DNA of 64,000 nt, taken from assembly GCA_964016885.1 (NCBI GenBank), contig OZ024757.1:15438001-15502000 (forward strand), written 5' to 3'. This stretch comes from Eledone cirrhosa (taxonomy: Eukaryota). Shown here piece by piece: positions 1 through 64,000 of this stretch. Under the pieces are notes generated by a model that did no database searches, was not told the origin of the DNA, and was given only the letters and a program-made list of their open reading frames with translations. How positions within the stretch are numbered: the stretch's first letter is position 1; each line of letters opens with the position of its first letter. The position numbers and the translations under genes were made by a program.

Positions 1-3000
1 GGTGGAAGGGAAGAAGCTTGGTTACAGGGTCTCGTGGACTGCTGGGAGGAAGGGAAGAAGCTTGGTTACAGGGTCTCGTGGACTGCTGGGTGGAAGGGAA
101 GAAGCTATCCCTGGTTACAGGGTCTCGTGGACTGCTGGGAGGAAGGGAAGAAGCTTGGTTACAGGGTCTCGTGGACTGCTGGGAGGAAGGGAAGAAGCTT
201 GGTTACAGGGTCTCGTGGACTGCTGGGTGGAAGGGAAGAAGCTATCCCTGGTTACAGGGTCTCAGGGACTGCTGGGAGGAAGGGAAGAAGCTTGGTTACA
301 GGGTCTCGTGGACTGCTGGGAGGAAGGGAAGAAGCTTGGTTACAGGGTCTCGTGGACTGCTGGGAGGAAGGGAAGAAGCTTGGTTACAGGGTCTCGTGGA
401 CTGCTGGGAGGAAGGGAAGAAGCTTGGTTACAGGGTCTCGTGGACTGCTGGGAGGAAGGGAAGAAGCTTGGTTACAGGGTCTCGTGGACTGCTGGGTGGA
501 AGGGAAGAAGCTATCCTTGGTTACAGGGTCTCGTGGACTGCTGGGAGGAAGGGAAGAAGCTATCCCTGGTTACAGGGTCTCGTGGACTGCTGGGAGGAAG
601 GGAAGAAGCTATCCCTGGTTACAGGGTCTCGTGGACTGCTGGGAGGAAGGGAAGAAGCTATCCCTGGTTACAGGGTCTCGTGGACTGCTGGGAGGAAGGG
701 AAGAAGCTTGGTTACAGGGTCTCGTGGACTGCTGGGAGGAAGGGAAGAAGCTTGGTTACAGGGTCTCGTGGACTGCTGGGTGGAAGGGAAGAAGCTTGGT
801 TACAGGGTCTCGTGGACTGCTGGGAGGAAGGGAAGAAGCTTGGTTACAGGGTCTCGTGGACTGCTGGGTGGAAGGGAAGAAGCTATCCCTGGTTACAGGG
901 TCTCGTGGACTGCTGGGAGGAAGGGAAGAAGCTTGGTTACAGGGTCTCGTGGACTGCTGGGAGGAAGGGAAGAAGCTAGGTTACAGGGTCTCGTGGACTG
1001 CTGGGTGGAAGGGAAGAAGCTATCCCTGGTTACAGGGTCTCGTGGACTGCTGGGAGGAAGGGAAGAAGCTATCCCTGGTTACAGGGTCTCGTGGACTGCT
1101 GGGAGGAAGGGAAGAAGCTATCCCTGGTTACAGGGTCTCGTGGACTGCTGGGAGGAAGGGAAGAAGCTATCCCTGGTTACAGGGTCTCGTGGACTGCTGG
1201 GAGGAAGGGAAGAAGCTTGGTTACAGGGTCTCGTGGACTGCTGGGAGGAAGGGAAGAAGCTTGGTTACAGGGTCTCGTGGACTGCTGGGTGGAAGGGAAG
1301 AAGCTATCCCTGGTTACAGGGTCTCGTGGACTGCTGGGAGGAAGGGAAGAAGCTTGGTTACAGGGTCTCGTGGACTGCTGGGAGGAAGGGAAGAAGCTAT
1401 CCCTGGTTACAGGGTCTCGTGGACTGCTGGGAGGAAGGGAAGAAGCTATCCCTGGTTACAGGGTCTCGTGGACTGCTGGGAGGAAGGGAAGAAGCTATCC
1501 CTGGTTACAGGGTCTCATGGACTGCTGGGAGGAAGGGAAGAAGCTATCCCTGGTTACAGGGTCTCATGGACTGCTGGGTGGAAGGGAAGAAGCTATCCTT
1601 GGTTACAGGGTCTCATGGACTGCTGGGAGGAAGGGGAGAAGCTATCCTTGGTTACAGGGTCTCGTGGACTGTTGGGAGGAAGGGAAGAAGCTATCCTTGG
1701 TTACAGGGTCTCATGGACTGCTGGGAGGAAGGGGAGAAGCTATCCTTGGTTACAGGGTCTCGTGGACTGTTGGGAGGAAGGGAAGAAGCTATCCTTGGTT
1801 ACAGGGTCTCATGGACTGCTGGGAGGAAGGGAAGAAGCTATCCCTGGTTACAGGGTCTCGTGGACTGCTGGGAGGAAGGGAAGAAGCTATCCCTGGTTAC
1901 AGGGTCTCGTGGACTGCTGGGAGGAAGGGAAGAAGCTATCCCTGGTTACAGGGTCTCATGGACTGCTGGGAGGAAGGGGAGAAGCTATCCATGGTTACAG
2001 GGTCTCGTGGACTGTTGGGAGGAAGGGAAGAAGCTATCCTTGGTTACAGGGTCTCATGGACTGCTGGGAGGAAGGGAAGAAGCTATCCCTGGTTACAGGG
2101 TCTCGTGGACTGCTGGGAGGAAGGGAAGAAGCTATCCCTGGTTACAGGGTCTCGTGGACTGCTGGGAGGAAGGGAAGAAGCTATCCTTGGTTACAGGGTC
2201 TCATGGACTGCTGGGAGGAAGGGGAGAAGCTATCCTTGGTTACAGGGTCTCGTGGACTGTTGGGAGGAAGGGAAGAAGCTATCCTTGGTTACAGGGTCTC
2301 ATGGACTGTTGGGAGGAAGGGAAGAAGCTTGGTTACAGGGTATCGTGGACTGCTGGGAGGAAGGGAAGAAGGTATCCTTGGTTACAGGGTCTCATGGACT
2401 GCTGGGTGGAAGGGAAGAAGCTATCCTTGGTTACAGGGTCTCGTGGACTGCTGGGTGGAAGGGAAGAAGCTATCCCTGGTTACAGGGTCTCGTGGACTGC
2501 TGGGAGGAAGGGAAGAAGCTTGGTTACAGGGTCTCGTGGACTGCTGGGAGGAAGGGAAGAAGCTTGGTTACAGGGTCTCGTGGACTGCTGGGTGGAAGGG
2601 AAGAAGCTATCCCTGGTTACAGGGTCTCAGGGACTGCTGGGAGGAAGGGAAGAAGCTTGGTTACAGGGTCTCGTGGACTGCTGGGAGGAAGGGAAGAAGC
2701 TTGGTTACAGGGTCTCGTGGACTGCTGGGAGGAAGGGAAGAAGCTTGGTTACAGGGTCTCGTGGACTGCTGGGAGGAAGGGAAGAAGCTTGGTTACAGGG
2801 TCTCGTGGACTGCTGGGAGGAAGGGAAGAAGCTTGGTTACAGGGTCTCGTGGACTGCTGGGTGGAAGGGAAGAAGCTATCCTTGGTTACAGGGTCTCGTG
2901 GACTGCTGGGAGGAAGGGAAGAAGCTATCCCTGGTTACAGGGTCTCGTGGACTGCTGGGAGGAAGGGAAGAAGCTATCCCTGGTTACAGGGTCTCGTGGA

Positions 3001-6000
3001 CTGCTGGGAGGAAGGGAAGAAGCTATCCCTGGTTACAGGGTCTCGTGGACTGCTGGGAGGAAGGGAAGAAGCTTGGTTACAGGGTCTCGTGGACTGCTGG
3101 GAGGAAGGGAAGAAGCTTGGTTACAGGGTCTCGTGGACTGCTGGGTGGAAGGGAAGAAGCTTGGTTACAGGGTCTCGTGGACTGCTGGGAGGAAGGGAAG
3201 AAGCTTGGTTACAGGGTCTCGTGGACTGCTGGGTGGAAGGGAAGAAGCTATCCCTGGTTACAGGGTCTCGTGGACTGCTGGGAGGAAGGGAAGAAGCTTG
3301 GTTACAGGGTCTCGTGGACTGCTGGGAGGAAGGGAAGAAGCTAGGTTACAGGGTCTCGTGGACTGCTGGGTGGAAGGGAAGAAGCTATCCCTGGTTACAG
3401 GGTCTCGTGGACTGCTGGGAGGAAGGGAAGAAGCTATCCCTGGTTACAGGGTCTCGTGGACTGCTGGGAGGAAGGGAAGAAGCTATCCCTGGTTACAGGG
3501 TCTCGTGGACTGCTGGGAGGAAGGGAAGAAGCTATCCCTGGTTACAGGGTCTCGTGGACTGCTGGGAGGAAGGGAAGAAGCTTGGTTACAGGGTCTCGTG
3601 GACTGCTGGGAGGAAGGGAAGAAGCTTGGTTACAGGGTCTCGTGGACTGCTGGGTGGAAGGGAAGAAGCTATCCCTGGTTACAGGGTCTCGTGGACTGCT
3701 GGGAGGAAGGGAAGAAGCTTGGTTACAGGGTCTCGTGGACTGCTGGGAGGAAGGGAAGAAGCTATCCCTGGTTACAGGGTCTCGTGGACTGCTGGGAGGA
3801 AGGGAAGAAGCTATCCCTGGTTACAGGGTCTCGTGGACTGCTGGGAGGAAGGGAAGAAGCTATCCCTGGTTACAGGGTCTCATGGACTGCTGGGAGGAAG
3901 GGAAGAAGCTATCCCTGGTTACAGGGTCTCATGGACTGCTGGGTGGAAGGGAAGAAGCTATCCTTGGTTACAGGGTCTCATGGACTGCTGGGAGGAAGGG
4001 GAGAAGCTATCCTTGGTTACAGGGTCTCGTGGACTGTTGGGAGGAAGGGAAGAAGCTATCCTTGGTTACAGGGTCTCATGGACTGCTGGGAGGAAGGGGA
4101 GAAGCTATCCTTGGTTACAGGGTCTCGTGGACTGTTGGGAGGAAGGGAAGAAGCTATCCTTGGTTACAGGGTCTCATGGACTGCTGGGAGGAAGGGAAGA
4201 AGCTATCCCTGGTTACAGGGTCTCGTGGACTGCTGGGAGGAAGGGAAGAAGCTATCCCTGGTTACAGGGTCTCGTGGACTGCTGGGAGGAAGGGAAGAAG
4301 CTATCCCTGGTTACAGGGTCTCATGGACTGCTGGGAGGAAGGGGAGAAGCTATCCATGGTTACAGGGTCTCGTGGACTGTTGGGAGGAAGGGAAGAAGCT
4401 ATCCTTGGTTACAGGGTCTCATGGACTGCTGGGAGGAAGGGAAGAAGCTATCCCTGGTTACAGGGTCTCGTGGACTGCTGGGAGGAAGGGAAGAAGCTAT
4501 CCCTGGTTACAGGGTCTCGTGGACTGCTGGGAGGAAGGGAAGAAGCTATCCTTGGTTACAGGGTCTCATGGACTGCTGGGAGGAAGGGGAGAAGCTATCC
4601 TTGGTTACAGGGTCTCGTGGACTGTTGGGAGGAAGGGAAGAAGCTATCCTTGGTTACAGGGTCTCATGGACTGTTGGGAGGAAGGGAAGAAGCTTGGTTA
4701 CAGGGTATCGTGGACTGCTGGGAGGAAGGGAAGAAGGTATCCTTGGTTACAGGGTCTCATGGACTGCTGGGTGGAAGGGAAGAAGCTATCCTTGGTTACA
4801 GGGTCTCGTGGACTGCTGGGTGGAAGGGAAGAAGCTATCCCTGGTTACAGGGTCTCGTGGACTGCTGGGAGGAAGGGAAGAAGCTATCCTTGGTTACAGG
4901 GTCTCGTGGACTGTTGGGAGGAAGGGAAGAAGCTATCCTTGGTTACAGGGTCTCGTGGACTGCTGGGAGGAAGGGAAGAAGCTATCCCTGGTTACAGGGT
5001 CTCATGGACTGCTGGGTGGAAGGGAAGAAGCTATCCTTGGTTACAGGGTCTCGTGGACTGTTGGGAGGAAGGGAAGAAGCTATCCCTGGTTACAGGGTCT
5101 CGTGGACTGCTGGGAGGAAGGGAAGAAGCTTGGTTACAGGGTCTCGTGGACTGCTGGGAGGAAGGGGAGAAGCTATCCCTGGTTACAGGGTCTCGTGGAC
5201 TGCTGGGAGGAAGGGAAGAAGCTTGGTTACAGGGTCTCGTGGACTGCTGGGAGGAAGGGAAGAAGCTATCCCTGGTTACAGGGTCTCGTGGACTGCTGGG
5301 TGGAAGGGAAGAAGCTATCCTTGGTTACAGGGTCTCGTGGACTGCTGGGAGGAAGGGAAGAAGCTATCCTTGGTTACAGGGTCTCGTGGACTGCTGGGTG
5401 GAAGGGAAGAAGCTTGGTTACAGGGTCTCGTGGACTGCTGGGAGGAAGGGAAGAAGCTATCCCTGGTTACAGGGTCTCGTGGACTGCTGGGTGGAAGGGA
5501 AGAAGCTATCCTTGGTTACAGGGTCTCGTGGACTGCTGGGAGGAAGGGAAGAAGCTATCCCTGGTTACAGGGTCTCGTGGACTGCTGGGTGGAAGGGAAG
5601 AAGCTTGGTTACAGGGTCTCGTGGACTGCTGGGAGGAAGGGGAGAAGCTATCCCTGGTTACAGGGTCTCGTGGACTGCTGGGAGGAAGGGAAGAAGCTTG
5701 GTTACAGGGTCTCGTGGACTGCTGGGAGGAAGGGGAGAAGCTATCCCTGGTTACAGGGTCTCGTGGACTGCTGGGAGGAAGGGAAGAAGCTTGGTTACAG
5801 GGTCTCGTGGACTGCTGGGAGGAAGGGAAGAAGCTATCCCTGGTTACAGGGTCTCGTGGACTGCTGGGTGGAAGGGAAGAAGCTATCCTTGGTTACAGGG
5901 TCTCGTGGACTGCTGGGAGGAAGGGAAGAAGCTATCCTTGGTTACAGGGTCTCGTGGACTGCTGGGAGGAAGGGAAGAAGCTATCCTTGGTTACAGGGTC

Positions 6001-9000
6001 TCGTGGACTGCTGGGAGGAAGGGAAGAAGCTATCCTTGGTTACAGGGTCTCGTGGACTGCTGGGAGGAAGGGTAGAAGCTTGGTTACAGGGTCTCGTGGA
6101 CTGCTGGGAGGAAGGTAAGAAGCTATCCCTGGTTACAGGGTCTCGTGGACTGCTGGGAGGAAGGGAAGAAGCTATCCCTGGTTACAGGGTCTCGTGGACT
6201 GCTGGGAGGAAGGGAAGAAGCTATCCCTGGTTACAGGGTCTCATGGACTGCTGGGAGGAAGGGAAGAAGCTATCCCTGGTTACAGGGTCTCGTGGACTGC
6301 TGGGAGGAAGGGAAGAAGCTATCCCTGGTTACAGGGTCTCGTGGACTGCTGGGAGGAAGGGAAGAAGCTATCCCTGGTTACAGGGTCTCGTGGACTGCTG
6401 GGAGGAAGGGAAGAAGCTATCCCTGGTTACAGGGTCTCAGGGACTGTTGGGAGGAAGGGAAGAAGCTATCCTTGGTTACAGGGTCTCGTGGACTGCTGGG
6501 AGGAAGGGAAGAAGCTATCCTTGGTTACAGGGTCTCATGGACTGTTGGGAGGAAGGGAAGAAGCTATCCTTGGTTACAGGGTCTCGTGGACTGCTGGGAG
6601 GAAGGGAAGAAGCTATCCCTGGTTACAGGGTCTCGTGGACTGCTGGGAGGAAGGGAAGAAGCTATCCCTGGTTACAGGGTCTCGTGGACTGCTGGGAGGA
6701 AGGGAAGAAGCTTGGTTACAGGGTCTCGTGGACTGCTGGGAGGAAGGGAAGAAGCTATCCCTGGTTACAGGGTCTCGTGGACTGCTGGGAGGAAGGGAAG
6801 AAGCTATCCCTGGTTACAGGGTCTCGTGGACTGCTGGGAGGAAGGGAAGAAGCTTGGTTACAGGGTCTCGTGGACTGCTGGGAGGAAGGGAAGAAGCTAT
6901 CCCTGGTTACAGGGTCTCGTGGACTGCTGGGAGGAAGGGGAGAAGCTATCCTTGGTTACAGGGTCTCGTGGACTGTTGGGAGGAAGGGAAGAAGCTATCC
7001 TTGGTTACAGGGTCTCGTGGACTGCTGGGAGGAAGGGAAGAAGCTATCCTTGGTTACAGGGTCTCATGGACTGCTGGGAGGAAGGGGAGAAGCTATCCTT
7101 GGTTACAGGGTCTCGTGGACTGCTGGGAGGAAGGGAAGAAGTTATCCTTGGTTACAGGGTCTCGTGGACTGCTGGGAGGAAGGGAAGAAGCTATCCTTGG
7201 TTACAGGGTCTCATGGACTGCTGGGAGGAAGGGGAGAAGCTATCCTTGGTTACAGGGTCTCGTGGACTGCTGGGAGGAAGGGAAGAAGCTATCCCTGGTT
7301 ACAGGGTCTCGTGGACTGCTGGGAGGAAGGGAAGAAGCTATCCCTGGTTACAGGGTCTCGTGGACTGCTGGGAGGAAGGGAAGAAGCTATCCCTGGTTAC
7401 AGGGTCTCATGGACTGCTGGGAGGAAGGGAAGAAGCTATCCTTGGTTACAGGGTCTCGTGGACTGCTGGGAGGAAGGGAAGAAGCTATCCCTGGTTACAG
7501 GGTCTCGTGGACTGCTGGGAGGAAGGGAAGAAGCTTGGTTACAGGGTCTCGTGGACTGCTGGGAGGAAGGGAAGAAGCTATCCCTGGTTACAGGGTCTCG
7601 TGGACTGCTGGGAGGAAGGGAAGAAGCTATCCCTGGTTACAGGGTCTCGTGGACTGCTGGGAGGAAGGGAAGAAGCTTGGTTACAGGGTCTCGTGGACTG
7701 CTGGGAGGAAGGGAAGAAGCTATCCCTGGTTACAGGGTCTCGTGGACTGCTGGGAGGAAGGGGAGAAGCTATCCTTGGTTACAGGGTCTCGTGGACTGTT
7801 GGGAGGAAGGGAAGAAGCTATCCTTGGTTACAGGGTCTCGTGGACTGCTGGGAGGAAGGGAAGAAGCTATCCTTGGTTACAGGGTCTCATGGACTGCTGG
7901 GAGGAAGGGGAGAAGCTATCCTTGGTTACAGGGTCTCGTGGACTGCTGGGAGGAAGGGAAGAAGTTATCCTTGGTTACAGGGTCTCGTGGACTGCTGGGA
8001 GGAAGGGAAGAAGCTATCCTTGGTTACAGGGTCTCATGGACTGCTGGGAGGAAGGGGAGAAGCTATCCTTGGTTACAGGGTCTCGTGGACTGCTGGGAGG
8101 AAGGGAAGAAGCTATCCCTGGTTACAGGGTCTCGTGGACTGCTGGGAGGAAGGGAAGAAGCTATCCCTGGTTACAGGGTCTCGTGGACTGCTGGGAGGAA
8201 GGGAAGAAGCTATCCCTGGTTACAGGGTCTCGTGGACTGCTGGGAGGAAGGGAAGAAGCTATCCCTGGTTACAGGGTCTCGTGGACTGCTGGGAGGAAGG
8301 GAAGAAGCTATCCCTGGTTACAGGGTCTCGTGGACTGCTGGGAGGAAGGGAAGAAGCTATCCCTGGTTACAGGGTCTCGTGGACTGCTGGGAGGAAGGGA
8401 AGAAGCTATCCCTGGTTACAGGGTCTCGTGGACTGCTGGGAGGAAGGGAAGAAGCTATCCCTGGTTACAGGGTCTCGTGGACTGCTGGGAGGAAGGGGAG
8501 AAGCTATCCTTGGTTACAGGGTCTCGTGGACTGTTGGGAGGAAGGGAAGAAGCTATCCTTGGTTACAGGGTCTCGTGGACTGCTGGGAGGAAGGGGAGAA
8601 GCTATCCTTGGTTACAGGGTCTCGTGGACTGTTGGGAGGAAGGGAAGAAGCTATCCTTGGTTACAGGGTCTCAGGGACTGCTGGGAGGAAGGGAAGAAGC
8701 TTGGTTACAGGGTCTCATGGACTGCTGGGAGGAAGGGAAGAAGCTATCCTTGGTTACAGGGTCTCGTGGACTGTTGGGAGGAAGGGAAGAAGCTATCCTT
8801 GGTTACAGGGTCTCGTGGACTGTTGGGAGGAAGGGAAGAAGCTATCCCTGGTTACAGGGTCTCATGGACTGCTGGGAGGAAGGGAAGAAGCTATCCCTGG
8901 TTACAGGGTCTCATGGACTGCTGGGTGGAAGGGAAGAAGCTATCCTTGGTTACAGGGTCTCATGGACTGCTGGGAGGAAGGGGAGAAGCTATCCTTGGTT

Positions 9001-12000
9001 ACAGGGTCTCGTGGACTGTTGGGAGGAAGGGAAGAAGCTATCCTTGGTTACAGGGTCTCAGGGACTGCTGGGTGGAAGGGAAGAAGCTATCCTTGGTTAC
9101 AGGGTCTCATGGACTGCTGGGAGGAAGGGGAGAAGCTATCCTTGGTTACAGGGTCTCGTGGACTGCTGGGAGGAAGGGAAGAAGCTATCCTTGGTTACAG
9201 GGTCTCATGGACTGCTGGGTGGAAGGGAAGAAGCTTGGTTACAGGGTCTCATGGACTGCTGGGAGGAAGGGAAGAAGCTATCCTTGGTTACAGGGTCTCG
9301 TGGACTGTTGGGAGGAAGGGAAGAAGCTATCCTTGGTTACAGGGTCTCGTGGACTGCTGGGAGGAAGGGGAGAAGCTATCCTTGGTTACAGGGTCTCGTG
9401 GACTGCTGGGAGGAAGGGAAGAAGCTATCCTTGGTTACAGGGTCTCATGGACTGCTGGGTGGAAGGGAAGAAGCTTGGTTACAGGGTCTCATGGACTGCT
9501 GGGAGGAAGGGAAGAAGCTATCCTTGGTTACAGGGTCTCGTGGACTGTTGGGAGGAAGGGAAGAAGCTATCCTTGGTTACAGGGTCTCGTGGACTGCTGG
9601 GAGGAAGGGGAGAAGCTATCCTTGGTTACAGGGTCTCGTGGACTGCTGGGAGGAAGGGAAGAAGCTATCCTTGGTTACAGGGTCTCAGGGACTGCTGGGA
9701 GGAAGGGAAGAAGCTATCCTTGGTTACAGGGTCTCATGGACTGCTGGGAGGAAGGGAAGAAGCTTGGTTACAGGGTCTCATGGACTGCTGGGTGGAAGGG
9801 AAGAAGCTTGGTTACAGGGTCTCATGGACTGCTGGGTGGAAGGGAAGAAGCTTGGTTACAGGGTCTCGTGGACTGCTGGGAGGAAGGGAAGAAGCTATCC
9901 TTGGTTACAGGGTCTCATGGACTGCTGGGAGGAAGGGAAGAAGCTATCCTTGGTTACAGGGTCTCATGGACTGCTGGGAGGAAGGGAAGAAGCTTGGTTA
10001 CAGGGTCTCATGGACTGCTGGGTGGAAGGGAAGAAGCTTGGTTACAGGGTCTCATGGACTGCTGGGTGGAAGGGAAGAAGCTTGGTTACAGGGTCTCATG
10101 GACTGCTGGGTGGTAGGGAAGAAGCTATCCTTGGTTACAGGGTCTCATGGACTGCTGGGAGGAAGGGAAGAAGCTATCCTTGGTTACAGGGTCTCGTGGA
10201 CTGCTGGGAGGAAGGGAAGAAGCTATCCTTGGTTACAGGGTCTCGTGGACTGCTGGGAGGAAGGGAAGAAGCTATCCTTGGTTACAGGGTCTCGTGGACT
10301 GCTGGGAGGAAGGGAAGAAGCTATCCTTGGTTACAGGGTCTCATGGACTGCTGGGAGGAAGGGAAGAAGCTATCCTTGGTTACAGGGTCTCGTGGACTGC
10401 TGGGAGGAAGGGAAGAAGCTATCCTTGGTTACAGGGTCTCATGGACTGTTGGGTGGAAGGGAAGAAGCTATCCTTGGTTACAGGGTCTCGTGGACTGCTG
10501 CGAGGAAGGGAAGAAGCTTGGTTACAGGGTCTCGTGGACTGCTGGGAGGAAGGGAAGAAGCTATCCTTGGTTACAGGGTCTCATGGACTGTTGGGTGGAA
10601 GGGAAGAAGCTATCCTTGGTTACAGGGTCTCGTGGACTGTTGGGTGGAAGGGAAGAAGCTATCCTTGGTTACAGGGTCTCGTGGACTGCTGGGAGGAAGG
10701 GAAGAAGCTTGGTTACAGGGTCTCGTGGACTGCTGGGTGGAAGGGAAGAAGCTATCCCTGGTTACAGGGTCTCGTGGACTGCTGGGTGGAAGGGAAGAAG
10801 CTTGGTTACAGGGTCTCGTGGACTGCTGGGAGGAAGGGAAGAAGCTATCCCTGGTTACAGGGTCTCGTGGACTGCTGGGAGGAAGGGAAGAAGCTATCCT
10901 TGGTTACAGGGTCTCATGGACTGCTGGGAGGAAGGGAAGAAGCTATCCCTGGTTACAGGGTCTCATGGACTGCTGGGTGGAAGGGAAGAAGCTATCCTTG
11001 GTTACAGGGTCTCATGGACTGCTGGGAGGAAGGGGAGAAGCTATCCTTGGTTACAGGGTCTCGTGGACTGTTGGGAGGAAGGGAAGAAGCTATCCTTGGT
11101 TACAGGGTCTCATGGACTGCTGGGAGGAAGGGGAGAAGCTATCCTTGGTTACAGGGTCTCGTGGACTGTTGGGAGGAAGGGAAGAAGCTATCCTTGGTTA
11201 CAGGGTCTCGTGGACTGCTGGGAGGAAGGGAACAAGCTATCCTTGGTTACAGGGTCTCATGGACTGCTGGGAGGAAGGGAAGAAGCTATCCTTGGTTACA
11301 GGGTCTCGTGGACTGCTGGGAGGAAGGGAAGAAGCTATCCTTGGTTACAGGGTCTCATGGACTGTTGGGTGGAAGGGAAGAAGCTATCCTTGGTTACAGG
11401 GTCTCGTGGACTGCTGCGAGGAAGGGAAGAAGCTTGGTTACAGGGTCTCGTGGACTGCTGGGAGGAAGGGAAGAAGCTATCCTTGGTTACAGGGTCTCAT
11501 GGACTGTTGGGTGGAAGGGAAGAAGCTATCCTTGGTTACAGGGTCTCGTGGACTGTTGGGTGGAAGGGAAGAAGCTATCCTTGGTTACAGGGTCTCGTGG
11601 ACTGCTGGGAGGAAGGGAAGAAGCTTGGTTACAGGGTCTCGTGGACTGCTGGGTGGAAGGGAAGAAGCTATCCCTGGTTACAGGGTCTCGTGAACTGCTG
11701 GGAGGAAGGGAAGAAGCTTGGTTACAGGGTCTCGTGGACTGCTGGGAGGAAGGGAAGAAGCTATCCCTGGTTACAGGGTCTCGTGGACTGCTGGGAGGAA
11801 GGGAAGAAGCTATCCTTGGTTACAGGGTCTCATGGACTGCTGGGAGGAAGGGAAGAAGCTATCCCTGGTTACAGGGTCTCATGGACTGCTGGGTGGAAGG
11901 GAAGAAGCTATCCTTGGTTACAGGGTCTCATGGACTGCTGGGAGGAAGGGGAGAAGCTATCCTTGGTTACAGGGTCTCGTGGACTGTTGGGAGGAAGGGA

Positions 12001-15000
12001 AGAAGCTATCCTTGGTTACAGGGTCTCATGGACTGCTGGGAGGAAGGGGAGAAGCTATCCTTGGTTACAGGGTCTCGTGGACTGTTGGGAGGAAGGGAAG
12101 AAGCTATCCTTGGTTACAGGGTCTCGTGGACTGCTGGGAGGAAGGGAAGAAGCTATCCTTGGTTACAGGGTCTCGTGGACTGTTGGGAGGAAGGGAAGAA
12201 GCTATCCTTGGTTACAGGGTCTCATGGACTGCTGGGAGGAAGGGAAGAAGCTATCCCTGGTTACAGGGTCTCGTGGACTGCTGGGAGGAAGGGAAGAAGC
12301 TATCCCTGGTTACAGGGTCTCGTGGACTGCTGGGAGGAAGGGAAGAAGCTATCCCTGGTTACAGGGTCTCATGGACTGCTGGGAGGAAGGGAAGAAGCTA
12401 TCCCTGGTTACAGGGTCTCGTGGACTGCTGGGAGGAAGGGAAGAAGGTATCCTTGGTTACAGGGTCTCATGGACTGCTGGGTGGAAGGGAAGAAGCTATC
12501 CTTGGTTACAGGGTCTCGTGGACTGCTGGGTGGAAGGGAAGAAGGTATCCTTGGTTACAGGGTCTCATGGACTGCTGGGTGGAAGGGAAGAAGCTATCCT
12601 TGGTTACAGGGTCTCATGGACTGTTGGGAGGAAGGGAAGAAGCTATCCTTGGTTACAGGGTCTCATGGACTGTTGGGAGGAAGGGAAGAAGCTATCCTTG
12701 GTTACAGGGTCTCGTGGACTGCTGGGAGGAAGGGAAGAAGGTATCCTTGGTTACAGGGTCTCATGGACTGCTGGGAGGAAGGGAAGAAGCTATCCTTGGT
12801 TACAGGGTCTCATGGACTGCTGGGAGGAAGGGAAGAAGCTATCCTTGGTTACAGGGTCTCGTGGACTGCTGGGTGGAAGGGAAGAAGCTATCCCTGGTTA
12901 CAGGGTCTCGTGGACTGCTGGGAGGAAGGGAAGAAGCTATCCTTGGTTACAGGGTCTCGTGGACTGCTGGGAGGAAGGGAAGAAGCTATCCTTGGTTACA
13001 GGGTCTCGTGGACTGTTGGGAGGAAGGGAAGAAGCTATCCCTGGTTACAGGGTCTCGTGGACTGCTGGGAGGAAGGGAAGAAGCTTGGTTACAGTGTCTC
13101 GTGGACTGCTGGGAGGAAGGGAAGAAGCTATCCCTGGTTACAGGGTCTCGTGGACTGCTGGGAGGAAGGGAAGAAGCTATCCATGGTTACAGGGTCTCGT
13201 GGACTGCTGGGAGGAAGGGAAGAAGCTATCCCTGGTTACAGGGTCTCATGGACTGCTGGGTGGAAGGGAAGAAGCTATCCTTGGTTACAGGGTCTCGTGG
13301 ACTGTTGGGAGGAAGGGAAGAAGCTATCCCTGGTTACAGGGTCTCGTGGACTGCTGGGAGGAAGGGAAGAAGCTTGGTTACAGGGTCTCGTGGACTGCTG
13401 GGAGGAAGGGAAGAAGCTATCCCTGGTTACAGGGTCTCGTGGACTGCTGGGAGGAAGGGAAGAAGCTATCCCTGGTTACAGGGTCTCGTGGACTGCTGGG
13501 AGGAAGGGAAGAAGCTATCCTTGGTTACAGGGTCTCGTGGACTGCTGGGAGGAAGGGAAGAAGCTATCCTTGGTTACAGGGTCTCGTGGACTGCTGGGAG
13601 GAAGGGAAGAAGCTATCCTTGGTTACAGGGTCTCGTGGACTGCTGGGAGGAAGGGAAGAAGCTATCCTTGGTTACAGGGTCTCGTGGACTGCTGGGAGGA
13701 AGGGAAGAAGCTATCCCTGGTTACAGGGTCTCGTGGACTGCTGGGAGGAAGGGAAGAAGCTATCCCTGGTTACAGGGTCTCGTGGACTGCTGGGAGGAAG
13801 GGAAGAAGCTATCCCTGGTTACAGGGTCTCGTGGACTGCTGGGTGGAAGGGAAGAAGCTATCCTTGGTTACAGGGTCTCGTGGACTGCTGGGAGGAAGGG
13901 AAGAAGCTATCCTTGGTTACAGGGTCTCGTGGACTGCTGGGAGGAAGGGAAGAAGCTATCCCTGGTTACAGGGTCTCATGGACTGCTGGGAGGAAGGGAA
14001 GAAGCTATCCCTGGTTACAGGGTCTCGTGGACTGCTGGGAGGAAGGGAAGAAGCTATCCCTGGTTACAGGGTCTCGTGGACTGCTGGGAGGAAGGGAAGA
14101 AGCTATCCCTGGTTACAGGGTCTCGTGGACTGCTGGGAGGAAGGGAAGAAGCTATCCCTGGTTACAGGGTCTCGTGGACTGCTGGGAGGAAGGGAAGAAG
14201 CTATCCCTGGTTACAGGGTCTCGTGGACTGCTGGGAGGAAGGGAAGAAGCTATCCCTGGTTACAGGGTCTCGTGGACTGCTGGGAGGAAGGGAAGAAGCT
14301 ATCCCTGGTTACAGGGTCTCGTGGACTGCTGGGTGGAAGGGAAGAAGCTATCCTTGGTTACAGGGTCTCGTGGACTGCTGGGAGGAAGGGAAGAAGCTAT
14401 CCTTGGTTACAGGGTCTCGTGGACTGCTGGGAGGAAGGGAAGAAGCTATCCCTGGTTACAGGGTCTCGTGGACTGCTGGGAGGAAGGGAAGAAGCCATCC
14501 TTGGTTACAGGGTCTCGTGGACTGCTGGGAGGAAGGGAAGAAGCTATCCCTGGTTACAGGGTCTCGTGGACTGCTGGGAGGAAGGGAAGAAGCTATCCTT
14601 GGTTACAGGGTCTCGTGGACTGCTGGGAGGAAGGGAAGAAGCTATCCCTGGTTACAGGGTCTCATGGACTGCTGGGAGGAAGGGAAGAAGCTATCCCTGG
14701 TTACAGGGTCTCGTGGACTGCTGGGAGGAAGGGAAGAAGCTATCCTTGGTTACAGGGTCTCGTGGACTGCTGGGAGGAAGGGAAGAAGCTATCCTTGGTT
14801 ACAGGGTCTCGTGGACTGCTGGGAGGAAGGGAAGAAGCTATCCCTGGTTACAGGGTCTCATGGACTGCTGGGAGGAAGGGAAGAAGCTATCCCTGGTTAC
14901 AGGGTCTCGTGGACTGCTGGGAGGAAGGGAAGAAGCTATCCCTGGTTACAGGGTCTCGTGGACTGCTGGGAGGAAGGGAAGAAGCTATCCCTGGTTACAG

Positions 15001-18000
15001 GGTCTCGTGGACTGCTGGGAGGAAGGGAAGAAGCTATCCCTGGTTACAGGGTCTCATGGACTGCTGGGAGGAAGGGAAGAAGCTATCCTTGGTTACAGGG
15101 TCTCATGGACTGTTGGGAGGAAGGGAAGAAGCTATCCTTGGTTACAGGGTCTCGTGGACTGCTGGGAGGAAGGGAAGAAGCTATCCCTGGTTACAGGGTC
15201 TCGTGGACTGCTGGGAGGAAGGGAAGAAGCTTGGTTACAGGGTCTCGTGGACTGCTGGGAGGAAGGGAAGAAGCTATCCCTGGTTACAGGGTCTCGTGGA
15301 CTGCTGGGAGGAAGGGAAGAAGCTATCCCTGGTTACAGGGTCTCATGGACGGCTGGGAGGAAGGGAAGAAGCTATCCCTGGTTACAGGGTCTCATGGACT
15401 GCTGGGTGGAAGGGAAGAAGCTATCCTTGGTTACAGGGTCTCATGGACTGCTGGGAGGAAGGGGAGAAGCTATCCTTGGTTACAGGGTCTCGTGGACTGC
15501 TGGGAGGAAGGGGAGAAGCTATCCTTGGTTACAGGGTCTCGTGGACTGTTGGGAGGAAGGGAAGAAGCTATCCTTGGTTACAGGGTCTCGTGGACTGCTG
15601 GGAGGAAGGGGAGAAGCTAACCTTGGTTACAGGGTCTCGTGGACTGTTGGGAGGAAGGGAAGAAGCTATCCTTGGTTACAGGGTCTCGTGGACTGCTGGG
15701 AGGAAGGGAAGAAGCTATCCTTGGTTACAGGGTCTCATGGACTGCTGGGAGGAAGGGGAAAAGCTATCCTTGCTTACAGGGTCTCGTGGACTGCTGGGAG
15801 GAAGGGAAGAAGCTATCCTTGGTTACAGGGTCTCAGGGACTGCTGGGAGGAAGGGAAGAAGCTATCCTTGGTTACAGGGTCTCAGGGACTGCTGGGAGGA
15901 AGGGAAGAAGCTATCCCTGGTTACAGGGTCTCAGGGACTGCTGGGAGGAAGGGAAGAAGCTATCCCTGGTTACAGGGTCTCAGGGACTGCTGGGAGGAAG
16001 GGAAGAAGCTATCCCTGGTTACAGGGTCTCGTGGACTGCTGGGAGGAAGGGAAGAAGCTATCCCTGGTTACAGGGTCTCGTGGACTGCTGGGAGGAAGGG
16101 AAGAAGCTATCCCTGGTTACAGGGTCTCGTGGACTGCTGGGAGGAAGGGAAGAAGCTATCCCTGGTTACAGGGTCTCGTGGACTGCTGGGAGGAAGGGAA
16201 GAAGCTATCCCTGGTTACAGGGTCTCGTGGACTGCTGGGAGGAAGGGAAGAAGCTATCCCTGGTTACAGGGTCTCGTGGACTGCTGGGAGGAAGGGAAGA
16301 AGCTATCCCTGGTTACAGGGTCTCGTGGACTGCTGGGAGGAAGGGAAGAAGCTATCCCTGGTTACAGGGTCTCGTGGACTGCTGGGAGGAAGGGAAGAAG
16401 CTTGGTTACAGGGTCTCGTGGACTGCTGGGAGGAAGGGAAGAAGCTATCCCTGGTTACAGGGTCTCATGGACTGTTGGGAGGAAGGGAAGAAGCTATCCT
16501 TGGTTACAGGGTCTCGTGGACTGCTGGGAGGAAGGGGAGAAGCTATCCTTGGTTACAGGGTCTCGTGGACTGTTGGGAGGAAGGGAAGAAGCTATCCTTG
16601 GTTACAGGGTCTCGTGGACTGCTGGGAGGAAGGGAAGAAGCTATCCCTGGTTACAGGGTCTCGTGGACTGCTGGGAGGAAGGGAAGAAGCTATCCCTGGT
16701 TACAGGGTCTCATGGACTGCTGGGAGGAAGGGAAGAAGCTATCCCTGGTTACAGGGTCTCATGGACTGCTGGGAGGAAGGGGAGAAGCTATCCTTGGTTA
16801 CAGGGTCTCGTGGACTGCTGGGAGGAAGGGAAGAAGCTTGGTTACAGTGTCTCGTGGACTGCTGGGAGGAAGGGAAGAAGCTATCCCTGGTTACAGGGTC
16901 TCGTGGACTGCTGGGAGGAAGGGAAGAAGCTATCCATGGTTACAGGGTCTCGTGGACTGCTGGGAGGAAGGGAAGAAGCTATCCCTGGTTACAGGGTCTC
17001 ATGGACTGCTGGGTGGAAGGGAAGAAGCTATCCTTGGTTACAGGGTCTCGTGGACTGTTGGGAGGAAGGGAAGAAGCTATCCCTGGTTACAGGGTCTCGT
17101 GGACTGCTGGGAGGAAGGGAAGAAGCTTGGTTACAGGGTCTCGTGGACTGCTGGGAGGAAGGGAAGAAGCTATCCCTGGTTACAGGGTCTCGTGGACTGC
17201 TGGGAGGAAGGGAAGAAGCTATCCCTGGTTACAGGGTCTCGTGGACTGCTGGGAGGAAGGGAAGAAGCTATCCTTGGTTACAGGGTCTCGTGGACTGCTG
17301 GGAGGAAGGGAAGAAGCTATCCTTGGTTACAGGGTCTCGTGGACTGCTGGGAGGAAGGGAAGAAGCTATCCTTGGTTACAGGGTCTCGTGGACTGCTGGG
17401 AGGAAGGGAAGAAGCTATCCTTGGTTACAGGGTCTCGTGGACTGCTGGGAGGAAGGGAAGAAGCTATCCCTGGTTACAGGGTCTCGTGGACTGCTGGGAG
17501 GAAGGGAAGAAGCTATCCCTGGTTACAGGGTCTCGTGGACTGCTGGGAGGAAGGGAAGAAGCTATCCCTGGTTACAGGGTCTCGTGGACTGCTGGGTGGA
17601 AGGGAAGAAGCTATCCTTGGTTACAGGGTCTCGTGGACTGCTGGGAGGAAGGGAAGAAGCTATCCTTGGTTACAGGGTCTCGTGGACTGCTGGGAGGAAG
17701 GGAAGAAGCTATCCCTGGTTACAGGGTCTCATGGACTGCTGGGAGGAAGGGAAGAAGCTATCCCTGGTTACAGGGTCTCGTGGACTGCTGGGAGGAAGGG
17801 AAGAAGCTATCCCTGGTTACAGGGTCTCGTGGACTGCTGGGAGGAAGGGAAGAAGCTATCCCTGGTTACAGGGTCTCGTGGACTGCTGGGAGGAAGGGAA
17901 GAAGCTATCCCTGGTTACAGGGTCTCGTGGACTGCTGGGAGGAAGGGAAGAAGCTATCCCTGGTTACAGGGTCTCGTGGACTGCTGGGAGGAAGGGAAGA

Positions 18001-21000
18001 AGCTATCCCTGGTTACAGGGTCTCGTGGACTGCTGGGAGGAAGGGAAGAAGCTATCCCTGGTTACAGGGTCTCGTGGACTGCTGGGTGGAAGGGAAGAAG
18101 CTATCCTTGGTTACAGGGTCTCGTGGACTGCTGGGAGGAAGGGAAGAAGCTATCCTTGGTTACAGGGTCTCGTGGACTGCTGGGAGGAAGGGAAGAAGCT
18201 ATCCCTGGTTACAGGGTCTCGTGGACTGCTGGGAGGAAGGGAAGAAGCCATCCTTGGTTACAGGGTCTCGTGGACTGCTGGGAGGAAGGGAAGAAGCTAT
18301 CCCTGGTTACAGGGTCTCGTGGACTGCTGGGAGGAAGGGAAGAAGCTATCCTTGGTTACAGGGTCTCGTGGACTGCTGGGAGGAAGGGAAGAAGCTATCC
18401 CTGGTTACAGGGTCTCATGGACTGCTGGGAGGAAGGGAAGAAGCTATCCCTGGTTACAGGGTCTCGTGGACTGCTGGGAGGAAGGGAAGAAGCTATCCTT
18501 GGTTACAGGGTCTCGTGGACTGCTGGGAGGAAGGGAAGAAGCTATCCTTGGTTACAGGGTCTCGTGGACTGCTGGGAGGAAGGGAAGAAGCTATCCCTGG
18601 TTACAGGGTCTCATGGACTGCTGGGAGGAAGGGAAGAAGCTATCCCTGGTTACAGGGTCTCGTGGACTGCTGGGAGGAAGGGAAGAAGCTATCCCTGGTT
18701 ACAGGGTCTCGTGGACTGCTGGGAGGAAGGGAAGAAGCTATCCCTGGTTACAGGGTCTCGTGGACTGCTGGGAGGAAGGGAAGAAGCTATCCCTGGTTAC
18801 AGGGTCTCATGGACTGCTGGGAGGAAGGGAAGAAGCTATCCTTGGTTACAGGGTCTCATGGACTGTTGGGAGGAAGGGAAGAAGCTATCCTTGGTTACAG
18901 GGTCTCGTGGACTGCTGGGAGGAAGGGAAGAAGCTATCCCTGGTTACAGGGTCTCGTGGACTGCTGGGAGGAAGGGAAGAAGCTTGGTTACAGGGTCTCG
19001 TGGACTGCTGGGAGGAAGGGAAGAAGCTATCCCTGGTTACAGGGTCTCGTGGACTGCTGGGAGGAAGGGAAGAAGCTATCCCTGGTTACAGGGTCTCATG
19101 GACGGCTGGGAGGAAGGGAAGAAGCTATCCCTGGTTACAGGGTCTCATGGACTGCTGGGTGGAAGGGAAGAAGCTATCCTTGGTTACAGGGTCTCATGGA
19201 CTGCTGGGAGGAAGGGGAGAAGCTATCCTTGGTTACAGGGTCTCGTGGACTGCTGGGAGGAAGGGGAGAAGCTATCCTTGGTTACAGGGTCTCGTGGACT
19301 GTTGGGAGGAAGGGAAGAAGCTATCCTTGGTTACAGGGTCTCGTGGACTGCTGGGAGGAAGGGGAGAAGCTAACCTTGGTTACAGGGTCTCGTGGACTGT
19401 TGGGAGGAAGGGAAGAAGCTATCCTTGGTTACAGGGTCTCGTGGACTGCTGGGAGGAAGGGAAGAAGCTATCCTTGGTTACAGGGTCTCATGGACTGCTG
19501 GGAGGAAGGGGAAAAGCTATCCTTGCTTACAGGGTCTCGTGGACTGCTGGGAGGAAGGGAAGAAGCTATCCTTGGTTACAGGGTCTCAGGGACTGCTGGG
19601 AGGAAGGGAAGAAGCTATCCTTGGTTACAGGGTCTCAGGGACTGCTGGGAGGAAGGGAAGAAGCTATCCCTGGTTACAGGGTCTCAGGGACTGCTGGGAG
19701 GAAGGGAAGAAGCTATCCTTGGTTACAGGGTCTCAGGGACTGCTGGGAGGAAGGGAAGAAGCTATCCCTGGTTACAGGGTCTCGTGGACTGCTGGGAGGA
19801 AGGGAAGAAGCTATCCCTGGTTACAGGGTCTCGTGGACTGCTGGGAGGAAGGGAAGAAGCTATCCCTGGTTACAGGGTCTCGTGGACTGCTGGGAGGAAG
19901 GGAAGAAGCTATCCCTGGTTACAGGGTCTCGTGGACTGCTGGGAGGAAGGGAAGAAGCTATCCCTGGTTACAGGGTCTCGTGGACTGCTGGGAGGAAGGG
20001 AAGAAGCTATCCCTGGTTACAGGGTCTCGTGGACTGCTGGGAGGAAGGGAAGAAGCTATCCCTGGTTACAGGGTCTCGTGGACTGCTGGGAGGAAGGGAA
20101 GAAGCTATCCCTGGTTACAGGGTCTCGTGGACTGCTGGGAGGAAGGGAAGAAGCTATCCCTGGTTACAGGGTCTCGTGGACTGCTGGGAGGAAGGGAAGA
20201 AGCTTGGTTACAGGGTCTCGTGGACTGCTGGGAGGAAGGGAAGAAGCTATCCCTGGTTACAGGGTCTCATGGACTGTTGGGAGGAAGGGAAGAAGCTATC
20301 CTTGGTTACAGGGTCTCGTGGACTGCTGGGAGGAAGGGGAGAAGCTATCCTTGGTTACAGGGTCTCGTGGACTGTTGGGAGGAAGGGAAGAAGCTATCCT
20401 TGGTTACAGGGTCTCGTGGACTGCTGGGAGGAAGGGAAGAAGCTATCCCTGGTTACAGGGTCTCGTGGACTGCTGGGAGGAAGGGAAGAAGCTATCCCTG
20501 GTTACAGGGTCTCATGGACTGCTGGGAGGAAGGGAAGAAGCTATCCCTGGTTACAGGGTCTCATGGACTGCTGGGAGGAAGGGGAGAAGCTATCCTTGGT
20601 TACAGGGTCTCGTGGACTGTTGGGAGGAAGGGAAGAAGCTATCCTTGGTTACAGGGTCTCGTGGACTGCTGGGAGGAAGGGAAGAAGCTATCCCTGGTTA
20701 CAGGGTCTCATGGACTGCTGGGAGGAAGGGGAGAAGCTATCCTTGGTTACAGGGTCTCGTGGACTGTTGGGAGGAAGGGAAGAAGCTATCCTTGGTTACA
20801 GGGTCTCATGGACTGCTGGGTGGAAGGGAAGAAGCTTGGTTACAGGGTCTCGTGGACTGCTGGGAGGAAGGGAAGAAGCTATCCTTGGTTACAGGGTCTC
20901 ATGGACTGCTGGGTGGAAGGGAAGAAGCTATCCTTGGTTACAGGGTCTCATGGACTGCTGGGAGGAAGGGGAGAAGCTATCCTTGGTTACAGGGTCTTGT

Positions 21001-24000
21001 GGACTGTTGGGAGGAAGGGAAGAAGCTATCCTTGGTTACAGGGTCTCATGGACTGCTGGGAGGAAGGGAAGAAGCTATCCTTGGTTACAGGGTCTCAGGG
21101 ACTGTTGGGAGGAAGGGAAGAAGCTATCCTTGGTTACAGGGTCTCATGGACTGCTGGGAGGAAGGGAAGAAGCTATCCTTGGTTACAGGGTCTCAGGGAC
21201 TGCTGGGAGGAAGGGAAGAAGCTATCCTTGGTTACAGGGTCTCATGGACTGCTGGGAGGAAGGGAAGAAGCTTGGTTACAGGGTCTCATGGACTGCTGGG
21301 AGGAAGGGAAGAAGCTATCCTTGGTTACAGGGTCTCATGGACTGCTGGGAGGAAGGGAAGAAGCTATTCTTGGTTACAGGGTCTCATGGACTGCTGGGAG
21401 GAAGGGAAGAAGCTATCCTTGGTTACAGGGTCTCGTGGACTGCTGGGAGGAAGGGAAGAAGCTATCCTTGGTTACAGGGTCTCATGGACTGCTGGGAGGA
21501 AGGGAAGAAGCTTGGTTACAGGGTCTCATGGACTGCTGGGTGGAAGGGAAGAAGCTTGGTTACAGGGTCTCGTGGACTGCTGGGAGGAAGGGAAGAAGCT
21601 ATCCTTGGTTACAGGGTCTCATGGACTGCTGGGAGGAAGGGAAGAAGCTATCCTTGGTTACAGGGTCTCATGGACTGCTGGGAGGAAGGGAAGAAGCTTG
21701 GTTACAGGGTCTCATGGACTGCTGGGTGGAAGGGAAGAAGCTTGGTTACAGGGTCTCATGGACTGCTGGGTGGAAGGGAAGAAGCTTGGTTACAGGGTCT
21801 CATGGACTGCTGGGTGGAAGGGAAGAAGCTATCCTTGGTTACAGGGTCTCATGGACTGCTGGGAGGAAGGGAAGAAGCTATCCTTGGTTACAGGGTCTCA
21901 TGGACTGCTGGGAGGAAGGGAAGAAGCTATCCTTGGTTACAGGGTCTCGTGGACTGCTGGGAGGAAGGGAAGAAGCTATCCTTGGTTACAGGGTCTCATG
22001 GACTGCTGGGAGGAAGGGAAGAAGCTATCCTTGGTTACAGGGTCTCGTGGACTGCTGGGAGGAAGGGAAGAAGCTATCCTTGGTTACAGGGTCTCATGGA
22101 CTGTTGGGTGGAAGGGAAGAAGCTATCCTTGGTTACAGGGTCTCGTGGACTGCTGCGAGGAAAGGAAGAAGCTTGGTTACAGGGTCTCATGGACTGCTGG
22201 GTGGAAGGGAAGAAGCTTGGTTACAGGGTCTCATGGACTGCTGGGAGGAAGGGAAGAAGCTATCCTTGGTTACAGGGTCTCATGGACTGTTGGGTGGAAG
22301 GGAAGAAGCTATCCATGGTTACAGGGTCTCGTGGACTGCTGGGAGGAAGGGAAGAAGCTTGGTTACAGGGTCTCATGGACTGCTGGGAGGAAGGGAAGAA
22401 GCTATCCTTGGTTACAGGGTCTCATGGACTGCTGGGAGGAAGGGAAGAAGCTATCCTTGGTTACAGGGTCTCGTGGACTGCTGGGAGGAAGGGAAGAAGC
22501 TATCCTTGGTTACAGGGTCTCGTGGACTGCTGGGAGGAAGGGAAGAAGCTATCCTTGGTTACAGGGTCTCATGAACTGCTGGGAGGAAGGGAAGAAGCTA
22601 TCCTTGGTTACAGGGTCTCAGGGACTGCTGGGAGGAAGGGAAGAAGCTATCCTTGGTTACAGGGTCTCGTGGACTGCTGGGAGGAAGGGGAGAAGCTATC
22701 CCTGGTTACAGGGTCTCGTGGACTGCTGGGAGGAAGGGAAGAAGCTATCCTTGGTTACAGGGTCTCGTGGACTGCTGGGAGGAAGGGGAGAAGCTATCCC
22801 TGGTTACAGGGTCTCATGGACTGCTGGGAGGAAGGGAAGAAGCTATCCTTGGTTACAGGGTCTCAGGGACTGTTGGGAGGAAGGGAAGAAGCTATCCCTG
22901 GTTACAGGGTCTCGTGGACTGCTGGGTGGAAGGGAAGAAGCTATCCTTGGTTACAGGGTCTCAGGGACTGTTGGGAGGAAGGGAAGAAGCTATCCTTGGT
23001 TACAGGGTCTCATGGACTGCTGGGTGGAAGGGAAGAAGCTATCCCTGGTTACAGGGTCTCAGGGACTGTTGGGAGGAAGGGAAGAAGCTATCCCTGGTTA
23101 CAGGGTCTTGTGGACTGCTGGGAGGAAGGGAAGAAGCTATCCTTGGTTACAGGGTCTCGTGGACTGCTGGGAGGAAGGGAAGAAGCTATCCCTGGTTACA
23201 GGGTCTCAGGGACTGCTGGGAGGAAGGGAAGAAGCTATCCTTGGTTACAGGGTCTCGTGGACTGCTGGGAGGAAGGGAAGAAGCTATCCTTGGTTACAGG
23301 GTCTCGTGGACTGCTGGGAGGAAGGGAAGAAGCTATCCTTGGTTACAGGGTCTCGTGGACTGCTGGGAGGAAGGGAAGAAGCTATCCCTGGTTACAGGGT
23401 CTCGTGGACTGCTGGGAGGAAGGGAAGAAGCTATCCTTGGTTACAGGGTCTCGTGGACTGCTGGGAGGAAGGGAAGAAGCTATCCCTGGTTACAGGGTCT
23501 CAGGGACTGCTGGGAGGAAGGGAAGAAGCTATCCTAGGTTACAGGGTCTCGTGGACTGCTGGGTGGAAGGGAAGAAGCTATCCTTGGTTACAGGGCCTCG
23601 TGGACTGCTGGGAGGAAGGGAAGAAGCTATCCTTGGTTACAGGGTCTCATGGACTGCTGGGAGGAAGGGAAGAAGCTATCCTTGGTTACAGGGTCTCATG
23701 GACTGCTGGGAGGAAGGGAAGAAGCTATCCTTGGTTACAGGGTCTCGTGGACTGTTGGGAGGAAGGGAAGAAGCTATCCCTGGTTACAGGGTCTCGTGGA
23801 CTGCTGGGAGGAAGGGAAGAAGCTATCCTTGGTTACAGGGTCTCGTGGACTGCTGGGAGGAAGGGAAGAAGCTATCCCTGGTTACAGGGTCTCGTGGACT
23901 GCTGGGAGGAAGGGAAGAAGCTATCCCTGGTTACAGGGTCTCGTGGACTGCTGGGAGGAAGGGAAGAAGCTATCCTTGGTTACAGGGTCTCGTGGACTGC

Positions 24001-27000
24001 TGGGAGGAAGGGAAGAAGCTATCCCTGGTTACAGGGTCTCGTGGACTGCTGGGAGGAAGGGAAGAAGCTATCCTTGGTTACAGGGTCTCGTGGACTGCTG
24101 GGAGGAAGGGAAGAAGCTATCCCTGGTTACAGGGTCTCGTGGACTGCTGGGAGGAAGGGAAGAAGCTATCCTTGGTTACAGGGTCTCGTGGACTGCTGGG
24201 AGGAAGGGAAGAAGCTATCCTTGGTTACAGGGTCTCGTGGACTGCTGGGAGGAAGGGAAGAAGCTATCCTTGGTTACAGGGTCTCGTGGACTGCTGGGAG
24301 GAAGGGAAGAAGCTATCCTTGGTTACAGGGTCTCGTGGACTGCTGGGAGGAAGGGAAGAAGCTATCCCTGGTTACAGGGTCTCGTGGACTGCTGGGAGGA
24401 AGGGAAGAAGCTATCCTTGGTTACAGGGTCTCGTGGACTGCTGGGAGGAAGGGAAGAAGCTATCCCTGGTTACAGGGTCTCAGGGACTGCTGGGAGGAAG
24501 GGAAGAAGCTATCCTTGGTTACAGGGTCTCGTGGACTGCTGGGTGGAAGGGAAGAAGCTATCCTTGGTTACAGGGTCTCGTGGACTGCTGGGAGGAAGGG
24601 AAGAAGCTATCCTTGGTTACAGGGTCTCATGGACTGCTGGGAGGAAGGGAAGAAGCTATCCTTGGTTACAGGGTCTCATGGACTGCTGGGAGGAAGGGAA
24701 GAAGCTATCCTTGGTTACAGGGTCTCGTGGACTGTTGGGAGGAAGGGAAGAAGCTATCCCTGGTTACAGGGTCTCGTGGACTGCTGGGAGGAAGGGAAGA
24801 AGCTATCCTTGGTTACAGGGTCTCGTGGACTGCTGGGAGGAAGGGAAGAAGCTATCCCTGGTTACAGGGTCTCGTGGACTGCTGGGAGGAAGGGAAGAAG
24901 CTATCCCTGGTTACAGGGTCTCGTGGACTGCTGGGAGGAAGGGAAGAAGCTATCCTTGGTTACAGGGTCTCGTGGACTGCTGGGAGGAAGGGAAGAAGCT
25001 ATCCCTGGTTACAGGGTCTCGTGGACTGCTGGGAGGAAGGGAAGAAGCTATCCTTGGTTACAGGGTCTCGTGGACTGCTGGGAGGAAGGGAAGAAGCTAT
25101 CCCTGGTTACAGGGTCTCGTGGACTGCTGGGAGGAAGGGAAGAAGCTATCCTTGGTTACAGGGTCTTGTGGACTGCTGGGAGGAAGGGAAGAAGCTATCC
25201 CTGGTTACAGGGTCTCAGGGACTGCTGGGAGGAAGGGAAGAAGCTATCCTTGGTTACAGGGTCTCGTGGACTGCTGGGTGGAAGGGAAGAAGCTATCCTT
25301 GGTTACAGGGTCTCGTGGACTGCTGGGAGGAAGGGAAGAAGCTATCCTTGGTTACAGGGTCTCATGGACTGCTGGGAGGAAGGGAAGAAGCTATCCTTGG
25401 TTACAGGGTCTCATGGACTGCTGGGAGGAAGGGAAGAAGCTATCCTTGGTTACAGGGTCTCGTGGACTGTTGGGAGGAAGGGAAGAAGCTATCCCTGGTT
25501 ACAGGGTCTCGTGGACTGCTGGGAGGAAGGGAAGAAGCTATCCTTGGTTACAGGGTCTCGTGGACTGCTGGGAGGAAGGGATGAAGCTATCCCTGGTTAC
25601 AGGGTCTCGTGGACTGCTGGGAGGAAGGGAAGAAGCTATCCCTGGTTACAGGGTCTCGTGGACTGCTGGGAGGAAGGGAAGAAGCTATCCTTGGTTACAG
25701 GGTCTCGTGGACTGTTGGGAGGAAGGGGAGAAGCTATCCTTGGTTACAGGGTCTCATGGACTGCTGGGAGGAAGGGAAGAAGCTTGGTTACAGGGTCTCA
25801 TGGACTGCTGGGAGGAAGGGAAGAAGCTATCCTTGGTTACAGGGTCTCGTGGACTGCTGGGAGGAAGGGAAGAAGCTATCCTTGGTTACAGGGTCTCGTG
25901 GACTGTTGGGAGGAAGGGAAGAAGCTATCCTTGGTTACAGGGTCTCGTGGACTGTTGGGAGGAAGGGAAGAAGCTTGGTTACAGGGTCTCATGGACTGCT
26001 GGGTGGAAGGGAAGAAGCTTGGTTACAGGGTCTCGTGGACTGCTGGGAGGAAGGGAAGAAGCTATCCTTGGTTACAGGCTCTCGTGGACTGCTGGGAGGA
26101 AGGGAAGAAGCTATCCCTGGTTACAGGGTCTCGTGGACTGCTGGGAGGAAGGGAAGAAGCTATCCTTGGTTACAGGGTCTCGTGGACTGCTGGGTGGAAG
26201 GGAAGAAGCTATCCTTGGTTACAGGGTCTCATGGACTGCTGGGAGGAAGGGAAGAAGCTATCCTTGGTTACAGGGTCTCGTGGACTGCTGGGAGGAAGGG
26301 AAGAAGCTATCCCTGGTTAAAGGGTCTCATGGACTGCTGGGAGGAAGGGAAGAAGCTATCCCTGGTTACAGGGTCTCGTGGACTGCTGGGAGGAAGGGAA
26401 GAAGCTATCCCTGGTTACAGGGTCTCATGGACTGCTGGGTGGAAGGGAAGAAGCTATCCTTGGTTACAGGGTCTCATGGACTGCTGGGAGGAAGGGAAGA
26501 AGCTATCCTTGGTTACAGGGTCTCGTGGACTGCTGGGAGGAAGGGAAGAAGCTATCCCTGGTTAAAGGGTCTCATGGACTGCTGGGAGGAAGGGAAGAAG
26601 CTATCCCTGGTTACAGGGTCTCGTGGACTGCTGGGAGGAAGGGAAGAAGCTATCCCTGGTTACAGGGTCTCGTGGACTGCTGGGAGGAAGGGAAGAAGCT
26701 ATCCCTGGTTAAAGGGTCTCATGGACTGCTGGGTGGAAGGGAAGAAGCTATCCTTGGTTACAGGGTCTCATGGACTGCTGGGAGGAAGGGAAGAAGCTAT
26801 CCCTGGTTAAAGGGTCTCATGGACTGCTGGGAGGAAGGGAAGAAGCTATCCCTGGTTACAGGGTCTCGTGGACTGCTGGGAGGAAGGGAAGAAGCTATCC
26901 CTGGTTACAGGGTCTCGTGGACTGCTGGGAGGAAGGGAAGAAGCTATCCTTGGTTACAGGGTCTCATGGACTGCTGGGTGGAAGGGAAGAAGCTATCCTT

Positions 27001-27226
27001 GGTTACAGGGTCTCATGGACTGCTGGGTGGAAGGGAAGAAGCTTGGTTACAGGGTCTCGTGGACTGTTGGGAGGAAGGGAAGAAGCTTGGTTACAGGGTC
27101 TCGTGGACTGTTGGGAGGAAGGGAAGAAGCCTGGTTACAGGGTCTCATGGACTGTTGGGAGGAAGGGAAGAAGCCTGGTTACAGCGCCTCAAGGATTGCT
27201 GGGAGGAGGGGAAGAAGCTATCCCTG
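1..27226. repeat. Intronic minisatellite, 49-bp unit with a 44-bp variant, roughly 560 units, open at the left edge
   Basis: Unit GGTTACAGGGTCTC(G/A)TGGACTGCTGGG(A/T)GGAAGGGAAGAAGCT[ATCC(C/T)]T; last unit degenerate at about 27177-27226. Confidence 0.99.
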
Positions 27227-28117
27227 AGCTGGAAACCTGGCCCAAATGCTTGCAAGAGAGTAGACTCAGCTATATGAGGGTTGTCTGAAATGTCCAAAGG
27301 CTGACGCTAAGGCTGTGAAATCTTGCATGCATTAATTTTAAATTTTCTTATTAATAACTACATTGTTTCTTACCAGGGACTATGTTAAAAAATAAACCTC
27401 ATTTGGTCATTTTAACGTCTGTTTTCCCTGCCAGCAAGGGATGGAAATTAAAGGGTTAACAGTAAACTGTAGAAAGAAATAAGTCCCTTTCTCCACCCAC
27501 AACAAGCCAAAGAAACAGAATACAATAGAATAATTTTTAAAAATAACATATATTATAAATGAGTAAACCAGTAAATATAGAATGCAACACTATGATGTGT
27601 AAATATTAGAAAGTTGTGTTATAAAATCTAAGATATGTGGCACACATCTTTATTATTATGTATAAATAAATATAGGATGCATTGTTATAAAATCTCTATA
27701 TTTTTGTAACGTGTATTTACTACAATGTGTAAACATATTTATGCTGTGTAATAAAATCTAAGTTGGATGCAACACATTTTCACTATAATGTGTAAATACA
27801 GGATGCTGTGTTATAAAATTTATGAATGATATTACAAATACTTACTAGGATGTACATATATACCTGATGTTGTCTGATATCAATGTCATACAATACTGTT
27901 TTATAAAATCTAAGATTTTTGTAACATATCAACATAATCAACATAAACTATAGGGTTTCCTTTATGCAAACCATATATTTATCAGAAGACAAGTTTCCCA
28001 CTTTGTATGATTGCTCATATATCCAGTAATCCTGGTATATATGGCATATCAATTCTGGACTCCAAAAATTAAATACATTCAATACTATTGCCCTCATTGA
28101 TGGCACTGGTTCAGTAT

Positions 28118-28164
28118 TGTGTATATATATATATATATATAATATATGTACATATGTATATGTA

Positions 28165-28228
<64 letters not shown>

Positions 28229-28261
28229 GTACATATGTATATATATATATATATATACATA

Positions 28262-28328
<67 letters not shown>

Positions 28329-28337
28329 GTACATAGG

Positions 28338-28370
<33 letters not shown>

Positions 28371-28375
28371 GTATA
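28118..28375. repeat. (TA)n compound microsatellite
   Basis: Long TA tracts; similar tracts recur throughout, e.g. the TA/TG tract at 38430-38820. Confidence 0.95.
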
Positions 28376-28759
28376 AAATGTGCATGCATGATGTAGATGA
28401 CTGTGTATATAGTTATCTATATAACTGGGAGTGTATATAATGTTATAATGAGCATGCATCGTAATGTGTATATAGTTTGTATATAATGCGTATATAAGAC
28501 ATATATACTTGTATGAAGTTGGTTGCATATATAATTATGAATGTATATAGAAAGCATGCAAAATCTATGACCGTGTGTAGTTGTGTATATGGATTCATAT
28601 ATGTTATGAGTGCATATGGGCCACACTATGCACCCAGTACACTCTGTAAAGTGGTTGATATTAGAAAGAACATCCAACCATAGAAACCATATCAATCAAA
28701 ATATTGAGAACAATTTTCAGTTGTGTCAAGGACATGACAACCTCTCTAGTGCTGGTACT

Positions 28760-29650
28760 TGAAAAACATTTACAGAGTGGGCTGGGTGCATTTTATCATG
28801 GCACCAGCAATGCCATCTGACAGGGTGGACTTGGTACATTATATCATGGAACCAGCATTACCACTTTATAGAGTGGAATGGGTGTATTTTATCATGACTC
28901 CAGCAAAGCATCTTCACAGAATGGGCTGGGTGCAATTTATCATGGCAACTGTTATTACCACCTTACAGAGTGAACTATGTACATTTTATCATGGTACCAG
29001 CACCACCATTTTACAGGGAGGACTGTATTAACATTATATTGTGGCACCAGTACAACCACATTATTGAGTGTACTGGGTACATTTTATTGTGACACCAGCA
29101 CTACCACTTTACAGAGTGAACTATGTACATTTTATTGTGACACCAGCACTACCACTTTACAGAGTGAACTATGTACATTTTATTGTGACACCAGCACTAC
29201 CACTTTTCAGAGTGAACTATGTACATTTTATTGTGACACCAGCACTACCACTTTACAGAGTGAACTATGTACATTTTATTGTGACACCAGCACTACCACT
29301 TTACAGAGTGAACTATGTACATTTTATTGTGACACCAGCACTACCACTTTACAGAGTGAACTATGTACATTTTATTGTGACACCAGCACTACCACTTTAC
29401 AGAGTGAACTATGTACATTTTATTGTGACACCAGCACTTCCACTTTACAGAGTGAACTATGTACATTTTATTGTGACACCAGCACTACCATTTTACTGGG
29501 TGGACTGGGTAGATTTTATTGTGGCAGCACCTATACCACTTTACAGGGTGGACTGGGTACATTTTATTGTGGCTCCAGCACTACCATTTTACAGGGTGGC
29601 TTATATAAACATTATATTGTGGTACCAGCTCTACCACTTCACAGTGTGGG
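28760..29650. repeat. 48-bp minisatellite with degenerate flanks
   Basis: Unit GTACATTTTATTGTGACACCAGCACTACCACTTTACAGAGTGAACTAT, about 8 near-perfect copies at 29077-29490. Confidence 0.95.
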
Positions 29651-29913
29651 CTGTATATGTAAAAAAATCATTTAGTATATGCATATAACTATTTCAGATC
29701 TGGAATATTTTAATGTAATTAATATAACTAATATAACAGAAAAAACTAATTCAGCTATCACAAAGAAAGGATGCAGAAGAAAGATCATAGACAAAAATTT
29801 CTACATTTCTCTACAATGAAAACCTTCACTGAAATATGGAAGATTACATGAGCAAAGAAGAGAAAAAAATGGAAAATATATCTCCCAGAAAACATTCGCT
29901 GTTTTAGTCTTAC

Positions 29914-29931
29914 CATTAATTCCAAGAGCCC
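29914..29931 (-). CDS. Cav2: Candidate 18-nt in-frame microexon of the Cav2 I-II linker (GALGIN)
   Basis: attttacattttcag|GGGCTCTTGGAATTAATG|gtaagac; symmetric phase 1/1, open in the frame set by the preceding exon. Confidence 0.55.
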
Positions 29932-29960
29932 CTGAAAATGTAAAATATTATTTGAAAATC

Positions 29961-29999
<39 letters not shown>

Positions 30000-30102
30000 A
30001 GTGTATGTATATATATATAGTAAGAGGTGTGCTAGCAGCTGAAGTGTATGATAATGTTATATCTGCAGGTTCGGTTAGACACTCTGTATTTATGCAGCTA
30101 TA

Positions 30103-30170
<68 letters not shown>

Positions 30171-30298
30171 AAGTTATATTTAAAATTGTTGGGTTACAAC
30201 TAGTAAATATTTATAACTGATATAAAAGCACTCGACAAATATTTGGAGTATATTTACAATATTAAATAAATGGAAAACTATATTTATAAAACCATATT

Positions 30299-30364
30299 TA
30301 TTTCATTATATATATTTCGGGGATATCATATTAACAATATGCTATGCCTTCATCAGACAAAATA
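30299..30364 (-). ncRNA. Type I minimal hammerhead ribozyme (left arm)
   Basis: Mirror copy of 30519-30584 with a CTGATGA core. Confidence 0.6.
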
Positions 30365-30518
30365 CAATATAAACAGTTTTATAGATAAATATATTCAACA
30401 TACCGTAATAAACATCAACTTCATTTGAAGAGGTTTACGCTAGCGTAAACCTCTTCAAATGAAGTTGATGTTTATTACGGTATGTCGAATATATTTATCT
30501 ATAAAACTGTTTATATTG

Positions 30519-30584
30519 TATTTTGTCTGAGGAAGGCATAGCATATTGTTAATATGATATCCCCGAAATATATATAATGAAATA
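30519..30584 (+). ncRNA. Type I minimal hammerhead ribozyme (right arm)
   Basis: tattttgt-CTGAGGA-imperfect stem II (catatt/aatatg)-GAAA-palindromic (AT)4 stem III-TA-atgaaata; stem I has two GU pairs. Confidence 0.6.
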
Positions 30585-30622
30585 AATATGGTTTTATAAA
30601 TATAGTTTTCCATTTATTTAAT

Positions 30623-30665
<43 letters not shown>

Positions 30666-31044
30666 CATTTATCAACCACCACAATGTATAAAAAATTATG
30701 AGATATAATAATATACTAATGTTATCTTTATGATATGATTTGGTCTTCAGGCATCCTAAAAGCCAAATATTTCTTCCTTTATTTTATGTTCTTTTTTGCT
30801 ACGAAAGTACCTGAAATTGACCAGGGTTCTGTGTTACTAAGCTGTTTATTTTAACCCTTTAGCATTTACTTTACTCTATATTTTATATTGTATTTTCACA
30901 GAAAACATTTTACACTTTATTTCACATAATTATCTCATCTAATATCAAATCTACGAGATTTTGATACTTATTTTGAGAACAATATCTTAACATAAGTATG
31001 AACAGCTGGTTATGGCCAGTTTAAACAAAAAGAGGTGAGAGAAT

Positions 31045-31235
31045 TCTTCATCATGTTCCTGCATGTAGTGCAGTCAGTTGTTGGGGTGCTACTCTAGATG
31101 CTTTTGCAGTCAGTCATTGCCAGTTGTCTCTATTTTCCATCATGTGTAGAAGGGTTTCAGTGTTGTGACCAGTCCAGTCTTTGATATTGTTTGTCAAACT
31201 AGAATTTTCTTTGTCTGTCTCTTCTTTACCCTCCC
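31045..31235 (-). mobile_element. Decayed RTE-like LINE 3' fragment
   Basis: Minus strand gives RRDRQRK then, after a frameshift, NNIKDWTG...ENRDNW. Confidence 0.45.
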
Positions 31236-31475
31236 TCGATTGATAATATGTAAAGTGTTTATATATTATCTAAAAACCTTCCATTATAATTTCATGGAAG
31301 AAACTGTGTTATGTCATGTCCTAAACACCAGCATAATAATGAGAAAGTTAGTTATATTTCTAAATTTCTCCAATTTCTTCATTATTTTCAAAATGGTTTA
31401 AACATAGGTGGGGGTCTTCCAATAGAAATATGGTAATAAAAGGGTGAAGTTATGTCCCCAAAACAAGCTAAACAA

Positions 31476-31790
31476 TGAGCAAGTTGTAGTAGCTCGGAGA
31501 TTAGAGAGTCACTCCAGGTAGAGCCACTACTTCTCCAAATTGACACATCACAGCTCCGATACTATGGGCATGTGGTTAGAATGTCTCGGGGAAGAATCGC
31601 TGGACAGACATTATGATGGGCAAAACCCACTGGCAAGAGACCCAGGAGTAGACCCTGAGCAAGATGGTTGGATAACATCCATGAGCTTGGCTGGTAATGC
31701 TTGGGGATCCAGCCGGATTAGTTGGAGATGATTGCTTCTGACAGGACCTGCTAGAGGGAGTGTTTGAGGACTCTGCCCCTATGACTATCT
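31476..31790 (+). mobile_element. Decayed RTE-clade LINE 3' fragment
   Basis: Translates QLRYYGHVVRM...PTGKRPRSRP*ARWLDNI, resembling the RTE C-terminal GH..R / G.R..GRP..RW.D motifs, with stops. Confidence 0.65.
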
Positions 31791-31957
31791 CAGGAATACT
31801 TTTCTAAATAATTTGAAAATTATAGACAGTCTTAATCATTTTCTAATTATTGTGTAGCATTTATCATTAGAAACATGGCTATGTGAATGTTAAATGGATG
31901 AAGAAGTAAAACTCTTTTCTGTAAAAGAGAAGATTTAAGAAATGAATAATTATTTAC

Positions 31958-32035
31958 CCTCCAGTATTCTCAGTTTGTCTTCATCACTGATGGTTCCATC
32001 ATCTTTTTTTCTTTCCTCATCTAAGATTACCTCCT
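31958..32035 (-). CDS. Cav2: Cav2 exon, I-II linker (78 nt)
   Basis: EEVILDEERKKDDGTISDEDKLRILE continues the conserved KAEEVIL; tttcag acceptor, gtaaat donor; phase 1/1. Confidence 0.9.
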
Positions 32036-33419
32036 CTGAAATTGAAAAGAGAAAAATATTTTTAATATTATATTGCAGATACACAGACAGACATAACTAC
32101 TACTACTAAAAATAATTTCGGGGGAGAGGAAAATCGACCCTAGTGCATTACTGGTACTTTATTTTATCGACCCCCATAAGGATGAAAGGCAAATCTAACA
32201 TTGGCAGGATTTGAACTCAGAATATAAAGGACCATAACTCTATACCACGAAGCAGGGTGTTCGATGCTCTACCGTTTCTGCCAATTCACTAATAATAATT
32301 GTTTCTACTTTTGGCACAACCAATACTGCCAATCCGATGTCCATGGCACAAGGCCAACAATTTTGGGGGAGGGTAAAGTCAAATACATTGACCCGTGTGT
32401 TACTGGATTTCTACTTAAGACACAAGCTAACAACATGTGTGGTGGTGGTAATGGTGGTGGTGGAGGTGGGGGCTGAGTTGATTAAATCTACCCCAGTGGT
32501 ACTTAATTTTATCGATCCTGCAAAGATGAATAGCAAAGTTAACCATGGCAAGATTTGAAGCTAGGGTAGTGGAAGACACTTGGCCAATGTACTTCATGGT
32601 GCAATAAGACTAAAACTGATACCATGTAAAGCAGGAGAAAACTTCTTAACCACCATGTTCCTGCCTACTCCCAAACATGTATTATATAACCAATATCATC
32701 ATCATTTAGTGTCCATTTTTGCTGCTAGCAAAGGTGAGATGGGTCATCACTGGCCAAATAAATACTTACACAAATCTATTGACCTCTCAGATAGACTGCA
32801 TCTTCCTTGCATATGTTGTTGCACATTACAGATTACACTTGGCGCAATTTATTGTGACACCAGCACTAGGGAGATTGCTGTGTCTTCAACACAGCTAAAG
32901 AGTCTTCACAACCCTTTGTTTGGAAAGTTTCCTATGGCTAGGTACCCATCCAATCACCAGCCACTTTACAGAGTGTACTGGGTGTGTTTGTCATGTTGAT
33001 CCCCAACACTAGAGCAGTTGTCATGTCATTGACACAGCTGAAAATTCTTCTCAACACTTTGGCAAGATTACTATAGTTCAACACTCTTCCTGTCACCATC
33101 CACTTTACAGAGTGTACTGGGTGCATTTATCATGTAAATCACCAATACCAAAGACATCATGGCATTGACACAGCTAATAATATTCATGTATCTTTATTAT
33201 ATAATTTAAAACCTTCACAGTAACAATCTATGGAAATATTAAAGGTATTTAATTAGGACTACTAAAATTAATCCAATTAATATGACCTAAATAATTGACT
33301 ATTTGTATAAATTAATCAGGTCATTGACCTAGTTAATGTTAAATCTGATTCATTTCAACTATTGATATAACATACAGCACATAATCATTGCCTGATACTT
33401 TTGGAGCAGCAAAAATAAA

Positions 33420-33466
<47 letters not shown>

Positions 33467-34374
33467 GCAGGATATCCATAGATAAAAGGTCAAGGAAAAC
33501 AGTGCTCAATCTATTGCAAAAGAGCTTATTTTGTTTATTTAAGGTTTTGTACATTTAACATGTATGCGATTTCTTTCGTAATTTTGTTCTAGCACCCATT
33601 GAGAAGCCAGTTGAAATGGCTTCTCCACTATATAGTGGTAGCCATAACTAGACCCAAATCCTAAGGTCACACATACATGTTAAGTGTATGAAACTTTAAG
33701 TACACTATATACATATATATATCACTCCAAGTTGCTCAAGCAAGCAGACAGATGTAGCGCCTAGCCAAAAACCTCCAGCCCTCTTGACAGGGTTGGTATC
33801 TCAATAAAGGTTAGTTTAATGCATAAAGTTAATATAAAGGTTGGAGTATGGAGGCATACAGCCTAGTGGTAAGGGTGTTGGAATTATGATCATAATCTCG
33901 TGGGTTCGATTCCTGGACCAGACTGTGAGATATGTTCTTGAGCAAAACACTTCATTTCACATTGCTCCAGCATTCTCAGCTGAAAATGCGTACTAGCAAT
34001 AGCTGGGAGTTTAACCCTGTGATGGACTGGCGTTCTGTCCAGGAGGGGAGTCTTGAACTCTCAGTTGCTTCATACCAAAAACCTGGGATAACCACCGGCC
34101 TCATCAGCCCCCGAGCTCAAAACAAACTTTGGATGTCACTATTGCTATCATATTATCACATTGAAATTTTGAACTTATCTCATGAACTCAACCCTACCCA
34201 CCTGCCACCACCAATGGTCCATGGGCCTTTCGTGATCCATGGACCCAACCCCGTCCCAAATGTCCACAGGTCCCCAAGCATCCATAGACACCATCCCAAG
34301 GATCTGCAAACTTCCACACACCCTAAGATGGGAACTGTTAGTATATAAGTCCAGGTAAAATTCCAATTACCCAC

Positions 34375-34490
34375 CTGCTTTACATATCCACTCTAAATAG
34401 CCATTTAATTCTCGCTCTATTTGTTGCTGCCGACGCAATTTTAAAAAAGCTCTTCGGTTTTCTACTCTCTCTCTCTCTTTTGCGAATTCT
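34375..34490 (-). CDS. Cav2: Cav2 exon, I-II linker with alpha-interaction domain (116 nt)
   Basis: [48 protein letters not shown] is the Cav2-type AID/QxxER motif (Cav1 has QQLEEDLKGY). Confidence 0.97.
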
Positions 34491-35532
34491 CTGAAAAAGA
34501 GAAAAATTGACATAATAAAAACATCATCATCATCGTCATAATCATCACCTTCCCCTTCATCATCATCATCATCATCAATAATCATTTGCTTTCCTGAATT
34601 GGACAGGTTGTCAAATTTTGAGACCGGATGAGTTAGAGAATCTTATTTCATTCAAACATTTCATCTTTTTCATGGTTACTAAGCCCTTCCTAATGCCAAC
34701 CACTTTACAGAGTGTACCTGGTGCTATTTATTTTGGTGTCAGCACGGTCCCTCTACAGTGGTGTCAACCATAAAGTAAATTACTCCAAGATATTGCATGA
34801 GTGTAAAGACACAGAGCATAAATAATAATTTCTACGATAGGCAAAAGGCCAGTAATTTGGTGGATGGGGAAAGTCGATTAAATTGACGCCAGTACATTAC
34901 TGGTACTTTATTTTATCGACCTTGTAAGGATGAAAGGCAAAGCTAACCTTGGTGGGATTTGAACTTACAACGTAAAGGGCCGCAACTCCATGCCTCAAAG
35001 CATAGTGTCCGACGCTCTACCGATACTGCGAATCCACTTCCCTTCCCAGAGCATAAATAATTGTTTTTACTTTAGGCACAAGGCCAGCAATCTTTTACAG
35101 AAGGGAGAACTGGTTAAATCGACCCCAGTGCATTACTGGTGCTTTATTTTATTGGCCTCATAAGGATGAATGTCAAAGCTAACCTCGGCAGGATTTGAAC
35201 TCTGACTGTAAAGAGACATAACTCTATGCCACAAAGCATAGTGTCCAATGCTCTACTGATACTGCCAATCCATCACACTTCAAATACCATAAATAATAAA
35301 ACCAATGATTAAGACAAAATTCACTATATTTTCATATGTCTTACACACATTTTCACATATGAAATAAAGTGTAAAGATTCTCTGCTCATGTAGCCAAGTA
35401 GAACTTTAATCCAAACATCTATAAGAAAGATGTTGCACTGACAAGCTACAGAAATAACAATTTCGCCTGCATAACGCCTGTATTTGATATGAAAATGTTG
35501 TACATTTAAGCAAATTTTGTATATATATGCAT

Positions 35533-35563
<31 letters not shown>

Positions 35564-35759
35564 ACCAAAGATTAGTATGGTTCGTTGTGTATATATATAT
35601 AGTCTGGGAATTATTGCTGTAAAATTTACCATGACCCACGTGTAGTCGTCTCCATTACAAATAATGCACATAAACACACACACACATATATATATATATC
35701 TATATGTATATATATATATATAGAAGGATTTAAATGGATACAGTTCAGTTAAAAGGAGT

Positions 35760-35880
35760 TTATTGACACGTGTTTCAATAACAGTTACATAACCTGAAAA
35801 CAGCTGCTATCTACAAAGTATTAGTTATGCAGACATTCAATATTTCAATGTTATTATTAACTGTCATTTCATCAGAATAA
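35760..35880 (-). ncRNA. Type I hammerhead ribozyme, mirror copy
   Basis: Reverse complement of 36828-36948; predicted cleavage after position 35765. Confidence 0.8.
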
Positions 35881-36827
35881 TTTTATTGAGAACCTGTTTG
35901 GTTTTTATAGAGAATATTAGGAGGGAGGGGTGAAGTTGTTAGAAGAATAGTTAAGGGAGTGGTTTTTTGATAGCAGTGAGAATTTTTGGTGGCAGTGAGT
36001 AATTAGATTCCCATCTGTTGTTTTGACATTTTTATAGAATATATTATTATATATTATTTGGCGTTGGTTATTTTTCTAAATCTATAGAAGGATTAGAGAT
36101 AGTATAGATATGCATGGTTGGTTTTGTGTTTGCACTTAATTAACATTCAGACTTAAATTTTTCTTTCAAGTGTACGTATCCTTTCGCCCACGCATTCACA
36201 CACAAACATATATGCACACCTCTACAAAATACATATACTCACATACACATACTTACATGCTCATACTTACATACATATATACATGCACATATATATATAC
36301 ATATATATACATATATATATGTACATACCTACGCATTCATGTGTATACATTTTCATACTCAACATGAATGCGTATGTATGTACATATATATATGTATATA
36401 TATGTATATATATATATATGTGCATGTATATATGTATGTAAGTATGAGCATGTAAGTATGTGTATGTGAGTATATGTATTTTGTAGAGGTGTGCATATAT
36501 GTTTGTGTGTGAATGCGTGGGCGAAAGGATACGTACACTTGAAAGAAAAATTTAAGTCTGAATGTTAATTAAGTGCAAACACAAAACCAACCATGCATAT
36601 CTATACTATCTCTAATCCTTCTATAGATTTAGAAAAATAACCAACGCCAAATAATATATAATAATATATTCTATAAAAATGTCAAAACAACAGATGGGAA
36701 TCTCATTACTCACTGCCACCAAAAATTCTCACTGCTATCAAAAAACCACTCCCTTAACTATTCTTCTAACAACTTCACCCCTCCCTCCTAATATTCTCTA
36801 TAAAAACCAAACAGGTTCTCAATAAAA

Positions 36828-36948
36828 TTATTCTGATGAAATGACAGTTAATAATAACATTGAAATATTGAATGTCTGCATAACTAATACTTTGTAGATA
36901 GCAGCTGTTTTCAGGTTATGTAACTGTTATTGAAACACGTGTCAATAA
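36828..36948 (+). ncRNA. Type I hammerhead ribozyme with long stem II
   Basis: TTATT-CTGATGA-AATGACAGTTA...TAACTGTTATT-GAAA-CACGTG-TC-AATAA; predicted cleavage after C36943 (GUC). Confidence 0.8.
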
Positions 36949-37150
36949 ACTCCTTTTAACTGAACTGTATCCATTTAAATCCTTCTATTTTCTCTGGATT
37001 ACTTTTGAAACTACAACTGGAACCGTCGAGCAAACTCTACGTGAGCTGTCCATCTACTGTGTGTAATATTCATATTACAACACTACGGAAAATACTGTAT
37101 ATATATATATATATATATATTCAGTGAAAGAGAGAGAGAATTGTACTCAC

Positions 37151-37254
37151 CCACTAAGGACACCAAGAACTAAGTTGAGCATAAAAAATGAACCCAATAT
37201 AATAAGAGGTATGAAATATATCCAGTTGTAAGAGTCTCCAAAAGCATCATTTGT
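37151..37254 (-). CDS. Cav2: Cav2 exon, repeat I S6 (104 nt)
   Basis: [35 protein letters not shown]; tttcag acceptor, gtgagt donor. Confidence 0.97.
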
Positions 37255-37439
37255 CTGAAATAGGAAAAGACATTTAATTAACAAGTCTGGAATTAATTAC
37301 AAGTAATGAATTAATTGAATTGTGTTTAACTATAATGGAAACAGAATTTTATGTGTATGTTGGTCAGAAAAAAGAAGTCAATACAGGCTGGTGAGTGGAC
37401 ATAAGTGATCCTTATAAAAGAAACCTGAGGAAATTATCT

Positions 37440-37666
37440 TTAACCACCCTTTAGAATTTACATTATGTTTACTTTTGTATTTTTGTGGTGAACACTTAAT
37501 CTCACTGAATTATCTCACATAATATTGAATCTATGAGATTTTGTTATTATTTATTTTGAGAACAATACCTTAACATCAATATGAACAGCCAATTATGGCC
37601 GGTTTGAACAGAAAGACGTGAGAGAATTCTGACTGGATACTGTCAGTTTAAATGCCAAAGGATTAA
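37440..37666. mobile_element. piggyBac-type MITE, diverged copy in opposite orientation
   Basis: ttaaccacccttta...tgccaaaggattaa; interior matches the reverse complement of 46249-46455. Confidence 0.65.
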
Positions 37667-37784
37667 ACCAATGATATAGCCAAAATGCTTACACCAGAGT
37701 GCACTCCACTAAAGGCACCAAGAGCTAATTGCTCCAATTCTCTTGAACCACATATATGACTCTCCTTCATCCTGATGCATGATT

Positions 37785-38035
37785 CTTGCTTGCACCAGAT
37801 CTCTTGAGCCAGGGGTATGACTACTATTGTCTTGTACATGACTCTTACTTGCACCAGATCTCTTGAGCCAGGGGTATGACTACTATTGTCTTGTACATGA
37901 CTCTTACTTGCACCAGTTCTCTAGAGCCAGGTATATGACTGTTTGAGCTTCGTACATGACTCTTGCTTGAATCTGTTCTCTTGAACGAGGTTTATGACTA
38001 CTTGTATCTTGTACATGACTCTTACTTGCACCATA
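37785..38035. repeat. ~59-bp tandem repeat, about 4 copies
   Basis: tgcaccagatctcttgagccaggggtatgactactattgtcttgtacatgactcttact repeated. Confidence 0.85.
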
Positions 38036-38653
38036 AATATATAATGCGCCCACACCCTCCCACTGCAAAAAGAAACACCCACCCCACACTGTAAAGTGGA
38101 CGTGTAGGTGCCACAGAAAAAAGCACCCAGCACTCACTGTAAATGAGGTTGGTGTTAGGAAGGGCATCCAGCTGTAGAAATCAAGCCAGAATCAGTTCCC
38201 GTATGAGCAAGACATGGTCAGCTGACCAGCTACTGCCCACAACAGGACAACCCATCTAACCTATGTTAACATTGAAGAACAGACGTAAAATGGTGATGAT
38301 GATGATGTAAGTATGCACATGCACACACACACACACATATATACATATACATATGTACGAATGGGTCATATCGGACATTAATAATAATCAATTCATTTAT
38401 TATTATTAATGTTCAATATAATCCATACGTACATATGTATATGTATATATGTGTGTGTATGTATATATATGTGTATATCTATATATGTGTGTGTGTATAT
38501 ATATATATATTTGTATATATCTATATATGTGTGTGTATGTATATATATGTGTGTATATATATATATGTGTGTGTGTATGTATATATATATGTGTATATCT
38601 ATATATGTGTGTGTATGTATATATATATGTGTGTGTGTATGTATATATATGTG

Positions 38654-38686
<33 letters not shown>

Positions 38687-38765
38687 ATGTATGTATATAT
38701 ATATATATGTGTGTGTGTGTATATATATATATATGTGTATATATGTGTGTGTGTGTGTATGTATA

Positions 38766-38817
<52 letters not shown>

Positions 38818-38890
38818 CATACATACATTTATGTATCAGCTGTGCTAGGGTGAGAAATAAAATTCTAATTTCATTTTAAAATAAATATAT

Positions 38891-39450
38891 ATATTGTTAT
38901 ACTTTGGGAGGGTCATGTTGCCAATAAGAAACACACGCACCAGTTGCTTTCACTTCAATTTATTATATATTTATAAATTTACAAATTCATAAATCTATAA
39001 ATTTCTGGTTGGTTGGTTGGTTCCACAACCAGATAGTTGTTTATATATAGTCATAGTCCTTTCGTCACACACTCTGTGACCTCTTCAGTGACTGGGGATT
39101 CCTTTCTTTGTTTCTGTGCCTCTCCTTTTTTCTGTCCTACGCCATTTTGTTTCTGTGTGTGTGTTGTGTGCTCAGTTTGCGCATACGCCACATCCGGGTG
39201 TCTGTGTGTGTTTATGTTCATTTATCTATTTGTTTATTTATTTATTTATTTACATGTTATTGGTTGGTTGTTTGTTCTATGTGTGTGTGTTTTCATTTTG
39301 TCCTTAATTGTAAGTTGTGATGTTGCTGTTCCACTCAACTGGTGCGTGTGTTTCTTATTGGCAACATGACCCTCCCAAAGTATAACAATATCGGTTTCAA
39401 CACACGATTTCAGATAAAGAATCTTGCTAAACAAATTCAGAAACTAAATA
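38891..39450. mobile_element. Insert with 56-bp inverted repeat, internal hammerhead and one-sided tail
   Basis: 38891-38946 is the exact reverse complement of 39336-39391; the tail runs on to about 39450; short TA-rich flanks. Confidence 0.65.
39049..39093 (-). ncRNA. Minimal type I hammerhead, slightly degenerate
   Basis: AGTCA-CTGAAGA-g-GTCAC(agagtgt)GTGAC-GAAA-GgaC-TA-TGACT. Confidence 0.6.
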
Positions 39451-39486
39451 TATATAAATATGTATATATCAAATTGCTTTACTTAC

Positions 39487-39692
39487 ATAATATAATACCT
39501 GGGTCCATCCTTCCATAGTTACACACTGGAACACCGTCAACATCGCGAAACCCATGTTGTCAAAACTGGTAATTCCATAATTTGGGCCATTCCAATTGTA
39601 TCGACATTTAGCTATATTTGTTCGACACTGATAACTATTCGATGCGTCTCCGCAAGGCCGTATTGTTTCTTCGTCACCATATTCTATGTTGT
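39487..39692 (-). CDS. Cav2: Cav2 exon, repeat I turret and pore loop (206 nt)
   Basis: [15 protein letters not shown]...[34 protein letters not shown]; the selectivity-filter Glu lies in TMEGW; ttgcag acceptor, gtaagt donor. Confidence 0.97.
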
Positions 39693-39794
39693 CTGCAAAT
39701 AGAAAATATAACATATATGAATATATATATCTGTGTGTGTATGTGTGTGTATATTTATATACACATATATATATATCATCATCATCATCATTTC

Positions 39795-40113
39795 ATTTTA
39801 CGTCCGCTTTTTCCCTGCTTGCAAGGGTGGGACGGGAACTGATTCTGGCTTGATTTCTACAGCTGGATGCCCTTCCTAACACCAACCTCATTTACAGTGA
39901 GTGCTGGGTGCTTTTTTGCCGTGGCACCTCCACGACCACTTTACAGTGGAATGATAGGGACCACAGTCCCTATCATCTCATTTCTACAGCTGAGTAAACT
40001 GGAGCAATGTGAAATAAAGTGTCTTGCTCAAGGAAACAACACATTACCTGATCTGAGAACTGAACTCACAACCTTTCGATTGCAAGGCCAATGCTCTAAC
40101 CACTAAGCCATGT
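39795..40113 (-). mobile_element. CORE-like SINE with long tail ending in (ATG)n
   Basis: Near-identical copy at about 61636-61948; the tail segment ctggatgcccttcctaacaccaacc also occurs at about 38100-38310, 40930-41070, 54820-54980 and 63680-63870. Confidence 0.75.
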
Positions 40114-40261
40114 GTATATATATATATATATATATATTAAAATAACAGATAAATATTTGGTCTACGGTTCTTATATATTTGATATATATATATCCTTATC
40201 GACCCCTCTTTGGATTTTAGTCATCAAATTTATTATTATTACTATATATATATATATATAA

Positions 40262-40449
40262 GGGCGGTGGATTGGTAGTATCGGTAAAAGGTCAGACGCC
40301 ATGCTTTCCAGCATAGTTACGTCCCTTTACGATCTGAGTTCAAATCTCGCCGAGGTTGACTTTGCCTTTCATCCTTACGGGGGTCGATAAAATAAAGTAC
40401 CAGTAATGCACTGGGTAATTGCTGGCCTTGTGCCTAAGGTAGAAACAAT

Positions 40450-40450
<1 letters not shown>
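40262..40450 (+). mobile_element. tRNA-derived SINE with Deu/Nin-like central domain
   Basis: A-box-like head, GAGTTCAAAT B box, then GCCTTTCATCCTTACGGGGTCGATAAAATAAAGTACCAG. Copies at about 32120-32290, 34830-35270, 45440-45590, 48820-49040, 49160-49375, 55838-56020, 59970-60155 and 62320-62980. Confidence 0.8.
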
Positions 40451-40515
<65 letters not shown>

Positions 40516-41206
40516 TGAAGGCATGTGGCTGAGTGGGTAAGAAATTGGATTCGCAATAGTGAGGTTGTGAGTTTGATTCCTGGATCGACCGATGTTCTTG
40601 AACAAGACACTTTATTTCACATTGCTTCTTCTACCTGGAGTTGCAACTGATAGATAGTATTAGCAATTGGAAAAAACCAATAGAAACATTGTTTCCTCGG
40701 TCCAATTTGATGAAAGTCGATCGTTCCTTCAATATATCATATATATATATCGAGATCAATGGTGCTATGCAGACCCACCTTCCCTTATGTACAAACTTAA
40801 ACCTGCAGTCAGTAGGCACCTTTTAACCCAATATACACTCCACCACACACCCCTACTCCATCCTCCACTTCCACCCACACCACCCTTTCTCTGTAAAGGT
40901 TATGTTGGTACCAGACAGAACATCCAGTCCACACGGTAAATGTGGTTGGCATTAGGAAGGGCTTCCAGCCAGAGACAGTTCTATATGAGCAAGACATAAT
41001 CACCCGACCAATCTTGCTTCAAGTAGGACAAACCCATCTAGACTATGTTAGCATGGATGATGATGATGATGATGATATATATATTCCAAAGTAAGGTTGT
41101 TTTTTTTATATATCCCACACAGGTAAACATATAGAAAAAAATAAGTTACAGGTTATTGTAAATAAAACTTCTTAAAGACTTCAATTTCATTTTCAACTTC
41201 TTTTAT

Positions 41207-41769
<563 letters not shown>

Positions 41770-42232
41770 ATATATATATATATACATACATATAAAGACC
41801 AAAATCCAGAGAGGAGTCGATAAGGGTTGTATATATATATAAGTATATATGTATAAACCTGTAGAGCAAATATTTATTAATAGTATAGATTAAAAGTTTA
41901 AGCAAAGAATTTGCACTAACAACATGACCCTCCCCAAATTTAACAAAGAATTTTTACTAATAATAAATATATATATATGTGTGTGTGTGTATAAATATGT
42001 GTCTACGTATATTCATGTGTCTACATATATAAAAGAGGCATAAATAAATCGAAATAAAATCATTTCGGTTTTGTTGTTCCATAAAATCTAAAAAATATCA
42101 TATTCCAGAGCATAGCCATATGATATTATAATGGAAATAACAATAATTATATTTTGTAAGACATAGGACAAGGCAGGAAATATTCAAAACAGAAAGTTAT
42201 CACTTACATTACTAATGCATACTATATATATA

Positions 42233-42407
42233 TAGGGAAATTCCATTATAACAAAATTCATGGGGTATAAAAAGAATTTGTTGTGACGAAAAATTCTTTA
42301 TATTGAGATCGACCTAACACATCGAGCGTGAGGTAGGGGATTGAAAAAAATGTCATTATACTGAAAACTTCATTATAATGGTATTCGTTATAACAGAATT
42401 TTACCTG
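42233..42407. mobile_element. Tc1/mariner (pogo/Tigger-like) MITE
   Basis: Imperfect TIRs tagggaaattccattataac / gttataacagaattttacctg flanked by TA. Confidence 0.5.
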
Positions 42408-42940
42408 TATATATATTTATTATTAGTACAGATTTTGGTCTTTATATTTATTATTACTACTTTTTGGCTCCTTTGGTAGAGCATTCTAACTTTGAATCTC
42501 TACAACCAACTACATCTCTACACCTTCTTCCAATGTAAGAAATCAATTTTTATCAACTCAATTTTTTATAAAAATTTTTTTCAAGCATTCAAAAATAGCA
42601 TATAGTGACAGGTATTTGTGAACACCTGTCTTCTTTTTGAATCATCCCTCCATCAAAGGTGAAGCATTTGCTTCTTCTAATGGCTAGAATATATGCAACT
42701 TGCCACACCTATATACTCATAGATTTCTTCGCTAACTGGAACAGTTGTGAAACCGACTGTCGGATTAATAGCCAATCATCTGTGAAGCCACAGATGTTCA
42801 CAATACGGAGGTCACATAATTAAACTGATGGTCACCACATGGACTACTGCTTACTATGAGACAAGCAATACCTATGAAAACTCGCTGGAACCTATGAAAA
42901 AGAAGAAAAAACCCAATAAAAATGTCAACTAGTCACTCAC

Positions 42941-43105
42941 CTTCGCTATCGTCATGTGCTTTTATAAAACAGGCTCTGTGAAAAGCTCCAGTATAAAATT
43001 CTAAACCAATAATGGCAAATATTATTATAGCAAAGAGTACCAACAGACAAACTTGTAACAATGGTGCCATGGCCCGAATAATTGATTTTAATACTACTTG
43101 TAAAC
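42941..43105 (-). CDS. Cav2: Cav2 exon, repeat I S4-S5 linker and S5 (165 nt)
   Basis: [55 protein letters not shown]; ctacag acceptor, gtgagt donor. Confidence 0.96.
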
Positions 43106-43334
43106 CTGTAGAAAGAGAAGAAGTGGAATATTAATGACATGAATATTTATGGTTTTTTCATAACATCAAAAACAGTTTTATTTTATACTAGAATTTTTTT
43201 CAACATGCTGTTGCGTGTATGAGTGTTTTATTACAGGCACACAAACACAGATACGCAAAAATAAATCGCTCAAATTTATATATAGATTGTACACACATGT
43301 GTAGTGAATGTTAGATGCTGTTTTCTGTAGTTTG

Positions 43335-43640
43335 TCATCACTCTTTCCTTCCCCAGTCATCTTTAGTGCATGATGTCATCACTCTTTCCTTCCTCAGTCA
43401 TCTCTAATGTGTGAAATCATCACCCCTTCCTTCCTCAATCATGTCTAGGGCATGAAATCATCACCCCTTCCTTCCCCAGTCATCTCTAGTGCGTGACGTC
43501 ATCACCCCTTCCTTCCTCAGTCATCTCTAGTGCGTGACGTCATCACCCCTTCCTTCCTCAGTCATCTCTAGTGTGTGACATCATCACCCCTTCCTTCCTT
43601 AATCATCTCTAGAGCATGACATCACCTCTTCCTTCCTCAG
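43335..43640. repeat. 41-bp minisatellite
   Basis: catcaccccttccttcctcagtcatctctagtgcgtgacgt, about 7 copies. Confidence 0.9.
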
Positions 43641-43711
43641 TTGTGAAAATACAATAGTAAATAAACAGGAATGTAAATGCTAAAGGGTTAATGTCTGTCA
43701 AACATAAATCC

Positions 43712-43990
43712 TCCTTTTACTTGTGTTAAAGATGTATCTTCACTTTATGTCTGTCAAACATAGATTGTCAGTTTATGTCAAACATAGATTGTCACTTTGT
43801 GTCTGTCAAACATAGATTGTAACTTTATGTCTGTCAAACATAGATTGTAACTTTATGTCTGTCAAACATAGATCGTAACTTTGTCTGTCAAACATAGATC
43901 GTAACTTTGTCTGTCAAACATAGATCGTCAATTTAAGGATGTCAAACACAGATCCCGACCCCACCCAAGGCTGTCAAACATATATCCTCA
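43712..43990. repeat. 26-28-bp minisatellite
   Basis: tgtctgtcaaacatagattgtaacttta repeated. Confidence 0.85.
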
Positions 43991-44014
43991 CTTTATCGGT
44001 GTCAAATGTAGTAG

Positions 44015-44370
44015 TGGTGGTGATGATGATGATGATGAGGGTGGTGTTGACGATGTTGCTGATGGTGATAATGGTGATGATGATTATGGCGAGTGTGATG
44101 ATGATGATGGTATTGATGGTGATGATGATGATGATGATGATGGTGTTGATGATGATGATGGTAATGATGATGATGGTGGTGTTGATGATGGTGTTGATGG
44201 CTATGATTATGATGATGATGATGATGATGAGTGTTATGATGATGATGGCGATGATGATGATGATGTTGAAGATTATGGTGTTGTTGTCAATGATAATTAT
44301 GATGACGCTGGTGTTGATGATGGTTTATGATGATGATGAAGACAATGATGATGATGATGATGATGATGAT
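44015..44370. repeat. Degenerate (GAT)n microsatellite
   Basis: Long GAT/GGT triplet tract. Confidence 0.95.
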
Positions 44371-44406
44371 ACAATATGAACTTAAGCAGCTGAATCATTT
44401 ACTTAC

Positions 44407-44504
44407 TTGGAATCCCCGAAACTAGTTTTAGAGGCCGCAGTACTCTGACTGCACGTAATGTCCGCAAATCAAACGAATTACTTGTAGGAAATATCGAAAT
44501 AAAT
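44407..44504 (-). CDS. Cav2: Cav2 exon, repeat I S4 voltage sensor (98 nt)
   Basis: [32 protein letters not shown] with R/K every third residue; tag acceptor, gtaagt donor; phases 2 and 1 match the neighbours. Confidence 0.96.
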
Positions 44505-44593
44505 CTACAAAACAATAGAAAATAAAGTAAGAATTTTCCATGCAACATTTCACTAATAATCTATAAATTTGACATTACATAATTATAAAGTAA

Positions 44594-44810
44594 AGGCGTG
44601 TGGCTAAGTGGTTAGAGAATTGGATTCACAATCTTGAGGTTGTGAGTTCGATTCCTGGACCGGGCGATGCGTTATGCCCTTGAGCAAGACACTTTATTTC
44701 ATGTTGCTCCTTCAACCTGGACTTGCGACCGGTAGATAGTACTAGCAACTGGAAAGACCGACGAAAACATTGTTTCCTCGGTCCGATTTGACGAAAGTCG
44801 ATCGATCCAC
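44594..44810 (+). mobile_element. tRNA-derived CORE-like SINE with hairpin tail
   Basis: TGGCTAAGTGG A box, GAGTTCGATTC B box, CCTTGAGCAAGACACTT core; flanked by ataattataaa repeats; copies at about 40518-40730 and 47915-48098. Confidence 0.8.
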
Positions 44811-45700
44811 TATAATTATAAAAACATAATTACAGAGGAACCTCGGTCAACGAACGCCTCTCATCATGAACAAATTTTTCTGAACATATAATGTCTCCAT
44901 TGACAAATGGTGTCTTGAGTAAGGAACATGCAAGCTGGCAACAAAGGTTGGTGACAAGCTTGGAGTATCAGCAGGAAAGTGTCACTTGCTGTGTAGTTAG
45001 TTACTATGGTGATATCTATCTGTCTCTCTCTCTCAACATTTTGTATGGGAAAAATAGTTTTGGTTTACAAACATTTCAGGTGACAAACGGCTTACAAGAA
45101 TGAAACCACATTAGCAAGACATGGTTGAAAACTATATCACAGAACTATGACTGTATCACATTAAAAATTACACTCTTTACTTTATTACTGTAGAGCTTTT
45201 TACAATGATCTTGTTCACTAGTAAAGATACTATAAACATTTGAATTCACAAACTTGTTTTTAAACATTTTCTGCTAAATCATTGTATGTATAGACTTGTA
45301 ACTCCAGGTAGTGTTGTAGATGCATCATCAGGGTATACAGTGTTTCTAAAATATTTTAAACCTAGCAAAGCCCATCTACTTTCCAGTCCTGAACATAGCT
45401 GATTTCTTCCTCAGAATGAGAGTGAGGGTGATAGAGAGGAAAATTTGACCCCAGCACTGGACTAGTATTTTTTTTTATATCAACCTTGAAAGGATGAAAG
45501 GCAAAGTAGACCTCAGCAAGATTTGAACTCAGCATGCAGAGAGCTGAAACAAATACCACAAGCTTTGGCAGAATTCTTTGCCAGTTCACTGCCTCTGAAT
45601 CATTACAGGATGTGAAAAGGTAAGAGTTAATGTGCATTGGAGCGTGACATATTTTGAGAGTTATTGAGAGTGTTTGTATTTAAAAGTATTGAGTACTTAC

Positions 45701-45840
45701 CCTGTGACAACTACTACAAAATCCATAATGTTCCAGATGTTGCGTAAATATGACCCTTTATGTAAGACAAAGCCTAAAGCAACGATTTTTAATAATGCTT
45801 CTACACAAAATATCCCAAGGAAATAGAACTCTGTTGCCTC
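45701..45840 (-). CDS. Cav2: Cav2 exon, repeat I S2-S3 (140 nt)
   Basis: [47 protein letters not shown]; tttacag acceptor, gtaagt donor. Confidence 0.97.
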
Positions 45841-45891
45841 CTGTAAAGTAGAAAAAAATAAAGACATTAGAAAATTAATATTAAACAAGAG

Positions 45892-46500
45892 GTTAGCCAT
45901 CATATTATCAAACAAAACCACTGTATACTCATTTAAAAGGAAAAGTTAGCCATCATATTCTCAAACAAAATCGGTGTATATTCATTTAAAAGAAGTTAGC
46001 CATCATATTCTCAAACAAAATCAGTGTATATTCATTTAAAAGGGAGAGTTAGCAATCATATTATCAAACAAAACCACTGTATACTCATTTAAAAGGAAAA
46101 GTTAGCCATCATATTCTCAAACAAAATCAGTGTATATTCATTTAAAAGAAGTTAGCCATCATATTCTCAAACAAAATCAGTGGATATTCATTTAAAAGGG
46201 AAAGTTAGCAATCATATTTTCAAACAAAACCACTGGATACTCATTTAACCCTTTAGCTTTAAACTGGACGTATTCAGCCACAATTCTCTCACCTCTTTCT
46301 ATTGAAACTAGCCGTAATCAGCTGCTCATATCAATGTTAAGGTATCGTTCTCAAAATAAATAACATCAAAATCTCGTAGCTTCAATATTATCTGAGGTAA
46401 ATCCATTACCATGAAAATACAATAGTAAATATAGAGCAATGTAAATGCTAAAGAGTTAAAAGGAAAAGTCAGCCATCATATTCTCAAACAAAACCCCTGT
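45892..46500. repeat. ~50-53-bp minisatellite interrupted by a MITE
   Basis: gttagccatcatattctcaaacaaaatcagtgtatattcatttaaaag repeated about 8 times. Confidence 0.9.
46249..46455. mobile_element. piggyBac-type MITE with TTAA target-site duplication
   Basis: TTAA|CCCTTTAGC...GCTAAAGAG|TTAA inserted in the catTTAAaagg of a minisatellite unit; related copies at about 30852-31045, 37440-37666 and 43644-43691. Confidence 0.8.
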
Positions 46501-47188
46501 ATATTGGTATTTTATTGACCTCGAAAAGGAGGAAGGTAAAGTGGACATCAGTGGGATTTGAACTCAGGACAAAGAGATTCGGACCAAATATCCAACACTA
46601 ATTACTCTGCTAAATCAAATGCCTTACAGAAGTATATATGGTACTCTTTTTTTTAACCCTTTTAATACCAAACTGCCTTAAACTTCCCCAGCAATCAATG
46701 CAGAAAAAATTATTAGATGTGTATATGTATACACACACACATTCATTTTATTAAGGCTAAATAATGAGTCTTGTTAATCTGGAGTTTCGTCTATTTATCA
46801 TAGGGTCATTAGACAAGAACATGAAAATTCTACTTCAGTATTGAGTAGTCTTATCTCTTAACTGTCAACCACATACAGACATATATGGATATATATATAT
46901 ATATATACCAAATATACTCGAATGTAAGCTGAGGAATATGTGACCAAAAATAATCAATGATAAAATGGGGGGTAGAATCGGCTTATATACACCATCTAAA
47001 CAATGTGGTGATTAGCTGCTTCAGCTTATAAATGGGGTTTGGATTTTTGCCCATTTCTCAGATATAAAATAGGGTTGGGGGGGGGGGGGGGGCTGGCTTA
47101 TATTAGGATCAGCTTATATATATATATATATATATATTCCCACCCTTGCAAGCAGGGAAAAGCGGACGTAAAATGATGATGATGATGA

Positions 47189-47223
<35 letters not shown>

Positions 47224-47556
47224 AAGGCACATGGCTTAGTGGTTACAGTGTTGGGCTTGGAATCAAGAGATTGTGAATTTGATTCTTGGATTGGGTGATG
47301 CATTGTGTCCTTGATCAAGACACTATTTCATGTTGTTCCAGTTCACTCAGCTGTAGAAATGAGTTGTGATGTCACTGGTGCCAAGCTGTATCGGCCATTG
47401 CCTTTCCCTTGGACAACACCAATGGCATGGAGATGGGAGACTGGTATGCATGGGTGACTGCTGGTCTTCCACAAACAAACTTGTCAAGACTTGTGCCTCA
47501 GAGGGGGACTTACTAAGTACAAATCACATCGTTATTCATGACCAAAGAAGGTCCTT
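47224..47556 (+). mobile_element. tRNA-derived CORE-like SINE, different tail
   Basis: A/B boxes, ccttgatcaagacac core, cactcagctgtagaaatgag; related copies at about 33850-34130 (+) and 56340-56480 (-). Confidence 0.7.
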
Positions 47557-48096
47557 TCTATATATATATATACATATATACATATAGTATATTTCTATTA
47601 TAAATATATTTTATTACATATTCTAGATTTGAACAAATTATCTCAGTATTTGTATTTCTCAGAAGAAAAAATATAACCTTAGCGGAACTTGAACTCAGAA
47701 CAGCAGGTTTAGAAGCTCTGCTCTTATACACAGATATATATAGATATGTCAATGATTTGTAAATGGTTCCACTCTGTAAACACAGTTAGCGTAAGAAGGG
47801 CATCCAGCTATAAAAAGTCTAGCCGAAATATAGTTCCGTAAAGTACAACACAGACAAGCATGGAAAAATAAGACAATTGGTGATGATGGGGATAATATAT
47901 ATATATATATATATTCGCAATCGTAAGGTTGTGAGTTCGATTCCTGGACCAGGTGATGCGTTATGTCCTTGAGCAAGACACTTTATTTCACGTTGCTCCT
48001 TCTACCTGGAGTTGCGACCGATAGATAGTATTAGCAATTGGAAAGACCAACGGAAACATTGTTCCCTCGGTCCGATTTGACGAAAGTCGATCGTTC

Positions 48097-48132
<36 letters not shown>

Positions 48133-48366
48133 CAAGCCTAGGTTTGGATGAAACAATTGTAAGTGAATAAATGCTTTGAACATAGCTTTGGTTCTTGTGA
48201 ATTCTATATAACTGCTCTGTAGATGTAGAACAACTGATGTTATTACATTGAGCTATTTATCTTACTGGTAGTAAGGTAGTAATAAATTACTGACCTTCAC
48301 TGTTTATAGTTTAAAATATACATAACTATAAAAAGTTTAAAATATACATAACTATAAATAGTATCC

Positions 48367-48421
<55 letters not shown>

Positions 48422-50055
48422 TTGGGAATGTAGCCAAAAGGATTAGAAAGCAAGAAATATGATCAGAACAGTTAGATCAATACGTATTTTAGTGATGGTA
48501 GGGTTGGGGTAAGCTGTTGCTGCTGTTGCTGTTGCTGTTCCTGTTTTAGTTAATCAACTAATTTAGAGAGATAGCTCAGCATCGATTTCTTATTAATTAG
48601 TAAAATAATAGGACTTTGGAGACTTAATCAAACATAGGTGTACCTTGTTAAGTAGAAAACATTTAAGAGTGCAATTTATTGAAAGTCAAAGATTAAAATA
48701 TAACCATGTTACCCTTTTATTCATTAATCCCTTTGATACCTAACTAACTGAAACTGACCCTGGTTCTATGATACAAAAATTATTAAGGATTTTTCATATT
48801 TTATTATTAATTCTTTATAGGGCGGTAGATTGGCAGAATTGGTAGAGCGTTGGACAACATGCTTAGCAGTATAGAGTTATGGTCATTTACGTTCTGAGTT
48901 TAAATCCCGCCGAGGTTAGCTTTGCCTTTTATCCTTAAGCGGTCGATAAAATAAAGTATCAGTAATGCACTGGTGTTGATTTAATCAATTTTCCCTTTCC
49001 CCCAAAATTGTTGACCTTGTGCCTAAATCAGAAACCATTATTAGGTCTTTATAGCTTGGAACTTTTCTTGCTTGATAGTAAAGTATCCAAGTTGCACTAC
49101 CATAAATGTTCAAATATTTTCCAGAGCCCATGATCCAAAAATCAAGAATGAAATAATAATGGTTTTTGATTTAGGCACAAGACCAACAATTTTGGAGAGT
49201 GGAAGTCGATTAAATCAGCCCAAATGTATTACTGGTACTTTATTTTATCAACCTTGTAAGGATGAAAGGCAAAGCTAACTTTAGCAGTATTTGAACTCTA
49301 GAAATAAAGGGCCATGCCATAACTCTATGTCGTGAAGCATGGTGTCCAATGCTCTACCAACATTGCCAATCCGCCAAGAATTAAATGATAATGGTGTATT
49401 GTCTGCACATTTTACAAACTTCTTAACTACATGGTCATGTCTGTGCCTATAGCTAAATAGGTAGATGTTCATATATATATTGAAAGAACAGGTATTTTTA
49501 ATCATATAGAAAGATTAGGTACAGTGAAATTATCACAGCAATACAAACTGTAGGATAAAATAGCTATAACATCACTAGAAATAGCTATCATGAAACTTTT
49601 TACTTCCACTCTATTCCCTCACAAACACTGAACGAAAGACTTTGGTTGTGGCAGTCACTGATAATCATGACTCCCAGAGCCATATCAAGGCACGGTTCTC
49701 AGCAAGGTGCTATCTCAGCTCAACCAATATCTCTGCATGCACAAGTTCACTTACAAACACCAACACATCACAAAATACTCTTACTTTTATCCACTACATC
49801 TAGCAATGGTTGAGGAAATAGTCTCTGTTTTATCAAACCTTTTTACATATTCTGGATGTTATATTTTGCTACATGGTTTCATTATATTCCATGACAAATA
49901 AAATTTAATTTCCTTGATAATCTGCCTTAATTCATTATTTATTATTCCTGATTACTTTTCCTCACACCAATTACACATACAACAACATACAATAACAGAT
50001 TGGCCAACATCAACAACACCATGAAACAACATTACTGCTTAAGATATCTACTTAC

Positions 50056-50161
50056 CAGCTGGACTGCTAGAGGTGTCTTGTCATTATTGGGAAGATGTTC
50101 TTCTAGTGCAAGCACTATACAGTTGGCAATGATAGTCAGTAGGACCATGTATTCAAATGGC
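50056..50161 (-). CDS. Cav2: Cav2 voltage-gated calcium channel alpha-1, exon encoding repeat I S1 (106 nt)
   Basis: Reads g|[35 protein letters not shown]; GTAAG donor; preceded by TTTCCTTAAC...CAC (U12 acceptor); joins the next exon in phase 0. Confidence 0.95.
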
Positions 50162-50182
50162 GTGAAACATTTGTTAAGGAAA
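50162..50182 (-). promoter_or_regulatory. U12-type branch site and AC 3' splice site
   Basis: Minus strand TTTCCTTAAC-aaatgtttc-AC|G. The U12 branch consensus ends 11 nt from the exon, and no AG acceptor is available. Confidence 0.9.
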
Positions 50183-50499
50183 TAATGTTTTGTATGAAAC
50201 ATAAATGGAACATATATAAAACAAACAAAGGTGAGTGTTTATTATTGGAAAGTTTACAATAACTTTTCAATAACCAATCAATTTAACCTCTTAATTACCA
50301 TTTCCAGTGAAGACACTGCTCATAATTTTCAAATAATTTTTAAAATAATCAAATATTATTTTCAAAATGATTTGTCAATAACAGACAGCATATTTCATTA
50401 GAAATGTGTTAATGCAAGAGTTAAACTAAATATTAATTAAATAGGAATAGAAAATGTGCTTTATACTATAAGATGCATGTGATGTTAACATATGAATAT

Positions 50500-50780
50500 G
50501 GCATCTTAACACAGACACATCACATCTTAACACAGAAATGAGACATCGTAACATAGAAATGTGACATTTTAACACACACATCACATCTTAACACAGGAAT
50601 ACCACATTTTAACACAGAAATGTGATAACACAGAAATGTGACATCTTAACATAGAAATATTACATCTTAACACAGAAATATCACATCTTAACACAGAAAT
50701 ACGACATCTTAATAAAGAGATATTACATCTTAACACAGAAACATGGCATCTTAACATAGCAATATGATATCTTAATAAAG
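50500..50780. repeat. ~21-bp degenerate tandem repeat
   Basis: acatcttaacacagaaatat repeated. Confidence 0.8.
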
Positions 50781-51801
50781 AAACATAAATAATTATTTAT
50801 AATGAGTAAAAATCTTGATGCTAATCCATCTAGAAATGTCCTTGGTTCTTTGATAAAAAAAAAAAAGCAATTGTTTTAAAATGTTTGTATTTAAATTTCA
50901 ACCTTTCATGTAATTTTTCTAAACACCGAGCCAATAATAAGTTAGTTATTAGCTAAATTCCACCAAATTTTTCATTATTTAAAAAAAGAATAATTGAAAA
51001 TCTTATGCAGTGTATTTCATTGGAAATATAGCAATGAAAGAGTTAAAATCATTGTAGGAAAGGGATTTGTTTAGCAAGAGATGTTTGCACAAATCATCTT
51101 CACCCTTTTGTTAACAAATGTTTTGAAATTGCCCCAGGTTCTGTTTGTGTAAAACCACCTTCCAGCATCATTTACATAAGAACTGATTTTAAGTTATGTT
51201 CATTAACACCAGCTTAATTAGAAAGTATATTACTAAATCCCTTCAAATTCTTGATTATCTTCAAAATTATCTGAAAATCATAGTCAGTGTCTTTCTTTAA
51301 AAAACATGGTAACAAAAGGATTAAAATGTTTATATATCTAAAAAATCCCCATCATAATTTTATATAAGAACCTTTGTTAAATTACATTCACAAACACGAG
51401 CTTAATAGAGAGAAAGTTAAATCCCTTGAAATTCTTGATAATTTTCAAAATTGTTTGAAAACCATAGGCAGTGTCTTTCATTAGAAAATTGGTAATGAAA
51501 GGGTTAAAATGTTTATATTTATCTAAAATTCTTCCATCATAGGTTTATCTGGAGCATAACATAGCTGGACATTTTAACACAGCCAAACACTTCCAGAGAA
51601 AGAGGAGTGAAAATGAGGAAAAGTAAGAGAGAACAAGAAAGAGTGAAAGTGAGAATTAGAGAGAGGGAGAGACAATAGACGAGAGGGGGAGAGGGGGGGG
51701 AGGAAAAGTAAAAGAGAACGAGGAAGAGTGAAAGTGAGAATTAGAGAAAGGGAGAGACAGCAGGTAAGTGTGTGTGTGAGGAGAGAAAGAGGAGAGGGAG
51801 T

Positions 51802-51834
<33 letters not shown>

Positions 51835-51999
51835 TCCTATCTCCAATACTGGGCTGGTTATTTATTTTCTGACCTCTATGTTTTTAAAGATATCGCTGGC
51901 CAAATCCATTTTTGATATTTTGCTACTTTATGTTGTATAGGTCATAGTTTAATGGTCTGGTTATTAATATCTAGCATACTGAAATAATAACACACTGTG

Positions 52000-52020
52000 T
52001 ATGTGTGTGGGTGTGTAGGT

Positions 52021-52051
<31 letters not shown>

Positions 52052-54350
52052 AGTGTGTGTGTGTCTGAGTGTGTATGTGTGCGAGTGTGTGAGTGTGAAT
52101 GTGAGAGTGTGTATGTGTCTCTGAATGTGTGAGTGTGAATGTATCTCTGAATGTGTGAGTGTGTATGTGTCTCTGAATGTGTGAGTGTGTATGTGTGAGT
52201 GTGAATGTGTCTCTGAATGTGTGAGTGTGTATGTGTCTCTGAATGTGTGAGTGTGAATGTGTCTCTGAATGTGTGAGTGTGTATGTGTCTCTGAATATGT
52301 GAGTGTGAATGTATCTCTGAATATGTGAGTGTGAATGTATCTCTGAATGTGTGAGTGTGTTTGTGTCTCTGAATGTGTGTATGTGTATGTATCTCTGAAT
52401 GTGTGAGTGTGTATGTGTCTCTGAATGTGTGAGTGTGTATGTGTCTCTGAATGTGTGAGTGTGTATGTGTCTCTGAATGTGTGAGTGTGAATGTATCTCT
52501 GAATGTGTGAGTGTGTATGTGTCTCTGAATGTGTGAGTGTGTATGTGTCTCTGAATGTGTGAGTGTGTATGTGTCTCTGAATGTGTGAGTGTGAATGTAT
52601 CTCTGAATGTGTGAGTGTGTATGTGTCTCTGAATGTGTGAGTGTCTATGTGTATGTGTCTCTGAATGTGTGAGTGTGTATGTGTCTCTGAATGTGTGAGT
52701 GTGTATGAGTCTCTGAATGTGTGAGTGTGTATGAGTCTCTGAATGTGTGAGTGTGTATGTGTCTCTGAATGTGTGAGTGTGAATGTGTCTCTGAATGTGT
52801 GAGTGTGTATGTGTCTCTGAATGTGTGAGTGTGAATGTGTCTCTGAATGTGTGAGTGTGAATGTATCTCTGAATGTGTGAGTGTGTATGTGTCTCTGAAT
52901 GTGTGAGTGTGTATGTGTCTCTGAATGTGTGAGTGTGTATGTGTCTCTGAATGTGTGAGTGTGTATGTATCTCTGAATGTGTGAGTGTGTATGTGTCTCT
53001 GAATGTGTGAGTGTGTATGTGTCTCTGAATGTGTGAGTGTGTATGTGTCTCTGAATGTGTGAGTGTGTATGTGTCTCTGAATGTGTGAGTGTGTATGTGT
53101 CTCTGAATGTGTGAGTGTGTATGTGTCTCTGAATGTGTGAGTGTGAATGTATCTCTGAATGTGTGAGTGTGTATGTATCTGTGAGTGTGTATGTGTCTCT
53201 GAATGTGTGAGTGTGTATGTGTCTCTGAATGTGTGAGTGTGTATGTGTCTCTGAATGTGTGAGTGTGAATGTATCTTTGAATGTGTGAGTGTCTATGTGT
53301 CTCTGAATGTGTGAGTGTGTATGTGTCTCTGAATGTGTGAGTGTGTCTCTGAATGTGTGAGTGTGTTTATGTCTCTGAATGTGTGAGTGTGTCTCTGAAT
53401 GTGTGAGTGTGTTTGTGTCTCTGAATGTGTGTATGTGTATGTGTCTCTGAATGTGTGAGTGTGTATGTGTCTCTGAATGTGTGAGTGTGTATGTGTCTCT
53501 GAATGTGTGAGTGTGTATGTGTCTCTGAATGTGTGAGTGTGTCTCTGAATGTGTGAGTGTGTATGTGTCTCTGAATGTGTGAGTGTGTCTCTGAATGTGT
53601 GAGTGTGTATGTGTCTCTGAATGTGTGAGTGTGTCTCTGAATGTGTGAGTGTGTATGTGTCTCTGAATGTGTGAGTGTGAATGTATCTCTGAATGTGTGA
53701 GTGTGTATGTGTCTCTGAATGTGTGAGTGTGTATGTGTCTCTGAATGTGTGAGTGTGTATGTGTCTCTGAATGTGTGAGTGTGTATGTGTCTCTGAATGT
53801 GTGAGTGTGAATGTGTCTCTGAATGTGTGAGTGTGAATGTATCTCTGAATGTGTGAGTGTGTATGTGTCTCTGAATGTGTGAGTGTGTATGAGTCTCTGA
53901 ATGTGTGAGTGTGTATGTGTCTCTGAATGTGTGAGTGTGTATGTGTCTCTGAATGTGTGAGTGTGTATGTGTCTCTGAAAGTGTGAGTGTGTATGTGTCT
54001 CTGAATGTGTGAGTGCGTATGTATCTCTGAATGTGTGAGTGCGTATGTGTCTCTGAATGTGTGAGTGTGTATGAGTCTCTGAATGTGTGAGTGTGTATGT
54101 ATCTCTGAATGTGTGAGTGTGTATGTGTCTCTGAATGTGTGAGTGTGTATGTGTCTCTGAATGTGTGAGTGTGTATGTGTCTCTGAATGTGTGAGTGTGT
54201 ATGTGTCTCTGAATGTGTGAGTGCGTATGTGTCTCTGAATGTGTGAGTGCGTATGTGTCTCTGAATGTGTGAGTGTGAATGTATCTCTGAATGTGTGAGT
54301 GTGTATGTGTCTCTGAATGTGTGAGTGTGTCTCTGAATGTGTGAGTGTGG
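52000..54350. repeat. 26-bp minisatellite with a 20-bp variant, grown out of (TG)n
   Basis: GTGTGAGTGTGTATGTGTCTCTGAAT repeated; the left edge grades into pure TG. Confidence 0.97.
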
Positions 54351-55374
54351 GGTCATGTCTGAGTGTGTGTGAGTATGTATGTGTCAGTGTGGTGGCATGT
54401 CTGAATGTGTCAGTGTGTGTGTCTGTGTAGGGGCATGTCTGGGTGTGCCTGTGGCACCTGTACAATCACCTTAATGGGTTGACTGGTTGCTTTTTGTCAT
54501 GGCATCTGCACACACACACACATGTATATATATATATATATATATATAATTGTTTCTACTTTTGGCCCAAGGCCAGCAATTATCCCAGTGCATTACTGGT
54601 ACTTTAGTTTTATCGACCCCATAAGGATGAAAGCCAAAGTTAACCTCGGTGGGATTATAGATAATAACTAGTCAACAGGTTAGAATTTACTTCATTTATT
54701 CATAATAGCTGTTATATATATTTCAATGATAACTGTTATGCAACAGTTATGACCCCTGCATACAATAGTTTCAGTAATTAACTAACACATACTTTACCAC
54801 ACACACACATACATATCATCATCATCGTTTAATGTCCATCTTCCATGCTAGCATCGGTTAGATGGGTTAACCCTTAGGGAGAGAATCAGGTCAGAGGACC
54901 ATGTTTAGCTCACCTGGGGCAGATGGTTGCCCTTCCTAACACCAACCACATTTACAGTGTGTGCTGGGTGCTTTTTGTCGTGTCACCTAAATGACCAAAT
55001 TACAGTGTGGACTGGGTCATTACTAAAAGCACTCAGCCTACACTGTAAATGTGATTGGTGTTACGAAAGGCATCCTGCCATAGAAAACCAGCCAGAAACA
55101 ATGCTATATGAGCAAGGTACAGTCACCTGAACCAACTGGTTCACAAAAGTGACTGGAAGAAGGCAATAAGGAAAGGCGATGTACAAGACAAGTTTATACA
55201 CACACATCTCCACCCTCACAGCTCTGAAACCAGCCAAATGTTTTCGCATGATTTAATTAAAAGTGTGTATGTGTTTGTTTGTAGAACAATGAAAACAAAA
55301 CAAAAATCAGCGATAGGTAGTAAATTTACAACCCATCTCTGACTTTCGTTTTCATTGTTCCATACACACACACT

Positions 55375-55406
<32 letters not shown>

Positions 55407-55642
55407 AATATAAATTCAGCGAGAATCGTATTTCGGCAGGTAGAAATAAGCAAAACGCAATTTTGAGAACATATATATATATAAATGACTCTGTAACCTG
55501 GGTAGATTCTTCTTCTAGGAAACCTTAGGCGGTGATTGCCTACCACAAAATCTACCAAACACACCGCCTAATCTCACTGAAACCATCTTTCCAAGGACAC
55601 ATCGAGTTCTAACAACATTTTCAGCACCGCCACAAACAGGTG

Positions 55643-55713
<71 letters not shown>

Positions 55714-56889
55714 CATGCTAGCATGGAGATTGATGTTAAACAATGATGATGATGATAATATATATATATATATATGCAGGGTGTCCCCCGAAAATGTAAT
55801 TGATGGCCTTGTGCCAAAAGTAGAAACAATATTGAAGCTGGATTGGCAGAATCGGTAGAGGGTTGGACACCATGCTTTGCAGCATAGAGTTACGGTCCTT
55901 AATGGTTTCAGTTCAAATCCTGTCGGGGTTAACTTTGCCTTTCATCCTTACGGGGTCAATAAAATAAAGTACCAGTAATATACTGGGATAATTGCTGGCC
56001 TTGTGCCAAAAATAGAAACAATTATTAAAGCTATTACTTGATCTCTAATTTAGAGGAGCTATGGCAGCCCCGTATTACTAGGTACAATGTACCTAAATCT
56101 CTAATTTAGGCACAAGGCCAGCAAATTTGAATGGAGGGTAAAGTTGATAAACCAGCCCCTGTATATAACTAAAAATCTAAAGACTGTCTTAAGCCAGAAG
56201 GCTTATTAGGCTGGTGCTTATCCCGGTTTGAGGGCATGAAGCGACTGAGAATACAAGATAACCCCCCCCCCCCCCCACGCCCCTGGACAGGACGACAATC
56301 CATCGTAGGGTTACCCCCCCCCCCCGCTATTACTGGTACTTATTTTCGGCTGAGTATACTGAAGCAACATGAAATGAAGTGTTTTTCTCAAAAGTACACA
56401 ACACACAAACCAGTCCAGGAATGGATTCCACAACATTATGATCTTAAGTCCAACACCCCTACCACTAGGCCATGCACACCCACTTCTATATATAACTGGT
56501 GGTACTTTATCAACTCTCAGAAGGATGACAGGTAGTGTTGACTTCAGTGGGATTTGAAACACTGAACAGCTATTGCCATAAAAAATTCTCTGTATCTGAT
56601 GCTCAACTGATTCTGCCAACCTACCAACCTTTTAACTCCAGAATACTGAAAGGTTAAATCAATTCTATTAAGATATGTAACCAAAGAAACCAGATGAACA
56701 TTCCATGCTGTCTCTCCATCCTGTTGGTACGTCGTACAGAAATAATTACACAGCAAGCAGAATTGATTATCTTTATTAAAAAAAAAATTTCAATTTTGTG
56801 GCTTTTACGACTTTGTCATTATACTGAAAATATTCTATAGTAATTAGGTTTATTAAAGTTTTACAATAAATAGAAGGCTATTCTTGCTC

Positions 56890-59860
56890 CCTCTTACATA
56901 GTACCTAGTATTACAGGGCTACCATAGCTGCCTCTGTACCAAGCAATATGGGACTATCATAGCTCCATATTACAGGGTCTGTACCTAGTAATACAGGGCT
57001 ACCCTTGCTCTCCCTGTACCTTGTAATACAAGGCTGTAATAGCTCCCTCTTATATAATCTGTACCTAGCAATACAGGGCTACCATCGCACCCTCTTACGC
57101 AGTCTGTACCTAGTTATAAAGGGCTACAATAGCTCCCTCTTACATAGTCTGTACCTAGTTATAAAGGGCTACCATAGCTCTCTCTTACATAGTCTGTACC
57201 TAGTTATAAAGGGCTACAATAGCTCCCTCTTACATAGTCTGTACCTAGTTATAAAGGGCTACCATAGCTCCCTCTTACATAGGCTGTACCTAGTTATAAA
57301 GGGCTACAATAGCTCCCTCTTACATAGTCTGTACCTAGTTATAAAGGGCTACCATAGCTCCCTCTTACATAGTCTGTACCTAGTAATAAAGGGCTACCAT
57401 AGCTCTCTCTTACATAGTCTGTACCTAGTTATAAAGGGCTACCATAGCTCCCTCTTACATAGTCTGTACCTAGTTATAAAGGGCTACAATAGCTCCCTCT
57501 TACATAGTCTGTATCTAGTAATACAGGGCTACCATAGCTCCCTCTTACATAGTCTGTATCTAGTAATACAGGGCTACCATAGCTCCCTCTTACATAGTCT
57601 GTACCTAGTTAAATAGGGCCACAATAGCTCCCTCTTACATAGTCTGTACCTAGTTATAAAGGGCCACAATAGCTCCCTCTTACATCGTCTGTACCTAGTA
57701 ATACAGGGCTACAATAGCTCCCTCTTACATAGTCTGTATCTAGTAATACAGGGCTACCATAGCTCCCTCTTACATAGTCTGTACCTAGTTATAAAGGGCC
57801 ACAATAGCTCCCTCTTACATAGTCTGTACCTAGTTATAAAGGGCCACAATAGCTCCCTCTTACATCGTCTGTACATAGTAATACAGGGCTACCATAGCTC
57901 CCTCTTACATAGTCTGTACCTAGTAATACAGGGCTACCATAGCTCCCTCTTACATAGTCTGTACCTAGTAATACAGGGCTACCATAGCTCCCTCTTACAT
58001 AGTCTGTACCTAGTTATAAAGGGCTACCATAGCTCCCTCTTACATAGTCTGTACCTAGTTATAAAGGGCTACCATAGCTCCCTCTTACATAGTCTGTACC
58101 TAGTAATACAGGGCTACCATAGCTCCCTCTTACATAGTCTGTACCTAGTTATAAAGGGCTACCATAGCTCCCTCTTACATAGTCTGTACCTAGTTATAAA
58201 GGGCTACCATAGCTCCCTCTTACATAGTCTGTACCTAGTAATACAGGGCTACCATAGCTCCCTCTTACATAGTCTGTACCTAGTTATACAGGGCTACCAT
58301 AGCTCCCTCTTACATAGTCTGTACCTAGTTATACAGGGCTACCATAGCTCCCTCTTACATAGTCTGTACCTAGTTATACAGGGCTACCATAGCTCCCTCT
58401 TACATAGTCTGTACCTAGTTATACAGGGCTACCATAGCTCCCTCTTACATAGTCTGTACCTAGTTATACAGGGCTACCATAGCTCCCTCTTACATAGTCT
58501 GTACCTAGTTATACAGGGCTACCATAGCTCCCTCTTACATAGTCTGTACCTAGTTATAAAGGGCTACCATAGCTCCCTCTTACATAGGCTGTACCTAGTA
58601 ATACAGGGCTACAGTAGCTCCCTCTTACATAGTCTGTACCTAGTTATAAAGGGCTACAATAGCTCCCTCTTACATCGTCTGTACCTAGTTATAAAGGGCT
58701 ACCATAGCTCCCTCTTACAGTCTGTACCTAGTAATACAGGGCTACAATAGCTCCCTCTTACATAGTCTGTATCTAGTAATACAGGGCTACCATAGCTCCC
58801 TCTTACATAGTCATAACCTAGTCATAAAGGGCTACCATAGCTCCCTCTTACATAGTCTGTACCTAGTTATAAAGGGCTACCATAGCTCCCTCTTACATAG
58901 TCTGTACCTAGTTATAAAGGGCTACAATAGCTCCCTCTTACATAGTCTGTACCTAGTTATAAAGGGCCACAATAGCTCCCTCTTACATAGTCTGTACCTA
59001 GTTATAAAAGGCTACCATAGCTCCCTCTTACATAGTCTGTATCTAGTAATACAGGGCTACCATAGCTCCCTCTTACATAGTCTGTACCTAGTTATAAAGG
59101 GCCACAATAGCTCCCTCTTACATAGTCTGTACCTAGTTATAAAGGGCTACAATAGCTCCCTCTTACATAGTCTGTACCTAGTTATAAAGGGCTACAATAG
59201 CTCCCTCTTACATAGGCTGTACCTAGTTATAAAGGGCTACAATAGCTCCCTCTTACATAGTCTGTATCTAGTAATACCGGGCTACCATAGCTCCCTCTTA
59301 CATAGTCTGTACCTAGTTATAAAGGGCCACAATAGCTCCCTCTTACATAGTCTGTACCTAGTTATAAAGGGCCACAATAGCTCCCTCTTACATAGGCTGT
59401 ACCTAGTTATAAAGGGCTACCATACCTCCCTCTTACATAGGCTGTACCTAGTTATAAAGGGCTACAATAGCTCCCTCTTACATAGTCTGTACCTAGTTAT
59501 AAAGGGCCACAATAGCTCCCTCTTACATAGTATGTACCTAATAATACAGGGCTACCATAGCTCCCTCTTACATAGTCTGTACCTAGTTATAAAGGGCCAC
59601 AATAGCTCCCTCTTACATAGTCTGTACCTAGTTATAAAGGGCCACAATAGCTCCCTCTTACATAGGCTGTACCTAGTTATAAAGGGCTACCATACCTCCC
59701 TCTTACATAGTCTGTACCTAGTTATAAAGGGCTACAATAGCTCCCTCTTACATAGTCTGTACCTAGTTATAAAGGGCTACAACAGCTCCCTCTTACATCG
59801 TCTGTACCTAGTTATAAAGGGCTACAATAGCACTCCTTTATATAGAGCATATCTAGTTTT
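56890..59860. repeat. 45-bp minisatellite, about 65 units
   Basis: GTACCTAGTTATAAAGGGCTACCATAGCTCCCTCTTACATAGTCT repeated; degenerate ends. Confidence 0.98.
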
Positions 59861-61002
59861 AACTATTAATCTTCTGTAGCCCATAAAACCACATTAGCAA
59901 GACATTCTTGAAAAGAACAAAACAAAATCATGACCACATCAAATTAAATATTCAAATCTTTACTCTAATAATTGTTTCTACTTTTGGCACAAGGTCAGCA
60001 ATTATCCCAGTGTATTACTGGGGCTTTATTTTATTGACCACATAAGGATGAAAGGCAAAGTTAACCTCGGCGGGATTTGAACTCAGACCATAAAGGGCCG
60101 TACCTCTTTGCTGCAAAGCATGGTGTCCGACCCTCTACCGATACTGCCAATCCACCAATGCAAGTTTTTAGAATGAACAGTCCACTAATAAACATATTAT
60201 AAACATTTGAATTAACAAACCACATGAAACCACATTAGGAAGACATCTCTATATAATTTTGAGCGACGTCGTCCATCATACAATGGACATGTGTGTGTTT
60301 GTGTGAATGTATGTGTCTGTATGAATGTATGTGTTAGTGTGTGTGTGTGTGAATGTATGTGTGTGTGTGTGTGAATGGTGAATAAACTGTAGCAAAACAG
60401 CGGCTGGCGTTCCATTTGCTACGCCGTGTGTGAGTGAATGTGTATGTATGTGTTTGTATAAATGTATGTGTGAATATGTGTGTATGTGAATGTATGTGTA
60501 TTTGTATGAATGTATGTCTGTCTGTGAATGTGTATTTTTGTAAGTGTGTATGTACTTGTGCAAGACAAGGTCAGTCAACTGGACAATGCCCACAACAGGA
60601 CAACCCGTCTAACCCATGCTAGTGTGGAAGAATGGACGTAAAACGGTGATGATGAAGATGATGATACTCACACATATAAATGTATACATATGCACATACA
60701 AACAGGTACACATATATATATATACGTCAGTGTGTTTTAAAAATTCTAGTATTATGAACATTTGTATTAACAAACTACATGAAACCACATTAGCAAGATA
60801 TTCTTTAAAAGTAAAATATAAAAAGCAACACTAAGATGATCTGTCCACTAGATCTGTTCCACGTTTGGACCATATCCCTGTGGTTGTGTTCATTATCTAT
60901 AATACTGATAATATATTCTTTATGGGAAATCCAGACTCAAGACAAGAGTGGTATCAAACTACCCAGCATCCCACAGTTTTCTCATGTTATATTTAAATTA
61001 AT

Positions 61003-61183
61003 TGTTTCTACTTTAGGCACAAGGCCAGCAATTATCCAGTACATTACTGGTACTTTATCTTATCGACCCCGTAAGGATGAAAGGCAAAGTCAACCTCGGC
61101 GGGATTTGAACTCAGATCGTAAAGGGACGTAACTATGCTGGAAAGCATGGCGTCCGACCCTCTACCGATACTGCCAATCCACC
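61003..61183 (-). mobile_element. Deu/Nin-like SINE with 18-bp TSD
   Basis: Flanked by the direct repeat TGTTATATTTAAATTAAT at 60985-61002 and 61184-61201. Confidence 0.85.
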
Positions 61184-63223
61184 TGTTATATTTAAATTAA
61201 TATACTATAAACATTCGAATTAACAACCTAAATTAAATCACATTAAGACATTCTTGAAAAATACAAAACAAGACTATAACCATATCACATTAAAGATTTA
61301 AATATTTACACTAATACAGCACATCTTAATGATCTGTGTACTACTAAAAATACTAATAAACATTTGAATTAACAAACCCTATGAAACCACATCAGGACAT
61401 TCTTGAAAAGTACAAAACACTGCTATAATTACATCACATTAAATATTAGTCTTTACTTAGTGTACAGCATATTTTCACAATGATCTCTCCACCAGTGAAG
61501 ACACTATAAACATTTGAATTAATAAACCCTATAGAACCACATTAACAAGTCCTTGAAAAGTGAAAAAAACAGCACTATGACTGCATCACATTTAAAATTA
61601 AAATCTTTACTTTACTATAATATTGCATCATCATCATTTTACGCCTGCTTTTCCCTGCTTGCAAGGGTGGGATGGGAACTGATTCTGGCTTGGTTTCTAC
61701 AGGTGGATGCCCTTCCTAACACCAACCTCATTTACAGTGAGTGCTGGGTGCTTTTTAGCCGTGGCACCTCCACGACCACTTTGCAGTGGAATGATAGGGA
61801 CCCCAGTCCTATCATCTCATTTCTACAGCTGAGTAAACTGGAGCAATGTGAAATAAAGTGTCTTGCTCTTCACATCACTCGGTCTGAGAATTGAACTCAC
61901 AACCTTTCGCTTGCATGGCCAATGCTCTAACCACTAAGCCATGTGCCTGCATATTTTACAAATATCTGTCCACTAGCAAAGATAGTATAAACATTTCAAT
62001 TAACAAAACGATTTTTTTTTCTTTCAGATATCTCCTGCTAAATCACCACAGGCTATTATGAGTTAATAGCTTCTTTCTAATGTGATGCTTTTAGTTATAA
62101 TCAATAAGTTCAATAATATAGAATTTTGAAAACATCAAACAAAACCAAATATGTTGCCCATCCTATTATAAAGAAACAAAAATGACAGCCAGAAAATTAG
62201 ACTCTGCTATATGATGAGTAATGCATATAAAATTGACTGCAGGATAAAACAAACGAATGAACAAGTATGTATATGAGGCTATGTAATAAAAGATATATCA
62301 TATATGGATAATAGGTTCTACTTTTGGCACAAAGCCAGCAATTTGAAAGTGGAGGGTGGGGTGGGTGGGTGGATTGATTAAATAATAATAATGATTTCTA
62401 TTATAGGCACAAGGCCAGCAATTTGGGGAAGGGAAAAGTCGATTAAATTGACCCTAGTGAAGCACTGGTGCTTATTTTACCGATCCCAGTGCATGACTGG
62501 TACTTAATCGACCCCATAAAGATGAAAGCCAAAGCTAACCCCAGCGGAATTTGAACTCAGAACGTAAAGGGTCGTAACTCTATGCCAATCCAATACTACT
62601 ACTACTACTACTACTAATAATAATAATAGTAATGTTAATGTTTTCTGATTTTTAGACAGAAGGCCAACTAGTTTGAGGGAGGGGAAAGTCAATTAAATTG
62701 ACCTCAGTACATTACTGGTACTTTATTTCATTGACTCCGTGAGGATGAACGGCAAAGCTAACCTCGGCAGGATTCGAACAAAGAACATAAAGGGCCGTAA
62801 CTCTATGATGCAACAACTACTACAACTAATAATGTCTTCTGACTTTTAGACAGAAGGCCAACCATTTAAATGCAGGGGAATGTCAATTAAATTGACCCCA
62901 GTACGTTGCTGGTACTTTATTTTATTAACCCCCATAAGAATGAACAGCAAAGCTAACCTCGACAGGATTTGAACTCAGAGTAAACGACCGGCCATTGGCT
63001 GATGTGAGGAAGGAATGAAGCAACCAACATTTGACAGCCATTGACAGACAGTTTCTACTTCATAGCAGTGAACTAGGCTAGAAATCAATGGTTGCCTGGT
63101 GACATGTGCTGGCTACATTCACAGCATCAAAGATCACCAGTGTAAACACATGTTAGTAGTGGAGTGCCCTACTACTACTACTACTACTACTTCTAGCTTT
63201 GCAAAGTTGTGTGTGTATGTGTA

Positions 63224-63255
<32 letters not shown>

Positions 63256-64000
63256 CACTCATTCAGAGTTTCCTGATGATTTCTAAAGAATGAAACAGTT
63301 TTAGTCCTGTAGAATCTCATCTATATTAAAACTTGTATACTCTGCTATGTATTGACTACCTTACTTACTGTGGTTACCTCCGATTCAACCCAGAATAACG
63401 TATATATATATATATATACCCGGAATTACTTCATATATATATATATACTCTTTTACTCTTTTACCTGTTTCAGCCATCCGGCTGAGGCCATGCTGGGGCA
63501 CCGCATGATATATAAATAAATATCATCTTCATCATTTTACGTCCGCTTTTCCCTGCTTGCATACATATATAAACAGACACATATATTCATATACAAACAC
63601 ATGCATACACATATATATAATATATATACACATATATACACATATATATATATATATATAATATATATATATCATCATCATGATCATCGTTTAACGTCCA
63701 TCTTCCACACTAGCATGGGTTAGACGATTTTGTTCCATTTGATGCGGGAATGGTCGGGAGACCATGTCTCGCTCGCACAGATGCATCTCTGGCAGGTTTT
63801 CTTTACAGCTGGATGCCCTTCCTAACACCAACCACATTTACAGTGTGGACTGGGAGCTTTTTTCCTGTCTCCTACACGACCACATTACAGTGTGGACTGT
63901 TGTGTCTCATCGACACAGTGGACACAATGGGAGAGGGAGGATGGGGTAGGGTGTGGCGGTGGGGTGTATATTGAGTTAAGAGGTGCCTATATATATATAT

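Follow-up and report, generated by a model that had tools for sequence, protein, structure and literature searches.

The long inverted repeat in a Cav2 intron of Eledone cirrhosa very probably arose through the head-to-head insertion, into a (TA)n run of that intron, of two truncated 3' ends of a Penelope-like retrotransposon (PLE). The reverse transcriptase (RT) likely copied one source RNA from two fixed starts onto both strands of the cut target, and the product is probably a neutral passenger. The hairpin is, most likely, an ordinary insertion footprint of its family. All coordinates given without a locus number refer to the window, the whole 64,000-nucleotide stretch of contig OZ024757.1 that was analysed.

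Layout and setting of the inverted repeat

A repeat search placed the two halves of the repeat at 35720-36332 and 36376-36988 (613 nt, 99% ungapped), with inner arm ends at 36342 and 36362 and 19 nt between the arms. Gapped alignment revealed two substitutions and one 4-nt indel, the latter located in the (TA)n part. Both analyses agree with the original prediction of a near-perfect hairpin of about 620 bp with a 19-nt spacer; the arms run from 35720 to 36342 and from 36362 to 36988. The extent required revision: the insertion continues through a tail as far as 37098, and the loop consists of element sequence belonging to the left arm. The whole insertion thus covers 35720-37098 and is flanked on either side by (TA)n runs. 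The loop sequence is kept by the left arm alone, the arms are joined with an overlap of 1-2 nt, and the junction sequence occurs once in the assembly. The features are as follows.

34376..34492 (bounds approximate), minus strand: host-gene exon of Cav2 for the I-II linker, including the AID
35686..35719, no strand: (TA)n target/tail at the short end
35720..36363, minus strand: left arm, formed by the 5'-truncated 3' end of a Hydra-clade PLE and terminating at the fixed short end
35765..35875, minus strand: type I hammerhead in sense orientation relative to the Cav2 pre-mRNA, with its core at 35875-35869 and a cleavage site predicted after 35765
36343-36361: loop, extra upstream element sequence that is part of the left arm
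36362-36363: arm junction
36362..36988, plus strand: right arm, likewise a 5'-truncated 3' end of this PLE, in antisense orientation relative to the pre-mRNA
36833..36948, plus strand: type I hammerhead with CUGAUGA, 92-nt rod-like stem II, GAAA, 2-bp stem III and 5-bp stem I
36989..37098, plus strand: 110-nt tail, on the right arm only
37099..37120, no strand: (TA)n target/tail at the long end
37151..37254, minus strand: Cav2 exon encoding IS6, host gene

Cav2 is encoded on the minus strand, and the hairpin edge at 36988 lies 162 nt into the intron that follows the IS6 exon (37254-37151), matching the distance of about 160 nt given by the original prediction. The AID exon, with 37 of 38 amino acids identical to Cav2.2, starts near 34490, some 1.2 kb beyond the hairpin. 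Other repeats were observed in the window. The same intron contains two tandem copies of an abundant SINE-like repeat (34812-35297), while a short non-repeat segment among the (TA)n runs next to the left arm (35560-35690) was unmatched in the window or in the fetched loci. Tandem arrays comprise a 49-bp satellite at 17-27223 (564 copies, 94% matches), a 45-bp array of 63 copies at 57014-59831 and a 26-bp array of 84 copies at 52191-54330.

A Hydra-clade family and its hammerhead motifs

The arm is a dispersed repeat with 1436 candidates in the genome, 40 of which were scored at 93-100%, and a 23-nt motif from its hammerhead has 526 exact genome matches (control: 0). Upstream, longer copies extend into an ORF that encodes RT followed by a C-terminal endonuclease: in L019 (3696-6016) and L014, the RT motifs are followed by IYKC...YYVG, of the GIY-YIG type. 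The near-full copies L019, L014 and L064 contain RWK/RWR, DKT, YRDD, CxCX5C, CxxC..E and N..CxH, and lack CCHH; two CCHH-like regex matches fall outside the EN domain. RWK was read in L019, L064 and L013, and RWR in L014. DKT, a modified DKG, was present in six of the seven loci scanned, L015 being 5'-truncated before the motif, and the CxCX5C linker (CNCTYPDNC or CNCTYPENC) was likewise found in six of seven. All copies read are broken ORFs, and a Pfam search of four ORF pieces returned no RT or GIY-YIG match. Terminal arm ends pass into (TA)n, in four cases after an intervening (CT)n or one other base, and the hammerhead sits near the 3' end of the family copies.

These features are those described for the C-terminal EN+ PLEs of the Hydra clade (Craig et al. 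2021, PMC8557442, section 11), with which the family shares RWK, DKT, CxCX5C, CxxC, CxH, the absence of CCHH, the (TA)n target and the 3' hammerhead. The family protein also matches the published Hydra alignment block by block when the two are compared by eye. Judged on these motifs and on the comparison by eye with the alignment, the arm represents the 3' terminus of a PLE of the Hydra clade, and the family appears to be a new one within that clade. Departures from the clade as described there concern length: the unit measures about 3.5 kb (in L019, 3522 nt including a 3' UTR rich in microsatellites) against a tendency to less than 3 kb, and the tail 110 nt against 30-40. The RT motif is YRDDV in most copies (for instance, L019 4747-4760), YRDDA in L064 and YRDDG in L030; in the Hydra rows of the published alignment that were compared, it is YRDDG or YRDDA (PMC8557442).

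Four other identities were considered and rejected. Hydra-1_Obim has a different hammerhead sequence; a MITE or DNA transposon is incompatible with the asymmetric ends and the RT-bearing parent; a non-LTR retrozyme, described as non-coding tandem hammerhead units, does not fit an arm that belongs to an ORF-bearing 3.5-kb element; and Naiad is set aside by the C-terminal endonuclease and DKT.

Both arms carry the mirror hammerheads of the original prediction, with a stem II of 92 nt (about 90 had been stated) and a palindromic stem III. On the plus strand, CUGAUGA occupies 36833-36839, with GAAA at 36932 and C17 at 36943; in each arm, stem III consists of 2 bp around the palindromic loop ACACGTGT, followed by GUC. 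The description of the motif as canonical holds for the core, since CUGANGA, GAAA and UH are present with three stems, and 97.7% of the cells were paired in 42 copies. It does not hold for stem II, which is closed by A-U instead of G10.1-C11.1, nor for the MFE fold, from which stems I and III are absent. The 92-nt insert folds as a rod (fold z -4.2). Covariation in stem II among the 42 copies is weak, with one pair changing C-G > U-G > U-A and a score reached by 28 of 500 shuffles, and an Rfam scan of the window gave no match at the gathering score.

Among the closest published counterparts are the type I hammerheads of metazoan PLEs (Cervera and de la Pena 2014, PMC4209133), which share the short palindromic helix III and are reported as dimer-dependent and of low activity. 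The motif described here differs from them in its much longer helix II and in the A-U pair that replaces G10.1-C11.1. Between the core halves there are 92 nt, compared with roughly 12-24 nt in the Hydra motifs listed in PMC8557442. Another locus (L006:1087-1211, the same place as part of L022) contains a further hammerhead, unrelated to this one, whose stem II is also rod-like and about 88 nt long; it follows an ORF about 70% similar to the window's PLE family and is nested in a copy of that family. Several Hydra families in this genome may thus share long stems II; on such hammerheads, we found nothing on point in the open-access literature.

In the pre-mRNA, the antisense arm would be made first and is predicted to pair with the sense arm over about 620 bp, burying the hammerhead: the sense motif is predicted to be fully paired with the antisense arm (-216 against -26.7 kcal/mol). 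The proposal that the palindrome silences its own ribozyme is, to this extent, supported. The masking is not evidence of design, because by symmetry an antisense arm precedes whichever strand is transcribed. In published tests, a single metazoan PLE hammerhead whose palindromic stem III is short showed no cleavage as a monomer (PMC4209133), so by analogy there may be little activity to silence here. Hammerhead cleavage is, moreover, described as dispensable for PLE insertion in vitro (PMC11167929).

Origin of the two arms

Inverted PLE copies, one-sided tails and opposite-strand hammerhead pairs are already in print. Dual PLE hammerheads 100-700 bp apart on opposite strands have been reported (PMC4209133), and Penelope-13_HM of the Hydra clade has an inverted 5'-truncated copy with hammerheads on both strands (PMC8557442), as here. 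The inverted pLTRs of other PLEs (PMC3846280; PMC11167929) likewise lie head to head with the tail on one, and are linked to two RT start sites and to cutting and extension of both strands. Pairing of short with long ends and allele sharing between arms are counted here; we found no such counts in the accounts given in PMC3846280 and PMC11167929.

Among the first 100 motif matches listed, 40 lie in 20 diverging pairs less than 5 kb apart, and there are two tandem and no converging pairs (hand count). After removal of duplicates of one place, we examined 56 other loci, of which 33 are two-armed head to head; as 22 of the 56 had been fetched as listed close pairs, this proportion is not a frequency. 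In 32 of the 33, one short end is paired with one long end, the sole exception (L074) having two short ends; L084 and L086 are two further short-plus-long pairs. The head-to-head layout with one end of each kind is therefore the rule in this family. In the tandem copies L019, L064 and L014, the tail continues into the following unit, through its 5' UTR to its ORF. Arms exceed 1 kb in some pairs (L026, L065), so the hairpin in the window is not the longest.

The arms of each insertion belong to the same source lineage. Using 21 diagnostic columns, seven of which represent a single deletion, we found the two arms of a locus to carry the same allele at 253 of 255 subfamily positions (29 pairs, window included), whereas shuffled arm pairs disagree at 31% on average, with a minimum of 8.8% in 2000 shuffles. 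Arms of one locus differ at 1.43% of sites, and 105 changes are private to one arm against 24 that are shared; general homogenisation of the arms is thus weak, most changes being private. No excess of A>G on the element strand, a trace of edited templates, was detected (0.0034 vs 0.0037 for T>C). Each arm also holds sequence absent from the other in 18 of the 29 non-tandem pairs and in the window. Together with the shared subfamily alleles, this indicates that the two arms were likely copied from one source. The templates of the two cDNAs would be either a single source RNA or two RNAs transcribed from the same source locus; the allele agreement fits both.

We infer that the GIY-YIG endonuclease cut both strands of the (TA)n run, that synthesis of one cDNA would have begun at the short end and that of the second 110 nt farther in the 3' direction, and that both would have stopped early before being joined head to head. 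These steps have counterparts in the anole PLE protein, which cuts and extends both strands in vitro and starts at two internal RNA sites bracketing the tail (Frangieh et al. 2024, PMC11167929). The same source reports no strand difference in the start sites, which counts against this reading. On twin priming in Penelope, nothing on point was found in the open-access literature.

A different route to the second arm would be fold-back or self-priming of a cDNA or antisense RNA, or later palindrome formation at the DNA level, without RNA being primed a second time. For palindromic junctions of PLEs, Arkhipova et al. (2013, PMC3846280) proposed, and favour, self-priming on an antisense template. 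In our dataset, the stop points of the two arms are often within 2-40 nt of each other, and a 10-bp duplication is found in the two window arms only; both observations speak for this route. A fold-back requires, however, that one arm contain all of the other. The left arm of the window has about 20 extra upstream nucleotides and the right arm the 110-nt tail; the 18 non-tandem pairs mentioned above are likewise non-nested, and in four loci (L033, L047, L050 and L086) the long arm is tail only, without overlap between the arms. In 21 of 32 pairs, or 18 of 29 without the tandem cases, it is the short-end arm that extends farther towards the element's 5' end, as it does in the window (hand count). 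The loci studied here do not fit the self-priming model, and fold-back is unlikely at the window locus since each arm holds sequence missing from the other.

The copy in the window appears recent. Its arms differ at 1 of 471 scored sites, against the family mean given above (Poisson P ~0.009), a likeness we attribute to youth. Its two rare substitutions recur in both arms of L084, which places it in a minor source lineage; from these sequences, that lineage is probably young. Given the private 10-bp duplication and the high likeness of the arms, arm-to-arm conversion or polishing may also have contributed.

RNA editing and significance of the insertion

A duplex of about 620 bp is a likely ADAR substrate if the intron is transcribed. 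It would likely be hyper-edited like other repeat dsRNA, which does not imply an effect on the exons. A further proposal accepts the same origin and holds that the hairpin now acts as an editing inducer, recruiting ADAR and raising A-to-I recoding in the Cav2 IS6 or AID exon. The idea is reasonable by analogy with a mammalian precedent at a similar distance: in Gabra-3, the intronic inducer is located 150 nt downstream of the site it serves, and inverted Alus can take its place independently of sequence (Daniel et al. 2014, PMC4053975). Both cases involve a long intronic duplex about 150 nt downstream of a neuronal-channel exon. The window duplex, which begins 162 nt after the IS6 exon, is a long duplex within hundreds of nucleotides of an exon, and editing of squid introns and UTRs is reported to overlap repeats (PMC9068888).

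Several observations weigh against such a function. The insertion appears to be young, its lineage is a minor one, and similar hairpins are numerous in the family; moreover, repeat-directed editing in squid is described as a ubiquitous class, separate from neural recoding (PMC9068888). A scan for duplexes between exon and partner sequences gave no window that stood out, the best reaching -53.6 kcal/mol and the next five -48.7 to -45.8 kcal/mol (no shuffle control). Nor is the hairpin the sole dsRNA nearby, because an inverted SINE-like pair flanks the preceding exon. We consider the inducer reading quite improbable. There is similarly only a slim chance that its broader form would hold, in which this young PLE insertion would be a Gabra-3-type inducer behind the IS6 exon, with recoding of the channel gate increased in carriers only, the antisense arm would block the long-stemmed hammerhead, and self-masking two-armed insertions of this kind would quite generally give rise to new editing sites in the lineage. 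The insertion is, we infer, probably neutral.

The inverted SINE-like pair lies at 38087-38202 and 39832-39948 (117 nt, 97%, with an 86-nt perfect core), on either side of the Cav2 pore-loop exon near 39519, and constitutes a second possible dsRNA in the pre-mRNA.

That the hairpin is a fold-back artefact of the assembly is very unlikely, because its flanks are unmirrored, the exons continue in order, the arms differ at three places, and its ends are the two fixed ends of the family, each adjoining a separate (TA)n run, an arrangement shared with 32 other loci. No contig bridged the junction in three runs of one sample, an absence that proves nothing. In Logan contigs of four runs covering 35250-37700, the repeats were skipped around the junction and no empty-site joint was listed, and a junction check found 0 reads in one RAD run. 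The variant at 36950 was also absent from all contigs, though carried by four other loci, so that absence from contigs is uninformative. Summed contig depth reached tens of thousands over the arms and about 9 in the flanks, values that were not taken as copy number.

As an insertion footprint, the hairpin adds to the Hydra clade one family in which both the hammerhead stem II and the tail are unusually long. The step that gives rise to inverted PLE copies is listed as open by Craig et al. (PMC8557442), and the genome-level counts presented here favour two-strand priming on one source RNA over fold-back. If the editing link were true, a transposon footprint would be tuning a neuronal calcium channel, and the insertion would provide a natural experiment with and without it.
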